Below, piece after piece: positions 1-64,000 of a stretch of DNA of 64,000 nucleotides. The notes below the pieces were generated by a model that searched no databases, had not been told where the DNA came from, and worked only from the letters and a program-made list of their open reading frames with translations. Made by a program: the position numbers and the translations under genes. Source of the DNA: Candidatus Aenigmatarchaeota archaeon (GTDB lineage Archaea; Aenigmatarchaeota; Aenigmatarchaeia; Aenigmatarchaeales; Aenigmatarchaeaceae); contig JBDRJK010000019.1 in NCBI GenBank assembly GCA_043814985.1, positions 32,001 through 96,000 of the forward strand, read 5' to 3'. Numbering within the stretch: position 1 is the first letter of the stretch; each line of letters starts with the position of its first letter.

Positions 1-261
1 CTGGGTAGACAGCTGCCCCTGTTAAGGGAGGAAATTCCATCCACCATTAGCCTCAAAGGCTTGCCGTCCCTCGGGATTAGGCTGAAAAGCTTAGGTGTCC
101 AATAGGGCTTCATGTTCGACTTGGACGATGCTGGCAAGGTGCAAGACCAAACAGCTCTGATGACGAAAGAGGAGCGGGTAGGTTGCATCAGACGAATGCT
201 GTCAAGCAGGAGTGATTGTTTTTACAGGATCTGCTCACAGAAGATGGATTATGCCCAGGCC
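1..261 (+). ncRNA. rnpB: RNase P RNA (type A-like catalytic domain, reduced S-domain; 5' end probably a few nt upstream of the window)
   Basis: CR-I GAGGAAAUUCCAUC (28-41) pairs with CR-V ACAGAAGAUGGAUUAU (237-252) to form P4 with a bulged U; P1 CUGGGUA/UGCCCAG; P2 GACAGC(8-13)/GCUGUC(198-203); P15 with GGUA loop; CR-IV-like AGACGAAUG. Confidence 0.9.
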
Positions 262-462
262 ACGACTATTTTTGTTCTATATGTAGACGTTTAACTGGCT
301 GTTGGCTTAAGCGTTATAAAAATCTTGTCATTAGGAGACGACTTCTGCTATTATATAGTTTTGAACATAGTTATTAGAACTTAAAACTACACATATATCA
401 AAACATCTAGCGTACATTATATGACTCATTTAATCAAAGAAAAAATATTTAGGTGATACAGA

Positions 463-1005
463 ATGGCCTTTAAAATAAAAATACAGAACATTGTTGCATG
501 CGCTTCTTTAGGCATTAAGATAAATCTTGATAAAGTTATGTCTAAAATTGATAATACTGAGTATGAACCAAACCAGTTTCCTGGTCTGGTTTTGAGATTA
601 AAACAACCAAAGGCAGCTGCTTTGATTTTTTCTTCGGGTAAAATTGTTTGCACGGGTGCCAAGTCTCCGAAAGAGGCAAAAATAGCTATATCAAAGGTTG
701 TTAAAAAGCTTGGGGGAATAGGATTCAAAGCTCCTGAAAAATATAAGGTCAATTTAGTAAATATTGTTGCTTCAACGAAGCTTGATTTGAAAATAAATTT
801 GAATAATATAGCATTTAATTTAGAGAATACGGAATACGAACCCAATCAGTTCCCAGGTTTGGTTTATAGAATGAGCGACCCCAAGGCTACATTCTTGTTG
901 TTCGGTGGTGGCAGTGTTATTTGTACAGGAGCTAAAAATGTTGCAGATGTAAGAAGGAGTATAGAAAAACTTTATAATGTTTTAAAGGAATTAAAGTGTG
1001 ATTAA
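463..1005 (+). CDS. tbp: TATA-box binding protein
   Basis: Two direct repeats NIVA...EYEPNQFPGLV...LIF/LLF..G..VCTGAK. Confidence 0.98.
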   Translation: MAFKIKIQNIVACASLGIKINLDKVMSKIDNTEYEPNQFPGLVLRLKQPKAAALIFSSGKIVCTGAKSPKEAKIAISKVVKKLGGIGFKAPEKYKVNLVNIVASTKLDLKINLNNIAFNLENTEYEPNQFPGLVYRMSDPKATFLLFGGGSVICTGAKNVADVRRSIEKLYNVLKELKCD

Positions 1006-1112
1006 CTCTCTTTGTTTTTTTAGATACTCTTATTCCCAGCACACGACTTCTTTTTGAGTCTAAACAATAGATATATAAACATTATTTTACTTTATTTTAA
1101 TAGTGAGTTAAT

Positions 1113-1271
1113 ATGACTTTGGAAGAAGACCTTTCATTAAAGAGTAAAAATGTAGTTGTTTCTGCAGAGAATGTAGTGTATGAAGTTGACGGTCCTTTGA
1201 CAAAAAAGAAAAAGAAATATAACGCACCAGATTTTAGAGAAATTTTGGTTACGGCCATGTCTCATTGTTGA
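1113..1271 (+). CDS. 52-aa putative RiPP precursor peptide (MTLEEDLSLKSKNVVVSAENVVYEVDGPLTKKKKKYNAPDFREILVTAMSHC)
   Basis: Translated by hand (below the ORF-track cutoff); TATA-like ATATATAAAC at 1071-1080; KKxYxxPxF motif; ends 11 nt before the PqqD gene. Confidence 0.8.
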   Translation: MTLEEDLSLKSKNVVVSAENVVYEVDGPLTKKKKKYNAPDFREILVTAMSHC

Positions 1272-1282
1272 AGTGATTCCCT

Positions 1283-1546
1283 ATGAAGCAGACGACAGAC
1301 CTTAACTCTAATCTTATTGTTAGAACAAAATTAAAGAAAGTGAATGATGTATACATTCTCCCCCCTGGCTATATTCTGAACGAAACAGGGGTAAAGGTGA
1401 TAGAATATTGTGATGGCAGACATAGCGTTAAAGACATCATCATGCTAATTTCAAGGGAATATAATGAAAGACCCACGGTTGTAAAAAAAGACGTGATGAA
1501 ATTTATCAAAAGATTATTGTTTTTGTCCGCATTGAAGGTGGTATGA
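1283..1546 (+). CDS. PqqD-family RiPP recognition element (RRE)
   Basis: 87 aa, LNETG..VIEYCDGRHSV..I...Y...KDV..F...L PqqD pattern; next to a radical SAM gene. Confidence 0.88.
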   Translation: MKQTTDLNSNLIVRTKLKKVNDVYILPPGYILNETGVKVIEYCDGRHSVKDIIMLISREYNERPTVVKKDVMKFIKRLLFLSALKVV

Positions 1547-1547
1547 A

Positions 1548-2687
1548 TTGAACAATGATGTAATTGTGACAGGTAGAGAAATAAAAAAGTTGTTCAAAAA
1601 GTATCCGCTGGTAAGGCTGGCCATATCTGTTACTAACTGCTGTAATTTGAGGTGTATCCATTGCAGTCAGAACGCGGGGAATGCACTAAAAGAGGAATAT
1701 TCCATCTCGGATCTTAAGCAAATAATAAAGGACACATGCGATGAAGGGTTATGTACTGTTGGAATTACTGGTGGCGAGCCGACCATTAGAAAGGACTTGT
1801 TGTCCATAATGAGATATGCTGACAGGAAGGATATTAGCCTAGTTTTGAACACTAACGGTACTTTGATAACTAGGAAAATGGCCAAGGACATATCAAAACT
1901 GTCCAATCTGAGGATTGTTGCTGTTAGCTTAGACGGTTCAAACCCGAAGACGCATGACAATATAAGAGGAGTTAGCAGGGCTTTCTCAAGAACGATAAAA
2001 GGTATAAAGAATCTGGTATCTGAGGGAGTTGAAGTCACTCTAGCATATACCATAATGAACAGAAACAAAGGAGAAATTGAAGACTTGATAAAACTGGCAA
2101 AGAAGTTGAAAGTTTCAATTGTGAGATTTCTGTTTATGGAGAATTTCGGACGCGCCAAGACGAACTCCGAAGAAATAGTTCCTTATCTAGAGCGTCGGAA
2201 TATCATTGCAAGGATAAATAGATTGTATAAAAAATACAAGAAAAATTTAACTATATGGGTCTATGCACCTCCTTCATTGCTGCCTAAATTTTTGAGAGAC
2301 AGTATGCCGTATACTGCTGGTTGCCTTCCGGGTGTTACAATTTGCGATTTGCTAGCTGACGGCACTATGTATCCTTGTTTAGGTCTTGTTGATTTTCCAG
2401 AGATGAAGATCGGAAATGTCTTGGACAAAAACATTTTAAAACTGTGGAATGGATCAAAAGTTTTAACCCAGTTCAGGAAGGTAACCCCACAGAAGCTGAA
2501 AGGCGTCTGTAGAGATTGCTATTTCTTGCTAAATTGTATGGGACATTGTAGGGCCGCGGCATACACTTTCGGGGGAAGTATTTTTGCACCTAATCCATGG
2601 TGTCAAGAGTATTTTGATAATAATAAATTCCCTAAAAAATATTACAAGAAGGGAAGACTAAAAATTAGAGATAGAAAGACCTCATAA
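1548..2687 (+). CDS. Radical SAM/SPASM peptide maturase
   Basis: CNLRCIHC, TGGEP, SLDG; C-terminal SPASM cysteines GC...YPC...CRDC.....C...C...PWC. Confidence 0.93.
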   Translation: MNNDVIVTGREIKKLFKKYPLVRLAISVTNCCNLRCIHCSQNAGNALKEEYSISDLKQIIKDTCDEGLCTVGITGGEPTIRKDLLSIMRYADRKDISLVLNTNGTLITRKMAKDISKLSNLRIVAVSLDGSNPKTHDNIRGVSRAFSRTIKGIKNLVSEGVEVTLAYTIMNRNKGEIEDLIKLAKKLKVSIVRFLFMENFGRAKTNSEEIVPYLERRNIIARINRLYKKYKKNLTIWVYAPPSLLPKFLRDSMPYTAGCLPGVTICDLLADGTMYPCLGLVDFPEMKIGNVLDKNILKLWNGSKVLTQFRKVTPQKLKGVCRDCYFLLNCMGHCRAAAYTFGGSIFAPNPWCQEYFDNNKFPKKYYKKGRLKIRDRKTS

Positions 2688-2842
2688 CATTCTTTTATCA
2701 CTACCTTTAAGTTATAAACAATTAGCTTTAAATACTCCCAGAACATATCTATCTAAAGTAAAGTACAAAGTTGTTAAAAAATAGCGTTAGTTTATTATAC
2801 TAATTCTATGACTTTTGTGACTTTAGTAAAAAACATTAAGGA

Positions 2843-4087
2843 ATGATGGAAATGAAATTTGAAAATATGAATATAGAGCAGTCTATAAAAGACTCTCTAA
2901 ACAATCTGGGTTTTGAGAACCCAACCGAGATACAGGTTGAAACAATACCGTTGATAAAGGAAGGTCATGATGTTATTGGCCAGTCAGAGACAGGGTCAGG
3001 AAAGACCGCTGCCTTCGGCATACCCATTGTGGACAAAGTGGAAAAAGGAAAAGGTATACAAGCAATAATCCTTGCCCCCACAAGGGAACTGGCCAAGCAG
3101 ATATCCAAGGACTTGGAAAGCTACTCACGCCTAAAACAATTGTACGTGCAGACCGTCTACGGAGGCGTTGCAATGATGCCCCAGGTCTCCGGATTGAGAA
3201 AGGCTGACATTGTTGTCGGCACTCCAGGAAGGATGATGGACCACATGAGAAGGGGGACAATCGATACAAGGAATTTGAAATTCTTTGTATTAGATGAAGC
3301 AGACAAGATGATTGATATGGGCTTCATAGAGGACATAGAAGAAATAGAAAGACAAGTCCCTAAAGAAAGGCAGACATTGCTTTTCAGCGCTACAATGTCC
3401 TCAAGATTAGAGGATATTAGAAACAGGTTCACCAACAATGCCAAGAAGATCAAGACTAAGAACAAGGTGAGCGACGAAGTCCTGAAGCAGTACTACTGCG
3501 ACACAGACCCGAGAAGCAAGTTCTCCCTATTGGTTCACTTGATTAACGAGGAGAATCCAAGTCTGTCAATAGTCTTCTGTAATACAAGAAGGACAGCCGA
3601 CGAGATATGCATGAACCTTAATTCGAACAAGGTTGATGCCATGGCTCTTCACGGCGGATTAACACAGGACAAGAGGGAGAGAACGCTTGAGGCGTTCCAC
3701 AAAGGAAAAATGAGGATTCTAGTTGCGACAAACGTTGCTGCTAGAGGACTGGATATAAAGGACGTTTCCCACGTGTTCAACTACAACATACCTCAGGACA
3801 AAGAGGACTATGCGAACAGGATAGGCAGGACAGCAAGAGCAGGAAAAAGCGGTAAGGCAATATCGCTCCTGTGCAGGGAAGATCACGAGCCTTTCAGAAG
3901 AATAAACAGAGCATTCTCCTACGATGTTGAGAAACTTGTTATCAAGGACTTCAAGAATTTGCCCTTCAAGAGAAGTGGTCCGAGCAGGGAAGGCTTTAGG
4001 AGAGGCGGCTTCGGCAACAGGGCCGGGAACAACAGATTCGGGAACAGCAGGTTCGGCGGGAGAAGGTTTGGAAGCAGAAGGTTTTAA
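2843..4087 (+). CDS. DEAD-box RNA helicase
   Basis: TGSGKT, PTRELA, TPGR, DEAD, SAT, ARGLD, RIGRTAR motifs; RGG/RFG-rich tail. Confidence 0.97.
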   Translation: MMEMKFENMNIEQSIKDSLNNLGFENPTEIQVETIPLIKEGHDVIGQSETGSGKTAAFGIPIVDKVEKGKGIQAIILAPTRELAKQISKDLESYSRLKQLYVQTVYGGVAMMPQVSGLRKADIVVGTPGRMMDHMRRGTIDTRNLKFFVLDEADKMIDMGFIEDIEEIERQVPKERQTLLFSATMSSRLEDIRNRFTNNAKKIKTKNKVSDEVLKQYYCDTDPRSKFSLLVHLINEENPSLSIVFCNTRRTADEICMNLNSNKVDAMALHGGLTQDKRERTLEAFHKGKMRILVATNVAARGLDIKDVSHVFNYNIPQDKEDYANRIGRTARAGKSGKAISLLCREDHEPFRRINRAFSYDVEKLVIKDFKNLPFKRSGPSREGFRRGGFGNRAGNNRFGNSRFGGRRFGSRRF

Positions 4088-4111
4088 AAACCTTAAGTGG
4101 TAATGATAGGT

Positions 4112-4276
4112 ATGGCTGAAAAGAAGCAGATGAGAGCACCATCAGGCATGGCAGGCTTAGTGAAATACGAGGACGAGGGAGATAGCCTAATAAAAATGAA
4201 GCCTATTCATGTTGTAGGCATAGCTGTTGGTCTGATTGTCTTTGAAATGATAATGTTCTTAGCAATTCCACTTTAG
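4112..4276 (+). CDS. secG: Preprotein translocase Sec61-beta (SecG), 54 aa
   Basis: Hand translation: PSGMAGLVKYEDE..IKMKP.HVV followed by a C-terminal TM helix. Confidence 0.88.
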   Translation: MAEKKQMRAPSGMAGLVKYEDEGDSLIKMKPIHVVGIAVGLIVFEMIMFLAIPL

Positions 4277-4316
4277 AAATCATAACATCTTTATAAGAGG
4301 AAAACAAATATTCTAT

Positions 4317-4937
4317 ATGATTGACTTTAGGCTCTGGAAAGACGCGCTATTAAAGCCAGAGAAAACCTTTAGTAAAGAAAAATCAAAAGCAAGCCTTACC
4401 AAGGCAATGAAAAATATCTTTGTGGCAGGAATAATAGCAGGCGTCATAACCACTATTAGAGCTTTTAATTTGACCGAACTCTTGTCCAACATTATTCTGA
4501 GCCCTATAGCATCAATCCTTGGTCTACTATTAATCTCTGGTTTATACTACATATTTGCCAAGCTTCTTGGAGGAAAGGGAGCCTACACAGTGCAGACTTA
4601 TTTGATATCACTGTATACTGCTCCACTTTCAATCATAGGATCATTGATAGCATTGCTAGTCCCAGCAACACCAACCATGGGCGAAATAACCGTAGGCTTT
4701 TTGGCACCGTTTATTGTTTTCTTTTTACTAGCACTTGTACTATTTTTATATACCCTGTATCTGCTGACGCTTGCCTTGAAAGAGACCCACAAGTACACTG
4801 TTTGGAGGGCAATTTTGTCATGGCTGTTGGTAATCTTAATAATGGTTTTAGTCTTAATGGCACTGGTAGGCGTTGCCTTTATGGCTTTTATGGGTGGCTT
4901 CTCACCTATCTCAGAAATACCACAGCTTCTGGTTTGA
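4317..4937 (+). CDS. YIP1-family membrane protein
   Basis: LLKPEKTF..EK N-terminus, ~5 TM segments, AKLLGGKG motif. Confidence 0.8.
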   Translation: MIDFRLWKDALLKPEKTFSKEKSKASLTKAMKNIFVAGIIAGVITTIRAFNLTELLSNIILSPIASILGLLLISGLYYIFAKLLGGKGAYTVQTYLISLYTAPLSIIGSLIALLVPATPTMGEITVGFLAPFIVFFLLALVLFLYTLYLLTLALKETHKYTVWRAILSWLLVILIMVLVLMALVGVAFMAFMGGFSPISEIPQLLV

Positions 4938-4962
4938 TTCTAGACGAACCTTGCAAGATAGT

Positions 4963-5427
4963 CTAATGTTTTTTCATGTAGTCAATAACAACCTGGTCAA
5001 CCCTTTTTGGTAATGTAGGTATAAGCCTTTTAGTTATGCTGTTTTTCGTTCCCCAATCTAAATTTGTTGGCAGATTTTGTGCTATTCTTTTACCAACTAG
5101 TGTTTCGTCCCCAATCACGTATGCTATTTTTTTACGATTTAACTTACCAAGAATATCACTCGAATAATGTTTATGTTTGAGAGTACATTTTCCCAGTGAT
5201 ACATAAAGAGTATTAACAGGACCCCTTCTCTCCAGCTTTCTTATTAACCCACTCGTGATGCGGACAGGTTTTCCTAAAGTCTCAGCAACTTCTTCTATTG
5301 TCAGGGGATTTCTCTTTAGAAGTCTGAAAATCTCATCCTGAGCTGGAGTTGGATATCCCTTCCTCCCTCTACCTTCATCAACTTCTTCCAAATCATCCAA
5401 ATAAGTTAGTTCTCCAAAATCAATCAT
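4963..5427 (-). CDS. Helix-turn-helix domain protein
   Basis: PLTIEEVAETLGKP...IRKLERRG winged-HTH pattern; ATG at 5427 preferred as start. Confidence 0.6.
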   Translation of the reverse strand: MIDFGELTYLDDLEEVDEGRGRKGYPTPAQDEIFRLLKRNPLTIEEVAETLGKPVRITSGLIRKLERRGPVNTLYVSLGKCTLKHKHYSSDILGKLNRKKIAYVIGDETLVGKRIAQNLPTNLDWGTKNSITKRLIPTLPKRVDQVVIDYMKKH

Positions 5428-5515
5428 AAGCCTAAATTGCAAAGAAAGCTTTAAGTGCTTCACTACCCTCGGTGGTAAGGAAGCAATAATCTGCTACTCC
5501 TTTCTATTATTCTTC

Positions 5516-5989
5516 ATGATAGAAAATAAGGTTGTGTTTGTCCCGCATTGTATTCTAAATCCTGCTATAAGGAATAATTCAAAATCAACAAAAGAAATTA
5601 TAGAACTTTTCACGAAATCAGATATAGGTATAATCCAATTGCCTTGTCCTGAATCGGAATACAATGGAAAACTGGTAAAACAATCAAAGAACAAAGAAAA
5701 ATACAGAGTTCATTGTAAGAAACTTTCCTTAAAGGTTATGAAAGATATTAGAAAATACTTGGATGCTAATTATAAGGTTCTTGGAATTTTGGGCGTTGAG
5801 TTTTCACCTACGTGTGGAGTCCATAGAATAAGAAATGGCAAAAGGAACGTTCCTGGAAAGGGCATTTTCATAGAGGAGTTGGAGAATGAAATGCAGAAAA
5901 ATAATTTCCAAGTGCCCCTTATAACGACAAACCTTCAAAACATTTTTTCAACTCTAGAGAAAATGAGTTTGCTAATAAAAAATTGTTGA
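5516..5989 (+). CDS. DUF523/TudS-related Fe-S protein
   Basis: HCILN, LPCPE, SPTCGV, GKGIFIEEL motifs. Confidence 0.75.
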   Translation: MIENKVVFVPHCILNPAIRNNSKSTKEIIELFTKSDIGIIQLPCPESEYNGKLVKQSKNKEKYRVHCKKLSLKVMKDIRKYLDANYKVLGILGVEFSPTCGVHRIRNGKRNVPGKGIFIEELENEMQKNNFQVPLITTNLQNIFSTLEKMSLLIKNC

Positions 5990-5998
5990 GGTGATAAT

Positions 5999-6202
5999 AT
6001 GGATGAATATATTATGAAAGATTCAGTCGGATATTCGCAGAGATCGTATCTGCAGCCTTCAGTCTCTTATTTCGGTGGGAACTTGGAGGCAGGGGAAAAC
6101 ACAGTCTCTGTACTGGCTAAAACAGCAGCTGCAATCGCTCTGGCGCTTGTCGGACTTGCTGCAACAGCGGCAAGAGGGTCTGAGAGCCCTCTAGATGGGT
6201 GA
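5999..6202 (+). CDS. 67-aa putative RiPP precursor with Ala/Leu-rich core
   Basis: GAGGTGA RBS; YLQPSVSYFG fits YxxPx(L/V)xxxG; overlaps the radical SAM start. Confidence 0.78.
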   Translation: MDEYIMKDSVGYSQRSYLQPSVSYFGGNLEAGENTVSVLAKTAAAIALALVGLAATAARGSESPLDG

Positions 6203-7292
6203 TTGCTTGTTTGACTTTCAGCAATTGGTTTCAGACCTTAGCGAGGACAAGCTTTTACCGTCTGTTCCAAGAAAGGGAAACCAAGTTGAGCTCTTGAAAA
6301 CCGCTGAAAGATTTTTCGAGGATATGAAAAACAAGAAGATATATCCTAGGGAGCTTGACAGCCCTTTGGGGTGCCAGTTAGAACTGACGCACAAGTGCAA
6401 TCTTAATTGCAAGCAGTGCTACAATATGTCCAACTGCCAAAAGCCTGACATTTCCTTCAAGAGATGGATGAACGTTGCAAAACAGCTAGTTGATATGAAC
6501 ATATTTGAATGTGTGATATCTGGTGGCGAGCCATTGTTACTTGGAGACAAATTATACGACTTAATGGATGTTCTACATGACAGTGGAATGAGATTCATAC
6601 TTGTCACAAACGGGATGCTCGTAGATAAACATGTGATTGACAAACTGAGCAAGTACGACTATTACTGGGTCCAAGTCAGCATCGATGGTTCAAGACCTGA
6701 GATACACGACAAGATAAGGGGTGTTAATGGAAGCTGGAAAAAAGCTGTCAATGCTGCAAAGATGGTGTCCCAGTCTGGAATGCCACTGGTCGTATCCCAT
6801 GTAATTCAGAGGGATAATGTAGACCACATAGATGAGATGATTGAGACATCTTACCTTTTGGGAGCTAGAAGACTGATAACTGGCAAGTTCACATATTCGG
6901 GAAGAGCAATATTGAACAAAAATGAAATAGATATCGAAGAAAACAAACTAAAGCAGGTTTTCAATCTCTTGAAAACAAGACACAGTCAATACACTGGGAG
7001 CATGGAGATAGTCACTTCCACAGATCCGGTTTTCTATCTCAGATACAGGGTTTTCGAGCCGTGCAACGTGCTTTTGATAAGACCCAATGGTGACGTAAAG
7101 CTGGATTGCATACTGCCGTTCAAGATAGGAAATGTTATGGAAGAGGGCATATCCAGTATGTGGAGTAGGACTGGAAAGTCAGCTTGGAGAAATGAGCAGG
7201 TCATAAAATACATAGATTCGATAAAGGAGGAGAGCGACATGCTAAGGATTAGGCCGAGGCCCTATATTGACGAAGATATTTTGATAAGGTGA
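6195..7292 (+). CDS. Radical SAM peptide maturase with truncated SPASM (twitch-like) domain
   Basis: CNLNCKQC, SGGEP, VSIDG; only two C-terminal Cys (PC...IRPNGDV..DC). Confidence 0.9.
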   Translation: MGDCLFDFQQLVSDLSEDKLLPSVPRKGNQVELLKTAERFFEDMKNKKIYPRELDSPLGCQLELTHKCNLNCKQCYNMSNCQKPDISFKRWMNVAKQLVDMNIFECVISGGEPLLLGDKLYDLMDVLHDSGMRFILVTNGMLVDKHVIDKLSKYDYYWVQVSIDGSRPEIHDKIRGVNGSWKKAVNAAKMVSQSGMPLVVSHVIQRDNVDHIDEMIETSYLLGARRLITGKFTYSGRAILNKNEIDIEENKLKQVFNLLKTRHSQYTGSMEIVTSTDPVFYLRYRVFEPCNVLLIRPNGDVKLDCILPFKIGNVMEEGISSMWSRTGKSAWRNEQVIKYIDSIKEESDMLRIRPRPYIDEDILIR

Positions 7293-7588
7293 GAAAAATG
7301 CATGACTATATTATAGACTTACTCAAACCTTTAATGCCTAAGAAAATAGAATCCAAAAAGATCAGGAATGACAGTGATTTCTTGATACTCAGGGAAAGGA
7401 ACAAGAAGATACTCATCCTGAACCCCACTGCAAGAGAAATCTATGAAATATGTGATGGCAGGACAGTGGGTCAAATCATAAATGCTATGAGTTCGGTTTA
7501 TCCTAGTATAGACAGGAAGAAAATATCTGTAGATGTCATAAGGTGTCTTAGGGATATGGAAAGAAGAGAACTGCTTTTAATGAGATGA
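7289..7588 (+). CDS. PqqD-family RRE
   Basis: LNPTAREIYEICDGRTV..I......YP.......DV...L. Confidence 0.88.
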   Translation: MRKMHDYIIDLLKPLMPKKIESKKIRNDSDFLILRERNKKILILNPTAREIYEICDGRTVGQIINAMSSVYPSIDRKKISVDVIRCLRDMERRELLLMR

Positions 7589-8328
7589 CCTTAATGAAGG
7601 AACTACCTGTAACATTTGAATGTAAAAAACAGCAGATAGTGGGCATATACCATCTTTCAAATAATAAAAACCCTCCAACAGTCATAATGTGCCATGGTTG
7701 GGGAGGAAATAAGCTAGGAACCTGGAACGGATTGTTTGTAAAGGCTGCCAGAGAGTTTTGCAAAAACGGTTTTTCAGTATTAAGGTTTGATTTCAGGGGC
7801 TCTGGAGATTCTCAGGGCGATTTTAATAAGCAAACAAACGACACCTTGCTAGAAGATTTGGATTGTGTGATAAACAGTATAGGTTCTGATGTTGGTCTTA
7901 TAGGCCATAGCTTAGGAGGCAAGGTTTCCATACTAAAAGCTTCTATGGATAAAAGAGTAAAATGCCTGGCAGCATGGGCCTCTCCCGTGCATAAGGACTT
8001 CTTTACTAAGTCATTTATTGAGGAAATAGAACAAAGAAAATTCATTTATTTCAATGAAATTGGTTATGGTGTCAGCAAGAAGCAGATAAACAGCTATTTG
8101 AGATATGATACTGTAAAAGCTGCAAAGAAGATTAAAACACCCTTTCTGATTGTTAATGGAAGCGAAGATACTTCAGTTTATCCTTCCCAGGCAAGGAAAT
8201 TGTATAAGAATACTAACCGGCTTAAAAAACTGGTCATAATAAACGGAGCTAATCATCTTTTTCTTAGCAAGGAAAAACAACTGATAAAGGTAACCCTGGA
8301 CTGGTTTAAAAAATATTTAAGAAAATAA
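7585..8328 (+). CDS. Alpha/beta-fold hydrolase (possible S9-like peptidase)
   Basis: HGWGG, FDFRGSGDS, GHSLGG nucleophile, G.ED, GANH; overlaps the PqqD stop. Confidence 0.88.
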   Translation: MTLMKELPVTFECKKQQIVGIYHLSNNKNPPTVIMCHGWGGNKLGTWNGLFVKAAREFCKNGFSVLRFDFRGSGDSQGDFNKQTNDTLLEDLDCVINSIGSDVGLIGHSLGGKVSILKASMDKRVKCLAAWASPVHKDFFTKSFIEEIEQRKFIYFNEIGYGVSKKQINSYLRYDTVKAAKKIKTPFLIVNGSEDTSVYPSQARKLYKNTNRLKKLVIINGANHLFLSKEKQLIKVTLDWFKKYLRK

Positions 8329-8362
8329 GAAAAATAAAAGAAAAAATTAAAAAATTTCAAGA

Positions 8363-8830
8363 CTAGCTCAGTGATCCGCTTAGAGTTCCTGTGCTCTTCA
8401 AGCCTGTCAAACTACCTGCTGTGTAGGTCACAATAAGATATACGTTGTAGTTCTCACCAGTGCTTCCCGTGTTTGCACCAGCACATGTTAGTGTTTGAAG
8501 ACCTGACCTACCACCTGCTGCTACAGTGCCGGGAGTAAACCCAGTACAAGCTGTTGGTGATGCTGGTAGTGTAGTTCCCTCGTCCACAGTAATGTCTGTT
8601 ATATTTATTGTCTGGCCAACCCTGTTCTCTAGCTCGAATCTGAGAACGTCTGCTGAGCTCAAATCCCAAGGTGATATAACATCAAGTTGTGAGAATCCTG
8701 TCTTTGTTGCAGGCATTGATGCTGCTGGGTTGAAGAAACCGTACCAAGCTAAGACCCCTGCTACTATCAAAATTATCAAAATTGCCCATCCATAGGTCAT
8801 TAGGTACTCTATTGCTGTTTGTCCTTTCAT
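8363..8830 (-). CDS. Type IV pilin (class III signal peptide), likely major pilin
   Basis: MKG|QTAIEYLMTYGWAILII; GGAGG RBS. Confidence 0.9.
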   Translation of the reverse strand: MKGQTAIEYLMTYGWAILIILIVAGVLAWYGFFNPAASMPATKTGFSQLDVISPWDLSSADVLRFELENRVGQTINITDITVDEGTTLPASPTACTGFTPGTVAAGGRSGLQTLTCAGANTGSTGENYNVYLIVTYTAGSLTGLKSTGTLSGSLS

Positions 8831-8885
8831 TTTCTTACCTCCTATTTTAATAATTCTATTTTGTAAACCCGATACTTAAAGTTTT

Positions 8886-9908
8886 CTATAGCTGGAAAAA
8901 GCTGCCGAATATTGTGCTAATCAGGAAGAATGCCACTAGGAAAACTGATATTGCTCCCAGCATGAATAATGGTATGAATTTAATACCATTCTTCTCCTTG
9001 CCCGTCTGTATCAGTCCTATTATCAGTGACCCAAAGAAGGTTGTGATAGCTATTGAGGTTATGGCAAACCAGAACAGTTGGTCAGGGGTTATCTGTGGGG
9101 CGCTTGCCTGTGAGAGAAAACCACCTGCCATCTCAATGCTTCCACTCGCTTCTACGCCTCCTAACACCTCAGGCGACCACAACTTTGTCATGACCTCCAC
9201 GAAGAACAGGCTCATGGCATACAGCATGGGGGCGCCTAAAACAGCTGCAAACAGAATGAATATTGAATAAGTTGTGACAGATGCTTTTATCTCCCTTTTC
9301 ATGGCCTGGGTAACCCTTATGTTGTTGGCAGTCTCCTCAAGCAAATGTGCCAGCTCGCCTCCTGATTCAATGCCTTCAATCAGCAGCTTGACTGCCTTGT
9401 CAAGAATATCGGATTTCACCCTCTGCTTTATTTCCAGAAGTGCGATTTTGATGGGCTTTCCACCAACAGTCTTTGACCCGACTCTCCTTATCTCTTCCTC
9501 AAGCAATCCGAACTCAGGCCTTGCTGCAAGAAGTATTGCCCTGTCAACAGTCATGCCAGCCCTTATGTTTGCTGACATCAGCTGGAGAGCGTCAGGCAGT
9601 ACCTTCTCTATTTCCGCTGCCCTTGAGTCTGCTATCAGGATGATTAGGACTTGAATAATGCCCAGTGTCAGCCCTCCTATTCCCAGTCCTATTATGATTC
9701 CAGTGATGCCAAGGCCTATGAGAAACAGGTCAAAGGCAATTACCAGCCCTAGGAATATTGAGAAAAAGAAAGTGAAGCCTATGAACCTCTCAATTATGTT
9801 TTCCTTGACGCCCGCATATATTAGCTGCTTTACGAGAGATTGCTTGTACTTCATAGGTGTGTAATAAAACAATTTCTCTCTCATCTTGCCGAGTTTTTTC
9901 AATTTCAT
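8886..9908 (-). CDS. TadC/T2SS-F family pilus assembly membrane protein
   Basis: LPDALQLMSANIRAG, SGGELA.LLE, multiple TMs. Confidence 0.9.
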   Translation of the reverse strand: MKLKKLGKMREKLFYYTPMKYKQSLVKQLIYAGVKENIIERFIGFTFFFSIFLGLVIAFDLFLIGLGITGIIIGLGIGGLTLGIIQVLIILIADSRAAEIEKVLPDALQLMSANIRAGMTVDRAILLAARPEFGLLEEEIRRVGSKTVGGKPIKIALLEIKQRVKSDILDKAVKLLIEGIESGGELAHLLEETANNIRVTQAMKREIKASVTTYSIFILFAAVLGAPMLYAMSLFFVEVMTKLWSPEVLGGVEASGSIEMAGGFLSQASAPQITPDQLFWFAITSIAITTFFGSLIIGLIQTGKEKNGIKFIPLFMLGAISVFLVAFFLISTIFGSFFQL

Positions 9909-10781
9909 CTATTTCACCATCATAGGCCTCTTTGTCTTGATTATGCCCATATAGAAGTATTGGAATATCGAAAGTACCACAATTATTAGTGGGAATACCA
10001 TTTCAGGGATTACAATGCCGGAAAACGAGGACAGAATTATCATGAATGTGATGCCTAGTGATGGCATTATCACAGCAACCAGCATGTACATCAGGGTGTA
10101 GGGCCCCAGCTCCTGCCCGTACTTTCTTATTGCAATCATCTGGTCCTGTGTCAGTGATCTGACACAGGATTCTAGGACGCATGCTATGTCTCCGCCCACT
10201 TTCATTGAATTGGTCAGCTGCCATATTGCCCTCCTGAAATGAAGCGAGGGGTTCCTCAAAGAGGCTCTCTGAAAGGCCTCAATTGTCGATGTCCCTGCAT
10301 TTATTTCCATGACAATTGTTCTGAATTCATCGCTTATCTCGCCGTAGCCCTGGCTGACGCTGAGTATTGCATTGAACAGCGGAACCCCGGACTTTATCTC
10401 TATCAGTATGTGCTCTAGGGCGTTCAATAAATCTGACTCGAGCTCTTTCATTCTTCTTGTTGCCACAAGTTTCGGGTATCTGATTAAATAGAAAAATACG
10501 AATACGGAAAAAATAGAGCCTACAACCAACGGAAGGACAATTTCAGGCCTTCCAGCTATGATGCCCACTAAAAATATGAGCAGTGTCAGGACGCCGAAAT
10601 AGAATGTTGTTGTCAGGGCTATGATGGATGAGTATACCTTTGGATGCAGTTGAATCTCAGCCTGATAGAGGTCTAGCTTTAAGGAGGGGTTCATCTTCCA
10701 GATGACGTTCCCGAATCTTTCAAAAACCTTGGACTCTTTGATTGCCTTTCTCATAGGGAATGGTACAAACGGTATTCCCAT
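9909..10781 (-). CDS. TadB/T2SS-F family pilus assembly membrane protein
   Basis: IEIKSGVPLFNA, GGDIA..L, multiple TMs. Confidence 0.88.
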   Translation of the reverse strand: MGIPFVPFPMRKAIKESKVFERFGNVIWKMNPSLKLDLYQAEIQLHPKVYSSIIALTTTFYFGVLTLLIFLVGIIAGRPEIVLPLVVGSIFSVFVFFYLIRYPKLVATRRMKELESDLLNALEHILIEIKSGVPLFNAILSVSQGYGEISDEFRTIVMEINAGTSTIEAFQRASLRNPSLHFRRAIWQLTNSMKVGGDIACVLESCVRSLTQDQMIAIRKYGQELGPYTLMYMLVAVIMPSLGITFMIILSSFSGIVIPEMVFPLIIVVLSIFQYFYMGIIKTKRPMMVK

Positions 10782-10782
10782 A

Positions 10783-12333
10783 TCAGCCAGCCTCCTCCTT
10801 TATCTCCTTTAACAGGGACCTGCCAATTAATTTTTCAGGCTTCCCATTCTCTTCAACGACTTTCAAAACTCTGTCCTTGTCGTGATAGTACTCAGCAACC
10901 ACCTTTCCAACAGTGTTGACAGTTTTTATGTTGTTCTGGAGCATCCACTCAAGTATCTTTTCCTTCTCTTTCAGATCAATCTGCATCTCATCGTCTGTCA
11001 TTCCAGTATGGAGCCTTATTTCATTCAACAGTCTGACGCTGTTCTTTACTTTTTCAATTGTATCTGTTGCTGGTCTCCATCTGTACAGGATTTCCAGTCT
11101 TGATGAGAACAGGCTCCTCCCTTCCCTTCCTGGAATGAACTCCGCAACTTCAAGAGTCCTTCTTATACCGTATCTTCTATGCCTGTATTGGACAAGGACC
11201 AGATGCAATGATTCCAAAAGGCTCTCAGGCAGGTTTATTGGAGGGTTGGTCAGCCTTCTCACTACCTGTTCAGCCCTGTCTGCGTGCAGAGTAGCGTAAA
11301 CACTGTGACCAGTGTGCATAGCCTCAAATAGAACTTCTGCTTCCCTCTGCCTTCTTATCTCTCCTACCACAATCCTGTCAGGCCTCATTCTTAAAGAGTT
11401 TACTAGAAGGTCAAGCATAGAGACCTCTCCCTTGCCCTCGGGGTTTGGTTGCCTTGTTGTCAATGGAATCCAGTGCAAGAAATCAGGGAGCCTTAGCTCT
11501 CTTGTGTCTTCTATTGAAATGATCCTCTGGTTTGGCGGCATGAAGGCCATTAAGGCATTCAATATAGAAGTCTTTCCAGACGCAGTGCCGCCAGCTACAA
11601 GTATGTTCAATTCGTACTGTATGCATAACCATAATAAAGAAGCGACCTCAGGGGAGATTGTTTTTATTTTTGGATCTATGAAGTGGATTATTGTCCAAGG
11701 ATCTCTCCTGAACTTTCTTATTGTTATGGTGTTTCCTTTTGATGAAATGGGAAACAATGTAGCATTAACCCTGTCACCGGTCGTGAGGTGGGCGTCCATC
11801 AAGGGATCTAGATTTGTTATCTGCCTCCCGACCTTTCTCCCAATAAGGCTCGCATAGTTGTATATCTGCTCCTCAGTGGGCACAACCAGGTTTGTTTTTA
11901 ACCAACCCAGCTCCTTGTGGAAGACCCAGATTGTTTCTGATGAGTTGTTGATAACAATTTCTTCCAGATTGGCGTCGTTCAGCAGGACTTCTATTCTACC
12001 CAATCCGAGCATCTCGTGAACTAAATGGCCTGCTAGAATGTTTTTTTTGTTTTCATCCAGCGCCGGGAGCTCATTTGATATAGACTCTCTGGCGCTTTCT
12101 ATGAATCTGTTTTTTATGCTTTCATTTGCCTTCGGGTCGAGAATCTCTGATATCTTGATCTTAACTACTTCTATCAGCCTCTCCTTTATGGAATCCAGAA
12201 CTGCCTGGGTTGCAGGCTCTATTGTCGGGAACCTGACCTCGTAGATAGGGGTGTACTCATCCGGCTTTTTTACTATTTTAACTTCTCCGGGAACATTCTC
12301 TGAAATTATAGTATAGCTTCCTATTATTTCCAT
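10783..12333 (-). CDS. TadA/CpaF/VirB11-family pilus assembly ATPase
   Basis: GGTASGKT, IEDTREL, LRMRPDRIVVGEIR, TGH...TLHA. Confidence 0.96.
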   Translation of the reverse strand: MEIIGSYTIISENVPGEVKIVKKPDEYTPIYEVRFPTIEPATQAVLDSIKERLIEVVKIKISEILDPKANESIKNRFIESARESISNELPALDENKKNILAGHLVHEMLGLGRIEVLLNDANLEEIVINNSSETIWVFHKELGWLKTNLVVPTEEQIYNYASLIGRKVGRQITNLDPLMDAHLTTGDRVNATLFPISSKGNTITIRKFRRDPWTIIHFIDPKIKTISPEVASLLWLCIQYELNILVAGGTASGKTSILNALMAFMPPNQRIISIEDTRELRLPDFLHWIPLTTRQPNPEGKGEVSMLDLLVNSLRMRPDRIVVGEIRRQREAEVLFEAMHTGHSVYATLHADRAEQVVRRLTNPPINLPESLLESLHLVLVQYRHRRYGIRRTLEVAEFIPGREGRSLFSSRLEILYRWRPATDTIEKVKNSVRLLNEIRLHTGMTDDEMQIDLKEKEKILEWMLQNNIKTVNTVGKVVAEYYHDKDRVLKVVEENGKPEKLIGRSLLKEIKEEAG

Positions 12334-12342
12334 GAGCGCACC

Positions 12343-13182
12343 TTATTTTACTAGGCCGAAAAACCTGCTCTTATTTTTAACATGCTTCTTTTTCTCCTCC
12401 AGCTTCCTTTTCATTTTATTAGTCCTTTTCTGCATGTCATCTTTCTCGGCTTTCATTTTCTCAGTTTTTTTATCGTGTTTGGCAAAAAGTTTTATATGGA
12501 ACCTGGGGGGTCTGGATTTCTTGGTTATCAGTTTCAGTAGTTTTGCTTCCTGGTTTAGTTTCCCAATCTCTTCTTCTATCTCCTTTTTGGTTGCCTCAAG
12601 CTCCTTTGTCTTGCCGCCGTGATTTTCTATCATTTCTATCTGTTGGTTTATTTTTTCTTCCATCTCTCTGATGTCTTTTCTGATGTTTTCAAGGTTTTTA
12701 CTTACAGAATTTGTAATTGCTTTTATTTCATTTGAATCCTTTATCATCTCCCTTCTCTTCCTTTCTATTGGTTCCAGGTTTTTCAGGTTTCTGTCAAGAT
12801 CCTTTATTTTTTTGTGGAGCTCCTTTTCTATTTTTCCGAATTTTCTGCTTTTCAATTGGGTTATTTTTTCAGTCTTTTCAATTTCCCTGTCAAATTTTTC
12901 AGCTACCTTCTCAATCTTGTCCTTCTTCTTCTCAAAGTCCTTGCCCATTTTTGTTAACTTTCTCCCTTTGATGTCTTTAAGTATTATTTGCGGTTCTCCC
13001 AGAGTAGGATATATGAGTTCCACGAATCCATGCTCCTCCAGAATCTTCACCCACTCCTCGACCTTTGACGTCTCCACCCCTAGAATTGAGGCTGCCCTGT
13101 TTAGTGTTATCTTCCTCTTCTCCTTTAGCAGTTCCACAAGTTCGTCAACAGGAGTTTCTATTTTCATCCCTTTATCACCCAT
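12343..13182 (-). CDS. Winged-HTH-like N-domain plus long coiled coil, pilus-operon associated
   Basis: IETPVDELVELL...VEEWVKILEEHG then K/E-rich heptads. Confidence 0.7.
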   Translation of the reverse strand: MGDKGMKIETPVDELVELLKEKRKITLNRAASILGVETSKVEEWVKILEEHGFVELIYPTLGEPQIILKDIKGRKLTKMGKDFEKKKDKIEKVAEKFDREIEKTEKITQLKSRKFGKIEKELHKKIKDLDRNLKNLEPIERKRREMIKDSNEIKAITNSVSKNLENIRKDIREMEEKINQQIEMIENHGGKTKELEATKKEIEEEIGKLNQEAKLLKLITKKSRPPRFHIKLFAKHDKKTEKMKAEKDDMQKRTNKMKRKLEEKKKHVKNKSRFFGLVK

Positions 13183-13271
13183 ATATCTCCCTATTAAATT
13201 ATCAATATTGTATTAATAATATACTTTTCTGATATTAAGCTTATTTTTTATATCAAAGATAAATTAATTAT

Positions 13272-13811
13272 ATGAGAAAACTATATTTATTACTTTTAGT
13301 TATTGTCATGATTTTGATTACTGTGGTCATTTATTACTTGACTTCATCAGAGCCTTCTTTTATTGAAGTTATTCAGGAACAACTGCAGGAACAGGAAACA
13401 GAGGCTCCTGCTGAATCGCCTGTAACACCAGTAGAGCAAATTGAAAGAAATACTAGCGGTACTGGCGGAGGTGGGGGTACAGGAGGTGGTGGTTCAGACA
13501 ATAATACTATTATTAAGGTCAACTATACTCTAACTGTAGACTCTTTCCCACAGAATTTGAGTGTTCTTACTAACTATTCAATCAATGGCATTGACATGAC
13601 TTTTGAACAAGATACACCTTACTCAGCACTTATAGAATCTGGGACAATAGCATGTGCTTTATTGACATCTAGTGTGAAGGGAGGAACTGTTATAACTTGG
13701 GAATTGGATGGTCAAGAATGTGAACCTTATTTATGCTCAGGTTTTATTGGATGCGGTGTTCTCATGGATGGTCATCATACAGTTGCTGTTCACTATAGCA
13801 CACCTAGTTAA
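13272..13811 (+). CDS. Membrane-anchored secreted protein with Gly/Thr linker
   Basis: N-terminal TM, GTGGGGGTGGGG linker, Cys-containing beta domain. Confidence 0.7.
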   Translation: MRKLYLLLLVIVMILITVVIYYLTSSEPSFIEVIQEQLQEQETEAPAESPVTPVEQIERNTSGTGGGGGTGGGGSDNNTIIKVNYTLTVDSFPQNLSVLTNYSINGIDMTFEQDTPYSALIESGTIACALLTSSVKGGTVITWELDGQECEPYLCSGFIGCGVLMDGHHTVAVHYSTPS

Positions 13812-13814
13812 AAA

Positions 13815-15029
13815 TCAAGTTATCAAATCATTTATCCCATAACCAATTGCGTTTTGTGTGTCTATTTTGAACCATGTATAAACAGGATTGTAATTACTGT
13901 TTCTGATTTCAGAACCTACTATGTCATTCCAGTAGTTATAATCAACACAACTGGCCAAAGTATTCACAGAGACACTTGCAGCTGTTAGGTCTGGTAGATA
14001 AACAAAAGTTTCTAATCCGTAGACGTATTCTGGAGAAAGTGTAATTTTACCTTCCAATCTATCCAAAAAACTTGCACCAACACTTGAGTTGTGATAAAAG
14101 CCGTTTACTATATCCGATGTCAAATTTCCCAAATCCCAGACCTTCTTTGTGTTTTGATCCAGGTATATTTTTGAGTTGTTTGCTATTTTTTCTCTTGCCC
14201 CCGAAGCTCCTGTTATTGCTCTTCCAATTAACAGTGGTGGAATAATTGTATCGCCCTCAGAAACAACGCCTTTGAATATGGCTGCTATGGCTTCCTTGCC
14301 TGCCACAGTGTCTGTTACAAGTATCTTTTCGGCGTAAGCAGTTGTCAAGTCAGAGGAGTTAATTACAAAGGCATCGCCGCTAGCATATCCAGAAGAATTG
14401 GTGCCTTCAACCAAATAATTAGTATACTCACTGGAATTGGAAGCTCTTATGAATCTTACCACGCGACCATATGTGTTGAGAGGGAAGGTGGGATCCTCTA
14501 CACCCTCGATGGATACCAATGCAGAAGCTGTAATATTTTTTAGAATCCCCATGATTTCTATTTTGTCAGAGACATTGATTGAGACATTAACATTGAACAA
14601 AAGGTTAAAACTGTCACTTTGATTTATGTGGATTTGGATGTTTTGGAAATCAACATTAAAACCAGACCTGCCTGCTATCTCCACTATTTTACTTTTCCAA
14701 GTCTGCAGGTTGCTTGTGTCTACCAAAGGAGCAGACTCGCCATAGAGAGTTCCGTTTTCAACCATCTCTTTAAGCCTGAGCTGTGAATTATCAAGACCTG
14801 TCCCGTTTACAACAATTTTTGAAACAGCAGAAATTAGAGACCTTTTGCCGTTTATTTCCACGAATCTGGTCAAGTCCCTTTCTATGCTCTCAGTAAAATA
14901 GTCTAACTCATTTGCCCTTATCTCAACATCTATGTTCCCAGTCTGTATGTTTTCTGAATAGAATAATAATAAAGATAGAATAGGTATTAACATCAACGCT
15001 GTCATGATACTGTAAAATATGCCTTTCAT
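13815..15029 (-). CDS. Pilin-like secreted protein
   Basis: MKG|IFYS followed by a hydrophobic helix; last gene of the minor-pilin operon. Confidence 0.7.
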   Translation of the reverse strand: MKGIFYSIMTALMLIPILSLLLFYSENIQTGNIDVEIRANELDYFTESIERDLTRFVEINGKRSLISAVSKIVVNGTGLDNSQLRLKEMVENGTLYGESAPLVDTSNLQTWKSKIVEIAGRSGFNVDFQNIQIHINQSDSFNLLFNVNVSINVSDKIEIMGILKNITASALVSIEGVEDPTFPLNTYGRVVRFIRASNSSEYTNYLVEGTNSSGYASGDAFVINSSDLTTAYAEKILVTDTVAGKEAIAAIFKGVVSEGDTIIPPLLIGRAITGASGAREKIANNSKIYLDQNTKKVWDLGNLTSDIVNGFYHNSSVGASFLDRLEGKITLSPEYVYGLETFVYLPDLTAASVSVNTLASCVDYNYWNDIVGSEIRNSNYNPVYTWFKIDTQNAIGYGINDLIT

Positions 15030-15030
15030 T

Positions 15031-16953
15031 TTAAACCCATAGTTGTAACTTTATTTGCACAGGTCCCCACATATAAGGAACCCCTGCAACACTAACAGAC
15101 TCAACAACAATATCTATAGTTGAAACCTCTTCTCCCAGTATATCATTTAACCTTTGGATTGCATCGTCTGATGCGCCTGTTTCATTAACGAAAATATCCC
15201 CATAGCTGACCGAGGCTGGTATCAAGAAGACTGTGTGACCCAAGGAGTTTCCAGGATTGATGCCATAACCTTGAGAGAAATTTAATTCAAATTTATTATC
15301 ACCAGCAATTAGAATACCATCTGGATTTATGTCATGACCAAACCTGACAAATTCTATTATAAGAGGATTGCTGGATGGGTCAGATGGGTCATGATTATAG
15401 AGGGTGTAATCATTGGATTTTGCTAGCTGCTGGGGATCTGAACCACTGTTATAAAGCCATGCAAGCTGCCATTTAGACAAGAGAGCTATTTTGTTGGTTA
15501 GATTGTAGTCCCATCTTACATATTTGTAAAAACCCACAGCAGACGTTGGGTCAGCACCAACATAGTTATCCAATGTTCTCGTTATGTCAATATAATTGTA
15601 GACTTCTTCCAGTTCAGAATAGTTTAGACTAATATAGGAATCCTCTGAAACGATTACTCTCTCATAATCTGTGAAACCATATCTGTAATATTCATCAATG
15701 TCAGCCATAAACCAGAAATATCTACCACTTAAATCATCATATGATATTCCTTGAGAGGTCAGGATGTTTTTTATTTCTTCGTCATACCATTGAACAATTC
15801 CGTTTGATACATCCTTTGTGCTGATGTTATAAAACCTACCATTCCATATGAATTTTAATGTTACATTTTTTACCTGTGTTTCATTAGTAAGGTTTAAGCG
15901 AACACTCATATTGTAGATGTCACCTACAACAAACACTGGTTTTTTGTATCTTATTGGCATTTCTGATTTTACAGTTTGGAAGTGTTGTTTTTTGAATGAT
16001 TGCAGTGTTGTAAGCTGTGTTGTGTTGTAACGGACAACGAAATGTGTTGCTCCGTCGTCTCCTCCCTCACAACCACCTCCAGCATTTTCATCAGGGTTTC
16101 CCCATCTGTATTCAACATAACCTATATTTCTTCCAGTATGAAGATAATCTCTTAAATCATCATAATCTAATAAATGACTACCACCGTCTTTTGGATCTCC
16201 TGTACTTTGGAATAAAAATTGACCATTTAAGAAAATTTTGAACTTGTCATCTACCCATGAAGATTCCACGAACCAATATGCATCAGTAATGTTAGCATCT
16301 GTTGGTACGTCTATTATGTAACTGATATTAACTGTATTGCCGTTGGCTCCTGCACATTTATCACCCTGATCAAATTTAGAAATGCTGCTGTATATGACAT
16401 CCCCCATCACAATTAGGGTGTTGCTCTTTTCCACTGACCTTGCCAAAGCTCTTGCAACATAACCTTCTGTTGCCCTGTACTTCTCATAGCCCGAAGCTAT
16501 TCTGTTAGAAGATATGGATATTGTTGAATCACTGTAAGCAGGTCTTGCTGTGTCAGAAGAATTGTAAACATCATCATTGTCTATCAGAATCCTGTATCCA
16601 AAATTGCTGGGCAAGAAGGTGCCCAAAATATCTTTTGTTATGTTTGCTGCTTCTTCAATTCTTCCTGCTGACCATAGAGAACCTATTATGTCTATGGTGT
16701 TCTTGTCCAAGTCAGTCTCATTCAGAACGCCGTTTGACAGATATATATCAGTCAAATTTTGGGAAGTGACTTCACTAAGCTTAGATTCGGAAAAAATAGT
16801 TAAAACGTCTTCTGACATAGAATGTAGTTGCTGAGCTGCCAAGTAAGGATAATTAGATTCTATTCTGATGAACATCAAACTTGAAATTATAACTGTCATT
16901 ATACCGAACGCTATTATGGAATCCAAAGTCAGTACTACGCCTCTTTTATCCAA
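15031..16953 (-). CDS. Large pilin-like adhesin candidate
   Basis: MDKRG|VVLTLD followed by a hydrophobic helix; 640 aa. Confidence 0.7.
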   Translation of the reverse strand: MDKRGVVLTLDSIIAFGIMTVIISSLMFIRIESNYPYLAAQQLHSMSEDVLTIFSESKLSEVTSQNLTDIYLSNGVLNETDLDKNTIDIIGSLWSAGRIEEAANITKDILGTFLPSNFGYRILIDNDDVYNSSDTARPAYSDSTISISSNRIASGYEKYRATEGYVARALARSVEKSNTLIVMGDVIYSSISKFDQGDKCAGANGNTVNISYIIDVPTDANITDAYWFVESSWVDDKFKIFLNGQFLFQSTGDPKDGGSHLLDYDDLRDYLHTGRNIGYVEYRWGNPDENAGGGCEGGDDGATHFVVRYNTTQLTTLQSFKKQHFQTVKSEMPIRYKKPVFVVGDIYNMSVRLNLTNETQVKNVTLKFIWNGRFYNISTKDVSNGIVQWYDEEIKNILTSQGISYDDLSGRYFWFMADIDEYYRYGFTDYERVIVSEDSYISLNYSELEEVYNYIDITRTLDNYVGADPTSAVGFYKYVRWDYNLTNKIALLSKWQLAWLYNSGSDPQQLAKSNDYTLYNHDPSDPSSNPLIIEFVRFGHDINPDGILIAGDNKFELNFSQGYGINPGNSLGHTVFLIPASVSYGDIFVNETGASDDAIQRLNDILGEEVSTIDIVVESVSVAGVPYMWGPVQIKLQLWV

Positions 16954-17441
16954 AGAATTACCTCCAGTATTATCTTTTTCACTTCGCCTTCTATTTCAGA
17001 AATTCCTAATCTTTTTATCAATATGGCTTTTTTCACATTAGACAAATCACTACCAAAAGAATATGTTATGCCACCACTTTCTATCAACTGCCCGCTTTCG
17101 TTTTTTACTGATAGATACAAATCATAATTTCCAATACCTAGCATATTCCTAACAATGTCATAACTCATAGTTTTCAAATGTTCAAATTTTGTTATGTTCA
17201 ATTTACCAGAATCAAAAAGGCCTATAACTTTAACATTGGAAGGGTTCCAGAACTCAGGATTACCGCTGGTTCTTACTAATGTGTCTGAAACGCTTATAGC
17301 CTTTCTATGCATTTCATTCAGACTATATTGTTCATAAATGTCTGTTTGAAGATTACTATAGTAAACTCCCAGAATGATTACTACTGATATGAATATCATA
17401 ATGCTTATAAAAAAATCTGTTGAAAACAATTCAGCTTTCAA
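16935..17441 (-). CDS. Minor pilin-like protein
   Basis: MKA|ELFSTDF followed by a hydrophobic helix; G.P..W motif. Confidence 0.72.
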   Translation of the reverse strand: MKAELFSTDFFISIMIFISVVIILGVYYSNLQTDIYEQYSLNEMHRKAISVSDTLVRTSGNPEFWNPSNVKVIGLFDSGKLNITKFEHLKTMSYDIVRNMLGIGNYDLYLSVKNESGQLIESGGITYSFGSDLSNVKKAILIKRLGISEIEGEVKKIILEVILWIKEA

Positions 17442-17835
17442 TTATTATCAACCCACCTTGGTTTTTGATCCTGTTTGTTCCTGGACTTACATTCCCAGAT
17501 ATCTGGTCTGTTATTATGTTCGATATAACATTACTACCATCCCACCTTATTACTACAATCCTAGCATCTTTGTCAATCTCCACAGAGTAACCATTCCTGT
17601 CCACGAGTTTTTGAGATATAGTAAATTCTCTGTAGTAACCTTCCATCCTTGCCGCAGTGTTAATTTCATATGCTATCTGATTAACTATATCTTGTGCGTT
17701 TGCAAAAACTCTTGACTCGTTTACGTCCCTTGTCTTAACTCCAATTATCCCAAAATAGAAAACAAAAAAAGCAAGCAAAATCCCCATAAAGATGATAAAC
17801 TCCATGGAAATTTCAGCCTTCCGTGACGTTGACAT
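17431..17835 (-). CDS. Minor pilin
   Basis: RKA|EISMEF class III signal peptide. Confidence 0.75.
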   Translation of the reverse strand: MSTSRKAEISMEFIIFMGILLAFFVFYFGIIGVKTRDVNESRVFANAQDIVNQIAYEINTAARMEGYYREFTISQKLVDRNGYSVEIDKDARIVVIRWDGSNVISNIITDQISGNVSPGTNRIKNQGGLIIIES

Positions 17836-18217
17836 AGTTATCCTCTGCTATAATCTTTATTTTTTTCATTCCAGAAATGATTGAGATGTTGCCCTGCAAG
17901 GGGGCTTTTGATATTGCAAAAATGTCATTGGGCGCCGAACCTATGTTGACAGTCATTATCATGACGTTATTGTTGAACTCAATCGAATCTACCCTTTCTG
18001 GGATGTAGACTGAAAGTGTAATTTGTGAAGGTTTCCCCTGCGTGTACACTATGTTAGCAGCTTCTACTATCTTGTTGACAGTTGTTATCGCGTTTGTCAC
18101 TCTTATATCTTCCCTGTTTCTTGCAGTCATCTGCTGAGAAAAAAGAACTAAGATGCTGAGTAATGTGAGAGCTATAGAAAATAGCATCATGTATTCAAAA
18201 GCTGCTTGGCCACGCAT
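17813..18217 (-). CDS. Minor pilin
   Basis: MRG|QAAFEY class III signal peptide; start reassigned to 18217. Confidence 0.8.
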   Translation of the reverse strand: MRGQAAFEYMMLFSIALTLLSILVLFSQQMTARNREDIRVTNAITTVNKIVEAANIVYTQGKPSQITLSVYIPERVDSIEFNNNVMIMTVNIGSAPNDIFAISKAPLQGNISIISGMKKIKIIAEDNYVNVTEG

Positions 18218-18302
18218 AAATATAATATATTTTCCTTTTATATAAGAAAATTTATACCAAGTGAACTCTCCGCCAATACAGCTAATCAAAAAACTTTAAA
18301 TC

Positions 18303-19976
18303 TTGTCAAACAAATCTGTTATTATGCCTAAGAATTTCTGGAATTCTTTAAAAGAAGAAATAGCCAAGAGCTTGGAAGCTAGTGTTGAAGAGATAGAGGA
18401 GCCAGAGAAATACGGGGACTTTGCATACCCGTGCTTTAATCTCTCAAAGAGGATGAAGAGGAATCCCAATGAGATAGCCAAGGAACTGGCAAAAAAGACA
18501 AAGGTAAATTTTATAGAAAAGGTTGAAGCCACAGGACCTTATGTCAATTTCTATGTTGACTGGTCGAAATTTGGGAACAAGCTTCTGGAAAGTATTGATG
18601 ATGAATACGGCTCATCTGAAGAGAAGGGTACTGTCATGATGGACGTTTTCCAGGCAAATCCCTTCAAGGCCTTTCACATAGGTCATGTGAAGAACGCTGC
18701 TACAGGAGAAGCAATAAGGAGAATGCTAGAAAAAACCGGCATGAAGACAGTTACTGTTAACTATAATGGTGATGTGGGCATACATGTGGCCAGATGGTTA
18801 CTTTATTATAATAAGTTCTGCAACGGGAAAGTTCCAGAGGACTTTACAAGGTTCTCTGGCGACATATACGCAAAGTCTTCTAAATTGTCCAAGGAGGACC
18901 CCAAGTTCGAGGAAGATGCGCAGGAGCTTAATAGGAAGCTAGACCAGCGGGACCCATCAATAATCAAGCAGTGGAAGAAATTCAGGGACCTCTGCTACAA
19001 GGACATTGAAAGAATACGTAAAGATATCAATGTAAAAGTAGATGCGATGATACCTGAAAGTGAATGTGAGGAGCCTGGCAAGAAGATTGTTATGGAACTC
19101 TTTGAGAAAGGAAAGCTTGTCAAGAGTGAAGGAGCAATCGGGATAGACATGGAAAAACATGGTCTAGGGTTCTTCATATTATTAAAGTCTGATGGGACTG
19201 CGATATACGCTACAAAAGACTTTGGACTGTTTCATCTGAAGCATGAAAGATTTGATTTTGATCGCATGATGTATGTTGTCGGGTCAGAGCAGAACTTTTA
19301 TTTCAATCAACTCTTCAAAGCTTTTGATCTGCTCGGTCTTTATCCTATTGAGAAGAGCAGGCACGTGTCTCATGGTATGGTCACACTAAAGGACACAAAG
19401 ATGGCTTCTCGACTTGGTAACGTGATAACTTATGAGGAGCTCAGAGATATAATGACAAAGAAGGCCCTAGAGGAAATAGAAGCCAAGAATCCTGACATGG
19501 AAAACAAGGAGGATACTGCAAAGAAAATAGCACTGGGTGCCATGATGTTCCAAATGCTTGACATGGAAAACAACAAATCGATAAAATTCGACTGGGAGCA
19601 GGCACTTGACATTCAGGGGAGATCAGGACCATATCTGCAGTATTCGCTTGTCAGAGCCCTTAACATAATAAATAAAGATAAGGTCAGTAGCTTTGATGCT
19701 TCATTGCTGAAAGAGGATATTGAACTGAAATTAATGAAGAAGATAGCAAAGTTCCCCGATGTTTTGAAGAATGCCACTGAAAACTACTCCCCAAGCATTA
19801 TAGCCAATTATCTCTTTGAGTTGTCTCAAATCTTTAATTCTTTCTACCACTCAGCTCAAGTCCTTAAAGCAGAAGAATCTTTGAAGAATGCTAGGCTGAA
19901 GCTTGTCGATTCTGTTAGTATAGTCTTGAAGTCTGGTATTTACCTTCTCAATATTCCTTTCTTAGAGAAGATGTAA
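18303..19976 (+). CDS. argS: Arginyl-tRNA synthetase
   Basis: GDFA, GPYVNF, NPFKAFHIGH, KSDGT..Y, KMASR.G, GPYLQY. Confidence 0.97.
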   Translation: MSNKSVIMPKNFWNSLKEEIAKSLEASVEEIEEPEKYGDFAYPCFNLSKRMKRNPNEIAKELAKKTKVNFIEKVEATGPYVNFYVDWSKFGNKLLESIDDEYGSSEEKGTVMMDVFQANPFKAFHIGHVKNAATGEAIRRMLEKTGMKTVTVNYNGDVGIHVARWLLYYNKFCNGKVPEDFTRFSGDIYAKSSKLSKEDPKFEEDAQELNRKLDQRDPSIIKQWKKFRDLCYKDIERIRKDINVKVDAMIPESECEEPGKKIVMELFEKGKLVKSEGAIGIDMEKHGLGFFILLKSDGTAIYATKDFGLFHLKHERFDFDRMMYVVGSEQNFYFNQLFKAFDLLGLYPIEKSRHVSHGMVTLKDTKMASRLGNVITYEELRDIMTKKALEEIEAKNPDMENKEDTAKKIALGAMMFQMLDMENNKSIKFDWEQALDIQGRSGPYLQYSLVRALNIINKDKVSSFDASLLKEDIELKLMKKIAKFPDVLKNATENYSPSIIANYLFELSQIFNSFYHSAQVLKAEESLKNARLKLVDSVSIVLKSGIYLLNIPFLEKM

Positions 19977-20477
19977 TCAGGAAAAACTAAGAAGAGACTG
20001 TATTTTTTCTATAGAACTGAAAATATTGTTCATGTTAACTCCCACTACTGGGACCTGGAAGTTCTTTTTCTGCATCTCCATTTCCAGCTCTTCCATGAAG
20101 ATGCCCTTGCCAGGAACATTCCTCTTTCCGTTCTGTATTCTGTGGACGCCGCATGTCTGCGAGAACTCGACGCCCAATATGCCGAGAACCTTGTAGTCGT
20201 TCCTAAGGTACAGCTCTATCTTTTTCATCACTTTAGAGGACAGCTTCTTGCAGTCATTCCTGTAGCCGTTAGTGGAATTTTTTGTTGTAGGCCTTCTGTT
20301 CAGACCGTTGTTGAACTCGAGCTGTGGGCAATCCAGTTGAACAATGCCTACACCAGCTTCTGCAAATACCTCTAACAAGTCTTTGACAGAACCTGTGTAC
20401 TTCTCCGTTCCTACTGCCATTGCATTTTGGTTCAGAAGACAATGTGATACGAACAGAACCTTTTTGTTCCTTTTCAT
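19977..20477 (-). CDS. DUF523/TudS-related protein, paralog of 5516-5989
   Basis: HCLLN, DCPQ, SQTCGV; C-terminal half nearly identical to the 5516 protein. Confidence 0.75.
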   Translation of the reverse strand: MKRNKKVLFVSHCLLNQNAMAVGTEKYTGSVKDLLEVFAEAGVGIVQLDCPQLEFNNGLNRRPTTKNSTNGYRNDCKKLSSKVMKKIELYLRNDYKVLGILGVEFSQTCGVHRIQNGKRNVPGKGIFMEELEMEMQKKNFQVPVVGVNMNNIFSSIEKIQSLLSFS

Positions 20478-20707
20478 GTACTAATATACTAGCACTTTCT
20501 ATCTTATATACTTACTCGTGTCAAGTAGTAAATGTAAAGGGAATTACGTCATTCAACGATTTAAGGTATAATGCTTAAATAATGTCATTTTTATAATCCA
20601 TTTAATTCAAAGCAACTGCTTTGTTTGTCGTTCCTAAACGTATTTCATAATTTTTCAGGGCCGTTAAGATTGACCTTTTAATGGTATAACAGTAAAATGG
20701 TTGAATT

Positions 20708-21562
20708 ATGTCAGCAGAAGAAATCAAGTCATTGTTGAAGCAAGCAGGTTTGACTGAGTATGAGGCAAGGGCCTGTCTAGCTTTGGTTAGATTTGGAAAG
20801 AGTAGGGCAGACAAGATATCATCTGCAGAGGACATACCCCTTCCCAGGGTATATGACACTATGAGCAGCCTGGTAAGGAGGGGTCTGGTGGCAGTTTCCA
20901 GGACAAGGCCTCAGACATTCATGATAACTGATTTCAAGAGGTTCTTCAACATACTCAAGAACGACGAGGCAAGGAAAACAGAAAAGAAGATAAAGGAAAT
21001 AGACAAGATATCCTCTGATTTCATGAAGCTTTCCAATTCACTGAAAATAGCAGAGCCCAAGGAGGAGAAGGAGGACATCCTTTCATATTCCAGGGAGATG
21101 AACATCAATGAGGTCTGGGAGGAGGTTCAGAACCAGACAAAGAAGGAGTTCCTTGTTTTTGCCGGCGACCTTTCCTGGGTCAGTTCCAGATCCAATGATA
21201 TCAAGAAGCTCATCAAGAAAGGAGTCGATTACAGGATTTTATGGTCAAAGCCCGAGAAGGAAATTTTGCCTAATGTCAGGAAAGCCCTTAAGCTCGGAAT
21301 TAAATTGCGCTGCTACAATGACGCCTCAAACAGGCTCAGGGCCATAATATCAGACGGCAAAAAAATATCCCTCATAAGGAAGACCCTGAAGCCTGGGGTT
21401 GTTGCAGGTGCCAAGCCGCCGTTTTGGTCAGAGGACATTGCTGATTACAGTGGCGTTCTGATAACAAGTGGGATGGTGACCAAGGTCTTCAGGGACTATT
21501 TTTATCTTCTCTGGGAAAGCTCCATGCCAGCCGACAAGTTTATTAAGAAATTTAAAAAGTGA
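20708..21562 (+). CDS. TrmB-family transcriptional regulator
   Basis: GLTEYEA...L...IPLPRVYD...L..RGLV; C-terminal PLD-like effector domain. Confidence 0.9.
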   Translation: MSAEEIKSLLKQAGLTEYEARACLALVRFGKSRADKISSAEDIPLPRVYDTMSSLVRRGLVAVSRTRPQTFMITDFKRFFNILKNDEARKTEKKIKEIDKISSDFMKLSNSLKIAEPKEEKEDILSYSREMNINEVWEEVQNQTKKEFLVFAGDLSWVSSRSNDIKKLIKKGVDYRILWSKPEKEILPNVRKALKLGIKLRCYNDASNRLRAIISDGKKISLIRKTLKPGVVAGAKPPFWSEDIADYSGVLITSGMVTKVFRDYFYLLWESSMPADKFIKKFKK

Positions 21563-21567
21563 AGTTG

Positions 21568-21581
21568 ATTTCTTATTATGA
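21568..21581 (+). repeat. attL core (ATTTCTTATTATGA)
   Basis: Identical to 28835-28848. Confidence 0.82.
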
Positions 21582-21665
21582 AGTAGGGTTCGAAATTGAA
21601 GTGCTAACAAAATAATATAAGTATATACTGTGATATATATATTGAACAATATAAGAGGTGAAAAC

Positions 21666-22796
21666 ATGCGAAGCACGACAAATGAGACCTTACTTAGATA
21701 CCAGCAGGAAAGAAGGATAAACGGAATATCTGAAAACAGAAGAAGATTAGACATGACTGTCCTTGTAAGACTGGATGAATTTCTAGGTAAAGACTTTGAA
21801 AATACAAAAGAGGAGGACATAAAGGCTTTCTTCGAGCTTTTGGACATAAAACAGAGCACAAAGAACCAATACATAAGCATTTTGAAGAAGTTCTTTTCTT
21901 GGTTGGGTAAGCCAGAGGCTACAGACTGGCTCAAGTTGGGAAAAATAAAGACAACAATATTAAAGTCAGACCTGCCAACAGTTGATATTCTGAATAAAAT
22001 GATATCAAGAGCTGATAATTCAAGAGACAAGTGTCTTGTGGCTTTGAACTTTGATACTGGCGGAAGAATCAGTGAAGTTTTGAACATTCGTTTATTAGAC
22101 ATTCATCTTGAGAACGAATGTATAGAGATAGACATAAGGGTAAGCAAGACAGATATGCGTTCAGTTGTATGTTTTGACAGCATGCCATATCTTAAAGCCC
22201 ATCTCAAAGAGCATAAGTTCAGGGACAACATGGACAGCTATCTATTCTGTAGGAGCAACAACCCAAACAAACACATTTGTAAAGAAATGGCCCACAAAAT
22301 CATAACATATTACTCAGAATTGGTATGTGGAAGAAAATTCAGTCCTAAAATGTTCAGACACTTGAAAGCTAGTTTGTTGAGTAGTCAATTATCAGATAGC
22401 CATATGAAAAAATACTTTGGTTGGTGTATGGACAGCAAGATGTTAGCTCGGTATGTCCACTTAAGCAGCGATGATGTGATAAATCAATTGAAGCAACAGC
22501 AGGGACTAATAACAACCCCACAAGACAGAAATCCAATAATGCCTAGAACATGTTCAGAATGCCAAGCATTGAATCCAAGACACTTAGAATATTGTCAAAA
22601 ATGTGGATATGGATTAACAACAGGTGCAATAGAAAAGAGTTCAAGAATCAAAAAACTAGAGAAAATGGAAGGATTTCTGCATAAGATTTGCACAACACTT
22701 GCAGTCACAGATGACCATGCACTTTTGAACGCAGACCAGAAGAGATTCAACAAGGATTTGGTCAAAAAGGCACAAGAAGAACTAATGTTGAATTAG
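21666..22796 (+). CDS. Tyrosine recombinase/integrase with C-terminal zinc ribbon
   Basis: TGGRISE (R), SKT (K), PKMFRH, FGW, RYVHLS (Y); CSEC..CQKC; GAGGTGA RBS before ATG 21666. Confidence 0.93.
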   Translation: MRSTTNETLLRYQQERRINGISENRRRLDMTVLVRLDEFLGKDFENTKEEDIKAFFELLDIKQSTKNQYISILKKFFSWLGKPEATDWLKLGKIKTTILKSDLPTVDILNKMISRADNSRDKCLVALNFDTGGRISEVLNIRLLDIHLENECIEIDIRVSKTDMRSVVCFDSMPYLKAHLKEHKFRDNMDSYLFCRSNNPNKHICKEMAHKIITYYSELVCGRKFSPKMFRHLKASLLSSQLSDSHMKKYFGWCMDSKMLARYVHLSSDDVINQLKQQQGLITTPQDRNPIMPRTCSECQALNPRHLEYCQKCGYGLTTGAIEKSSRIKKLEKMEGFLHKICTTLAVTDDHALLNADQKRFNKDLVKKAQEELMLN

Positions 22797-22893
22797 GGGG
22801 GTTGGCTTTCTTTCTTTTTATCCTCCTAATAGAGTTAATAATATTATTAGAAATAACCATAGGGTTAAAAGCCTCACTTTTCATATTTCCAGT

Positions 22894-23112
22894 ATGAACA
22901 AAGTATTATTCGCTATATTTTTAACAGGAATCATACTTTCAGTTGTTGCAATATCTGGATGCACTACAGGAGCTTCTATAGTAAACCCATGCAGAGGTAG
23001 ATGTGATAGTGGATTTAATGAGTGCAATCGTAGATGCGGGCAGGGGATATTGAGCTCCATTTGTAAAGAAGTGTGTACATCAGATTATAACAAATGTTTA
23101 TCCTATTGTTAG
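22894..23112 (+). CDS. Small Cys-rich lipoprotein
   Basis: ISGC lipobox; eight further Cys in CX3C pairs. Confidence 0.7.
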   Translation: MNKVLFAIFLTGIILSVVAISGCTTGASIVNPCRGRCDSGFNECNRRCGQGILSSICKEVCTSDYNKCLSYC

Positions 23113-23120
23113 TGATTTAT

Positions 23121-23840
23121 ATGGCTAAAAAGAAAAAATGGTCTAAGCCTACTAAAATAATTGTTTCTGTTGTTGTGGTTCTTATAGCGATTACTATAAT
23201 TGGTAGTGCAGCTTCTGGTCGTTTCTTTATTCAATGTGAAAAAGAGGTTCAAGTGCCATATGATGCTCAAGAGACCTATACTGAGAATGAACCTTACATG
23301 TCAGAGGAATGTGAAACTGTTCAGGTCCCATATACAGATAAAATATGTCATAATATTCAAGTGCCTTATTCAGAAGAAGTATGTACCCAGAATTATTACA
23401 GTTATGCTGTTGAAAATAAAGGATATCATTATTGGAGTATAACTGATACAACTTGTTGGGTTCAGGCTGATATAGTAAATCATGAAGATAATGGAGGAAG
23501 TTTTATAGCCTATACTCATTTTGAATTGGTTGGTGAAGATTTTGTTTACAATCAGACACATTGGGTATATGCTAATTCAAAAAAGACTGTAAGGGCAACT
23601 TATGACTGTGCTATGGGTGAAGATATAAATTTGTACCATTTAACTATCAAACCACCATTGAAAACAGATTGTGAAACAGTTACTAAATACAGGTCTGAGC
23701 AAGAATGCAATGATGTTATAAAATACAGAAATGAACTACAATGTTCAGATGTTACAAAATATCGTGAAGTTGAAAAAACGAGAACAGTAACTAAGTATAA
23801 GACAGAAACAGAAAGCAGTTTCAGTGCTTGTTTCGATTAG
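23121..23840 (+). CDS. Membrane-anchored protein with 12-aa Cys repeats
   Basis: N-terminal TM; C...QVPY and C..VTKYR repeat blocks. Confidence 0.75.
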   Translation: MAKKKKWSKPTKIIVSVVVVLIAITIIGSAASGRFFIQCEKEVQVPYDAQETYTENEPYMSEECETVQVPYTDKICHNIQVPYSEEVCTQNYYSYAVENKGYHYWSITDTTCWVQADIVNHEDNGGSFIAYTHFELVGEDFVYNQTHWVYANSKKTVRATYDCAMGEDINLYHLTIKPPLKTDCETVTKYRSEQECNDVIKYRNELQCSDVTKYREVEKTRTVTKYKTETESSFSACFD

Positions 23841-23904
23841 TCTTTTAAATTCTCTTTGGTTTTAGTCAAATAAGCTTTTAAACATATAATTCTAAAGAAG
23901 AAGT

Positions 23905-24126
23905 ATGGGAATTCCCACAATACCTAAGGATTTTTATCCAGCCATGATAACTGTTTCTTTGTTTTTCATAAGCCTAAGTGTATTATTTTACTATCAGCCA
24001 AAAGATAGCCAAATATTTGAATTATCCATACCTCTGGCTCTTGTTTCTGTCCTTTCATTATTGTATTTTATTTACAAATGGTATGAAGAACGAAAACCTC
24101 GTAAATTCAAATTTTCACTACCTTGA
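23905..24126 (+). CDS. Small 2-TM membrane protein
   Basis: Two hydrophobic helices, own TATA box. Confidence 0.6.
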   Translation: MGIPTIPKDFYPAMITVSLFFISLSVLFYYQPKDSQIFELSIPLALVSVLSLLYFIYKWYEERKPRKFKFSLP

Positions 24127-24270
24127 GTGGTAGGGAAAACATATATTGATTTTTCTTGACATTCTAGGTATGGAAACATCACTATTAGCCCAAATAATCA
24201 AGATGGAAGGAAATTCTCAAAGGCTGGGTCAGGAGAACAATTAAATTCCTGAACTTTCTAAATATTTAGT

Positions 24271-24744
24271 ATGAAATACAGTGAAATATATTTAAAAAAA
24301 CTTGAAAGTCAAAACAAGTATCCATGGTCTACTTATGAATCTTTATCAAAAAAAATAAGTATATTACTTCAATTCTGTGATATAATCGATAAACACTTTG
24401 ATGAACTTGAGGAAAGTTTAAAATTAACAATAAAAAAATATGAGCTTGCTCCATGTAGCATGCTTTTAGAATACGTAATTCATGAAATTCAATCATTCTA
24501 TAGGCTTTCTTGGAAAAATAAAGAGAAAATAGGTATAACAGAAAAGGATTTTCCTGAATATCAGAATACAGTTTTAAGAAAATTTAGAGATAGAATAACC
24601 GGACATCTTGAGGACATGGATATGAAAGAATTTATAGAATTATATAGAGAAATTGATAAAATTGGGATTAAAAATATTTTAAAAGATTATTTAAAATTTA
24701 GAGATATAGTTATCAAAAAATTAAAAGATACGGAAAAGACTTAA
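24271..24744 (+). CDS. Hypothetical alpha-helical protein, possible HEPN domain
   Basis: RKFRDRITGH resembles the HEPN Rx4-6H motif. Confidence 0.5.
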   Translation: MKYSEIYLKKLESQNKYPWSTYESLSKKISILLQFCDIIDKHFDELEESLKLTIKKYELAPCSMLLEYVIHEIQSFYRLSWKNKEKIGITEKDFPEYQNTVLRKFRDRITGHLEDMDMKEFIELYREIDKIGIKNILKDYLKFRDIVIKKLKDTEKT

Positions 24745-24768
24745 ATCCTCGTTTTCCATATTTTTATT

Positions 24769-25152
24769 GTGAGTATTCTTGATAGATTTAGAAAAAAGAA
24801 GGAAGTAGATAAGAAAAAAATTCGATTAGAAAAGTTAAAAATGAGGGGTTTTACTCAAAGAAACGAAGATGAAGTTATGAAAAAAGAAGATATTTTAGGT
24901 TTTTGGTGTCATACTTGTGATAAAAATATAACAAAAAGAGACATAAGAAAACATCTAAAAAATAAACATAAAGTGTTTCTAGCAAAGTTTGGAGAAGAAA
25001 CAAAAATTATACATGTGTTAGATAATGATAAAAAACAAGAATTTCTAAAAATAGAGGAAGTAGCATTAAGAAAACACAAAAAAAAGACTAAAATGAAAAA
25101 AGAAAAGGTTACACCTGTAAAATACATCTTGGAATTATACTTAAAAGAATAA
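24769..25152 (+). CDS. Lys-rich protein with C2H2-like motif
   Basis: CHTC...HLKNKH. Confidence 0.55.
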   Translation: MSILDRFRKKKEVDKKKIRLEKLKMRGFTQRNEDEVMKKEDILGFWCHTCDKNITKRDIRKHLKNKHKVFLAKFGEETKIIHVLDNDKKQEFLKIEEVALRKHKKKTKMKKEKVTPVKYILELYLKE

Positions 25153-25184
25153 CCCTTAAATCCTTGTTTTTCTATAGATTTAGT

Positions 25185-25370
25185 GTGGGTGCCATACGAA
25201 TTTTAGGTCTAATCTTATTGATAGTAGGTATCATACTCTTAATTGGTCCGGTTCTTTTTTCATTTCTCGGTTTAGGTGGCTTCCTAATAACTGGAATTTT
25301 ATATGCGATTTTATTCGTCCCATCAATTATTTTAATTGTTGTGGGAGCATGGCTCTACGGAAAAAAATAA
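25185..25370 (+). CDS. Small 2-TM membrane protein
   Basis: GTG start 29 nt after TTAAA; two hydrophobic helices. Confidence 0.6.
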   Translation: MGAIRILGLILLIVGIILLIGPVLFSFLGLGGFLITGILYAILFVPSIILIVVGAWLYGKK

Positions 25371-25388
25371 GATTAGAATGGTTTTAGT

Positions 25389-26003
25389 ATGAAAAAAATA
25401 GCTTTGGTAGGCTTGATTTTATTTGTGGTTCTTATAGCTGGCTGTAGTCAAACTACTACAACTACTTCTGATACAGGTCAAGAAGCAACAAAACAAGAAA
25501 CACAAATTTACACGGGTAATACAGAAAATCTTCTACCTGAAAGAGATGAAATCAATACAGAATATGAAATATTAACAACTGAAGATTTCGATATAACTAA
25601 ATATTTTTCAAAATATCAAACAAAAGGTTTAATGACAACAGGATTTGAAAGTGGTAGTTATATGGAACATGAAATTTTGGAAGAATTTCCTAGAAACACC
25701 ATAACTGTAGGATACATTTTCATACTAAAGTTTGATTCTGTTGATAATGCCGATTTATTTTATACTACTATGATTGATATGATAAAAAACGAGGGTGGGT
25801 ATAAAGAGATAAGTTCTTTTTGGATAGATGCTGACTGTTTTGGTAAAGAAGGGTTTTATCCTGATTACCCCCTGAACAATTATTATCAAAATTTTTTCTG
25901 TAAAAAGAAGAACATCTTTTTCAATACAGAAACTTCAGGTTATAAAAAAAGCAGATTATCTGATTCTGAAGAATGGGCTAAAACAATAGCCGACAAAATT
26001 TGA
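25389..26003 (+). CDS. Lipoprotein
   Basis: MKK...LIAGC lipobox, Thr-rich linker. Confidence 0.75.
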   Translation: MKKIALVGLILFVVLIAGCSQTTTTTSDTGQEATKQETQIYTGNTENLLPERDEINTEYEILTTEDFDITKYFSKYQTKGLMTTGFESGSYMEHEILEEFPRNTITVGYIFILKFDSVDNADLFYTTMIDMIKNEGGYKEISSFWIDADCFGKEGFYPDYPLNNYYQNFFCKKKNIFFNTETSGYKKSRLSDSEEWAKTIADKI

Positions 26004-26008
26004 ATAGT

Positions 26009-26467
26009 ATGAAAATCCTAATAGCTATTTTGATTCTAGCAACAGTTTTGATAGCCGGGTGTATAAATGCACATTTGGATGTTTCTAAGTCTAAACAAGA
26101 ATTTAATTGTCCATTTGAAATGGAGATAAAAGATGCTATACAAAATAGATTTCTTTATCAAAAAGAATATGGAGCTAGTACGGAAGCTGCTCTTGTAAAT
26201 TGGAATATCTCAGACACATTACTTTTTCAAGATGATTATGAAACAAAATCAATGACTATAGTTTGTAGATATGGTTTAGAAAAAGGAGAAAATATAAACT
26301 ATCTTTATTGTCATTTTGGAATTTTTGATTATACAATCCAACAATTGATTGTGGATTCTCAAGACATCGTAAAAGAAAAAGTAGTACATAGGATACTAGA
26401 ACCTATAATTGTTGATACGAGTAATAACTTTACAGTTGTTGAATTGAAATGCCAAAAGGTTTCTTAG
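26009..26467 (+). CDS. Lipoprotein
   Basis: MK...LIAGC lipobox. Confidence 0.72.
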   Translation: MKILIAILILATVLIAGCINAHLDVSKSKQEFNCPFEMEIKDAIQNRFLYQKEYGASTEAALVNWNISDTLLFQDDYETKSMTIVCRYGLEKGENINYLYCHFGIFDYTIQQLIVDSQDIVKEKVVHRILEPIIVDTSNNFTVVELKCQKVS

Positions 26468-26706
26468 ATTCTCTCTGAAAAGAAGGTATTTTGGCAGTTA
26501 AAAGTCAATTTAACAGGTTGTAAGGCTGCACCTACCTTATGTGTAAGTGTTTAAATTCTCTTTCTTAAAAAAGGGGTAATTTTTTGACGATTTTTTTCGA
26601 TTCTTCAAATTTTTAGCGATAGAAAGCGATTTGATGATATTTTCAATTTTTTAAGCTTTAAATATCGCCACAAATGACCTATCTAAGCTAGGTAAGGTGA
26701 TTTAAT

Positions 26707-26988
26707 ATGGTAAGTGAAAGAAGAATAGAGGACATGAGCAGAGAAGAATTAATCCAAAAACTCAAAGAGACAGAGAATCTAGGTGTAAAAATGACCAGAC
26801 CAAATGACGACAGTAGAATTCAAATGAAATTGTCAGAGGACAGATTCGTTGCAGAACTGATGGACTTAGGTTTGTCAGAGAAATTAGCAACTAGACGATA
26901 TAAGGAATTTTTGAGACTAGGCGGTCTCAGTAATTTCGTCGTGCTGAAAAACGGGTCAGTTACAACCAAGAGAATTTCAAGGTATTAA
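26707..26988 (+). CDS. Hypothetical protein (element core operon)
   Basis: AGGTGA RBS; first of several tightly coupled ORFs. Confidence 0.65.
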   Translation: MVSERRIEDMSREELIQKLKETENLGVKMTRPNDDSRIQMKLSEDRFVAELMDLGLSEKLATRRYKEFLRLGGLSNFVVLKNGSVTTKRISRY

Positions 26989-26989
26989 C

Positions 26990-27151
26990 ATGACAAAAAA
27001 AGGATACTCCGTCTACTTAGGACGGGAGTTGAGCTTTATGGTAGACAAACTTATAGAAAACAACTGTGGAAAGGTCAACGATACACTTAGTGGATTGATA
27101 AAACGAGGAATTGACAGTTTCGAGAAAGAGATAATTAGGGGGAATAAATAA
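26990..27151 (+). CDS. 53-aa ribbon-helix-helix-like protein
   Basis: Hand translation KGYSVYLGRELSFMVDKLIE...SGLIKRGIDSF; stop overlaps the next ATG. Confidence 0.55.
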   Translation: MTKKGYSVYLGRELSFMVDKLIENNCGKVNDTLSGLIKRGIDSFEKEIIRGNK

Positions 27152-27546
27152 TGACAGACATACACTTTGAGAAATGGTTATACCAAAAATTCCAGAGCGA
27201 ATTTAAAAACAGTTTGAAAAAACAGAAGCAGAAAGCCAATGAGATTTTTGAGAAGCAGAAGAAGAAAAACGACAAAAGAAGGGAAGAAACACAGAAGATA
27301 GCCAGCAATGTTCTTGACAAATACCCTTTATTTGCCAATGGTGTGCAAGTGAAGGGTAAAATTACATGCAACAACAAACTTGAAGATGGTAAGCTATGTG
27401 ATTTCGAGTTTGAGCCTAAGAAAATGCTGTTGGATAGGGCACCAAACATCCAAGATGAGAATGAATTGCTGAAATACTTCTTGGGTATGGATTTGACTGC
27501 TATATGCAGGAAATGTGGGAAGACCTTGAAAATTTCATTGAGGTGA
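27151..27546 (+). CDS. Coiled-coil plus zinc-ribbon protein
   Basis: C.........C and CRKC. Confidence 0.6.
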   Translation: MTDIHFEKWLYQKFQSEFKNSLKKQKQKANEIFEKQKKKNDKRREETQKIASNVLDKYPLFANGVQVKGKITCNNKLEDGKLCDFEFEPKKMLLDRAPNIQDENELLKYFLGMDLTAICRKCGKTLKISLR

Positions 27547-27550
27547 TTGA

Positions 27551-27715
27551 ATGGACTATGATAAATTAGCTAAGAAAATTTCTAAGCATTTACAAAAGGA
27601 TTTTGTATCAAGAAAAGAATTTAAACAAATGGGCAAAGCTGTAGATACCTTGCTATTGATACATGATGAGGAAGCCAAGAAAATCAATGCTGATAAGATA
27701 AGATACATTGGCTAA
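27551..27715 (+). CDS. 54-aa hypothetical protein
   Basis: Hand translation MDYDKLAKK...RYIG; GAGGTGA RBS. Confidence 0.6.
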   Translation: MDYDKLAKKISKHLQKDFVSRKEFKQMGKAVDTLLLIHDEEAKKINADKIRYIG

Positions 27716-28433
27716 AAATATGAATAATAAGAATGTAAGAATTCAACGAATGCACAAAAAAGCTTATTTTGTACTTTACCATATGTTATTCTTGCTATCT
27801 GAGGAAGAATATAATCTTACATCACTCGCTAAAATTATCGGAGAAAGCAAACAAAACACTTTATTTCATCTTAAAAAAGCACAAAAGAAGGGATTGGTAA
27901 ACCAACATAGAGACACAAATTTCTGGTTCGTATTACCCAAAGGATTGGGGTCTATCCGACTATTGAAAGCTTTTGTCAAATCAAAGAAGAGAATACCTAA
28001 AAAATACATAGGAAAGAGACGTTTTCATGCTTTCAAGGTAAATGGTAAATTGGGAACTAAATTAGATACAAGACAGATTATAGAGCGTAATGGTGCGATT
28101 TTTGAGAATTCAGTCTATCAAGCTACTTATGGAATTGTGGTATGTGAGGATAATTTTGTTGCAACATCTAAAAAGCTTGGTTTGGCTACCTATACATTTG
28201 ATTATAGTGAAGTATATTCCATTTTTGATGAAATAATTAATAAAATTAATAAGGAAACTCCATTCAAGATAAAAACTTACGAGTGTGAGATGGAGGTTGC
28301 TGAACTTCTGGACCAAAAGGACATAATTCAGGATGCTGAAAATAATGAAGGTTACCTCTCAGAATACTATTGGTACGATAATAGCTGGGACTTCTTAGAA
28401 AGGGAATTTAGAACAGAATTTAAAGATGTCTAG
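27708..28433 (+). CDS. Winged-HTH domain protein
   Basis: NLTSLAKIIGESKQNTLFHLKKAQKKGLV. Confidence 0.65.
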   Translation: MAKNMNNKNVRIQRMHKKAYFVLYHMLFLLSEEEYNLTSLAKIIGESKQNTLFHLKKAQKKGLVNQHRDTNFWFVLPKGLGSIRLLKAFVKSKKRIPKKYIGKRRFHAFKVNGKLGTKLDTRQIIERNGAIFENSVYQATYGIVVCEDNFVATSKKLGLATYTFDYSEVYSIFDEIINKINKETPFKIKTYECEMEVAELLDQKDIIQDAENNEGYLSEYYWYDNSWDFLEREFRTEFKDV

Positions 28434-28776
28434 TGTTTTTCATCTGTAGGTCTTCTTTATCCTTTTGATGTTTAAATCCCAAAAGGGCAAAAAATATAGA
28501 AACTGAACAAAAAGCTACTCCTAATGCTAATAAAAAAGCTGAATTATTCAATGTAAATTTTGAGTCTTCTAGAAAAACATTTGATACAGAATCAAAACTT
28601 TCTTTTTGCTGTTCATAAATTTGTGGTTTTTCCAAATGTAAATCATTAGTATAAACAATGAAATCTAACCACTGACCACGTATACTAACAAAAGATGAGA
28701 ACATAAGACTGCAAATTATACCACTGAATCCTGCCAAAGTTGCCAATACTTTAGCAAATTCAAAGAATCTGTTCAC
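28420..28776 (-). CDS. 2-TM membrane protein
   Basis: Two hydrophobic helices; TATATAAA ~25-30 nt upstream of GTG. Confidence 0.6.
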   Translation of the reverse strand: MNRFFEFAKVLATLAGFSGIICSLMFSSFVSIRGQWLDFIVYTNDLHLEKPQIYEQQKESFDSVSNVFLEDSKFTLNNSAFLLALGVAFCSVSIFFALLGFKHQKDKEDLQMKNTRHL

Positions 28777-28834
28777 ATAAATTATTTAAAGTTCAAATTT
28801 TATATACTAAATAGGTATTTTAATTTCAGACCCC

Positions 28835-28848
28835 ATTTCTTATTATGA
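28835..28848 (+). repeat. attR core, includes the archease ATG
   Basis: Identical to 21568-21581; ATG at 28845. Confidence 0.82.
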
Positions 28849-29261
28849 GATTCAAATTTTTGGAGGATATGGCAACAGCAGATGTTGCGTTCGAGGCTTA
28901 CGGGAAGACTCTGGAAGAGGCCTTTGCTAATTCAGCTCTTGCAATGTTCGAGGTTCAGACTGATGTTGGAAAAATTAAACCGATTATTTCCAAGGATGTT
29001 GAGATTGTTTCCGAGAACAAGGAGTCTCTTTTGTTTGACTGGCTTTCCGAATTGCTTTATTTCAGGGACATAGAGAACATGTTCTTCGGCAAGTTTGACA
29101 TCAAGATTGAGAAGAATGAGAATTTCAAGCTGACTGGCAAGATATATGGTGAGAAGATAGAGGGGCATGAGCTGAGGACCGAAGTGAAGGGTGTCTCCTA
29201 CCAGTTGATGAAGATAGAGGAAAAGCCGGAATTCAAGATCAGGGTTATTCTTGACGTCTGA
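28845..29261 (+). CDS. Archease
   Basis: TADV..EAYG.TLEEAF, LLFDWLSEL, EVKGVSY, ILDV C-terminus. Confidence 0.95.
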   Translation: MRFKFLEDMATADVAFEAYGKTLEEAFANSALAMFEVQTDVGKIKPIISKDVEIVSENKESLLFDWLSELLYFRDIENMFFGKFDIKIEKNENFKLTGKIYGEKIEGHELRTEVKGVSYQLMKIEEKPEFKIRVILDV

Positions 29262-29310
29262 TTTTTACTACTAAAGAGTATTTAAAGTTTGCTATCTTAT
29301 TTCTATTAGG

Positions 29311-29604
29311 TTGTTTGTAATGGCTAGAATTAATAATACGATAAGAGAATCTTTGGATAAACTTAGTTTTCATTTGAGGACAGAAGAAAAGAATGACCAT
29401 ATGTCTATTAAAACCAAGCCTGACATGCTTCTTGAACTGGTCAAGAAAAGAAAGAGGACCGTTAGGGAATTGTGCAACATACTGGATGTTGATCAAAGAA
29501 TTCTGTCCAGCTGGGTTAATGCCCTTGAGAGCAATAAAATCCTGAAAACAGAAGCTTCTATTTTTGGTGAATCTTTTATTAAACTGAATGGTTACAAGGA
29601 ATAA
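29311..29604 (+). CDS. Stand-alone winged-HTH-like protein similar to the N-domain of 12343-13182
   Basis: IKTKPDMLLELVK...WVNALE; start uncertain. Confidence 0.55.
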   Translation: MFVMARINNTIRESLDKLSFHLRTEEKNDHMSIKTKPDMLLELVKKRKRTVRELCNILDVDQRILSSWVNALESNKILKTEASIFGESFIKLNGYKE

Positions 29605-29677
29605 TAAAATTATATATTAAAATAATTAAAAACAAAAATAAAGATGGTTATATTCTTTATTTGACAAAAAAACTTAC

Positions 29678-29734
29678 TTAATAATCATCATCTTCTTTTT
29701 GAACTTCTTCTTTCATTTTCTTTTTCTTTGGCAT
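29678..29734 (-). CDS. 18-aa micropeptide MPKKKKMKEEVQKEDDDY
   Basis: GGGGGTGA RBS 5 nt upstream, TTTAAATA box, T7 tract after the stop. Confidence 0.5.
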   Translation of the reverse strand: MPKKKKMKEEVQKEDDDY

Positions 29735-29840
29735 GGATATCACCCCCTGTAGGCACTATCTCTGACAGATGGAAGAATTATGGACAACCTCTATTTAAAC
29801 TTTTAACCGTATTTAAACATGACCTCTCACTTGCCAGTTA

Positions 29841-30407
29841 TTAAAAAAACGACAGTATCAGGTCTATTCCTCTGGCAGCTATGAATATGCCCATTACCTT
29901 TGAGATTATGTCAACTGTTCCCTTGCCCAAAAACTTGTTTATGAAGCCGTAGGCCCTTAGGAATACCCATATTAGAGAAAGTGAAAGCAGCAATGCAAGA
30001 GAAGTCAAAACCGCACCTATGCTGTTAGTAAAAAATATTACACTGGTTATTACTCCAGGCCCTGTTGTTATAGGGGTGGCTATTATAACAGCTGCCACAC
30101 TGTAGTTCCTAGCCTTTTCCTTTGATATTTTGAAGTTAAGTATCATCTCCAAACCCAGAAGGAAAAGGACAATGCCGCCGACAATGGTAAAGCTCCTGAG
30201 GGATATGCTGAACACGTCAAGTATGGAGTTGCCACCTATGATGAAAATAAACGCAAGAATGCCTGCAACAGTTACTGCCTTGTTTACGCTCTTTATTTTC
30301 TCTTTCTTGCTGAACTTTTTGGTTATGTCCGCGAAAACTATGTACGAAGAAAAGGGGTCCATTATCATGAAAAGTATTATGAATGCCTGTAAAAAACCCG
30401 TCAACAT
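29841..30407 (-). CDS. MarC-family membrane protein
   Basis: IMDP, GGIVLF, ATP..TGPG, six TMs. Confidence 0.92.
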   Translation of the reverse strand: MLTGFLQAFIILFMIMDPFSSYIVFADITKKFSKKEKIKSVNKAVTVAGILAFIFIIGGNSILDVFSISLRSFTIVGGIVLFLLGLEMILNFKISKEKARNYSVAAVIIATPITTGPGVITSVIFFTNSIGAVLTSLALLLSLSLIWVFLRAYGFINKFLGKGTVDIISKVMGIFIAARGIDLILSFF

Positions 30408-30444
30408 AAAGTATATTCACTTTTGTTGTTTTATAAACCTATAA

Positions 30445-31878
30445 TCAACCTTTTACAACACCCAAAGGCTTCAATCTGCAAACAATCTTACTTATACCAG
30501 CCTTCTCACAAGTCTCAACAACCTCTGTAACATCCTTGTAGGCAAAGTCTGCCTCTTCAGCCAATGTCTTCAACCCAGCGCTCCTGACAAAGATTCCCCT
30601 TTTCTCCATATCTCTTTTTACTTCCTCTCCACTCTTTCTTCTCAATGCCGCATGCCTTGACATTAATCTCCCAGCTCCGTGGGCAGTGCTGAAGAATGTA
30701 TCCTTTCCAGTCTCTGTCCCGACAAGCAAATAAGAATAAGTTCCCATTGAACCTCCTATGATAACTGGCTGGCCGATATTCTTGTAGATGTCAGGTAAGG
30801 CAGCATGACCAGGTGGAAACCCTCTCGTCGATCCTTTCCTGTGAATCCATACTTTTTTCTTGTTGCTATCAATAACATGCTCTTCCTGTTTGATGGTGTT
30901 GTGGCTGACATCGTAAATTAGTTCTAATCCTAAATCTTCTGCGCTCTTTCCAAAAATATTCTCAAAGCTCTGCCTGACCCAGTGAAGTATCATTTGTCTA
31001 TTAGCTAAAGCATAGTTGACGGCGCATGATGCAGCCTTGAAATAATCCTGTCCCTCCATGCTCTGTGCCGGGGCGCATGCAAGTTCCCTGTCAGGAATCT
31101 TTATTCCGTATTTTCTCATTGCTCCCTCCATGACCCTTATGTAGTCTGTTGCAACTTGATGTCCTAGTCCTCTTGAGCCGCAGTGTATCATGGCTGTTAT
31201 CTGGCCCTCTTTTTCTATTCCCATTGTTTTGGCGACTTCAGGCAGGAATATCTTGTCAACCCTTTGGACCTCTAGATAATGGTTTCCTGAACCAAGGCTT
31301 CCCAATTGTGGAATGCCTCTCTGCTTGGCCTTGTCAGAAACACGGGAAGCGTCAGCTTGCTTCATTCTTCCCCTGTCCTCAATCCTTTCCAAGTCCATCT
31401 TCCAGCCATAGCCGTTCTTGACAGCCCACTCAGCTCCTGTTTCCAATACCTGATTCAGCTGATTCATGTTCAGTCTTATTCTTCCTTTAGAGCCTAGACC
31501 GCTTGGGACATTCCTGAAAAATGCCTCCACCAAGCTTTTTACTTTTGGTTTCATGTCCTTCTCATTCAGGTTGGTTCTTATCATTCTCACTCCGCAAGAA
31601 ATATCATAGCCGCAGAATCCAGGAGATATGATGCCAGTATCAAAATCAAATGCCCCGACCCCTCCGATTGGAGCCCCGTATCCCTCATGTGCATCTGGCA
31701 AAACAATAATGTTCTTTAAAATTCCCTTTAATGTTGCGCAATTAGAGGCCTGCCAAAATGTCCTGTCTCCCTGTATCTTTTCAATCATCTGCCTAGAAGC
31801 GTGAACCCTGACAGGAACCAGCATCTTGCCGGTTTTTGGAATCTCCCAGAGAACATCGTTTATTTTGTTTATCTCCAT
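30445..31878 (-). CDS. rtcB: tRNA-splicing ligase RtcB
   Basis: LPDAHEGYG, GYDISCG, LGSGNHYLE, HCGSRG, HRKG, AHGAGR. Confidence 0.98.
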   Translation of the reverse strand: MEINKINDVLWEIPKTGKMLVPVRVHASRQMIEKIQGDRTFWQASNCATLKGILKNIIVLPDAHEGYGAPIGGVGAFDFDTGIISPGFCGYDISCGVRMIRTNLNEKDMKPKVKSLVEAFFRNVPSGLGSKGRIRLNMNQLNQVLETGAEWAVKNGYGWKMDLERIEDRGRMKQADASRVSDKAKQRGIPQLGSLGSGNHYLEVQRVDKIFLPEVAKTMGIEKEGQITAMIHCGSRGLGHQVATDYIRVMEGAMRKYGIKIPDRELACAPAQSMEGQDYFKAASCAVNYALANRQMILHWVRQSFENIFGKSAEDLGLELIYDVSHNTIKQEEHVIDSNKKKVWIHRKGSTRGFPPGHAALPDIYKNIGQPVIIGGSMGTYSYLLVGTETGKDTFFSTAHGAGRLMSRHAALRRKSGEEVKRDMEKRGIFVRSAGLKTLAEEADFAYKDVTEVVETCEKAGISKIVCRLKPLGVVKG

Positions 31879-31931
31879 ACTATCATCACTATCTTATTAT
31901 TCTTTATAAAGATTTAATTGCAATAACTTGT

Positions 31932-32216
31932 ATGCCAGTGAGTACAGCACCATACAGGAGGGCTTATTTACATACGAAAAGCAAGGGAAGAGAGGGCACT
32001 GTCAAGTGCGGTTATTGCGGGAGAATGGTTCCCAGATGGAAGACCTTTACAAAATTCAGGGGTTTTAGGATTTCAGACCCGATTTTGAGAAGACAGGTCC
32101 CAAGTTATAGAATACACACGTTCCAGCAGAAGATGTATGTCTGCCCGAGCTGTGCCAGGAGAAGAAAAATTGTTAAACCAGGCAAAAGCGTCAGGAAAAA
32201 ACATCTCAAGGTTTAA
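31932..32216 (+). CDS. rps26e: Ribosomal protein eS26
   Basis: GR...VKCGYCGRMVPRWK...MYVCPSCA...KIVK; start reassigned to ATG 31932. Confidence 0.8.
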   Translation: MPVSTAPYRRAYLHTKSKGREGTVKCGYCGRMVPRWKTFTKFRGFRISDPILRRQVPSYRIHTFQQKMYVCPSCARRRKIVKPGKSVRKKHLKV

Positions 32217-32248
32217 AAGCTTCAATTTCTATATAATAAAGTGATTTT

Positions 32249-32578
32249 ATGAACGTAATTGAATCAAAGCCAGTGGGAATGCCAGAAGCAAAGGAAATTA
32301 TGACTAGTCAGGAGAAGGACAAGGAAATGACATACGAGCAGAAGCTGGCAATGGAACATCTAAAGAAGTTTACCAAACTAAAAGCTGCTGAGGCCAAGAA
32401 AATGTTGGAAGAGCTATCAGCAGTTCTGAGAATGTCTGAGGAGACCAAAATCCAAATTATAAATCTCTTGCCAAAGAAGCCAGAGGAGCTGAGAATGATA
32501 TTCACAAGAGAGAACTTCAGCTTGAAGGACGATGAAATCAAGAAAATACTAGAGATAGTTAAAAAATACCATAAGTGA
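32249..32578 (+). CDS. rpoF: RNA polymerase subunit Rpo4 (F)
   Basis: TYEQK.AMEHLKKF, IINLLP...EELR; upstream of DUF655. Confidence 0.9.
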   Translation: MNVIESKPVGMPEAKEIMTSQEKDKEMTYEQKLAMEHLKKFTKLKAAEAKKMLEELSAVLRMSEETKIQIINLLPKKPEELRMIFTRENFSLKDDEIKKILEIVKKYHK

Positions 32579-33144
32579 TGCTTATGCCTTTTCTAAGAGA
32601 CGAAAATGTGATAGTATTAGATTTCCTTCCAAGGGGCCATGCAGCTGGAAGACAGGAGTCTTTGGCACAGGTAATAGGCAACAAATACTTCTCATTGTTG
32701 GAGGTTGTTGTGAGAAAGGATGTTTCCTTTAAGTCAGGAGACATTGCCTACATAGGCGAATCGAAAAGGGACCAGATAGATCACATCAAAAGAAGGATAA
32801 CCATCAGGGACCTGACAACCTTTGCCAAGTCCGAACTGCCCTTTGTTGTTGAAAAACTGGTTAAAGAGAACGAGGAGAAGTTTGTCAACTTCTTTAACAC
32901 TTCTAGACCAATCTCGACCAGATTGAATCAGTTAGAGCTCTTGCCGGGAGTCGGGAAAAAGCACATGTGGGACATAATCAAGGAGAGGAAGAAGGGAGAG
33001 TTCAAGAGCTTCAAGGACCTTTCAGAGAGGATAAAGCTCATGCCAGATCCTGCCAACATAGTCATCAAGAGAATAATGGAAGAGCTGGAAAATGACAATG
33101 TCAGATACAGGCTGTTTGTAGCAGGTCCTGTCAGGAGATATTGA
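32575..33144 (+). CDS. DUF655 RNA-binding protein
   Basis: VLDFLP.G, FSLLE, LELLPGVGKK HhH. Confidence 0.92.
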   Translation: MMLMPFLRDENVIVLDFLPRGHAAGRQESLAQVIGNKYFSLLEVVVRKDVSFKSGDIAYIGESKRDQIDHIKRRITIRDLTTFAKSELPFVVEKLVKENEEKFVNFFNTSRPISTRLNQLELLPGVGKKHMWDIIKERKKGEFKSFKDLSERIKLMPDPANIVIKRIMEELENDNVRYRLFVAGPVRRY

Positions 33145-33437
33145 TGGATGTAATGGGAAAATTGCAGCAACTTCTTCTAAAAATTCCCAGAGGCAAAGTA
33201 ACAACTTACAAGGAAATAGCTAGAGCGCTTGGTATCCATTCTAGGGCTGCCGGAAGATTGCTTGGAAGTAATCCTGACAGCAAGAAATACCCATGTTATA
33301 AGGTTGTTTATGCTGATGGAAGATTGGGAGGATACACTAGTTCTACAGGTTTAAAGGAAAAGGTAAAAAGACTTAAAAAAGATGGGATAGAAGTAAAGAA
33401 TGGAAGGATTGCCAAAAAGTCGTTCTTTTATTTTTAA
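33141..33437 (+). CDS. MGMT/Ogt-family alkyl-DNA binding protein
   Basis: IPRGKVTTY.EIA, RAAG, NP....PCYKVV..DG.LGGY. Confidence 0.88.
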   Translation: MMDVMGKLQQLLLKIPRGKVTTYKEIARALGIHSRAAGRLLGSNPDSKKYPCYKVVYADGRLGGYTSSTGLKEKVKRLKKDGIEVKNGRIAKKSFFYF

Positions 33438-33517
33438 GCTGTTTTTACTACTGGATGATAGTTTTATATATCACCTGAGCTTAATTATTATTACGGTTAA
33501 GTGATAAAGGTGTATAT

Positions 33518-33715
33518 GTGTTTCAATTTCCAAAAGGTGACTTTGTGTTTAGAAAACTCAAACCAAAAAGACCCGTTGTGATAAGGAACTGCAATACTGT
33601 AAAAGTTTGCTATTATCATAAGGGAACTAAGACATGCTTGGGTCCTTTGTGCTACTGGCTCAGGATTGGCAGATGTCCTATTCATGATAGGATAATAATC
33701 AAAAGAGGCAAGTAA
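33518..33715 (+). CDS. Small Cys-containing hypothetical protein
   Basis: TATA upstream; 65 aa with Cys/His cluster. Confidence 0.4.
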   Translation: MFQFPKGDFVFRKLKPKRPVVIRNCNTVKVCYYHKGTKTCLGPLCYWLRIGRCPIHDRIIIKRGK

Positions 33716-33725
33716 TAAGGGTTTT

Positions 33726-34835
33726 TTAAGAAGAAATCAGAATCTTCAATGTTTTGAAATCAGCATCAGTCTTTATGGCAGTTGGACAGAAATGAGTTCT
33801 TGACACCTTGAAGCCTTTTTTCTCAAGTTTTTTGAATAAATAATCCATTCTAGGTATCTTTGTTTTAAGGACCTTTGCCAGATAATGTAAATCATAGTAA
33901 AAGGCAGACATGTCAGCCTCATCTATTAATAGATTCAGGAGTTTCTCCTCTTGTTTCTCCAAATTGAAGTCCCTTTTTCTCAAGTCAGCAAGCACCTTCT
34001 TGCAGAACTTCCCATCTAGGATGCTTCCCAAGTATAAAGGACCAACTATCTTGAATTTTTCACCGCAAAAACACTTTTCCTTCAATTCTCCTTGCTCCCT
34101 ATTGCCGCAGGAGCAGTCCATGACATAACCGAATTCCTTGAGTATGTCTTTCATTTTGCCCAGATGCTCTATTTTTCCATAAACTCTGAAATAGTGCTTT
34201 GTGGAGTGCATTAGTAATGGAACAAAGACCCTCTCTCTTTTTGACAGGGTCAGCATTATGTTGGTTATCAGTATCCTCATTCCCAGTTCTGGATAGTAAT
34301 CTGTCTTCAAGGAACGGATTCCGTACTTTCTAAGGCATGTTAGAGGATAGGTTCCACATAGGGGAGCCTGATCAGTTGCAGTTACACAGAGAAAGCCTCT
34401 GTGGTATATTGACCTTGCAGCAGAATCAAGATAAGGTACGGGAGTTCCAAAGGGATCCAAATCAATGACATTAAAGATGTTCTGATGAAAAAGAATATTC
34501 GCGTCTCCCTTGCTGGCCTTGCATTTCCTTGATAGCTTGTTCTCCTTTATGTTCTTTTTAATTAGTTTCACAGCAACAGGGTTCTTGTCATTCAGGAAAA
34601 CCTTTTCTATTCCCTTGATTTCCTTGGCATACCTTAACCCTCTTATACCAGTTCCTGCTAGGGCATCGCATATGGTTATCTTGTCCTCGAACTGCTCTTG
34701 GAAGGCATGTATTGCTGATATTGAGATGTCCCTCAGCAGCTCTGCCTCTGGGTTATAGAATACAGGCACATCGTAAATTCTCCCCTCAGGAACCCAGAAC
34801 TTTACTTTTCCTTCTTGGACTTTCTTCAGTTTCAT
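33726..34835 (-). CDS. trm1: tRNA (guanine26-N2)-dimethyltransferase
   Basis: VFYNP, DALAGTGIRGLR, IDLDPFGTP, TATD, SRTHF. Confidence 0.96.
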   Translation of the reverse strand: MKLKKVQEGKVKFWVPEGRIYDVPVFYNPEAELLRDISISAIHAFQEQFEDKITICDALAGTGIRGLRYAKEIKGIEKVFLNDKNPVAVKLIKKNIKENKLSRKCKASKGDANILFHQNIFNVIDLDPFGTPVPYLDSAARSIYHRGFLCVTATDQAPLCGTYPLTCLRKYGIRSLKTDYYPELGMRILITNIMLTLSKRERVFVPLLMHSTKHYFRVYGKIEHLGKMKDILKEFGYVMDCSCGNREQGELKEKCFCGEKFKIVGPLYLGSILDGKFCKKVLADLRKRDFNLEKQEEKLLNLLIDEADMSAFYYDLHYLAKVLKTKIPRMDYLFKKLEKKGFKVSRTHFCPTAIKTDADFKTLKILISS

Positions 34836-35007
34836 AAAGAGAATTATGCCTTATCACTATTAATTACCACTGCCAGTGGTAAAGGCTGTATTTATCATTT
34901 TTGGCTAAAGCTTTGAATAGTAATTTCATGAATTGTCGAATGTGCAAAAAAGATTTATAAGCATTAATTGACTACTAAGAATAAGTTGATTATCGAGGAG
35001 CTAAAAA

Positions 35008-36084
35008 ATGCCTGAAATTGACATCAAAAAATTCTTGCTGGAGAAAAAGCCCACTATTGATAAAGTGGTTGAGAAGTGGATTCCCAAAAAATTTGACATG
35101 AATTTCATGGATTTTGTTTTTGGTAAAACAAGATACCAGTATAATGTTGATGTTGTTAACAAGACTATTACCGAGCCCATTTGGGAGTTTTTGGAAAGGG
35201 GAGGAAAGAGATGGAGACCATCTTTGTTCCTTCTAGTTGTGGAGGCTTTGGGTGGTGACAAGGAAAAGGTCTTTGACTTTGTTGTGATACCAGAAATAAT
35301 TCATAATGGGACTCTTTTTGTTGATGATATTGAGGACAGGAGCGAGTTGAGAAGAGGCAAGCCATGCATGCATTTGATGTACGGTATGGATGTGGCAATC
35401 AACACTGGCAACACTATGTATTATTTGCCTCTTTTGCCTCTGATCAAGCACAGAAAGGATTTTGATTCAAACATACTTCTTAATGTTTACGAGACTTATG
35501 TCCAGGAAATGATAAACCTGGGTCTTGGGCAGGCCATGGACATAGCTTGGCATAATGGCATATGCAATGCGGACAATCTCTCTGAGAAGGAATACTTACA
35601 GATGTGCGCTTTCAAGACAGGGACTTTGGCTAGGATGTCCGCCAAGATTGCTGCAATACTTTCAGGAGCTGATGACAAGCTTGTGGAAAATTTAGGCAAT
35701 TATGCTGAGACAATCGGTATAGCGTTCCAAATACAGGACGATGTACTGAACTTGGTTGAGGGAGAGTTCACGGAGAATAAGGGGCTTGGTGAAGATATAA
35801 CAGAGGGGAAGAGGAGCCTTTTGGTGATAAACACTTTAAACAAGGCAAGTCAAGAGGACAGGAAAAGACTTCTAGAGATTCTTGGCATGCATACTAATGT
35901 TCAGAAACTAAGGAATGAGGCAATATCCATAATCAAGAAATACGGTTCAATTGAGTATGCAAAGGAGAAGGCAAAAAAAATGATTATGGAGGCTTGGGAA
36001 GGCGTTGACAAACTTATTCCAGACTCGGATGCTAAGTTAAAGTTAAAGGCCTTTACTGATTACTTGGTTGATAGAAAAATATAA
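35008..36084 (+). CDS. Polyprenyl (geranylgeranyl) diphosphate synthase
   Basis: GGKR.RP, DDIED..RRG, GQ..D, KTG, FQIQDD. Confidence 0.93.
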   Translation: MPEIDIKKFLLEKKPTIDKVVEKWIPKKFDMNFMDFVFGKTRYQYNVDVVNKTITEPIWEFLERGGKRWRPSLFLLVVEALGGDKEKVFDFVVIPEIIHNGTLFVDDIEDRSELRRGKPCMHLMYGMDVAINTGNTMYYLPLLPLIKHRKDFDSNILLNVYETYVQEMINLGLGQAMDIAWHNGICNADNLSEKEYLQMCAFKTGTLARMSAKIAAILSGADDKLVENLGNYAETIGIAFQIQDDVLNLVEGEFTENKGLGEDITEGKRSLLVINTLNKASQEDRKRLLEILGMHTNVQKLRNEAISIIKKYGSIEYAKEKAKKMIMEAWEGVDKLIPDSDAKLKLKAFTDYLVDRKI

Positions 36085-36095
36085 GGAGGAATAAT

Positions 36096-36248
36096 ATGGA
36101 GAATGACAATCTAAAAATGGTTTTAATAGATGCATCTGATGGACAGTGGGTAACTGTACCTAAACCAATTTACGAGACAGTAATAGAGGATAAGGGTTTC
36201 CTTGAAGGAAGACTTTATCTGTTAAGAAAAGAACATCCTAGTTTATAA
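36096..36248 (+). CDS. 50-aa hypothetical protein
   Basis: AGGAGG RBS; hand translation MENDNLKMVLIDASDGQW... Confidence 0.5.
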   Translation: MENDNLKMVLIDASDGQWVTVPKPIYETVIEDKGFLEGRLYLLRKEHPSL

Positions 36249-36308
36249 TTAGCACCACCAAGGGTAGTAAATAAAATACATATTCCCTTAAATTGAATAC
36301 TACATGTT

Positions 36309-36617
36309 ATGTTCCAAAAAATATCAGGAAACGTTTTAACTCCTGAAAAAATCAAAATTTTATTGAAGCTTAATAATATCATGATAAAGTTTTCCCCCTT
36401 CGAGGACCATACAGAGTTCGGCAGAAAGATTGAGGGTGAATTGAAAAAGAGATTCGGTACACATGGTTTGGAGTATGATTCAGAAAGTAACAAGTTTAGA
36501 GTCGAGGAAGGGAAAATCAGATGCATAACTCACGACTGTGGGAGCACCTGTTGCAGCGGTCTAGGAGATATTTTTTATGTTAGTGGAGAAGAACTTCAAG
36601 AGATTGCGAAAAACTAA
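36309..36617 (+). CDS. Hypothetical protein
   Basis: ORF with a Cys cluster, overlapping the mevalonate kinase start. Confidence 0.45.
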   Translation: MFQKISGNVLTPEKIKILLKLNNIMIKFSPFEDHTEFGRKIEGELKKRFGTHGLEYDSESNKFRVEEGKIRCITHDCGSTCCSGLGDIFYVSGEELQEIAKN

Positions 36618-37626
36618 GGCTTCTGCTCCAGGCAAGGTTATATTGTTCGGCGAACATGCTGTTGTCTATGATAAGCTAGGAATTGCCGCTTCTGTTGATT
36701 TGAATTGTCTTATTGAGGTTAGTACTAATAACGAGAATAAGGTTACCTATGAGATAAAGAAAATAGGAATGAAGAAGTCCATGACAAAGGAAGAGCTTTT
36801 CAATCTTTATGAAACTGTTGAAAGGCTCAAAAGAGAGGAAAGATTTGACGAAATAAAAGAACTTCAAAAAAATGAAAAGCTAAACGCAGCCCTTTTCCTA
36901 ATTTCTTCACTAATGAAGAAATACGGGTTTGTACCTATTGATGTGGTTGGTGATTCAGGCGTTACCAAGAACCTAGGTTCCAGTTCCTCAGCCTTTTCCG
37001 CGACTGCTATGGCAGTTTCAAAGTTTCTGGGAAAAGATATCTCTAAAGAGGATATTTGTGATATGGCTTACCAGGGAGATGTGGTTGCTCATGGTGGCAC
37101 GCCGTCGGGCATTGACAACTCCATTGTTACTTACGGTGGTTATATCCAATACAGGAAATCAAAGGGAATAAAACCTCTTGACATTAAGTTCAAGCTTCCT
37201 ATAATTTTTGTGGACAGCGGTCAACCGTCCAGAACAGGTGAGACTGTTCCTTACATCAGGGACCAGAGAAATAAGAACAAGGAATTCGTTGACCAAGTTT
37301 TGGATAAGCTAGACAAAATCTCTATCCAAGCCTTGGACGCTCTGAAAGAAAATAAATTGGAATTGATAGGCAAGTTAATGCTGGAATATTATTCGGAATT
37401 GAAAAAGCTCAACATATCAACAGAAAAACTGGATGAGATAGTTGAGATCGCTATCAAGAACGGAGCATTAGGAGCAAAACCAACAGGAGGATGGGGTGGA
37501 GGTTGCTGTCTGGTTCTTGCAAAGGATCAGGAACATGCAGATGAATTGGTAAAGATTTACGAAGAGAACGGTTTTAATTCTTTCCAGACCAAAATAGGCG
37601 TAGAGGGTGTCAGGGAGATAAAATGA
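36577..37626 (+). CDS. mvk: Mevalonate kinase
   Basis: SAPGKVILFGEHAVVY, LGSSSS, HGG.PSGID, GAK.TG..GGGC; true start probably ~36605. Confidence 0.93.
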   Translation: MLVEKNFKRLRKTKASAPGKVILFGEHAVVYDKLGIAASVDLNCLIEVSTNNENKVTYEIKKIGMKKSMTKEELFNLYETVERLKREERFDEIKELQKNEKLNAALFLISSLMKKYGFVPIDVVGDSGVTKNLGSSSSAFSATAMAVSKFLGKDISKEDICDMAYQGDVVAHGGTPSGIDNSIVTYGGYIQYRKSKGIKPLDIKFKLPIIFVDSGQPSRTGETVPYIRDQRNKNKEFVDQVLDKLDKISIQALDALKENKLELIGKLMLEYYSELKKLNISTEKLDEIVEIAIKNGALGAKPTGGWGGGCCLVLAKDQEHADELVKIYEENGFNSFQTKIGVEGVREIK

Positions 37627-38153
37627 GAATAGCAGTTGCAATTACAGGTGCTTCTGGCAGTGTTGTTGGTTTGAGATTAATAGAAGAACTAAAGAAGAAA
37701 GTTGAAGTTACAACAATAATATCAGATGCAGGTGAGAAAGTACTGAAAGAAGAGACAGGAACTAAAATGAAAGCCGACTATGAGGAAGATGATATAGAGT
37801 CTCCCTTGGCGAGTAGCTCGAACATCGTAGATGCTTTCATAATATGTCCTTGCTCTGTGAAGACCCTGTCTGCAGTTGCCAATGGTTATACTAACAACCT
37901 TATTATCCGTTTGGCTGATATACAACTGAAGATGAGAAGGAAGTTGATATTGTGCATTAGGGAGACTCCCTTCAATCTCATGCACATAGAGAATATGAGA
38001 AAGGTTACCTTGGCCGGTGGAATCATAATGCCTTTGAACATCGCATATTATTCCAAGCCTAAAACCTTGGATGACGTTAATGATTTTTTTGTGGGCAAAG
38101 CTTTAGATTTAATTGGAATTGAAAACAAATTGTATAAGAGGTGGAAAGAATGA
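37623..38153 (+). CDS. ubiX: Flavin prenyltransferase UbiX
   Basis: ITGASG, PCS.KTL, RETP. Confidence 0.95.
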   Translation: MRIAVAITGASGSVVGLRLIEELKKKVEVTTIISDAGEKVLKEETGTKMKADYEEDDIESPLASSSNIVDAFIICPCSVKTLSAVANGYTNNLIIRLADIQLKMRRKLILCIRETPFNLMHIENMRKVTLAGGIIMPLNIAYYSKPKTLDDVNDFFVGKALDLIGIENKLYKRWKE

Positions 38154-39400
38154 GTTTTAGAGGATTCATAAAAAAACTTGAAAATAACAATATGATTAAA
38201 AAAATCGAAGATGAGATTGATTTGAACTTGGGTCTTACCGGTTTTTTGAAAAATAAAACCCAGAGTTATGTTTTTGAAAACATAAGAGACTTTCCTAATT
38301 TTAAGATAGCCGCAAACCTTGTGACAGACAGAAAACATTTGGGCTTATCCTTTGATTGTAGTGAACAGGAAGTTGTAAAGAAGGTAGCCGATGCTATTAG
38401 AAATCCCGGAAAGTTGAATGAGGTAGACGATGCGCCATTTTTTGAGGTTGAAGCAAAACTATCAGACCTACCAATACCTAGATATTTGCCTACAGATGGG
38501 GGTCCTTACTTATCGTCTGCTATTGTCTTTTCAAAAGATAAAGAACTTGGAGACAATGTTTCTTTCCATCGAATGATGGTAAAGGACGGAAGGATAATAA
38601 TAAGGCTTGTTAAAAGACATACTTGGGAATTCTATGAGAGGTCAAATAGAAATTTGGACATAGCGATATGCATAGGTCTTGACCCTGCTATTTTAGAGGC
38701 CGCTGCTGTATGCACAGATATAAGTGTATTTGAATTGCCAATAGCAAGCGCAATAATCGGAAAACCAATTGATGTTGTTAAATGTAGAACATGTGATTTG
38801 AAGGTTCCTGCTGAATCTGAGATAGTTATCGAGGCAACGATTACAGAGGAATGGGATGACGAGGGGCCCTTCTTGGATATTACACTTACTCCTGACATAG
38901 TCAGAAGCCAGCCAGTGGTAAAGGTCAAAAAGATATTCCATAGGAAAAATCCTATATTTCATGCTTTGCTTCCAGGCGGCTATGAACATGGAACAGTATG
39001 GAAAACGCCAACAGAGTCAGTCATGTTTAATGAAGTGAACAAAGTGTGTGCATGCAAGGATGTCTTTCTAAGCTTTGGGGGATGCTCCCGTTTGCATGGG
39101 ATGGTTCAGATAAAAAAGAAAAATAAGGAAGACGGACTAAGTGCTATAGAAGCTGCGTTCAAGGCGCATCCGAGCATGAAGCATGTGTTCATAGTTGATG
39201 AGGATATTGATATCTATGACATTAATGCAGTTGAATGGGCCCTTGCAACAAGATTCCAGGCAAAAACAGACTTGGTTATAAAACATGACTTAAAGGGTTC
39301 TACTCTGGATCCATCTTCTAGCAAGACGGGGAAGACATCCAAACTAGGGTTTGACTGTACAATAAAAGGTGACCCAAAGGAATTCAGAAAAGTATTTTGA
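38150..39400 (+). CDS. UbiD-family decarboxylase (anhydromevalonate phosphate decarboxylase by context)
   Basis: DGGPY, HRMM, EGPF, VDEDIDI, WALATRFQ, DPS. Confidence 0.92.
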   Translation: MSFRGFIKKLENNNMIKKIEDEIDLNLGLTGFLKNKTQSYVFENIRDFPNFKIAANLVTDRKHLGLSFDCSEQEVVKKVADAIRNPGKLNEVDDAPFFEVEAKLSDLPIPRYLPTDGGPYLSSAIVFSKDKELGDNVSFHRMMVKDGRIIIRLVKRHTWEFYERSNRNLDIAICIGLDPAILEAAAVCTDISVFELPIASAIIGKPIDVVKCRTCDLKVPAESEIVIEATITEEWDDEGPFLDITLTPDIVRSQPVVKVKKIFHRKNPIFHALLPGGYEHGTVWKTPTESVMFNEVNKVCACKDVFLSFGGCSRLHGMVQIKKKNKEDGLSAIEAAFKAHPSMKHVFIVDEDIDIYDINAVEWALATRFQAKTDLVIKHDLKGSTLDPSSSKTGKTSKLGFDCTIKGDPKEFRKVF

Positions 39401-39430
39401 TGAACTCCATATACAAAAATCGTCAATAAA

Positions 39431-39754
39431 ATGATTGTAATGATTGCTGGTAGGGGAAAATATAAAGTTTGGCTAGAAAAGAAAAAGGTTGGCAAGGAGA
39501 CAGTTTTATTTTTGTTTGGTGGAGAAAAACCGCATGTAGGCTGTGTTATAATAGTTGAACCAAAGAGGAAAACTAAATTGATAAAATTTGATAACCATAA
39601 AGACTATATTGTTGCAAGACCTATTGCTGAAAAGTTTTGTAAAAAAACAAAGAGAAGAGTTGTTTGTGTTGCAGGAATCCATGTGGACAATGCGACAAAA
39701 GAAGAGATTAAGATTTTAGTTGACAACTGCAAAAAAATTGAGGAAAGGATATAG
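39431..39754 (+). CDS. LpdD-like prenylated-flavin chaperone
   Basis: GGEKPHVG, HKD, V.CVAGIHVDNATKEEI. Confidence 0.7.
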   Translation: MIVMIAGRGKYKVWLEKKKVGKETVLFLFGGEKPHVGCVIIVEPKRKTKLIKFDNHKDYIVARPIAEKFCKKTKRRVVCVAGIHVDNATKEEIKILVDNCKKIEERI

Positions 39755-40951
39755 ATGGAACTGACAAAAGAAGAGAGGGAAATGTTTGTTGGTGAAAGGG
39801 GAGAAGGCATACAAAAGGCAATGGAAATAATTGTTGCTTTAGGAAAGATATACAGTGCTGAAAGGCTCATAAGGGTTACAAGCGTTCAGGTTGCTGGTGT
39901 TAGCTACAAGAACCTGGGCGATGCTGGCATTGAATTTCTAGAGGATTGGGCAAGAAAGGGAGCAAAGATTTCTGTCAGAACTACATTAAATCCTGCAGGC
40001 ATGGACTTGGAGAACTGGAAGAGATTAGGTTTCAAGGAAGAGTTTGCAAAAAAGCAGCTCAAAGTAATAGAGGCTTTCAAGAAGATAGGCATATCTCCTG
40101 TCTGCACATGCACACCCTACCTGATAGGCAACCTGCCAAAGTTCGGGGAGCATATTGCATGGAGCGAGTCGTCTGCTGTTTCCTTTGCCAATTCTGTAAT
40201 AGGAGCTAGGACCAACAGGGAAGGAGGTCCCTCTGCACTGGCAGCTGCAATAACAGGAAGGACAGCCTGCTATGGTTTTCATTTGAAGGAGAACCGCAAG
40301 GCAGACTTTGTCTTTGATGTGAAGTGCAAGGTTGATGGCTTCTCAGACTTAGGAGCTTTGGGGAACATTATTGGAAAATCTGTGAAAAACAAGGTACCAT
40401 ACATAATAGGTGTGAAAGAAGAGAATCAGGACAACCTGAAAGTTTTGGGAGCCTCAATGGCTGCTAGCGGTGCTGTAGCATTATACCATATTGATAATGT
40501 TACTCCTGAAGCTAAGATAAGGGACATGAGAAAGGAAGAATTCCAGACCATAGTCATTGAATCCTTGGAAGAGGGCTACAAGTCTTTGAACTCTAACGAG
40601 AATGAGATAGACTTTGTTAGTATAGGATGCCCTCATGCTTCAGTTGATGAGATTAAGAAGATATCAGAACTTGTCATAGGAAAGAAACTCAAGGCAGAAC
40701 TGTGGGTCACAACCTCAAAACATGTCAAAAAGCTGGCAGACAAATATGTTAGGACAATAGAGCAAAGCGGCGGCAAGGTCCTAAGTGATACGTGTATGAT
40801 TGTTGCACCAGTTGAGGATTTTGGTTTCAAGAATCTTGCCACAAACTCTGGCAAGGCTGCGTTCTATGCGCCTTCTTATTCTAAACTCAATGTCAGGTTC
40901 GGCTCGCTTGAACAATGTATTAATGCAGCATTAACAGGTAGATGGGAATGA
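39755..40951 (+). CDS. Aconitase X large subunit (phosphomevalonate dehydratase)
   Basis: TCTPY, AWSESSA, NSVIGARTNREG, GCPHAS, DTCM, TNSGK. Confidence 0.94.
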   Translation: MELTKEEREMFVGERGEGIQKAMEIIVALGKIYSAERLIRVTSVQVAGVSYKNLGDAGIEFLEDWARKGAKISVRTTLNPAGMDLENWKRLGFKEEFAKKQLKVIEAFKKIGISPVCTCTPYLIGNLPKFGEHIAWSESSAVSFANSVIGARTNREGGPSALAAAITGRTACYGFHLKENRKADFVFDVKCKVDGFSDLGALGNIIGKSVKNKVPYIIGVKEENQDNLKVLGASMAASGAVALYHIDNVTPEAKIRDMRKEEFQTIVIESLEEGYKSLNSNENEIDFVSIGCPHASVDEIKKISELVIGKKLKAELWVTTSKHVKKLADKYVRTIEQSGGKVLSDTCMIVAPVEDFGFKNLATNSGKAAFYAPSYSKLNVRFGSLEQCINAALTGRWE

Positions 40952-41325
40952 AGGGAAGAATAATAAAATTTGGAGATGTGGAAGGAGAGGCTATTGTCTC
41001 AAAAGAACCAATAAGCTTTTTTGGCGGCGTTGACCCGGATACTGGAATAGTTATTGAGAAAGGCCATTCTCTGGAAGGCAAAAACATCAAAGGAAAAATA
41101 CTGGTCTTTCCCACAGGAAAGGGTTCCACTGTCGGTTCCTATGTCTTGTACAGGTTAAAGAAGAGCAATGTCGCTCCCTTGGGTATAATAAACGAGGAGT
41201 GCGAGCCCATAGTTGCTGTCGGTGCAATAATATCTGACATACCATGTGTTGACAAGATTGACATAGGTAAGATAAATGATGGTGATATGGTCGTTATTGA
41301 GGGAGAGAAGGTTACCATCAAATGA
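40942..41325 (+). CDS. Aconitase X small (swiveling) subunit, DUF126
   Basis: ISFFGGVDP.TG, GKGSTVGSY. Confidence 0.94.
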   Translation: MGMKGRIIKFGDVEGEAIVSKEPISFFGGVDPDTGIVIEKGHSLEGKNIKGKILVFPTGKGSTVGSYVLYRLKKSNVAPLGIINEECEPIVAVGAIISDIPCVDKIDIGKINDGDMVVIEGEKVTIK

Positions 41326-41371
41326 CGATGCCATTAAAAAGGTATTAAAAGATTTGGACATAAAGTGTATT

Positions 41372-42172
41372 ATGACGGACAACCTAATTTTGATCAAGCT
41401 CGGCGGCAGTCTTATAACAGACAAGAACACGCCCTTTACACCAAGACACGATGTTATCAACAGACTGGCAAAGGAGATACACGAGGCCAGGCAGGAAAAG
41501 AAATTAAAGATTATTGTAGGACATGGTGGCGGTTCTTTCCCTCACAAGCCGGCAAAGGACTATAGGACTAATGAAGGCATAGTGAACGGAGACAGTTTCA
41601 AAGGAATCTCTCTTGTCCAGGACGCGGCTTCTAAGCTTAATCGAATAATTGTTGATGCTTTGATAGATGCTGGCGAGAACGCTATTTCTGTGCAACCTTC
41701 TGCTTCCCTTATATCAGAGAACGGCAGGATAAAGGAGTGGTATCTTAAGCCAGTAACTGAGATGCTAAAAAATGATTTGTTGCCAGTACCTTATGGTGAT
41801 GTTTCAATGGACACAAAAAAGGGCTGCTGCATAATATCCACTGAGGAGATTCTTAATTACATAGCAAAACATTCTTCTTTCAAGAAAATAATCCTTGCTG
41901 GTATAACCAATGGTGTGTATGAGAAAGACCCTACAATATACAAGGATGCCAAACTGATTCCTGAGATAAACTCGAAGAACTTCGAGGAAATCAAAAAATA
42001 CCTTGGTGGCAGTACTGGGATTGATGTCACTGGAGGCATGCTCCACAGGGTAACTAGGATATTTGAGCTGTCAAAGTTCGGTACTGAATCTATTGTGATG
42101 AGCGGGGAAATAGAGGGCAACCTGAAAAGGGCTTTGCTTGGAGAAAGAGTAGGAACGCTTATGAGATTGTGA
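41372..42172 (+). CDS. Isopentenyl phosphate kinase
   Basis: IKLGGSLITDK, GHGGGSF.H, GDV, DVTGGM; start reassigned to 41372. Confidence 0.92.
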   Translation: MTDNLILIKLGGSLITDKNTPFTPRHDVINRLAKEIHEARQEKKLKIIVGHGGGSFPHKPAKDYRTNEGIVNGDSFKGISLVQDAASKLNRIIVDALIDAGENAISVQPSASLISENGRIKEWYLKPVTEMLKNDLLPVPYGDVSMDTKKGCCIISTEEILNYIAKHSSFKKIILAGITNGVYEKDPTIYKDAKLIPEINSKNFEEIKKYLGGSTGIDVTGGMLHRVTRIFELSKFGTESIVMSGEIEGNLKRALLGERVGTLMRL

Positions 42173-42699
42173 TTATGGAAGAGATAATTTCTGTTGTAGA
42201 TGAGAAGGATATTTTACTGAGAGGAGAAGACAGGAAAAAAGTCCATGCTTCCACCTTTTGGCACAGAGGAATACATGTTTTTCTTTTCAATAAAAAAGGT
42301 GAGCTGTTAGTTCAATTGCGATCTCCAGACAAGGACAAATATCCCAATACTTTCGATTGTTCTGTCTCAGGTCATGTTGATTATGGAAATGGATATCTTG
42401 AGACCGCTAATAGGGAAATGAATGAGGAAGTTGGGCTGGATGGTTTAGATTTGGAACTGCTTGTGCATTTCAGGATGGTTTATGGTGATAGGGATTATAT
42501 GATAAGCAAGCTTTTCAGGTGCGAATATGGTGGTGAGATAAAACCGAATGAAGAAGTTTCAGAAATAAAATTCTTGAAGATGGATGAACTGAAAAAAGCA
42601 ATAATTGAGAAGCCTGATATGTTTACTCCTTGGTTTGTGGAAATGTTAAAATGGCATTTTAAGATGGAAAATAAGTTGCATATTCTTAAGGTTTATTGA
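42169..42699 (+). CDS. Nudix protein of the IDI-1-like clade
   Basis: HRG.HVFLFN, R...K..YP, SVSGHV, REMNEEVG, FTPW. Confidence 0.8.
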   Translation: MIMEEIISVVDEKDILLRGEDRKKVHASTFWHRGIHVFLFNKKGELLVQLRSPDKDKYPNTFDCSVSGHVDYGNGYLETANREMNEEVGLDGLDLELLVHFRMVYGDRDYMISKLFRCEYGGEIKPNEEVSEIKFLKMDELKKAIIEKPDMFTPWFVEMLKWHFKMENKLHILKVY

Positions 42700-42706
42700 G
42701 AATTTT

Positions 42707-43747
42707 CTAAAGCTTTCTTTGATCAACCCAGTCCTTGACTTTTCCATCCAAAATGTATTTTGTATTTTTCAATTCTTCTATGTTCTTAGAGCCAGTCAAA
42801 AGCATTGTTGTCTTCAGCTCCTTTTCCAGTTTGTCAATATATTCTTCCACACCCTGTTTTCCTTTGGTTTTCAGAATCCTCAAGAAGGGTAAAGCTATGC
42901 CGCACATCTCCGCTCCAAGTGCAATTGATTTGGCAATGTCAACACCTGACCTAATCCCGCCCGTAGCAATTAGAGGCAGCCCTACTTTGGCTTCTATAAT
43001 CGAAACAGGAGTCGGGATTCCCCAATTCTTGAAATTCTGGAACTCCTTGCCAGATATCAAGCCGTCAATAACAATCCAGTTAGTTCCCCCAAAACCTCCC
43101 ACATCTATTGCCTTGACACCAGCTTCCTTAAGTTTCAAAGCAACATCTCTTGATATGCCAAAACCTACCTCCTTGCCAATAACAGGGTATTTCAAATCCT
43201 TGCATAAGTCCTTCAGAAAACATAGGCATTCACTGAAATTGGAGTCTCCGTTTTTCTGGAATATCTCTTGGGAGGGGTTTATGTGAACGCAAAGGGCATT
43301 TGCTCCAACATATTTCAAGGCTTCCTCGATTTTATCAATGCTGAATTTCTTCAATTGATATATGCCTACATTGCCGAAAAGCAGAACATTAGGAGCAACA
43401 TCTCTAACATAGTAAGTATCCTTCAATTTAGGGTCTTCTATCATGGCTCTCTGGGATCCCAAAGAAAATCCAATACCTTTCTTCTCTGCTATTTCTGCTA
43501 GGTCCTTGTTTATTTTAGTTGCCTCTTCTGTCCCACCTGTCATTGATGCTATTGTCAGGGGTAATCTGAGTTTTGTTCCAAGAAACTCCGTGGTAGTGTC
43601 TATTTTTGCCAAATCCAATTCAGGCAAAGAATTATGAACTAGGTTAACATCCTCAAAACATGCCTTATTGCTTTCAACATTCTCCTCTATGCATATCTTA
43701 AGATGGTCCTTTTTTCTTCTCTCCGTTGTCATAGTAATAGAATACAA
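42707..43747 (-). CDS. fni: Type 2 isopentenyl diphosphate isomerase
   Basis: RK.DHL, SMTGG, GSQR, H.NP.QE, KEVG.G, GGT.W, TGGIR. Confidence 0.96.
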   Translation of the reverse strand: MYSITMTTERRKKDHLKICIEENVESNKACFEDVNLVHNSLPELDLAKIDTTTEFLGTKLRLPLTIASMTGGTEEATKINKDLAEIAEKKGIGFSLGSQRAMIEDPKLKDTYYVRDVAPNVLLFGNVGIYQLKKFSIDKIEEALKYVGANALCVHINPSQEIFQKNGDSNFSECLCFLKDLCKDLKYPVIGKEVGFGISRDVALKLKEAGVKAIDVGGFGGTNWIVIDGLISGKEFQNFKNWGIPTPVSIIEAKVGLPLIATGGIRSGVDIAKSIALGAEMCGIALPFLRILKTKGKQGVEEYIDKLEKELKTTMLLTGSKNIEELKNTKYILDGKVKDWVDQRKL

Positions 43748-43798
43748 AGGAAGAATATATAAAAGTGATAACCGGATACGATGAAAGACGAAGGCTTG

Positions 43799-44188
43799 TC
43801 AGAATTTGACTGTTTCTTTGGGAAATACCTTTCTAAATGATTCGTATACATTTTCATTTAATTGTTTTTTTGTTTCTTTATCCAACTCATGGAGATACAT
43901 ATCCCCCCCTGCATGAGCTCTATCTAAACCTCCAATATTATTCAAGAAATCCAAATTGTCTGTGTTCGTTTTCCTTGCTCCTTTATACTGTGGAATCAGT
44001 TTTTTAGAATCAATATCATGAATCACAGAAAGAAGAATATTTTGCTCTCCATATCTTAGCAAAAGAGTTTGTTCTATACCATTCTTTGTAAAGAAATCTT
44101 TTCTATCTAAAACATTAAGTCCTCTTTCCTTAAGTTCATCAATTACTCGTCCTATATTGCCTTTTTTAGTTTCTTGTACCATAGCCAT
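43799..44188 (-). CDS. Hypothetical protein
   Basis: ORF with GGTGA RBS; no recognised motif. Confidence 0.55.
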   Translation of the reverse strand: MAMVQETKKGNIGRVIDELKERGLNVLDRKDFFTKNGIEQTLLLRYGEQNILLSVIHDIDSKKLIPQYKGARKTNTDNLDFLNNIGGLDRAHAGGDMYLHELDKETKKQLNENVYESFRKVFPKETVKF

Positions 44189-44204
44189 ATTTTCACCAAT
44201 TATA

Positions 44205-44579
44205 CTATTGGGATCCTATGCTGAGTTTCGGTATATCCAATCTCTTTTTCCCAATCCCTAATCTTCCAAACAACTTCCATCTTGTTGCCTTTACTACAAC
44301 TTCCTTTCCAACCCCACATTTTTTAATTTGTGTATGAATATATCTATTACAACTTGGTGAATGTGGTCTTTTGACTTCTTTATACTCCATTAGAGCATTT
44401 TTATTCATATATCCCTCTGGTAAAATATACACATCTTGATTGCATCCTGGACATGGTATACCCGTTTTTGCAACTCCACTACCCGGAACTTGTATAGGAA
44501 TATCTATGTTGTAATTTACCAACGGGATTTTTTTCAGATTTGGTTCACCGTTTTCGTATACAGTTTCTATTAATGACAT
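44205..44579 (-). CDS. Hypothetical protein with CPGC motif
   Basis: GGAGG RBS; CxxC...HxxxC. Confidence 0.55.
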   Translation of the reverse strand: MSLIETVYENGEPNLKKIPLVNYNIDIPIQVPGSGVAKTGIPCPGCNQDVYILPEGYMNKNALMEYKEVKRPHSPSCNRYIHTQIKKCGVGKEVVVKATRWKLFGRLGIGKKRLDIPKLSIGSQ

Positions 44580-44705
44580 ATTTACAACCTCCCTTTTAGG
44601 TTATCCTATTATAAAACTAAATCTTTATATACTTATCGGTAGTAAAAACAGCCTTATAAAATCTTCCCTGATTCTAATATCGTTGTTTGCTGAATTTCTC
44701 GTCAA

Positions 44706-45068
44706 ATGACTGAAGTTTGTAAATTGTCGTGGTTAAGTATATATTCCGACGATGAGATATTTTCTATTCGAGTGGTGGTAATTTTTATGACAGCTGATCC
44801 CATCTTAGGTCAAACAAAGTCATACAGGCATAAGGACATGCCAGATGCCGTGAGGAGGGCTGCTGAAAGTCTTCCTAAATTGGAAGGCAACCCACACCTG
44901 CCTGTATATGGTTCTCAGCATCTTGAAATACTAAGAAAGTCTTTGGAAAAGCAACTGAATGTTTCCATACCGCATATCCTTGTGAAAATCATTCCTGAGG
45001 AAAAACCATCAATTGATTATGAAACTGATTTGGTTTTTCATGCAGGTTATTCTGGTACCGAAGGTTAG
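44706..45068 (+). CDS. Hypothetical protein
   Basis: ORF only; start probably later (MTADP). Confidence 0.45.
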   Translation: MTEVCKLSWLSIYSDDEIFSIRVVVIFMTADPILGQTKSYRHKDMPDAVRRAAESLPKLEGNPHLPVYGSQHLEILRKSLEKQLNVSIPHILVKIIPEEKPSIDYETDLVFHAGYSGTEG

Positions 45069-45120
45069 CAATTTTTTACACTAAAGATAAAATCTTTTAA
45101 GCTTCTAGATTTAACTATTT

Positions 45121-46848
45121 TTGATTGATATGATTAGGCAGCCCATTGTTGTGACTATTGGCCATGTGGACCATGGAAAAACCACTTTGCTAGACAAGAT
45201 TAGAAAAACAGCTGTCCAGTCAAAGGAAGCTGGCGGCATAACGCAGGCAATAGGCGCAACAGAGATACCTCTGGACATTGTCAAGAAAGTGTGCGGCGAC
45301 CTTCTGAAGAAAATGAAAATAGAAATCAAAATTCCAGGCTTGTTATTCATAGACACTCCTGGACACGAGGCTTTCACAGCTATCAGGAAGAGGGGATCAT
45401 CAATAGCTGACTTAGCGATTCTTGTTATTGACATAAATTCCGGCATACAGCCCCAGACAGACGAGTCAATTCAGATATTGAAAGAGTTCAAGACGCCCTT
45501 CCTTATCGCAGCAACCAAGATTGACAGGTTGGAGGGTTGGATAAGAAAAGAGGGCTCTTGCTTTTTAGAGAGCTTCGAGAAGCAGCCGGACTGGGTAAAG
45601 CAGAGGTTTGATGAGAAGTTCTACAGGCTCATTGGTCAGCTATCAGAGAGGGGTTTCAATTCAGAAAGATTTGACAGGGTTGAGGATTTCAAGAAGACCG
45701 TTTCAGTAGTGCCGTGCTCCGGATTGACTGGCGAAGGCATACCTGAACTTTTGATGATGCTTACTGGTCTTGCACAGAACTTCCTGAAAAATGAGTTGGA
45801 AGTATCCAAGGGCATTGGCAGGGGCTCCATACTTGAGGTTAAAAATGTGAGAGGTTTGGGCTCAACAATAGATGTGATTCTTTATGACGGAGAAATAAAG
45901 AAGGGGGACTGGTTGATAGTCGGTGGTAAAAAACCAATAGTGACAAAGATAAAGGCCCTGCTAAAACCTAGGCCGTTAAAAGAAATAAGAGTCGAGAAGC
46001 AGTTCGAAAATATCGATTATGTTTTTGCTGCTGCTGGAGTAAAGATTGCAGCGCCTGATTTGGAGGATGCCATTGCAGGAAGTCCCATAGCTACTGTCCA
46101 TGAGGGAGGCCAGATAGAGGAGATGAAGAAGGAACTGCAAACAGGTATAGAAGAGATTGAGTTTGAAAAGGCAATTGATGGGATAATACTGAAGGCAGAC
46201 AACCTCGGCAGTTTGGAAGCCTTGATTGGTATTTTCAAGGACAGGGTTCCCATACAGAAGGCAGGAACAGGGAATGTTCTGAGAAAGGACGTTATTGCGA
46301 TAGATGCTGGCAAGGATTCCCTGAAGAAAATTATTATAGCTTTCAATGTGGGCATTGATGATGTGGCTGCCCAATACGCAAAAGACAAGTCAATCAAGAT
46401 TCTACAGAACAACATAATATACAAACTGACAGAAGGTTATGACGAGTTTGTGAAAGAAGCTAAAGAGAAAATCAGATTGCAGAAGCTTGACACAATAACC
46501 ATGCCAGCCAAGATTAGGATAATACCAGGTCACACCTTCAGGGCTTCAAACCCTGCCATAGTTGGAGTAGAAGTTTTAGCAGGGACAATAAAGGCTGGCT
46601 ACAGGCTCCAGAAGGGAGGGAAGGAGATTGGGGAAATAAAGACAATACAGTCTGACAACAAGACTTTGGAGAGGGCTGAAACTGGAGACAAAGCCGCAGT
46701 TTCCATTGTTGGACCGACTGTTGGAAGGCACATAATGGAAGGGGATGAAATAACAACTCTTTTGACTGAAAAGGACTTGAAGGTTTTGGAAGATTTAGAA
46801 CTGAATGCGGAAATACAGCTTGCCAAGCAAATTCTAGGCATTGATTAG
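45121..46848 (+). CDS. infB: Translation initiation factor aIF5B (IF-2)
   Basis: RQPIV..GHVDHGKT, GGITQ.IGA, DTPGHEAF, GSLEAL. Confidence 0.97.
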   Translation: MIDMIRQPIVVTIGHVDHGKTTLLDKIRKTAVQSKEAGGITQAIGATEIPLDIVKKVCGDLLKKMKIEIKIPGLLFIDTPGHEAFTAIRKRGSSIADLAILVIDINSGIQPQTDESIQILKEFKTPFLIAATKIDRLEGWIRKEGSCFLESFEKQPDWVKQRFDEKFYRLIGQLSERGFNSERFDRVEDFKKTVSVVPCSGLTGEGIPELLMMLTGLAQNFLKNELEVSKGIGRGSILEVKNVRGLGSTIDVILYDGEIKKGDWLIVGGKKPIVTKIKALLKPRPLKEIRVEKQFENIDYVFAAAGVKIAAPDLEDAIAGSPIATVHEGGQIEEMKKELQTGIEEIEFEKAIDGIILKADNLGSLEALIGIFKDRVPIQKAGTGNVLRKDVIAIDAGKDSLKKIIIAFNVGIDDVAAQYAKDKSIKILQNNIIYKLTEGYDEFVKEAKEKIRLQKLDTITMPAKIRIIPGHTFRASNPAIVGVEVLAGTIKAGYRLQKGGKEIGEIKTIQSDNKTLERAETGDKAAVSIVGPTVGRHIMEGDEITTLLTEKDLKVLEDLELNAEIQLAKQILGID

Positions 46849-47567
46849 AATACCGTGAAACCTAGCAACAACAAAATAATTATCAGCAGAGGCTGGTGCA
46901 CCAGATAAATGAACAGCGACTTTCTACCAAGAAATGATAAGAATCTTACAATGGAAGAGTTTGAAACATCTTTTATCTTGAAGCTTCTTTTGCCGTTCTT
47001 GTATAAAACGTTTCCAAAATAAATTCCCAACAGAGTTATCCCGAACCATGGAAGAATTGGAAAGTAGTCAAAGGTGTAAAAATGTTGTGGAGCAAAGCCC
47101 AGCCACAAAAGCCAAGGGAAATCAAAGCTGAAGTTTTGTAGATATAAACCAATAATAATTAACAACAATCCTAGCAACAAGTTCAGTTTTTTAAACTTCA
47201 AGAAGAACTGACCGAGTATTATTGAAACCCCTATGAAATGAAGGATTCCGAAAACTACAAAGGATTCAGGAAATGTTAGAAACGTGATAACACTTATTAG
47301 AAGACCATAACTAAAAACCTTCAAGCCCCTTGAAAAGTACTTCTTGTATGTTTCCTTTAATTTCTTGCCCCTGATTCTACTATAGCTTATTGTCAGGCTT
47401 AAACCAACTAGGAAAATGAAAATAGAGGCACCTAAACCTGGAAGAGCCATTCCCAAGCTGAAGGTGTATATTCCCAGATACATAAGGGTAAAGGACCAGT
47501 TGAAAATCACAATCCTGATTAATGCAATTCCACGCAGAGCATCTATTTCCCAAAACCTCTTCTTCAT
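46845..47567 (-). CDS. DUF1624 / HGSNAT-like membrane acyltransferase
   Basis: RFWEIDALRG, FGILHFIG, DYFPILPW, GR.SL.IYLVHQP. Confidence 0.85.
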   Translation of the reverse strand: MKKRFWEIDALRGIALIRIVIFNWSFTLMYLGIYTFSLGMALPGLGASIFIFLVGLSLTISYSRIRGKKLKETYKKYFSRGLKVFSYGLLISVITFLTFPESFVVFGILHFIGVSIILGQFFLKFKKLNLLLGLLLIIIGLYLQNFSFDFPWLLWLGFAPQHFYTFDYFPILPWFGITLLGIYFGNVLYKNGKRSFKIKDVSNSSIVRFLSFLGRKSLFIYLVHQPLLIIILLLLGFTVF

Positions 47568-47645
47568 AACTTTTAAATAGTTTCTTTTTAATTAATAAAC
47601 AACCCGGAAATGTGCCTAATAAGCTAAAACTGGGGGTGATATATT

Positions 47646-48227
47646 ATGGCATTTAAAATTGTAGTAAGCGAACCAAAAAGCAGAAAGGCTTGGCAGATAG
47701 AAAAAGAAGCGCCTTTGCTGGTTGGGAAGAAGATTGGGGAAAATTTCGACGGTTCTTTGATAGGCTTGTCCGGTTTCAAGTTGCAAGTTACTGGCGGTAG
47801 TGACAAGGACGGCTTTCCAATGAGACCGGATTTGGACGGGTCGCAAAGGAAAAAGGCTTTGCTGACAAAGGGCATCGGTTTCAAGGGAAGGAAAAAGATA
47901 AAGAAGAAAATCTTCAAGGTCAAGGGCCTTAGAAAGAGGAAGTTCATAAGAGGCAACATAGTTTCTGACGATATAATGCAGATAAACTGCAAGATTGTGG
48001 AAGGAGAAGGTGACATTCCAAAGATATTGGGAATACAGCCAAAGGTAAAAGAGGGTGAGGAAAAAGCAGCAGAACAGCCTAAAGAGGAAAAGCCACAAGA
48101 GAAACCAAAAGAGGCTCCCAAGGAAGAAGCAAAACCTGTAGAGAAGAAAGAGGAACCCAAGAAGGAAGAGCCCAAACCAGAACCAAATAAAGAAGAAAGC
48201 AAGCCTGAAGAGAAGAAGGGTGAGTAA
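47646..48227 (+). CDS. rps6e: Ribosomal protein eS6 with K/E/P-rich tail
   Basis: FKIVVS, TGGSDKDGFPMR, RKRK.IRGN, QIN. Confidence 0.95.
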   Translation: MAFKIVVSEPKSRKAWQIEKEAPLLVGKKIGENFDGSLIGLSGFKLQVTGGSDKDGFPMRPDLDGSQRKKALLTKGIGFKGRKKIKKKIFKVKGLRKRKFIRGNIVSDDIMQINCKIVEGEGDIPKILGIQPKVKEGEEKAAEQPKEEKPQEKPKEAPKEEAKPVEKKEEPKKEEPKPEPNKEESKPEEKKGE

Positions 48228-48738
48228 ATTCAACAGGGAAATCGAGACCAAGTTCAGAGTGGATGAGAAACTCTCCTCCAAGCTAAAGAGTCTAAACCTT
48301 GTTCCACATGAAGAGATAGATGAATATTTCTTTACAAAGGAAAATGTTACTGGAAGCACATATCTCAGGTTCAGAAAGAAAAAGGGAAAGGTGTTTCTTA
48401 ATTTAAAGAACGTGATAATCGGTGGGACTGATGTTGACATCTATGAGTCAGAGGAAATTATGACCGAATTGACAGCAGAACAGTATGAAAAATTAAGAAA
48501 AATATTTGAAATACTATTTCCCATAAAATTACAGGTAAGAAAAATAAGAAAGACTGGAAAATACGGGCAATGTGAAATATGCCATGATTCTGTTGATGAC
48601 TTGGGCGAATTTTTTGAAATAGAAGGCAGCAGAGAAAATATAAAGAAAGTCTGCGAAGAATTAGATATTGATAATAGCTTGAGAGACAGAGAAAAGGGTT
48701 ATGTTGAAATGACTTTAAAGAAAATGGGATTGAAATGA
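48220..48738 (+). CDS. CYTH-domain protein
   Basis: EIETK, DEYF, LRFR, K.R, D.V..LG.F.EIE. Confidence 0.85.
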   Translation: MSKFNREIETKFRVDEKLSSKLKSLNLVPHEEIDEYFFTKENVTGSTYLRFRKKKGKVFLNLKNVIIGGTDVDIYESEEIMTELTAEQYEKLRKIFEILFPIKLQVRKIRKTGKYGQCEICHDSVDDLGEFFEIEGSRENIKKVCEELDIDNSLRDREKGYVEMTLKKMGLK

Positions 48739-49934
48739 AAAAAATAGATGAGAGATTAATACCAGAAGTTAATATCGGCACTCTTGGTCATGTAGATCAT
48801 GGCAAGTCATCAGTTGTCCAGGCAATTTCAGGAAAGTGGCCGGCAACTCATTCTGAGGAACTCAAGAGAGGAATCACAATAAAATTAGGATATGCTGATG
48901 CAACTATATACAAGTGTGATAAATGCAATTTGTTTTGCTCAACAGAAAAATGCATCAAATGTTCTGGAAAGTGCGAGCCTGTGAGAACAGTCTCATTTGT
49001 TGACGCTCCTGGCCACGAGACCCTGATGGCGACTGTTTTGGCAGGGGCAAGCTTAATGGATGGAATATTGTTTATCATAGCTGCTAACGAGAAGTGTCCG
49101 CAGCCCCAGACAAGGGAGCACCTGATGGTTCTTAACATCGTTGGGATAAAGAACGTCATTATTGTCCAGTCCAAGGTAGATCTGGTTACCAGGGAAAAGG
49201 CAATGAATAGCTACAATCAAATAAAGGAGTTCGTCAAGGGGACAGTGGCTGAGAATGCTCCGATAATTCCTGTTTCTGCGCAGAAGAACCTTAACATGGA
49301 CCTTCTGTTGCAATTGATACAAGAGAGAATACCGACTCCGAAAAAGGACAATACCAAGCCTGCCAAGATGCTGGTTGTCAGGTCTTTTGATGTTAACAAG
49401 CCTGGAACAGAGATTGAGAAACTGAGAGGAGGAGTATTGGGAGGAGCCCTCATACAAGGAGAATTGAAGGTTGGGGACGAAGTCGAGATAAGGCCTGGCA
49501 TAAGGACAAAGGACAACTGGAATCCAATCAAGACAAAAGTATCTGGTTTGCAGAAAGCAGGCAAGGATTTGGAAAGAGCAGATGCGGGAGGTCTGCTGGG
49601 TGTTCTGACAGAGCTTGATCCATTCCTATCCAAGGCAGACTCGCTCACGGGCTCTCTGGTTGGAAATGAGCTGCCTCCTATATTAAACAACATATCCTTC
49701 AGGCCAAACCTTTTTGATAAGATAATTGAGAAAATAGAACCGTTGAGAATGGAGGAGCAGCTGATGGTCAATGTGGGGACTGCTAGAACATTGGGAATAA
49801 TCAAGAACCTTAAGGACGGTGTCTGCGATTTGGAGCTAAGGCTTCCCATATGCGCTGCCAAGGGTGACAGAATCGTCCTTTCAAGGAGAATTGCAGAAAG
49901 ATGGAGACTCATTGGGTGGGGTCTCATAGAATAA
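48735..49934 (+). CDS. eif2g: Translation initiation factor aIF2 gamma
   Basis: GHVDHGK, HSEELKRGITIKLGYA, DAPGHE, PQPQTREH, WRLIG.G. Confidence 0.98.
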   Translation: MKKIDERLIPEVNIGTLGHVDHGKSSVVQAISGKWPATHSEELKRGITIKLGYADATIYKCDKCNLFCSTEKCIKCSGKCEPVRTVSFVDAPGHETLMATVLAGASLMDGILFIIAANEKCPQPQTREHLMVLNIVGIKNVIIVQSKVDLVTREKAMNSYNQIKEFVKGTVAENAPIIPVSAQKNLNMDLLLQLIQERIPTPKKDNTKPAKMLVVRSFDVNKPGTEIEKLRGGVLGGALIQGELKVGDEVEIRPGIRTKDNWNPIKTKVSGLQKAGKDLERADAGGLLGVLTELDPFLSKADSLTGSLVGNELPPILNNISFRPNLFDKIIEKIEPLRMEEQLMVNVGTARTLGIIKNLKDGVCDLELRLPICAAKGDRIVLSRRIAERWRLIGWGLIE

Positions 49935-49960
49935 CAAAATATTTAAGCTTAAATGTATAA

Positions 49961-51370
49961 TTGTTTCTTATGAAAAAGCTGGTATTGTCATTTCTGGTCC
50001 TATCTATTATCTTGACACAAGTTGCATTTGCGCAAGATTTCAACATTGTTGTGGAACCTTCTGATTTATCACACTATGATTTTTTTGCCAGCCATACTGC
50101 TTACATAACAGTTACCATAAACAACCCAATGCCAGAGGACTGGTTCTCAATAATTGTGTTCGGATTTCCTAATGAATGGGTTGTTGCCAAGGAGTCCTTG
50201 GTAAAAATACCTTCTTACAGTAGCAAAACAGTACTTCTAGAGGTCAAACCAGCAAGAGATGCCATACCTCAAGAAAAGGAATACCTGCTTAAGATTACAA
50301 GGCCCAGCACAGGTTCTGTATTAGAGCAAGCCATGCGCATAAATATCAAGCAGGTCACATCAGCAATAATAAGGGACATTTCCCTGAGCTGCGAGACTTG
50401 CTCTGATGAAGTCATAGTTTCGGGTGATGCTCTTAATGTTGGCTCAAAATCGTTGACCAACTTGGCTGTCATAGTAAAGGTTGCCAACCAGCAAAAAACA
50501 TTTCCAATCAATAGGTTGGGTGTGCTAGAAAGCAAAGATTTTGCTCTCAGCTTCTCGTTAGATGGATTAAGTCCAGAAGAATATGATGTTGATTTTAACT
50601 TGGTCAATGATGTTGGCATGAGCTTTTACAAAGAAACAAAGACACTTAACATCCCTTCCTTTGAGAACGTCATCTATGATGAAGAGGTATCTACAACACC
50701 GTTCGGAAGCTCGGTGACTGTTACAGCAACCAACACCGGTAATGTTGTTGCAGAGGCTGACTTGCAGTCTGTTTCAACAGAGGGATGGCATTATTTCATA
50801 TCAGGCCCGACTCCAACAGGCATGATGCTCGGCAGTTATTTCTGGAAAGTAAGCTTGGCGCCTAACGAGTCCAGAAGCATAACCTACTCTGAAATCTACT
50901 GGCCAACTTATGTTCTGATAATTTCCGCTGTGATGATTGCAGTTTTCATATACTGGCAGTCAACAGCTTTGGTTTTCTCAAAAAGATTGATTAGGAAGTC
51001 TGGAAAAGAGGTCTCAGTCTCCCTTCACTTGAAGAGCAAGAAAAGGGGCGTTGGCAATGTTGTTGTCAAGGACAGTGTTCCTGCTGATTTCTCGATTGTC
51101 AGCAAGTTCGAAAGCGTTAAACCGCTCATAAGAAAGGTAGCAAGCGGGGTAGAGCTCCATTGGAAGTTGGGAAGTCTGAGTCCACATGAGGAAAGAGTTC
51201 TCCATTACACATTGAAGCCAGCAAGGGAATTGTTTAAAGATGTAAAGCTACCAAGCGCAAAGGCAAAGGGTGTTAGACGCAAAGCACCTATTTACAAACG
51301 TTCTAACAGGGTTTCTATTCATCCCAAGAAAAGGGCAAAAGGCTTTGTCACAGTATCAGTCAAGGAATGA
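49961..51370 (+). CDS. Secreted/membrane protein with Ig-like domains
   Basis: Signal peptide, beta-rich repeats, TM near residue 315. Confidence 0.7.
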   Translation: MFLMKKLVLSFLVLSIILTQVAFAQDFNIVVEPSDLSHYDFFASHTAYITVTINNPMPEDWFSIIVFGFPNEWVVAKESLVKIPSYSSKTVLLEVKPARDAIPQEKEYLLKITRPSTGSVLEQAMRINIKQVTSAIIRDISLSCETCSDEVIVSGDALNVGSKSLTNLAVIVKVANQQKTFPINRLGVLESKDFALSFSLDGLSPEEYDVDFNLVNDVGMSFYKETKTLNIPSFENVIYDEEVSTTPFGSSVTVTATNTGNVVAEADLQSVSTEGWHYFISGPTPTGMMLGSYFWKVSLAPNESRSITYSEIYWPTYVLIISAVMIAVFIYWQSTALVFSKRLIRKSGKEVSVSLHLKSKKRGVGNVVVKDSVPADFSIVSKFESVKPLIRKVASGVELHWKLGSLSPHEERVLHYTLKPARELFKDVKLPSAKAKGVRRKAPIYKRSNRVSIHPKKRAKGFVTVSVKE

Positions 51371-51402
51371 TTCTGGAAAAGAATTTAAAGCTTACATAAC
51401 TA

Positions 51403-51657
51403 ATGATTTTTATGTCCAAACGTGATCGTTTTAGTATACCAGTAGAGATTTTGGAAACATCTATAAATGGAGCTACAATGAGACAGATTGAGCGTGAAAT
51501 GTGTCTAGCTGATACTCTTTTTAAAAAATATGAACCAATGCTTTTAGAAGAAGGAACATTAGAAAAGAAAGAAAAAATATATATAACAACAGAAAAAGGC
51601 AAAAATGCTATAACAACATATCAAGAAATGATGGCATTGATCGAATCCAAGGCTTGA
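51403..51657 (+). CDS. Small winged-HTH protein
   Basis: KRDRF.I..EILE...Y.TTEKG. Confidence 0.75.
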   Translation: MIFMSKRDRFSIPVEILETSINGATMRQIEREMCLADTLFKKYEPMLLEEGTLEKKEKIYITTEKGKNAITTYQEMMALIESKA

Positions 51658-51706
51658 TGATACCAAATAAACTTATAAATACTTCTTTAATTAATTCTGA
51701 ATATAT

Positions 51707-51822
51707 CCCCGTCTGGCTCAATGGTAGAGCGGTCGGCTGTAGCTTTTTACTGTTGTATTAAGCATTTAGCAACCGTTCAAACAGAAACCGACAGGTTGGG
51801 AGTTCGACTCTCCCGGCGGGGA
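51707..51822 (+). tRNA. tRNA-Tyr(GUA) with 44-nt intron (51743-51786)
   Basis: C1-G72 acceptor CCCCGUC/GGCGGGG, A73, BHB helix CUGU/ACAG, GUUCGA T-loop. Confidence 0.93.
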
Positions 51823-51866
51823 CTCTTTTCCTTTTTAGAAAAGAATAAATCTATGTTATCCAAAAG

Positions 51867-52184
51867 ATGAATATGGTATTAAAGAGAATTAGAAACTTTT
51901 TAGAAATTCACACTGACTACTTCAAACTATCCCTCAGGAATAGGAAAAAGTCTGTCCTTTGTCCCATGTGCAGCAAAAACATATCTAAGATAAGTGCAAT
52001 AGTACTTTGTAAAAAATGCGATGAAAAATTCTCTAAGTATTCTGATAACTTGAAAAGAACAATCGTTGAGAGAATAAAGAAACGTCCGAACAAAACCAAA
52101 TGCTCTTTCTGTAATGAAGGCGGTCTGAAATTGGATAACAGACTGATTTACTGTGCTGATTGCGACGTCTCCTTCCATCTCTAG
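51867..52184 (+). CDS. Zinc-finger hypothetical protein
   Basis: Four CxxC pairs. Confidence 0.6.
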   Translation: MNMVLKRIRNFLEIHTDYFKLSLRNRKKSVLCPMCSKNISKISAIVLCKKCDEKFSKYSDNLKRTIVERIKKRPNKTKCSFCNEGGLKLDNRLIYCADCDVSFHL

Positions 52185-52220
52185 AATAACCTTTAAATAC
52201 TTTTCAATTGAAATAAGGTT

Positions 52221-52339
52221 TGGTTGCCGATCAAAGAGTGTAGGCAAGACCCGTTCCCATTTCGAACACGGTAGTGAATCTACATTTCGATTTCGGTTGT
52301 ACTGTCGAAAAGATGGGAACCCGAAGTAGTTGGCGACCA
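52221..52339 (+). rRNA. rrf: 5S rRNA
   Basis: Helix I UGGUUGCCGA/UUGGCGACCA; CCCGUUCCCAU..CGAACACGG.AGU; GUACUG...UGGGAA; ~119 nt. Confidence 0.9.
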
Positions 52340-52406
52340 CTACTTTTCTAAATATTCACAAACTAGAAAACTATTTAAATATCTTACGAAATAAAACAAT
52401 AGATAT

Positions 52407-52478
52407 GCCTCGATAGTATAGTGGTTAGTATACGGGCCTGTCGAGTCCGTGACCTGGGTTCAAATCCCAGTCGGGGCG
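52407..52478 (+). tRNA. tRNA-Asp(GUC)
   Basis: Full cloverleaf, G73. Confidence 0.95.
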
Positions 52479-52489
52479 CAATTATATTC

Positions 52490-52747
52490 ATGGTCGTCAT
52501 ACTGAAGCTGAACAAAGGAACAGCAGAGAAGCTTTTGGAATTCACTTACATCAAGCCAGAGCAGTCTAGGAATCTCTCAGGCAAGGGACTGACATTGGAA
52601 ATTGATGATAAGGACTTTTTGATAGAAATACACGAAAGGGAAAAGATGATAGAGATAGCGGACTATAATGGAAGCTTCGGGATATGGTTCAAGCTTACAA
52701 AGGAGAAAGTCAAGAAATTGAAGGAAATAGCAAAAATGGGCCCATAA
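52490..52747 (+). CDS. Hypothetical protein between tRNAs
   Basis: 85-aa ORF from ATG 52490; last codons overlap tRNA-Lys. Confidence 0.65.
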   Translation: MVVILKLNKGTAEKLLEFTYIKPEQSRNLSGKGLTLEIDDKDFLIEIHEREKMIEIADYNGSFGIWFKLTKEKVKKLKEIAKMGP

Positions 52748-52859
52748 CTCAGTTGGTAGAGTGCCAGGCTTTTATCTGTTAGATAAAAGCATGTGTAACG
52801 CGAAAGCGTGATGACAGGAAGAAACCTGGAAGTCGTGGGTTCGACCCCCACTGGGCCCA
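52738..52859 (+). tRNA. tRNA-Lys(UUU) with 49-nt intron (52775-52823)
   Basis: GGGCCCA/UGGGCCC acceptor; CCAGG/CCUGG anticodon stem; BHB CUUU/GAAG. Confidence 0.92.
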
Positions 52860-52865
52860 CTTTAT

Positions 52866-52975
52866 GCCGAGATAGCTCAGCCTGGTGGAGCGCCGGTCTC
52901 ATAAAATCATTATGAGATTTGATCCCAAGATGATATGGAATCCGGAGGTCGAGGGTTCAAATCCCTCTCTCGGCA
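52866..52975 (+). tRNA. tRNA-Met(CAU), elongator type, with 36-nt intron (~52904-52939)
   Basis: G1-C72 acceptor GCCGAGA/UCUCGGC; relaxed splice motif (UCAU/AUGG), so a 38/39 position is also possible. Confidence 0.9.
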
Positions 52976-52998
52976 TAATTCATTGTTAAAGTGATTGA

Positions 52999-53355
52999 AT
53001 GCACTGGAAAGAGAACTTCAAGGAAGGCAAAGAAATAATTCTTTCTACATGCTCCAATTCAGGGGAGCCCAATGCCAACATAGTCATTTCCTTGGGGTTT
53101 GCTGATGAGAAGCTGCTTGTAGCGGACTGCTAGATGACAACCACAATAAAGAACCTGAGGGAAAACAAGAATATCTGCGTGGTCGGTGGCTATTTCAGAA
53201 TAAAGGGAACAGTTGAAATATACGATTCTGGAAAGTACTTTGACGTTTGTTCTGAAATTCTTCGTGGGCAAGATGAAACACTTGAAATGAGGAATGCAAT
53301 CATTATTACTGTTAAAGAAGTTTTTGACTTGGAAAATAATAAGAAAATAATTTAA
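52999..53355 (+). pseudogene. Pyridoxamine-5'-phosphate-oxidase-like FMN-binding protein with in-frame TAG
   Basis: LSTCS..GEPN...LLVADC*MTTTIKNLREN...IKG; TAG at 53131-53133. Confidence 0.78.
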
Positions 53356-54045
53356 TTACCAATACATTTTCTGCTCCTTTCCTATCTTCAGTCTGAAGTA
53401 GTTCAATAGGTAATACTTGAAGGCTGTCCTGTGGAAGCCTTTCTTGAAGCGCCTTGCAGAAATGAGCATGTACAATTCTTTACAACACTTGACCTTCCCC
53501 ACCTTTCTCAACCTGTTGCCCAGGTCAAAGTCCTCCAAAAAATTTAATCTGAAAGGATGCTTCTTCAGAATATCTCTTTTGAAGGCAGCGTTCGATGCGC
53601 ATATGCAAGGGTAATCCATTTTTGAGACTATCCTCAAAAACAAATCTCCCCATACTTTCAAACCGATCCTGGCCTCGGTTTTTGCATCATATGGGATTAT
53701 TGGCCCGAATATGCATACATTGTCTTTCATTAATTTAGATATTTTTTCAATCCAGTCATCGGGGGGACGGCAGTCAGCATCGCAATATGCTACTATTTCT
53801 CCTTTAGCAGTCTTCCATCCAAGGTTCCTTGCACTGGCAATTCCATTTTTTTTGTCCCTGACAACTTTGTCAGCGTATTTCTTGGCTATATTATATGTGT
53901 CGTCAATTGAATGTCCGTCCACGACAATTATTTCAGGTTTCAGAGTCTGCCTCTTCAAACACTGCAGACATTTCTTTATGTACTTTTCCTCGTTCTTGGC
54001 GCAGACCACCACAGATATTGTCATAAGAGAAATATGAAAAAACAA
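53356..54045 (-). CDS. Family 2 glycosyltransferase
   Basis: SVVV.AKNEE, VVDG.S.D, DAD, ED. Confidence 0.92.
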   Translation of the reverse strand: MFFHISLMTISVVVCAKNEEKYIKKCLQCLKRQTLKPEIIVVDGHSIDDTYNIAKKYADKVVRDKKNGIASARNLGWKTAKGEIVAYCDADCRPPDDWIEKISKLMKDNVCIFGPIIPYDAKTEARIGLKVWGDLFLRIVSKMDYPCICASNAAFKRDILKKHPFRLNFLEDFDLGNRLRKVGKVKCCKELYMLISARRFKKGFHRTAFKYYLLNYFRLKIGKEQKMYW

Positions 54046-54069
54046 AATATATAATGCTTGTGCAAGAGT

Positions 54070-56721
54070 TTACTTCTTTGTCTTGAGTGCTGCCTGCGCA
54101 GCAGAAAGAATGGCTATTGGAACCCTGTAGGGAGAAGCGCTGACATTGGTAAGTCCTATGCTGTGGAAATACTTGACGCTTTCAGGGTCTCCACCATGCT
54201 CCCCGCAAACACCTATCTCAATACCCTTCTTCACCTTGTTGGCCTTCTTGATTGTTATCTCCATCAGCTGTCCCACCCCGACCTTGTCTATGGTCTGGAA
54301 CGGGTCCTTCTCTAATATGCCACTGTCTAGATAACATGAAATGAACTTGCCTGCGTCGTCCCTTGAGAAACCAAGGGTTGTCTGCGTTAGGTCGTTCGTG
54401 CCGAAGCTTATGAAGTCAGACTCCTTTGCAATCGCATCAGCTGTCAACGAAGCTCTCGGAAACTCTATCATGGTTCCTATCTGGTATTTTATCTTGCCTT
54501 GGGCTCCTGTCTCCTTGGCAGCCTTCAATATTATCTCCTTGATTTTTCTGAACTCTTGGATATCAATAATATTAGGAACCTCGATCATGGGTTTGGGATT
54601 TTTGCCCGCTTTTTTGGCTTTCAATGCTGCCTTGAAGATGGCCTTGGCCTGCATCTCACTTATTTCAGGATAGACAACACCTATTCTGCATCCCCTGAAG
54701 CCGAGCATAGGATTGAACTCATGTAATTTGGAAATCCTCTCCCTTATTGTCTTTTCAGGAGTCTTTGATGTTCTGGACAATGTCTTTATGCCGCCCTCTG
54801 TTTTGGGCAGGAACTCGTGCAATGGTGGGTCAAGCAGTCTTATTATCACAGGTTTATTGTTCATGACCTTGAATATTGCTACAAAATCACTTACCTGGTG
54901 TGGCAAGAGCTTGTCAAGTGCAATCCTCCTCTCCTTTTCATTGTCTGCTATGATCATTTCTCTCATTGAGTTTATCCTGTCCTCCTCGAAGAACATGTGC
55001 TCAGTGCGGCACAATCCAATTCCCTCGGCGCCAAAGTCTAGTGCCACCTTGGCGTCATGTGGGTTGTCTGCATTGGTCATTATCTCCATCTTCTTGACCT
55101 TCTTTGCCCATTCCATCAACACTCCAAACTCGTCAGATATGATAGGATCAATAACTGGAAGCTCACCCAAATAGAATTCGCCTGTTGTTCCGTCAAGCGT
55201 GATGTAGTCCCCTTCCTTGATTTTTATGAAGCCTACTGTCATCATGTTGTTTTCCTCGTCAATCGATATTTTCCCGCAGCCCGCAATGCAGCACTTGCCC
55301 ATTCCCCTTGCGACAACAGCAGCGTGCGAGGTCATGCCGCCTCTTGCTGTCAGTATGCCCTCTGCGACATGCATTCCCTCAATGTCCTCTGGTGATGTCT
55401 CGTTCCTAACAAGTATTACTTTCTCATCCCTGTCGCTTGACCATACAAGAGCATCCTCTGCTGTGAACACAACCCTTCCAACAGATGCTCCTGGCGATGC
55501 TGGCAGGCCCTTGCCCAGCGGCTTCTTCTTTTCCTTGGGGTCTATTCTTTTATGTAGGAGCTGCTCCAGTTTGCTCGGCGCTACTCTCATAATTGCCTCC
55601 TCTTTTTTTATGAGGCCTTCCTTGACCATGTCAACAGCAATTTTAACAGCTGCCGGTCCTGTCCTTTTCCCGTTTCTTGTTTGTAAAATGAAAAGCTTGC
55701 CCTTCTGGACTGTGAATTCTAAATCCTGCATGTCCTTGTAATGCTTCTCAAGCTTGTTCCTTATCTGATACAGCTGCTTGTAAATGACTGGCATCTCCTT
55801 CTTTAGCTTGTCTATGCTTTTGGGCGTTCTTATTCCTGCAACCACATCCTCTCCTTGAGCATTGATTAGGTATTCGCCGTAGAACTTGTTCTCTCCCGTG
55901 CTTGGGTTTCTTGTGAAAGCAACACCAGTACATGAGTCTTCTCCCATGTTGCCAAAAATCATGGTCTGTACATTCACGGCAGTTCCAATCAGACCCTTTA
56001 TGTCGTTTATTTTCCTGTACTTTATTGCTCTAGAGTTGTTCCATGAACTGAAGACAGCGTCAATTGCCATTTTCAGCTGCTTCTTGATATCATTTGGAAA
56101 GTCCTTTTTTGTTTCCTTTTTGATGACTGCCTTGAAGTCCTTTACCAATTTCTTGAGGTCATCAACCCCAAGTTCGTAATCATAATGTATATCCTTTCTC
56201 TTCTTTGCCTTGGTTATTATTCCTTCAAAGTGCTTGTGCTCCACATCCATGACAACATTCCCGAACATCTGTACGAACCTTCTGTAGGAATCCCATGCAA
56301 ATCTTTCGTTGCCAGTGTTTTCTTTTAATCCTTTCAACGTCTTTTCATTTAGACCTAGGTTCAATACTGTGTCCATCATGCCAGGCATGCTGACAGCAGC
56401 GCCGCTCCTTATTGATAATAGCAGAGGCCTCTTCACATTTCCCAGGCAGAAGCCCATCTTGTCCTCCAGCTTCTTTATGTTTTTATCAATCTGCTCCTGC
56501 AGTCCAGAAGGATATGAATTTTTGTTCTTGTAAAAGTAATCGCATGTTTCTGTTGTTATGGTGAACCCAGGTGGCACTGGCAGGCCCATTTTTGTCATCT
56601 CTCCCAGGTTTGCTCCTTTGCCTCCTAGAAGGAGTTTGTCCTTTGTATTGCCCTCTCCGAAGAAATACACGAATTTTTTTGATTTGGTGTTTGTTTTCAT
56701 TAAATCTTTTACTCCTCTCAA
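54070..56721 (-). CDS. ppdK: Pyruvate, phosphate dikinase
   Basis: GGKGANL, SMPGMMDT, GGMTSHAAVVARG, GLCRTEHMF, CGEHGG. Confidence 0.98.
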   Translation of the reverse strand: MRGVKDLMKTNTKSKKFVYFFGEGNTKDKLLLGGKGANLGEMTKMGLPVPPGFTITTETCDYFYKNKNSYPSGLQEQIDKNIKKLEDKMGFCLGNVKRPLLLSIRSGAAVSMPGMMDTVLNLGLNEKTLKGLKENTGNERFAWDSYRRFVQMFGNVVMDVEHKHFEGIITKAKKRKDIHYDYELGVDDLKKLVKDFKAVIKKETKKDFPNDIKKQLKMAIDAVFSSWNNSRAIKYRKINDIKGLIGTAVNVQTMIFGNMGEDSCTGVAFTRNPSTGENKFYGEYLINAQGEDVVAGIRTPKSIDKLKKEMPVIYKQLYQIRNKLEKHYKDMQDLEFTVQKGKLFILQTRNGKRTGPAAVKIAVDMVKEGLIKKEEAIMRVAPSKLEQLLHKRIDPKEKKKPLGKGLPASPGASVGRVVFTAEDALVWSSDRDEKVILVRNETSPEDIEGMHVAEGILTARGGMTSHAAVVARGMGKCCIAGCGKISIDEENNMMTVGFIKIKEGDYITLDGTTGEFYLGELPVIDPIISDEFGVLMEWAKKVKKMEIMTNADNPHDAKVALDFGAEGIGLCRTEHMFFEEDRINSMREMIIADNEKERRIALDKLLPHQVSDFVAIFKVMNNKPVIIRLLDPPLHEFLPKTEGGIKTLSRTSKTPEKTIRERISKLHEFNPMLGFRGCRIGVVYPEISEMQAKAIFKAALKAKKAGKNPKPMIEVPNIIDIQEFRKIKEIILKAAKETGAQGKIKYQIGTMIEFPRASLTADAIAKESDFISFGTNDLTQTTLGFSRDDAGKFISCYLDSGILEKDPFQTIDKVGVGQLMEITIKKANKVKKGIEIGVCGEHGGDPESVKYFHSIGLTNVSASPYRVPIAILSAAQAALKTKK

Positions 56722-56848
56722 TGAGTAAATATTGATTTTTTAATATATTTAAAATTTACACAATAACCAACATTTATTTTGATGTTCAATAAAAGATTAA
56801 AGAGTTGTTATATAAATAAAATATCCAAGAAACATATATATTGAAAAT

Positions 56849-56922
56849 GCCTCGATAACTCAGTTCGGTAGAGTGCCTCACTTGTAATGAGGATGTCGGG
56901 GGTTCAAATCCCTCTCGAGGCT
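56849..56922 (+). tRNA. tRNA-Thr(UGU)
   Basis: Full cloverleaf GCCUCGA/UCGAGGC. Confidence 0.95.
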
Positions 56923-57067
56923 TCAGTTTTTTTCAGATATGGAAAATCCAGAATTTAAATTAAGGTCTTAAAACACTTTCAACGAGCATTCTCAAGACTT
57001 TTTAAAGCTTTCATTAGTTTATAAGATTCCGTATAATTTTATAAATGAGTTTTTCTCTATTCTTAAT

Positions 57068-58099
57068 ATGCTTCCTACGGTGAGTTTGATTGTTCCAGCG
57101 AGGAACGAGGAGAAGGTTATAGGCAAATGCGTAAGAAGTTTGTTAAATTTGGACTATCCCAGAGACAAGCTAGAGTTAATAGTTGCAATAGACGGCTCCA
57201 AGGACAGAACCTTAGAGATATGCAAGAGCTTTGGTAGGAGAGTGAGGGTCATAAAATCCTGTCCAAAGACATGCAAGGGAGACGCCTTGAACAATGTGAT
57301 ACCCAAGGCAAAAGGCGAGATAATAGGTATCTATGATGCTGACTGTATTGTTGATAAAAACTGCCTGAAACATGCTGTCAAGCACTTTTCTGATAAAAAA
57401 ATAGCAGGAGTTTGCGGCAATCTCAAGTCCCACAACAAGGAGCAGGGCATGATTGCAAGGTCACTGGCCCTAGAAACCAGCTTCATATCTTTCATAGAGT
57501 ACTTCCTTAACAGTCTCGGAGCCAACACACATTTCTTTGGAAAGAACATGTTCATAAGAAAGAATGTTTTGATGGATGTGGGCTGTTTTGACACTGAGAC
57601 TTTTGTGGAAGACGTGGAGATGTCAATAAAGCTGAAAAAATACGGTTACAAGACGGTTTTCGAGCCCAATGCAATTGCATGGAACGAGGAGCCGCCTTCC
57701 TTCAGAGCATTCTTCAAGCAGCGTATAAGATGGGCCAGAGGAGCTGCAAAGCTGCTTAAGTACAAAAGAAGGCATGGAAAGGAATTCTTGTCAGATGCAA
57801 TGCACGGCATATACTTCTACGTTCCACCTTTCGGTCTTATAACAGCAACTGTCCTTGCAATTGTTATGCAGTTCGGCTTGCCCTTTTTCTTGATACTTCC
57901 CTTTATTGTCCTTTTTATGTTCAACATGGTTCTGCTGGTTTATTCGAGGATAAAGTTCAAGGAGCCTATGGGAGATTTGCTTTATCTGCCGGTGTGGTTT
58001 GTTTTGAGCAATGTTCACTTGGTCTTGTTGCTCAAAGGCCTTCTAGATGAGAAAATGGAAAAGAGTGTTTCTTGGAATTCTGTCAGGGCATTTTCTTAA
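57068..58099 (+). CDS. Processive-type GT2 glycosyltransferase with C-terminal TMs
   Basis: DGSKD, DAD, ED, QRIRW. Confidence 0.92.
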   Translation: MLPTVSLIVPARNEEKVIGKCVRSLLNLDYPRDKLELIVAIDGSKDRTLEICKSFGRRVRVIKSCPKTCKGDALNNVIPKAKGEIIGIYDADCIVDKNCLKHAVKHFSDKKIAGVCGNLKSHNKEQGMIARSLALETSFISFIEYFLNSLGANTHFFGKNMFIRKNVLMDVGCFDTETFVEDVEMSIKLKKYGYKTVFEPNAIAWNEEPPSFRAFFKQRIRWARGAAKLLKYKRRHGKEFLSDAMHGIYFYVPPFGLITATVLAIVMQFGLPFFLILPFIVLFMFNMVLLVYSRIKFKEPMGDLLYLPVWFVLSNVHLVLLLKGLLDEKMEKSVSWNSVRAFS

Positions 58100-58141
58100 A
58101 TGTAAATATATAAAAACACTTGCATATTATTCTCTTAAACA

Positions 58142-58250
58142 GGGGTCATAGTCCAACCAGGCCAAGACGGCTGGCTCCAGTCATGGAGCTTTGATTCCGA
58201 AGATGAAAGGAAGAAACCAGCTGATGGGGGTTCAAATCCCTCTGACCCCA
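58142..58250 (+). tRNA. tRNA-Trp(CCA) with 35-nt intron (58181-58215)
   Basis: GGGGUCA/UGACCCC acceptor; GCUGG/CCAGC anticodon stem. Confidence 0.92.
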
Positions 58251-58265
58251 CTTCATTGTGATTGT

Positions 58266-58664
58266 ATGGATTGTGTCTTTTGCAAGATTGTGAAGGGGGA
58301 GATACCCTGCCACAGGGTTTATGAGGACGATGAGTTCTTTGCATTTTTTGATATAAATCCTCTGAACCCAGGACATACTCTCCTTATTCCCAAGAAGCAT
58401 GTCCAGTGGGTTAATGATTATGAGCCATTTTGCAGTTACTGGCAAACAGCAAGGAAAGTAGCTAATGTGATACAGAAGGTTCTTGACCCTTTGGTTGTCT
58501 CCTATGTTGTATATGGTTTGGGTGTTCCCCACGCGCACATACATCTGATACCAAAGTTCGAGAACGACGAGCATCCATTGGGACCCAACCCTGAGAAGGT
58601 GCAGAAGATACCAGAAGAGGAAATGAAAAAAATCGCTGAGAAAATAAGAAAGTCTTTTAAATAA
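58266..58664 (+). CDS. HIT-family nucleotide hydrolase
   Basis: MDCVFCKI, GHTLLIPKKH, HAHIHLIP; start reassigned to 58266. Confidence 0.95.
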   Translation: MDCVFCKIVKGEIPCHRVYEDDEFFAFFDINPLNPGHTLLIPKKHVQWVNDYEPFCSYWQTARKVANVIQKVLDPLVVSYVVYGLGVPHAHIHLIPKFENDEHPLGPNPEKVQKIPEEEMKKIAEKIRKSFK

Positions 58665-58687
58665 TTACAATTAAAATCTATTCTAGA

Positions 58688-58759
58688 GCGCCGATAGTCT
58701 AATGGTTAGGACTTCAGCCTTCCAAGCTGATAATCCGGGTTCGAATCCCGGTCGGCGCA
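58688..58759 (+). tRNA. tRNA-Gly(UCC)
   Basis: Full cloverleaf GCGCCGA/UCGGCGC. Confidence 0.95.
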
Positions 58760-58766
58760 CATTTTT

Positions 58767-60194
58767 GTGATTAACATGAGGATAGTCTTATGCACACCAC
58801 CATTCAGGACGACTGATTATTGCTGGCCACCTCTGGGTCTATTGTATATGGCTTCCTATCTCAAGACAAAAAGCAGCCATGTTGTGAAGGTCATTGACGC
58901 TTATTACAGCATGAATGAGAAGCAGTTTCTGGATCAAATGAAGAAGGAGAAGCCTGACGTGATAGGCTTCAGCTGTACAACTTACACATTCTTGAAATCA
59001 ATGGAACTGCTTAAGAAAATAAAAAATGCCCTTCCCAACACCACAATTGTTCTGGGCGGCATCCATGCGACATTCTTTGCTGACAAGATATTGAAGAACT
59101 ACAAGTTCATAGACTTTGTGGTCAGAGGAGAAGGTGAGATTGCCTTTACGGAACTGGTCAATAATCTGGGGAACAGGAAGAAACTGATAAATATCAATGG
59201 ACTGGCCCTTCGCGATAAAGGCAAGATAATAAGCAACGAGCCAAGCTTTATCTCTGATTTGGACTCCTTACCTTTGCCAGACAGAAGGCTTTTGGGGAAC
59301 AATGACTATTCACAGTACTGGTTTGGTCTGAAGCTTAACTTTGGAAAGTTCACCACGCTCCTGACATCAAGGGGGTGTCCGCACAATTGCAATTTCTGCT
59401 GTTGTTCCGCCCTGTTCAAGAGAAGATGGAGAACAAAGTCTGTAAAAAACATCCTTGATGAGTTGGAGGAGATGTACTTGCAGGGTTACGGGACCTGCAT
59501 TATTGTTGATGACAACTTTACCTTGAATCCCAAAAGAGTTGTTCAGATATGTAGGGGCATAAGAAAGAGAAAAATAAAGATGAATTTCCATTGCGAGGGA
59601 AGGGTCGACAGGACAGACCCCAAAATATTGAAGGAAATGAGAAAGGCAGGCTTTTCAACCATATACTTTGGGATGGAAAGCGGGGTCCAGAAGGCTCTTG
59701 ATTATTACAAGAAGGGGATTAAGGTTGAGCAAATCAAGAATGCTGTCAGGAATGTTAAAAAGGCTAGGATGAATGCTATAGGATCCTTCATAATAGGTTC
59801 CCCGGTAGAGACCAAGGAGGATGTAATGAAGACACTTGAATTCGCTTCTGGGTTGAAAATAGGTCTTCAGATAAACATACTAGAGCTTGTTCCAGGATCA
59901 GAGATATGGATGGATAATATTAAGAAGATGGGAAAGGACGACTGGAAGAAGGCGCATTTCATAACAGAATTCTATGACAACTTCACAAGAAAGGAGATGC
60001 TTTATTTTAGGGACTTGGGCTATAAGATGCTGTCTGAAAAGTGGATGAAAGTAAGTTCTGTGAAGGAACTGCCCAGCCTGTTGACAAGCTATAACGTAAA
60101 GGTTATAGTATCAAACATTTCCAAAGACCCATACTTATTCGTAAAACAGTTGAGCAAAATTCACAAAAAGGGTCTGTACCCTTTCAAGGTATGA
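58767..60194 (+). CDS. Cobalamin-binding radical SAM protein
   Basis: PPLGLLY, GGIHAT, GEGE, SRGCPHNCNFC, G.ESG. Confidence 0.93.
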   Translation: MINMRIVLCTPPFRTTDYCWPPLGLLYMASYLKTKSSHVVKVIDAYYSMNEKQFLDQMKKEKPDVIGFSCTTYTFLKSMELLKKIKNALPNTTIVLGGIHATFFADKILKNYKFIDFVVRGEGEIAFTELVNNLGNRKKLININGLALRDKGKIISNEPSFISDLDSLPLPDRRLLGNNDYSQYWFGLKLNFGKFTTLLTSRGCPHNCNFCCCSALFKRRWRTKSVKNILDELEEMYLQGYGTCIIVDDNFTLNPKRVVQICRGIRKRKIKMNFHCEGRVDRTDPKILKEMRKAGFSTIYFGMESGVQKALDYYKKGIKVEQIKNAVRNVKKARMNAIGSFIIGSPVETKEDVMKTLEFASGLKIGLQINILELVPGSEIWMDNIKKMGKDDWKKAHFITEFYDNFTRKEMLYFRDLGYKMLSEKWMKVSSVKELPSLLTSYNVKVIVSNISKDPYLFVKQLSKIHKKGLYPFKV

Positions 60195-60742
60195 GTATGG
60201 ATAAAACACAAAATGAAATAATCAAGACTGCTGCAGAAATTATTAGGAAAGGTCAAATAGTCGTGTATCCGACAGACACTGTCTATGGTATTGGTGGTGA
60301 TGCTACTTCTGAGGAGGTTGTTAGGAAAGTATACGAAATAAAGAGGAGACCTATGAATATGCCGATTTCAGTTCTTGTTTCAGACTTTGAAATGCTTGAG
60401 AAATATGCTGAAATAAACGAAGAGCAAATGGCTATCTTAAAGAAATTTTTACCAGGACCCTTCACCTTCATTCTAAAGCCAAAAATAAGGCTTTTTGTTT
60501 CTCGGGGTACAGTTGGGTTCAGAATACCAAATCACTGGTGCACCCTGATAGTTAAGGAATTTGGAAAGCCAATAACAACCACATCAGCCAACATACACCA
60601 ACAGACTACTCCTGATAACATAGAAAAAATAAGAGATAATTTTAAGGAATCTGTTTCTCTATACATAGATGAAGGAACTCTAGAAGGAAAGCCTTCAAAG
60701 GTTGTAGACTTGATAGATAGATTAAAAGTGATTAGAGAATGA
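60191..60742 (+). CDS. Threonylcarbamoyl-AMP synthase (YrdC/TsaC/Sua5 domain)
   Basis: YPTDTVYG, K.R, PGPFT, TTSAN. Confidence 0.95.
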   Translation: MSMDKTQNEIIKTAAEIIRKGQIVVYPTDTVYGIGGDATSEEVVRKVYEIKRRPMNMPISVLVSDFEMLEKYAEINEEQMAILKKFLPGPFTFILKPKIRLFVSRGTVGFRIPNHWCTLIVKEFGKPITTTSANIHQQTTPDNIEKIRDNFKESVSLYIDEGTLEGKPSKVVDLIDRLKVIRE

Positions 60743-60900
60743 AATACAAAAGGTTCAAACAATTCAAGGACCAGAGAAGGAAGATAGCAGAAGAGAGGAT
60801 AGAAATACTTGAAGGCATGGTAAAGAAGAAGCCTGAGTTCGAAAAGAGGTATAAAGAACTAATAAAAAGGATAGCTAAGAAATATAGATTAAACATTTAA
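60739..60900 (+). CDS. Truncated RNase P protein Rpp21-like (N-terminal helices only), 53 aa
   Basis: Hand translation RKIAEERIEIL...PEFEKRY..LI..IAKKYRLNI; sits just upstream of rps19e, where rpp21 is often found. Confidence 0.7.
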   Translation: MKYKRFKQFKDQRRKIAEERIEILEGMVKKKPEFEKRYKELIKRIAKKYRLNI

Positions 60901-60924
60901 ATATTAAAGACGTAAAGTGAGTTT

Positions 60925-61329
60925 ATGAAACAAGTGCCACCACAGAAGATTGTAGAGAGAGTTTCAGAGAGACTGAAGAAGGACGAGAACATCAAGCCTC
61001 CACAGTGGTCTAAGTTCGTGAAGACAGGTATGTCAAGCGAAAGGCCCCCTATAAAAGAGGACTGGTGGTTTTCCAGGTCCGCAGCCATTCTGAGAAGGAT
61101 TTATGTTCATGGGCCTGTTGGCACGCAGAGACTTAGGACGTCTTTGGGAGGCAGGAGAAGAAGAGGACACAAGCCTGCTCACCGTGCCAGTGCTGGAGGA
61201 AAGATAATAAGGACAATTCTTCAGCAGTTGGAAAAGGCTGGTTATGTTAAAATAGTTGAGAATCCAAAAAAGGGAAGAGTAATAACGCCCAAGGGCCAGA
61301 AACTTTTGGAAAAGGCTGCAGGTGGATAA
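60925..61329 (+). CDS. rps19e: Ribosomal protein eS19
   Basis: PP.W..FVKTG...ERPP, WW..R.A.ILR, IIR.ILQQLE, GR.ITP.G. Confidence 0.97.
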   Translation: MKQVPPQKIVERVSERLKKDENIKPPQWSKFVKTGMSSERPPIKEDWWFSRSAAILRRIYVHGPVGTQRLRTSLGGRRRRGHKPAHRASAGGKIIRTILQQLEKAGYVKIVENPKKGRVITPKGQKLLEKAAGG

Positions 61330-61585
61330 GATGAAGAGCGATGATGTCAAGCAGTTCGAGGATTTGAAGAACCAGACTCTCAGGAAGGTCCTGTCCAAAA
61401 ACGCCCTTGAAAGGCTTGGTAGAGTTAAGCTGGCAAACCCTGTGCTTGCGACCCAGTTGGAGATGTACTTGCTTCAGGCTTTCCAGACTGGCCAGTTGAA
61501 GGGAAACGTTGATGATAAAAAGCTGAAACAGATTCTCAATATCCTAGTTCCAAAAAAGAGGAAGACGAGTATCAAGAGAAAGTGA
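61322..61585 (+). CDS. PDCD5-like DNA-binding protein
   Basis: LR.VL...A.ERL.RVKLA.P, LK.IL. Confidence 0.88.
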   Translation: MDKMKSDDVKQFEDLKNQTLRKVLSKNALERLGRVKLANPVLATQLEMYLLQAFQTGQLKGNVDDKKLKQILNILVPKKRKTSIKRK

Positions 61586-61589
61586 TTAT

Positions 61590-61757
61590 ATGCCCAAGGC
61601 AAACCCATTAGCAAAAAAACTGAGACTGATAGCCGCTGGCAAGAAGAAGCCAGCTCCTAGATGGGCTGATCTGAAAAAGCATGGGAAGAGAGCTAGGACC
61701 AGAAGAATTGCTGTTCATGTTACAAAGCACTGGAGAAGAGGAAGACTAAAGAAATAA
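61590..61757 (+). CDS. rpl39e: Ribosomal protein eL39
   Basis: Hand translation KKLRL...P.W...HWRR.RLK; follows the PDCD5 gene. Confidence 0.85.
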   Translation: MPKANPLAKKLRLIAAGKKKPAPRWADLKKHGKRARTRRIAVHVTKHWRRGRLKK

Positions 61758-61768
61758 TACTCTGACTA

Positions 61769-62473
61769 TTATTTTATATTCATTCCAAGCAATTTTAAAA
61801 CATTTCTTACAAGAGGATGATTCATTATCCTGTCCAGACCATCCAGTTTTTCTATTGTGGCCAATATACCCAGAGTGTAGAGACCGTATAACAGTGGTAT
61901 GAGAAGGGAAAACCCATTGGGATAACCGTAGCTACCGCTTCCAATAACTGTTATTTCAACTATAATATCAACAACAGCGATAACCATGGCCAATATCAGG
62001 GCACTCTCCCTGTTTTTCTTTGGAATGTTCGCTATGCCCCACAAGCCTACCACTATTGCCAGTGGCATCATGTCAGGTAGTGGCTCCAGATAGAGGTCCC
62101 TGATATAAAGTACGAGCGCAGAGAAAATCAGAGCATAGAAAATGGCGTTTGCCCCTATTAGGAATTTTACTTTTTTAAAATTCAGGAATAAGAACCTGAC
62201 AATGACTCCAAGTGAGAAAAATAAAAACACCAACTCTACGGGTACCAGCCCAAAGACAAAGAAGAGGGATTCATTGTATGTCCAGTGTCCGTTCAGCGTG
62301 CCAAAGTATTCAAAAATGAAATCTGCAAGTGCTACAATAAGGCCTATTCTCCAGTACTTTTCAATTTCCTTTAATTCCTTCCTCTTGAGAATTATAATCA
62401 GCACCGAGAGTGCTGTTGCGAAAAGCGATAGTAATGTCAAGTAGCCTAGCATGGTCGATACCTTATTACTCAA
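61769..62473 (-). CDS. Multi-pass membrane protein
   Basis: ~7-8 TMs, G.W.Y...GLVPVE motif. Confidence 0.7.
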   Translation of the reverse strand: MSNKVSTMLGYLTLLSLFATALSVLIIILKRKELKEIEKYWRIGLIVALADFIFEYFGTLNGHWTYNESLFFVFGLVPVELVFLFFSLGVIVRFLFLNFKKVKFLIGANAIFYALIFSALVLYIRDLYLEPLPDMMPLAIVVGLWGIANIPKKNRESALILAMVIAVVDIIVEITVIGSGSYGYPNGFSLLIPLLYGLYTLGILATIEKLDGLDRIMNHPLVRNVLKLLGMNIK

Positions 62474-62507
62474 TGATGTTTTTTCTACCTCAAATATCTT
62501 TCACTCT

Positions 62508-63368
62508 CTATGTTAATAGTTTCAATTCTTCCATTCTCTTCTTAGCATCTATCGAGCTTCTGAAAAGGTGCCAAAATATCTTTTGCAACCATTCAACCCA
62601 TTGCTCATCATAAATATAGTAAAGAATGTACATCTTTTCTTTCATCTCGTCCTTTGAGTAGTCCTTGGGATCCAATGATTCCCTTAGGATAGCTACCTTG
62701 TTGTCTATTATGTTGCCTCTTATGGGATGGAAGCAGTGTCTTACCTCAACAACATCTCTTCCTGTCTTCTGGTTTATTGAGAGAACATTCTGTATATTGT
62801 CTATGCCTGCCAATTCCACCCTGTTCAAGAACTTCAGTGAAATTTTATCTTTGCCCATAACCTCCAAAACATTAAAGATTCTCTTCTTTTGGTCTGTTAG
62901 GTTGACAAATGATAGATTCCCTGATAAAAATAATATTTGCTTCTCTGCTTGCCTGAGCTCGTTCACAAATTCTTTGAAATGCGAGGATGAACTATATTCT
63001 TTTTTATTGATCATCTTCATTTCTTTCTTGTCATTGTCAATGAACTGGAATATTTCTGAAGGGCTGAAGTCTTTGTGGTACCTGCCAAAAATTATTTGTT
63101 TGAAAAGTCTTTCTTGAATATTAGATGCATGGAATTTCTCCATATTATTCCAGAAAACAACCTTTAGCGAGCCTCTGGTACCTCCCCTGAAGACCCTTGA
63201 GGAGATGGTTCCCTGTTCCTTTTCTATTTTTTCCACATAATTGTTGGCTGTTCTCCAGTTAATATTAATGTACTTCGCTATCTCATTGATGCTTCTAGGC
63301 TTCTGATAGACGAATTCATTGATTTTCTTTGTTATTTCCTTGGTTAGAACCATGCTAATAATATACAA
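62508..63368 (-). CDS. HTH regulator with TrmB-like C-terminal domain
   Basis: PRSINEIAK..NWRTA..Y; IIDNK...W PLD-like tail. Confidence 0.7.
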   Translation of the reverse strand: MYIISMVLTKEITKKINEFVYQKPRSINEIAKYININWRTANNYVEKIEKEQGTISSRVFRGGTRGSLKVVFWNNMEKFHASNIQERLFKQIIFGRYHKDFSPSEIFQFIDNDKKEMKMINKKEYSSSSHFKEFVNELRQAEKQILFLSGNLSFVNLTDQKKRIFNVLEVMGKDKISLKFLNRVELAGIDNIQNVLSINQKTGRDVVEVRHCFHPIRGNIIDNKVAILRESLDPKDYSKDEMKEKMYILYYIYDEQWVEWLQKIFWHLFRSSIDAKKRMEELKLLT

Positions 63369-63427
63369 CTATGTGTATAAAAAAGTGTATGTAATATACA
63401 TATTTTGTACAACTATAAACTAATTAT

Positions 63428-63727
63428 ATGAAAAGAAATGTGAATTGGAAAAAATTCAAGAAACTGCTTGATAAGAATGAAGCAGGGTATGGTGCCATCA
63501 AGTATAGAGAAACCGTTGATAAACTACTCGAGGACGAAATATTCAGCTTTAAGCCAGAAGGCAATTACCAGATAGTGGGGTGTAACGTGGTTCTTAATCC
63601 CCACTCACATATATTGACTCTCTATTTCACAAGAAAGTCTGACGCTGTCAAATATGCAAATAAAAATTATGGCAATGCTTTATACGAGGTAATGGTTGAC
63701 AAGATAGAAACTCTTGTTCGGAGTTGA
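63428..63727 (+). CDS. Hypothetical protein
   Basis: 99-aa ORF, divergent from the regulator. Confidence 0.55.
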   Translation: MKRNVNWKKFKKLLDKNEAGYGAIKYRETVDKLLEDEIFSFKPEGNYQIVGCNVVLNPHSHILTLYFTRKSDAVKYANKNYGNALYEVMVDKIETLVRS

Positions 63728-64000
63728 TTAAATGTCTATGCATCCTGATATAATTAAACTGACACATGAATTGTTTCCTGTAATAGCTGAATTTATAATC
63801 CAAAAAGAAAAGGAAAAGGAAAGGAAGGGGTTTCAGAGCCGCAAATACATCAATACTTTCATAAGTTGAGCCAGGAGGGAGGTGTAGATGGTTTGACATT
63901 CAGATATGAGACATTGGAAAGGCCATGGAGTACACAATTAGAACAAGTCATAACAAACAATACTAGAAGTGGACGAATCGAACAAATTGGGAACTCTTTA

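What the first reader, a model, noticed from the sequence alone, without database searches (positions are those of the whole stretch)
60739..60900. Rpp21 reduced to its two N-terminal helices, matching the reduced RNase P RNA
Seen: a 53-aa ORF missing from the track with IAxERIxIL...RY, a clean stop and no CxxC; only 24 nt remain before rps19e, so the zinc ribbon cannot be hidden by a frameshift. Established: Rpp21-Rpp29 acts on the S-domain; the Rpp21 N-terminal helices contact Rpp29; type T RNase P organisms lack a recognisable Rpp21. Inference: RNA and protein co-reduction caught midway, giving a new minimal RNase P holoenzyme.
Basis: partly seen in the sequence, partly recalled or inferred. 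Interest (0 to 1): 0.7.

Follow-up and report, generated by a model that had tools for sequence, protein, structure and literature searches.

The report
Ribbon-less Rpp21 in Aenigmatarchaeota RNase P
This small gene is a half-length version of Rpp21, a protein of the tRNA-trimming enzyme RNase P: it keeps the two helices predicted to hold its partner Rpp29 but has lost the zinc ribbon, likely several times over, in one order of tiny archaea whose RNase P RNA lacks the usual motifs that grip the tRNA elbow.

Summary
Observation confirmed. The 53-aa ORF is the genome's only detected Rpp21, matching residues ~3-55 of solved archaeal Rpp21 (family profile E 3e-8), directly upstream of rps19e; no ribbon was found elsewhere in the genome (91% complete). 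Pfam Rpr2 misses it. In this order of Ca. Aenigmatarchaeota, 28 of 35 Rpp21 genes found (42 genomes) have no CxxC; 18 of 18 from other orders are full. The invariant residues are the Rpp29 interface; co-fold 0.81 vs best control 0.03 (a solved homologous complex exists). RNA link holds: the CR-II/CR-III pair is in 0 of 32 of the order's RNase P RNAs versus 13 of 18 outside (strict motif), and an S-domain K-turn is kept in 3 of 3 genomes with a long ribbon, read by eye. 'Caught midway' is not supported: the RNA change looks basal, the ribbon was lost at least 3-5 times afterwards, and the helices persist even beside 34-46-nt S-domains. Not minimal either: all five proteins are encoded. No paper found (8 searches).

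The parts
60739..60900 (+). rpp21, ribbon-less form (53 aa; predicted helices 2-30 and 32-48; 20 K+R, 8 D+E)
   Evidence: Rpp29 interface predicted at residues 13-49
60925..61329 (+). rps19e, the downstream neighbour; full-length rpp21 stands at the same place in other orders
60191..60742 (+). Sua5/YrdC gene whose stop overlaps the rpp21 start; neighbour only, the upstream gene varies among relatives
61322..61585 (+). PDCD5-like dsDNA-binding protein of the same conserved cluster
1..262 (+). RNase P RNA (starts 4 nt before the window; 266 nt; G000:C19:31997-32262)
46..137 (+). Reduced S-domain (92 nt): extra hairpin 49-61, P7 62-65/133-136, P8 67-76, P9 78-93 with GNRA loop, one arm 96-127 with a 2x3 internal loop and a 5-nt tip; no CR-II/CR-III motifs, no K-turn
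   Evidence: helix names assigned by me by analogy
154..175 (+). P16 ending in a K-loop-like UGAUGA motif, a likely remaining L7Ae site in the catalytic domain
   Evidence: motif read by eye; Pfu KT1 in P16-17 per PMC5499556

Best explanation
The ORF is a conserved ribbon-less Rpp21 that likely still pairs with Rpp29 through its two helices and would sit in an RNase P whose RNA lacks the canonical elbow-gripping motifs. Shown: homology, synteny, absence of the ribbon, the RNA's motif loss, the spread across the order. Inferred mechanism: in canonical archaeal RNase P, Rpp21 lies between Rpp29 and L7Ae and contacts the T-loops, P12 and its K-turn extension. This order's ancestor lost the CR-II/CR-III T-loop module; most lineages then lost the K-turn extension, which left the C-terminal zinc ribbon without RNA or L7Ae to hold, and it was deleted independently several times. 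The helices stayed because Rpp29 needs them to fold and stay soluble, and because the basic Rpp29-Rpp21 pair still wedges at P1/P9 and offers surface to the tRNA. L7Ae would now bind only catalytic-domain K-turns (P16, P19).
For: Profile of 40 short forms finds the three solved archaeal Rpp21 sequences first, E 3e-8, 9e-7, 4e-5, next hit 0.05. NCBIfam PRK03954 positions 7-57 of 121, 39 of 40 members. Foldseek's top 6 of 11 rows are Rpp21 structures, though E only 0.8-7. Invariant in 40 rows: I16, E19, R20, L24, R37, Y38; R20 and Y38 align with Pfu R17 and Y39, the Rpp29 contacts named in PMC4919917. Co-fold with own Rpp29: 0.81, best of 3 controls 0.03, mark reached by 116 of 157 solved and 2 of 215 mismatched pairs, runs agree in 100% of contacts, partner pLDDT >=80. 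Mean conservation 0.87 at 18 predicted interface positions vs 0.60 at 20 others. Removing the equivalent helices from human RMP24 left RPP29 insoluble (PMC12819141). CR-II+CR-III 0 of 32 vs 13 of 18 strict, 1 of 32 vs 18 of 18 loose. K-turn-like insert at the arm tip in G026, G031, G038, the 3 long-ribbon genomes with an RNA, and in none of 15 short-form arms folded (by eye). One clade of short forms rejected, p-AU 4e-5; one clade of Cys forms rejected, p-AU 2e-11. No HARP in 42 of 42 genomes. L9 GNRA positions invariant in 19 RNAs.
Against: No expression or binding data. The co-fold resembles solved Rpp21-Rpp29 complexes and may pass from memory. The K-turn link rests on three genomes of one family (about one independent contrast); RNAs of the other Cys-bearing genomes G009, G041, G005 were not found, and G025 keeps a partial ribbon without the K-turn. 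That the ribbon is the part holding L7Ae is my inference: PMC6565675 says only 'the flat surface of Rpp21'. No Rpp21 was found in G023 (90% complete, 7 contigs) or G030, so even the helices may be dispensable. My CR-II/CR-III test is a motif search written after seeing the sequences; a single divergent T-loop is not excluded.
Confidence: 0.75

Rival explanations
1. Protein takes over the elbow: the long basic first helix of mini-Rpp21, with Rpp29, replaces the lost T-loop anchor and measures the tRNA.
For: tRNA elbows are canonical (36 of 37 ARAGORN calls show TTCR plus D-loop GG on reading; one call looks spurious); 20 of 53 residues are K/R, and positions 44, 48, 50 are 90-97% basic; Rpp21, Rpp29 and Rpp30 form a basic tRNA-facing surface in Mja; Rpp21-Rpp29 stimulates an S-domain-less Mja RNA (PMC3001054).
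Against: Residues 1-12 vary in length and sequence; conservation concentrates on the Rpp29 face; family f4 seems to manage without the gene.
Confidence: 0.15
2. A decaying remnant on its way to full loss, as in type T.
For: A full range exists in the order: long 5, partial 2, ribbon-less 28, not found 7 of 42; S-domains run from 34 to about 180 nt.
Against: Six invariant residues in 40 rows, codon-position bias, a sharp common end point, retention beside the smallest S-domains (G021, G027, G032, G033), and independent origins.
Confidence: 0.06
3. Split gene: the ribbon is encoded elsewhere and supplied in trans.
For: The genome is 91% complete; a 99-aa two-knuckle zinc protein at G000:C11:80459-80755 scores E 0.018 against a full-length Rpp21 profile.
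Against: A ribbon-only profile finds nothing below E 0.024 among 22,207 six-frame segments, while an outgroup-only version finds 4 of the 5 long in-order ribbons at E 2e-10 to 7e-4 (G041 was missed); the C11 protein has no Rpr2 match.
Confidence: 0.03
4. Assembly or annotation artefact.
For: All genomes are metagenome assemblies.
Against: Same stop region in 28 genomes and 120 database proteins; confirmed by other runs' contigs.
Confidence: 0.01

Closest known systems
Archaeal Rpp21 (Pfam PF04032 Rpr2; NCBIfam PRK03954; Pfu 2K3R/2KI7, Pho 1X0T/2ZAE, Mja 6K0A chain G)
   Same: N-terminal helix pair, the residues matching Pfu R17 and Y39, position before rps19e, predicted Rpp29 interface.
   Different: Ends at about residue 55 of 120-128; lacks all four cysteines and the two arginines that PMC4919917 reports as needed for Pho RNase P activity; inter-helix loop about 4 residues shorter; no Pfam match at E<=1.
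Type T RNase P of Thermoproteaceae (PMC3579882, PMC13462272)
   Same: Reduced S-domain without CR-II and a reduced Rpp21 complement; some relatives here have 34-46-nt S-domains.
   Different: Rpp21 is shortened, not undetectable; P2 is 6 bp, not 3; P8, P9 and an 11-bp arm are kept in this genome; DPANN lineage, so convergent.
Archaeal type A RNase P RNA (Rfam RF00373)
   Same: Catalytic core, P8, P9, P15, P16 with K-turn-like motif; 88.2 bits, over the 84-bit cut-off.
   Different: No CR-II/CR-III motifs, no P12 K-turns; P6/P17 not evident.
Human RMP24 and RPP21 (PMC12819141)
   Same: Two N-terminal helices form the RPP29-binding surface.
   Different: Both keep the beta-sheet domain; eukaryotic.

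Membership tests
Rpp21/Rpr2 | Sequence homology to the N-terminal helical region | tested here: met
   E 3e-8; E 8e-4 single, 39 of 40 members; E 7e-8 to a profile of 23 long forms
Rpp21/Rpr2 | Two antiparallel N-terminal helices | tested here: met
   AlphaFold2 pLDDT 91.5, helices 2-30 and 32-48; Foldseek top rows Rpp21, weak E
Rpp21/Rpr2 | C-terminal zinc ribbon with four cysteines | tested here: not met
   no Cys
Rpp21/Rpr2 | Pfam PF04032 gathering score | tested here: not met
   no match at E<=1; 0 of 1 over cut-off in the genome
Rpp21/Rpr2 | Binds Rpp29 | tested here: inconclusive
   model supports, does not show: 0.81 vs best control 0.03; 116 of 157 solved, 2 of 215 mismatched; like complexes are solved
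Rpp21/Rpr2 | Orthologous locus upstream of rps19e | tested here: met
Rpp21/Rpr2 | Subunit of active RNase P | not testable with these tools
   needs reconstitution
Type T RNase P | Rpp21 undetectable | tested here: not met
Type T RNase P | P2 of 3 bp | tested here: not met
   6 bp, window 8-13/198-203; criterion from PMC3579882
Type T RNase P | Most of S-domain missing, P10 capped or absent | tested here: inconclusive
   92-nt S-domain with a capped arm here; 34-46 nt in G021, G027, G028, G032, G033
Type T RNase P | Shortened P15 and 2-nt P5/P15 linker | not tested
   not measured systematically; linker reads as 3 nt
Type A archaeal RNase P RNA | CR-II and CR-III interleaved T-loops | tested here: not met
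   0 of 32 in the order vs 13 of 18 outside, strict motif
Type A archaeal RNase P RNA | P16-17 with K-turn and P6 pseudoknot | tested here: inconclusive
   P16 and UGAUGA motif present; P6/P17 not tested
Type M archaeal RNase P RNA | Lacks P6, P16, P17 (PMC3001054) and keeps CR-II/III and the P12 K-turn (PMC6565675) | tested here: not met
   P16 present, CR-II/III and K-turn absent

The most novel reading that the evidence does not exclude
An undescribed fourth form of archaeal RNase P, spanning a whole order of Aenigmatarchaeota: it has dropped the near-universal interleaved T-loop ruler, and a two-helix Rpp21 bound to Rpp29 serves as the irreducible core of that subunit, perhaps reading the tRNA elbow itself. 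Because Pfam Rpr2 cannot see this form, the reported absence of Rpp21 in type T organisms, which rested on Pfam and PSI-BLAST searches, may hide a similar mini-subunit.
Probability: 0.3. Interest if true: 0.8.

Novelty: new variant of a known kind. Interest (0 to 1): 0.58.

Why it matters
The four cysteines of Rpp21 are described as near-universal and needed for activity, and the double T-loop as the conserved tRNA ruler. Here nature has removed both, and the order offers a graded series (long ribbon with K-turn, partial ribbon, helices only, possibly none; S-domain about 180 to 34 nt). That makes two open questions directly testable: what each half of Rpp21 does, and how RNase P positions tRNA without the T-loop anchor. 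It also gives a search profile for short Rpp21 forms that Pfam misses.

Tried and rejected
Pfam gave no Rpr2 match for the ORF. The own-genome PF04032 candidate (E 0.13, two stops inside, antisense within an ABC permease gene) is noise. ESM Atlas: no usable hit. A sequence-only RNA model and a CR-I pattern did not recover the RNA in 10 and 5 genomes; G009's is cut by a contig start. RNAalifold on a MAFFT alignment of 10 S-domains supported P8 and P9 (9 of 10 pairs with a two-sided change) but predicted no pairs for the third arm, which rests on single-sequence folds. could not parse 7 of 50 RNAs; one search used all 50. G013 and G020 RNAs are identical, so 32 is 31 distinct. Tree: 8 of 64 genomes with under 5 markers were dropped, then 16 more for speed, 36 rows, quick LG+G4 search; one search's collapsed count was wrong and was redone. 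No RNA holder listed. HARP as a back-up enzyme: not found in 42 genomes. A hidden mini-Rpp21 in Thermoproteaceae could not be tested: no such genome was reachable. Three papers were not held (PMC2782587, PMC3012483, PMC2650222).

Full report
Observation. Other frames hold no ribbon. Record titles of close homologues name Ca. Aenigmatarchaeota. The genome is 808 kb, 91% complete.

Identity. Pfam does not see it, but NCBIfam PRK03954 matches it at positions 7-57 of 121, and 39 of 40 short homologues. A profile built only from 40 short forms ranks the three solved archaeal Rpp21 sequences first (E 3e-8, 9e-7, 4e-5; next 0.05), covering their residues 3-59. The 18-row profile also hits, in other orders, the same ORFs that pass the Pfam Rpr2 cut-off, mostly just upstream of rps19e. 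AlphaFold2 gives two helices, and Foldseek's first six of 11 rows are Rpp21, at weak E-values. No second copy: a mixed profile gives one match in the genome, and a ribbon-only profile nothing below E 0.024, while its control finds 4 of 5 long in-order ribbons.

Distribution. The database holds 42 genomes of this order; 35 gave a match. Of these 28 have no CxxC (27 of 45-64 aa, plus G027 with a cysteine-free run-on tail), 2 have a stub (G005 67 aa, G025 75 aa) and 5 a long tail (99-110 aa); all 7 cysteine-bearing forms read CxxC...CxC, whereas 18 of 18 from other orders read CxxC...CxxC. A CxC second knuckle also turns up in some unplaced database proteins, so it is not unique. Across 301 genomes of the phylum, 278 matched; the 150 matches listed span the full profile, 135 were not listed, and five of the weakest outside the order were full-length or cut by contig ends. 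So I saw no ribbon-less form outside the order, without having read every one.

Rpp29 link. Rpp29 is intact here and in 56 of 61 genomes. The co-fold scores 0.81 against a best control of 0.03 (mark reached by 116 of 157 solved and 2 of 215 mismatched pairs; runs agree in 100% of contacts; partner pLDDT at least 80), but homologous complexes are solved, so this shows likeness, not binding. The invariant residues all fall in the predicted interface, which is more conserved than the rest (0.87 vs 0.60); R20 and Y38 align with Pfu R17 and Y39, named as Rpp29 contacts in PMC4919917. In human cells' RMP24, removing the same helix pair left RPP29 insoluble (PMC12819141).

The RNA. The single RNase P RNA begins 4 nt before the window. 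Its 92-nt S-domain folds into P7, P8, P9 and one arm with a small internal loop where the large CR-II/CR-III loops should be. RNAs were found in 32 of the order's 42 genomes and 18 of 19 outside. Both motifs: 0 of 32 vs 13 of 18 strict, 1 of 32 (G024, inside a tetraloop hairpin) vs 18 of 18 loose; the motifs were written after I had seen the sequences. Nine of 11 further metagenome RNAs with this catalytic-domain signature lack them too, two of those judged by eye; the other two are canonical. The arm tip carries a K-turn-like insert in the three long-ribbon genomes with an RNA and in none of the 15 short-form arms folded, nor in G025 (by eye); seven more short-form RNAs have 34-82-nt S-domains without that arm. 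tRNA elbows are normal and HARP was not found in 42 genomes, so this RNP is likely the working enzyme; Pop5, Rpp30 and L7Ae are encoded.

History. On a 20-marker tree (36 rows, Rpp29 left out) the order is one clade at support 100 and cysteine-bearing forms lie deep inside it. One clade of short forms and one clade of cysteine forms are both rejected (groups named from the protein state; simple model). Counting losses only: 5 to 7 for any cysteine tail, 3 to 5 for the long ribbon. The simplest reading is one early RNA change and repeated later ribbon loss; transfer of rpp21 within the order is not excluded.

Mechanism. PMC6565675 places Rpp21 between Rpp29 and L7Ae, touching the T-loops, P12 and its extension, with the trimer at P1 and P9. 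PMC13462272 explains type T's lack of Rpp21 by the missing binding site. This order shows a different outcome: the RNA-facing half goes, the Rpp29-facing half stays, even beside type-T-sized S-domains. I infer a folding and wedging role for the helices (0.75). Against full necessity: no gene found in G023 (90% complete) or G030.

Novelty. Eight searches showed no paper on a ribbon-less Rpp21 or on this order's RNA. Seen as passages: PMC13462272, PMC12974513, PMC9371926, PMC5499556, PMC3579882, PMC6380272, PMC12819141, PMC3001054; passages plus one section: PMC4919917, PMC6565675. No supplements were read; the inventories in those of PMC4919917 and PMC12974513 could bear on this, and subscription papers are not covered. 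JGI's automatic label 'RPR2' on some relatives means family membership is not new; the truncation and its context appear to be. PMC3579882 sought type T Rpp21 with PSI-BLAST and PF04032 down to -80 bits; PF04032 missed our form at ordinary settings, so a re-search is worthwhile, but I could not run it.

Verdict. Real feature; a new variant of archaeal RNase P rather than a snapshot of decay or a minimal enzyme. Interest 0.58.

Noticed in passing
window 206-234 and L053, L044, L034 (P19 region): P19 carries a K-turn-like motif in many RNAs of the order and in some outside it (G045, G058); a possible L7Ae site not found in the passages of PMC5499556 ('P19' 0 occurrences).
   Followed up: partly
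window 49-61: An extra hairpin between P5 and P7 in several RNAs (G000, G001, G006, G023, G026, G031), absent in others.
   Followed up: partly
window 105-117 and homologues: The tip of the remaining S-domain arm keeps a purine-rich strand ending in C, an unpaired AU and a GUYY strand across the order, with inserts of 2-84 nt between; a candidate new contact for tRNA or protein.
   Followed up: partly
L053, L061, L125, L126, L130 (G021, G032, G028, G027, G033): RNase P RNAs of 228-246 nt with S-domains of only 34-46 nt: type-T-sized, in DPANN, four of the five with a mini-Rpp21.
   Followed up: partly
G023, G030 (family f4): No rpp21 found though Rpp29 and the RNA are present; possible complete loss.
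   Followed up: partly
protein P0049: Mini-Rpp21 helices followed by about 65 cysteine-free residues with no Pfam match; fusion or read-through unknown.
   Followed up: partly
G000:C11:80459-80755: 99-aa open frame with two CxxC knuckles and no confident Pfam family.
   Followed up: partly
window 51707-51822, 52738-52859, 52866-52975, 58142-58250: Intron-containing tRNA genes that Rfam finds and ARAGORN's default scan misses or mis-assigns.
   Followed up: no
L134 (G056), L047 (G049): In another order, 208-245-nt RNAs keep CR-II/CR-III and full Rpp21 while P12 (G056) and P15-16 are cut back: the opposite route of reduction.
   Followed up: no
window 58767-60194: B12-binding radical SAM gene upstream of Sua5/YrdC; also near rpp21 in G002 and G013.
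   Followed up: no
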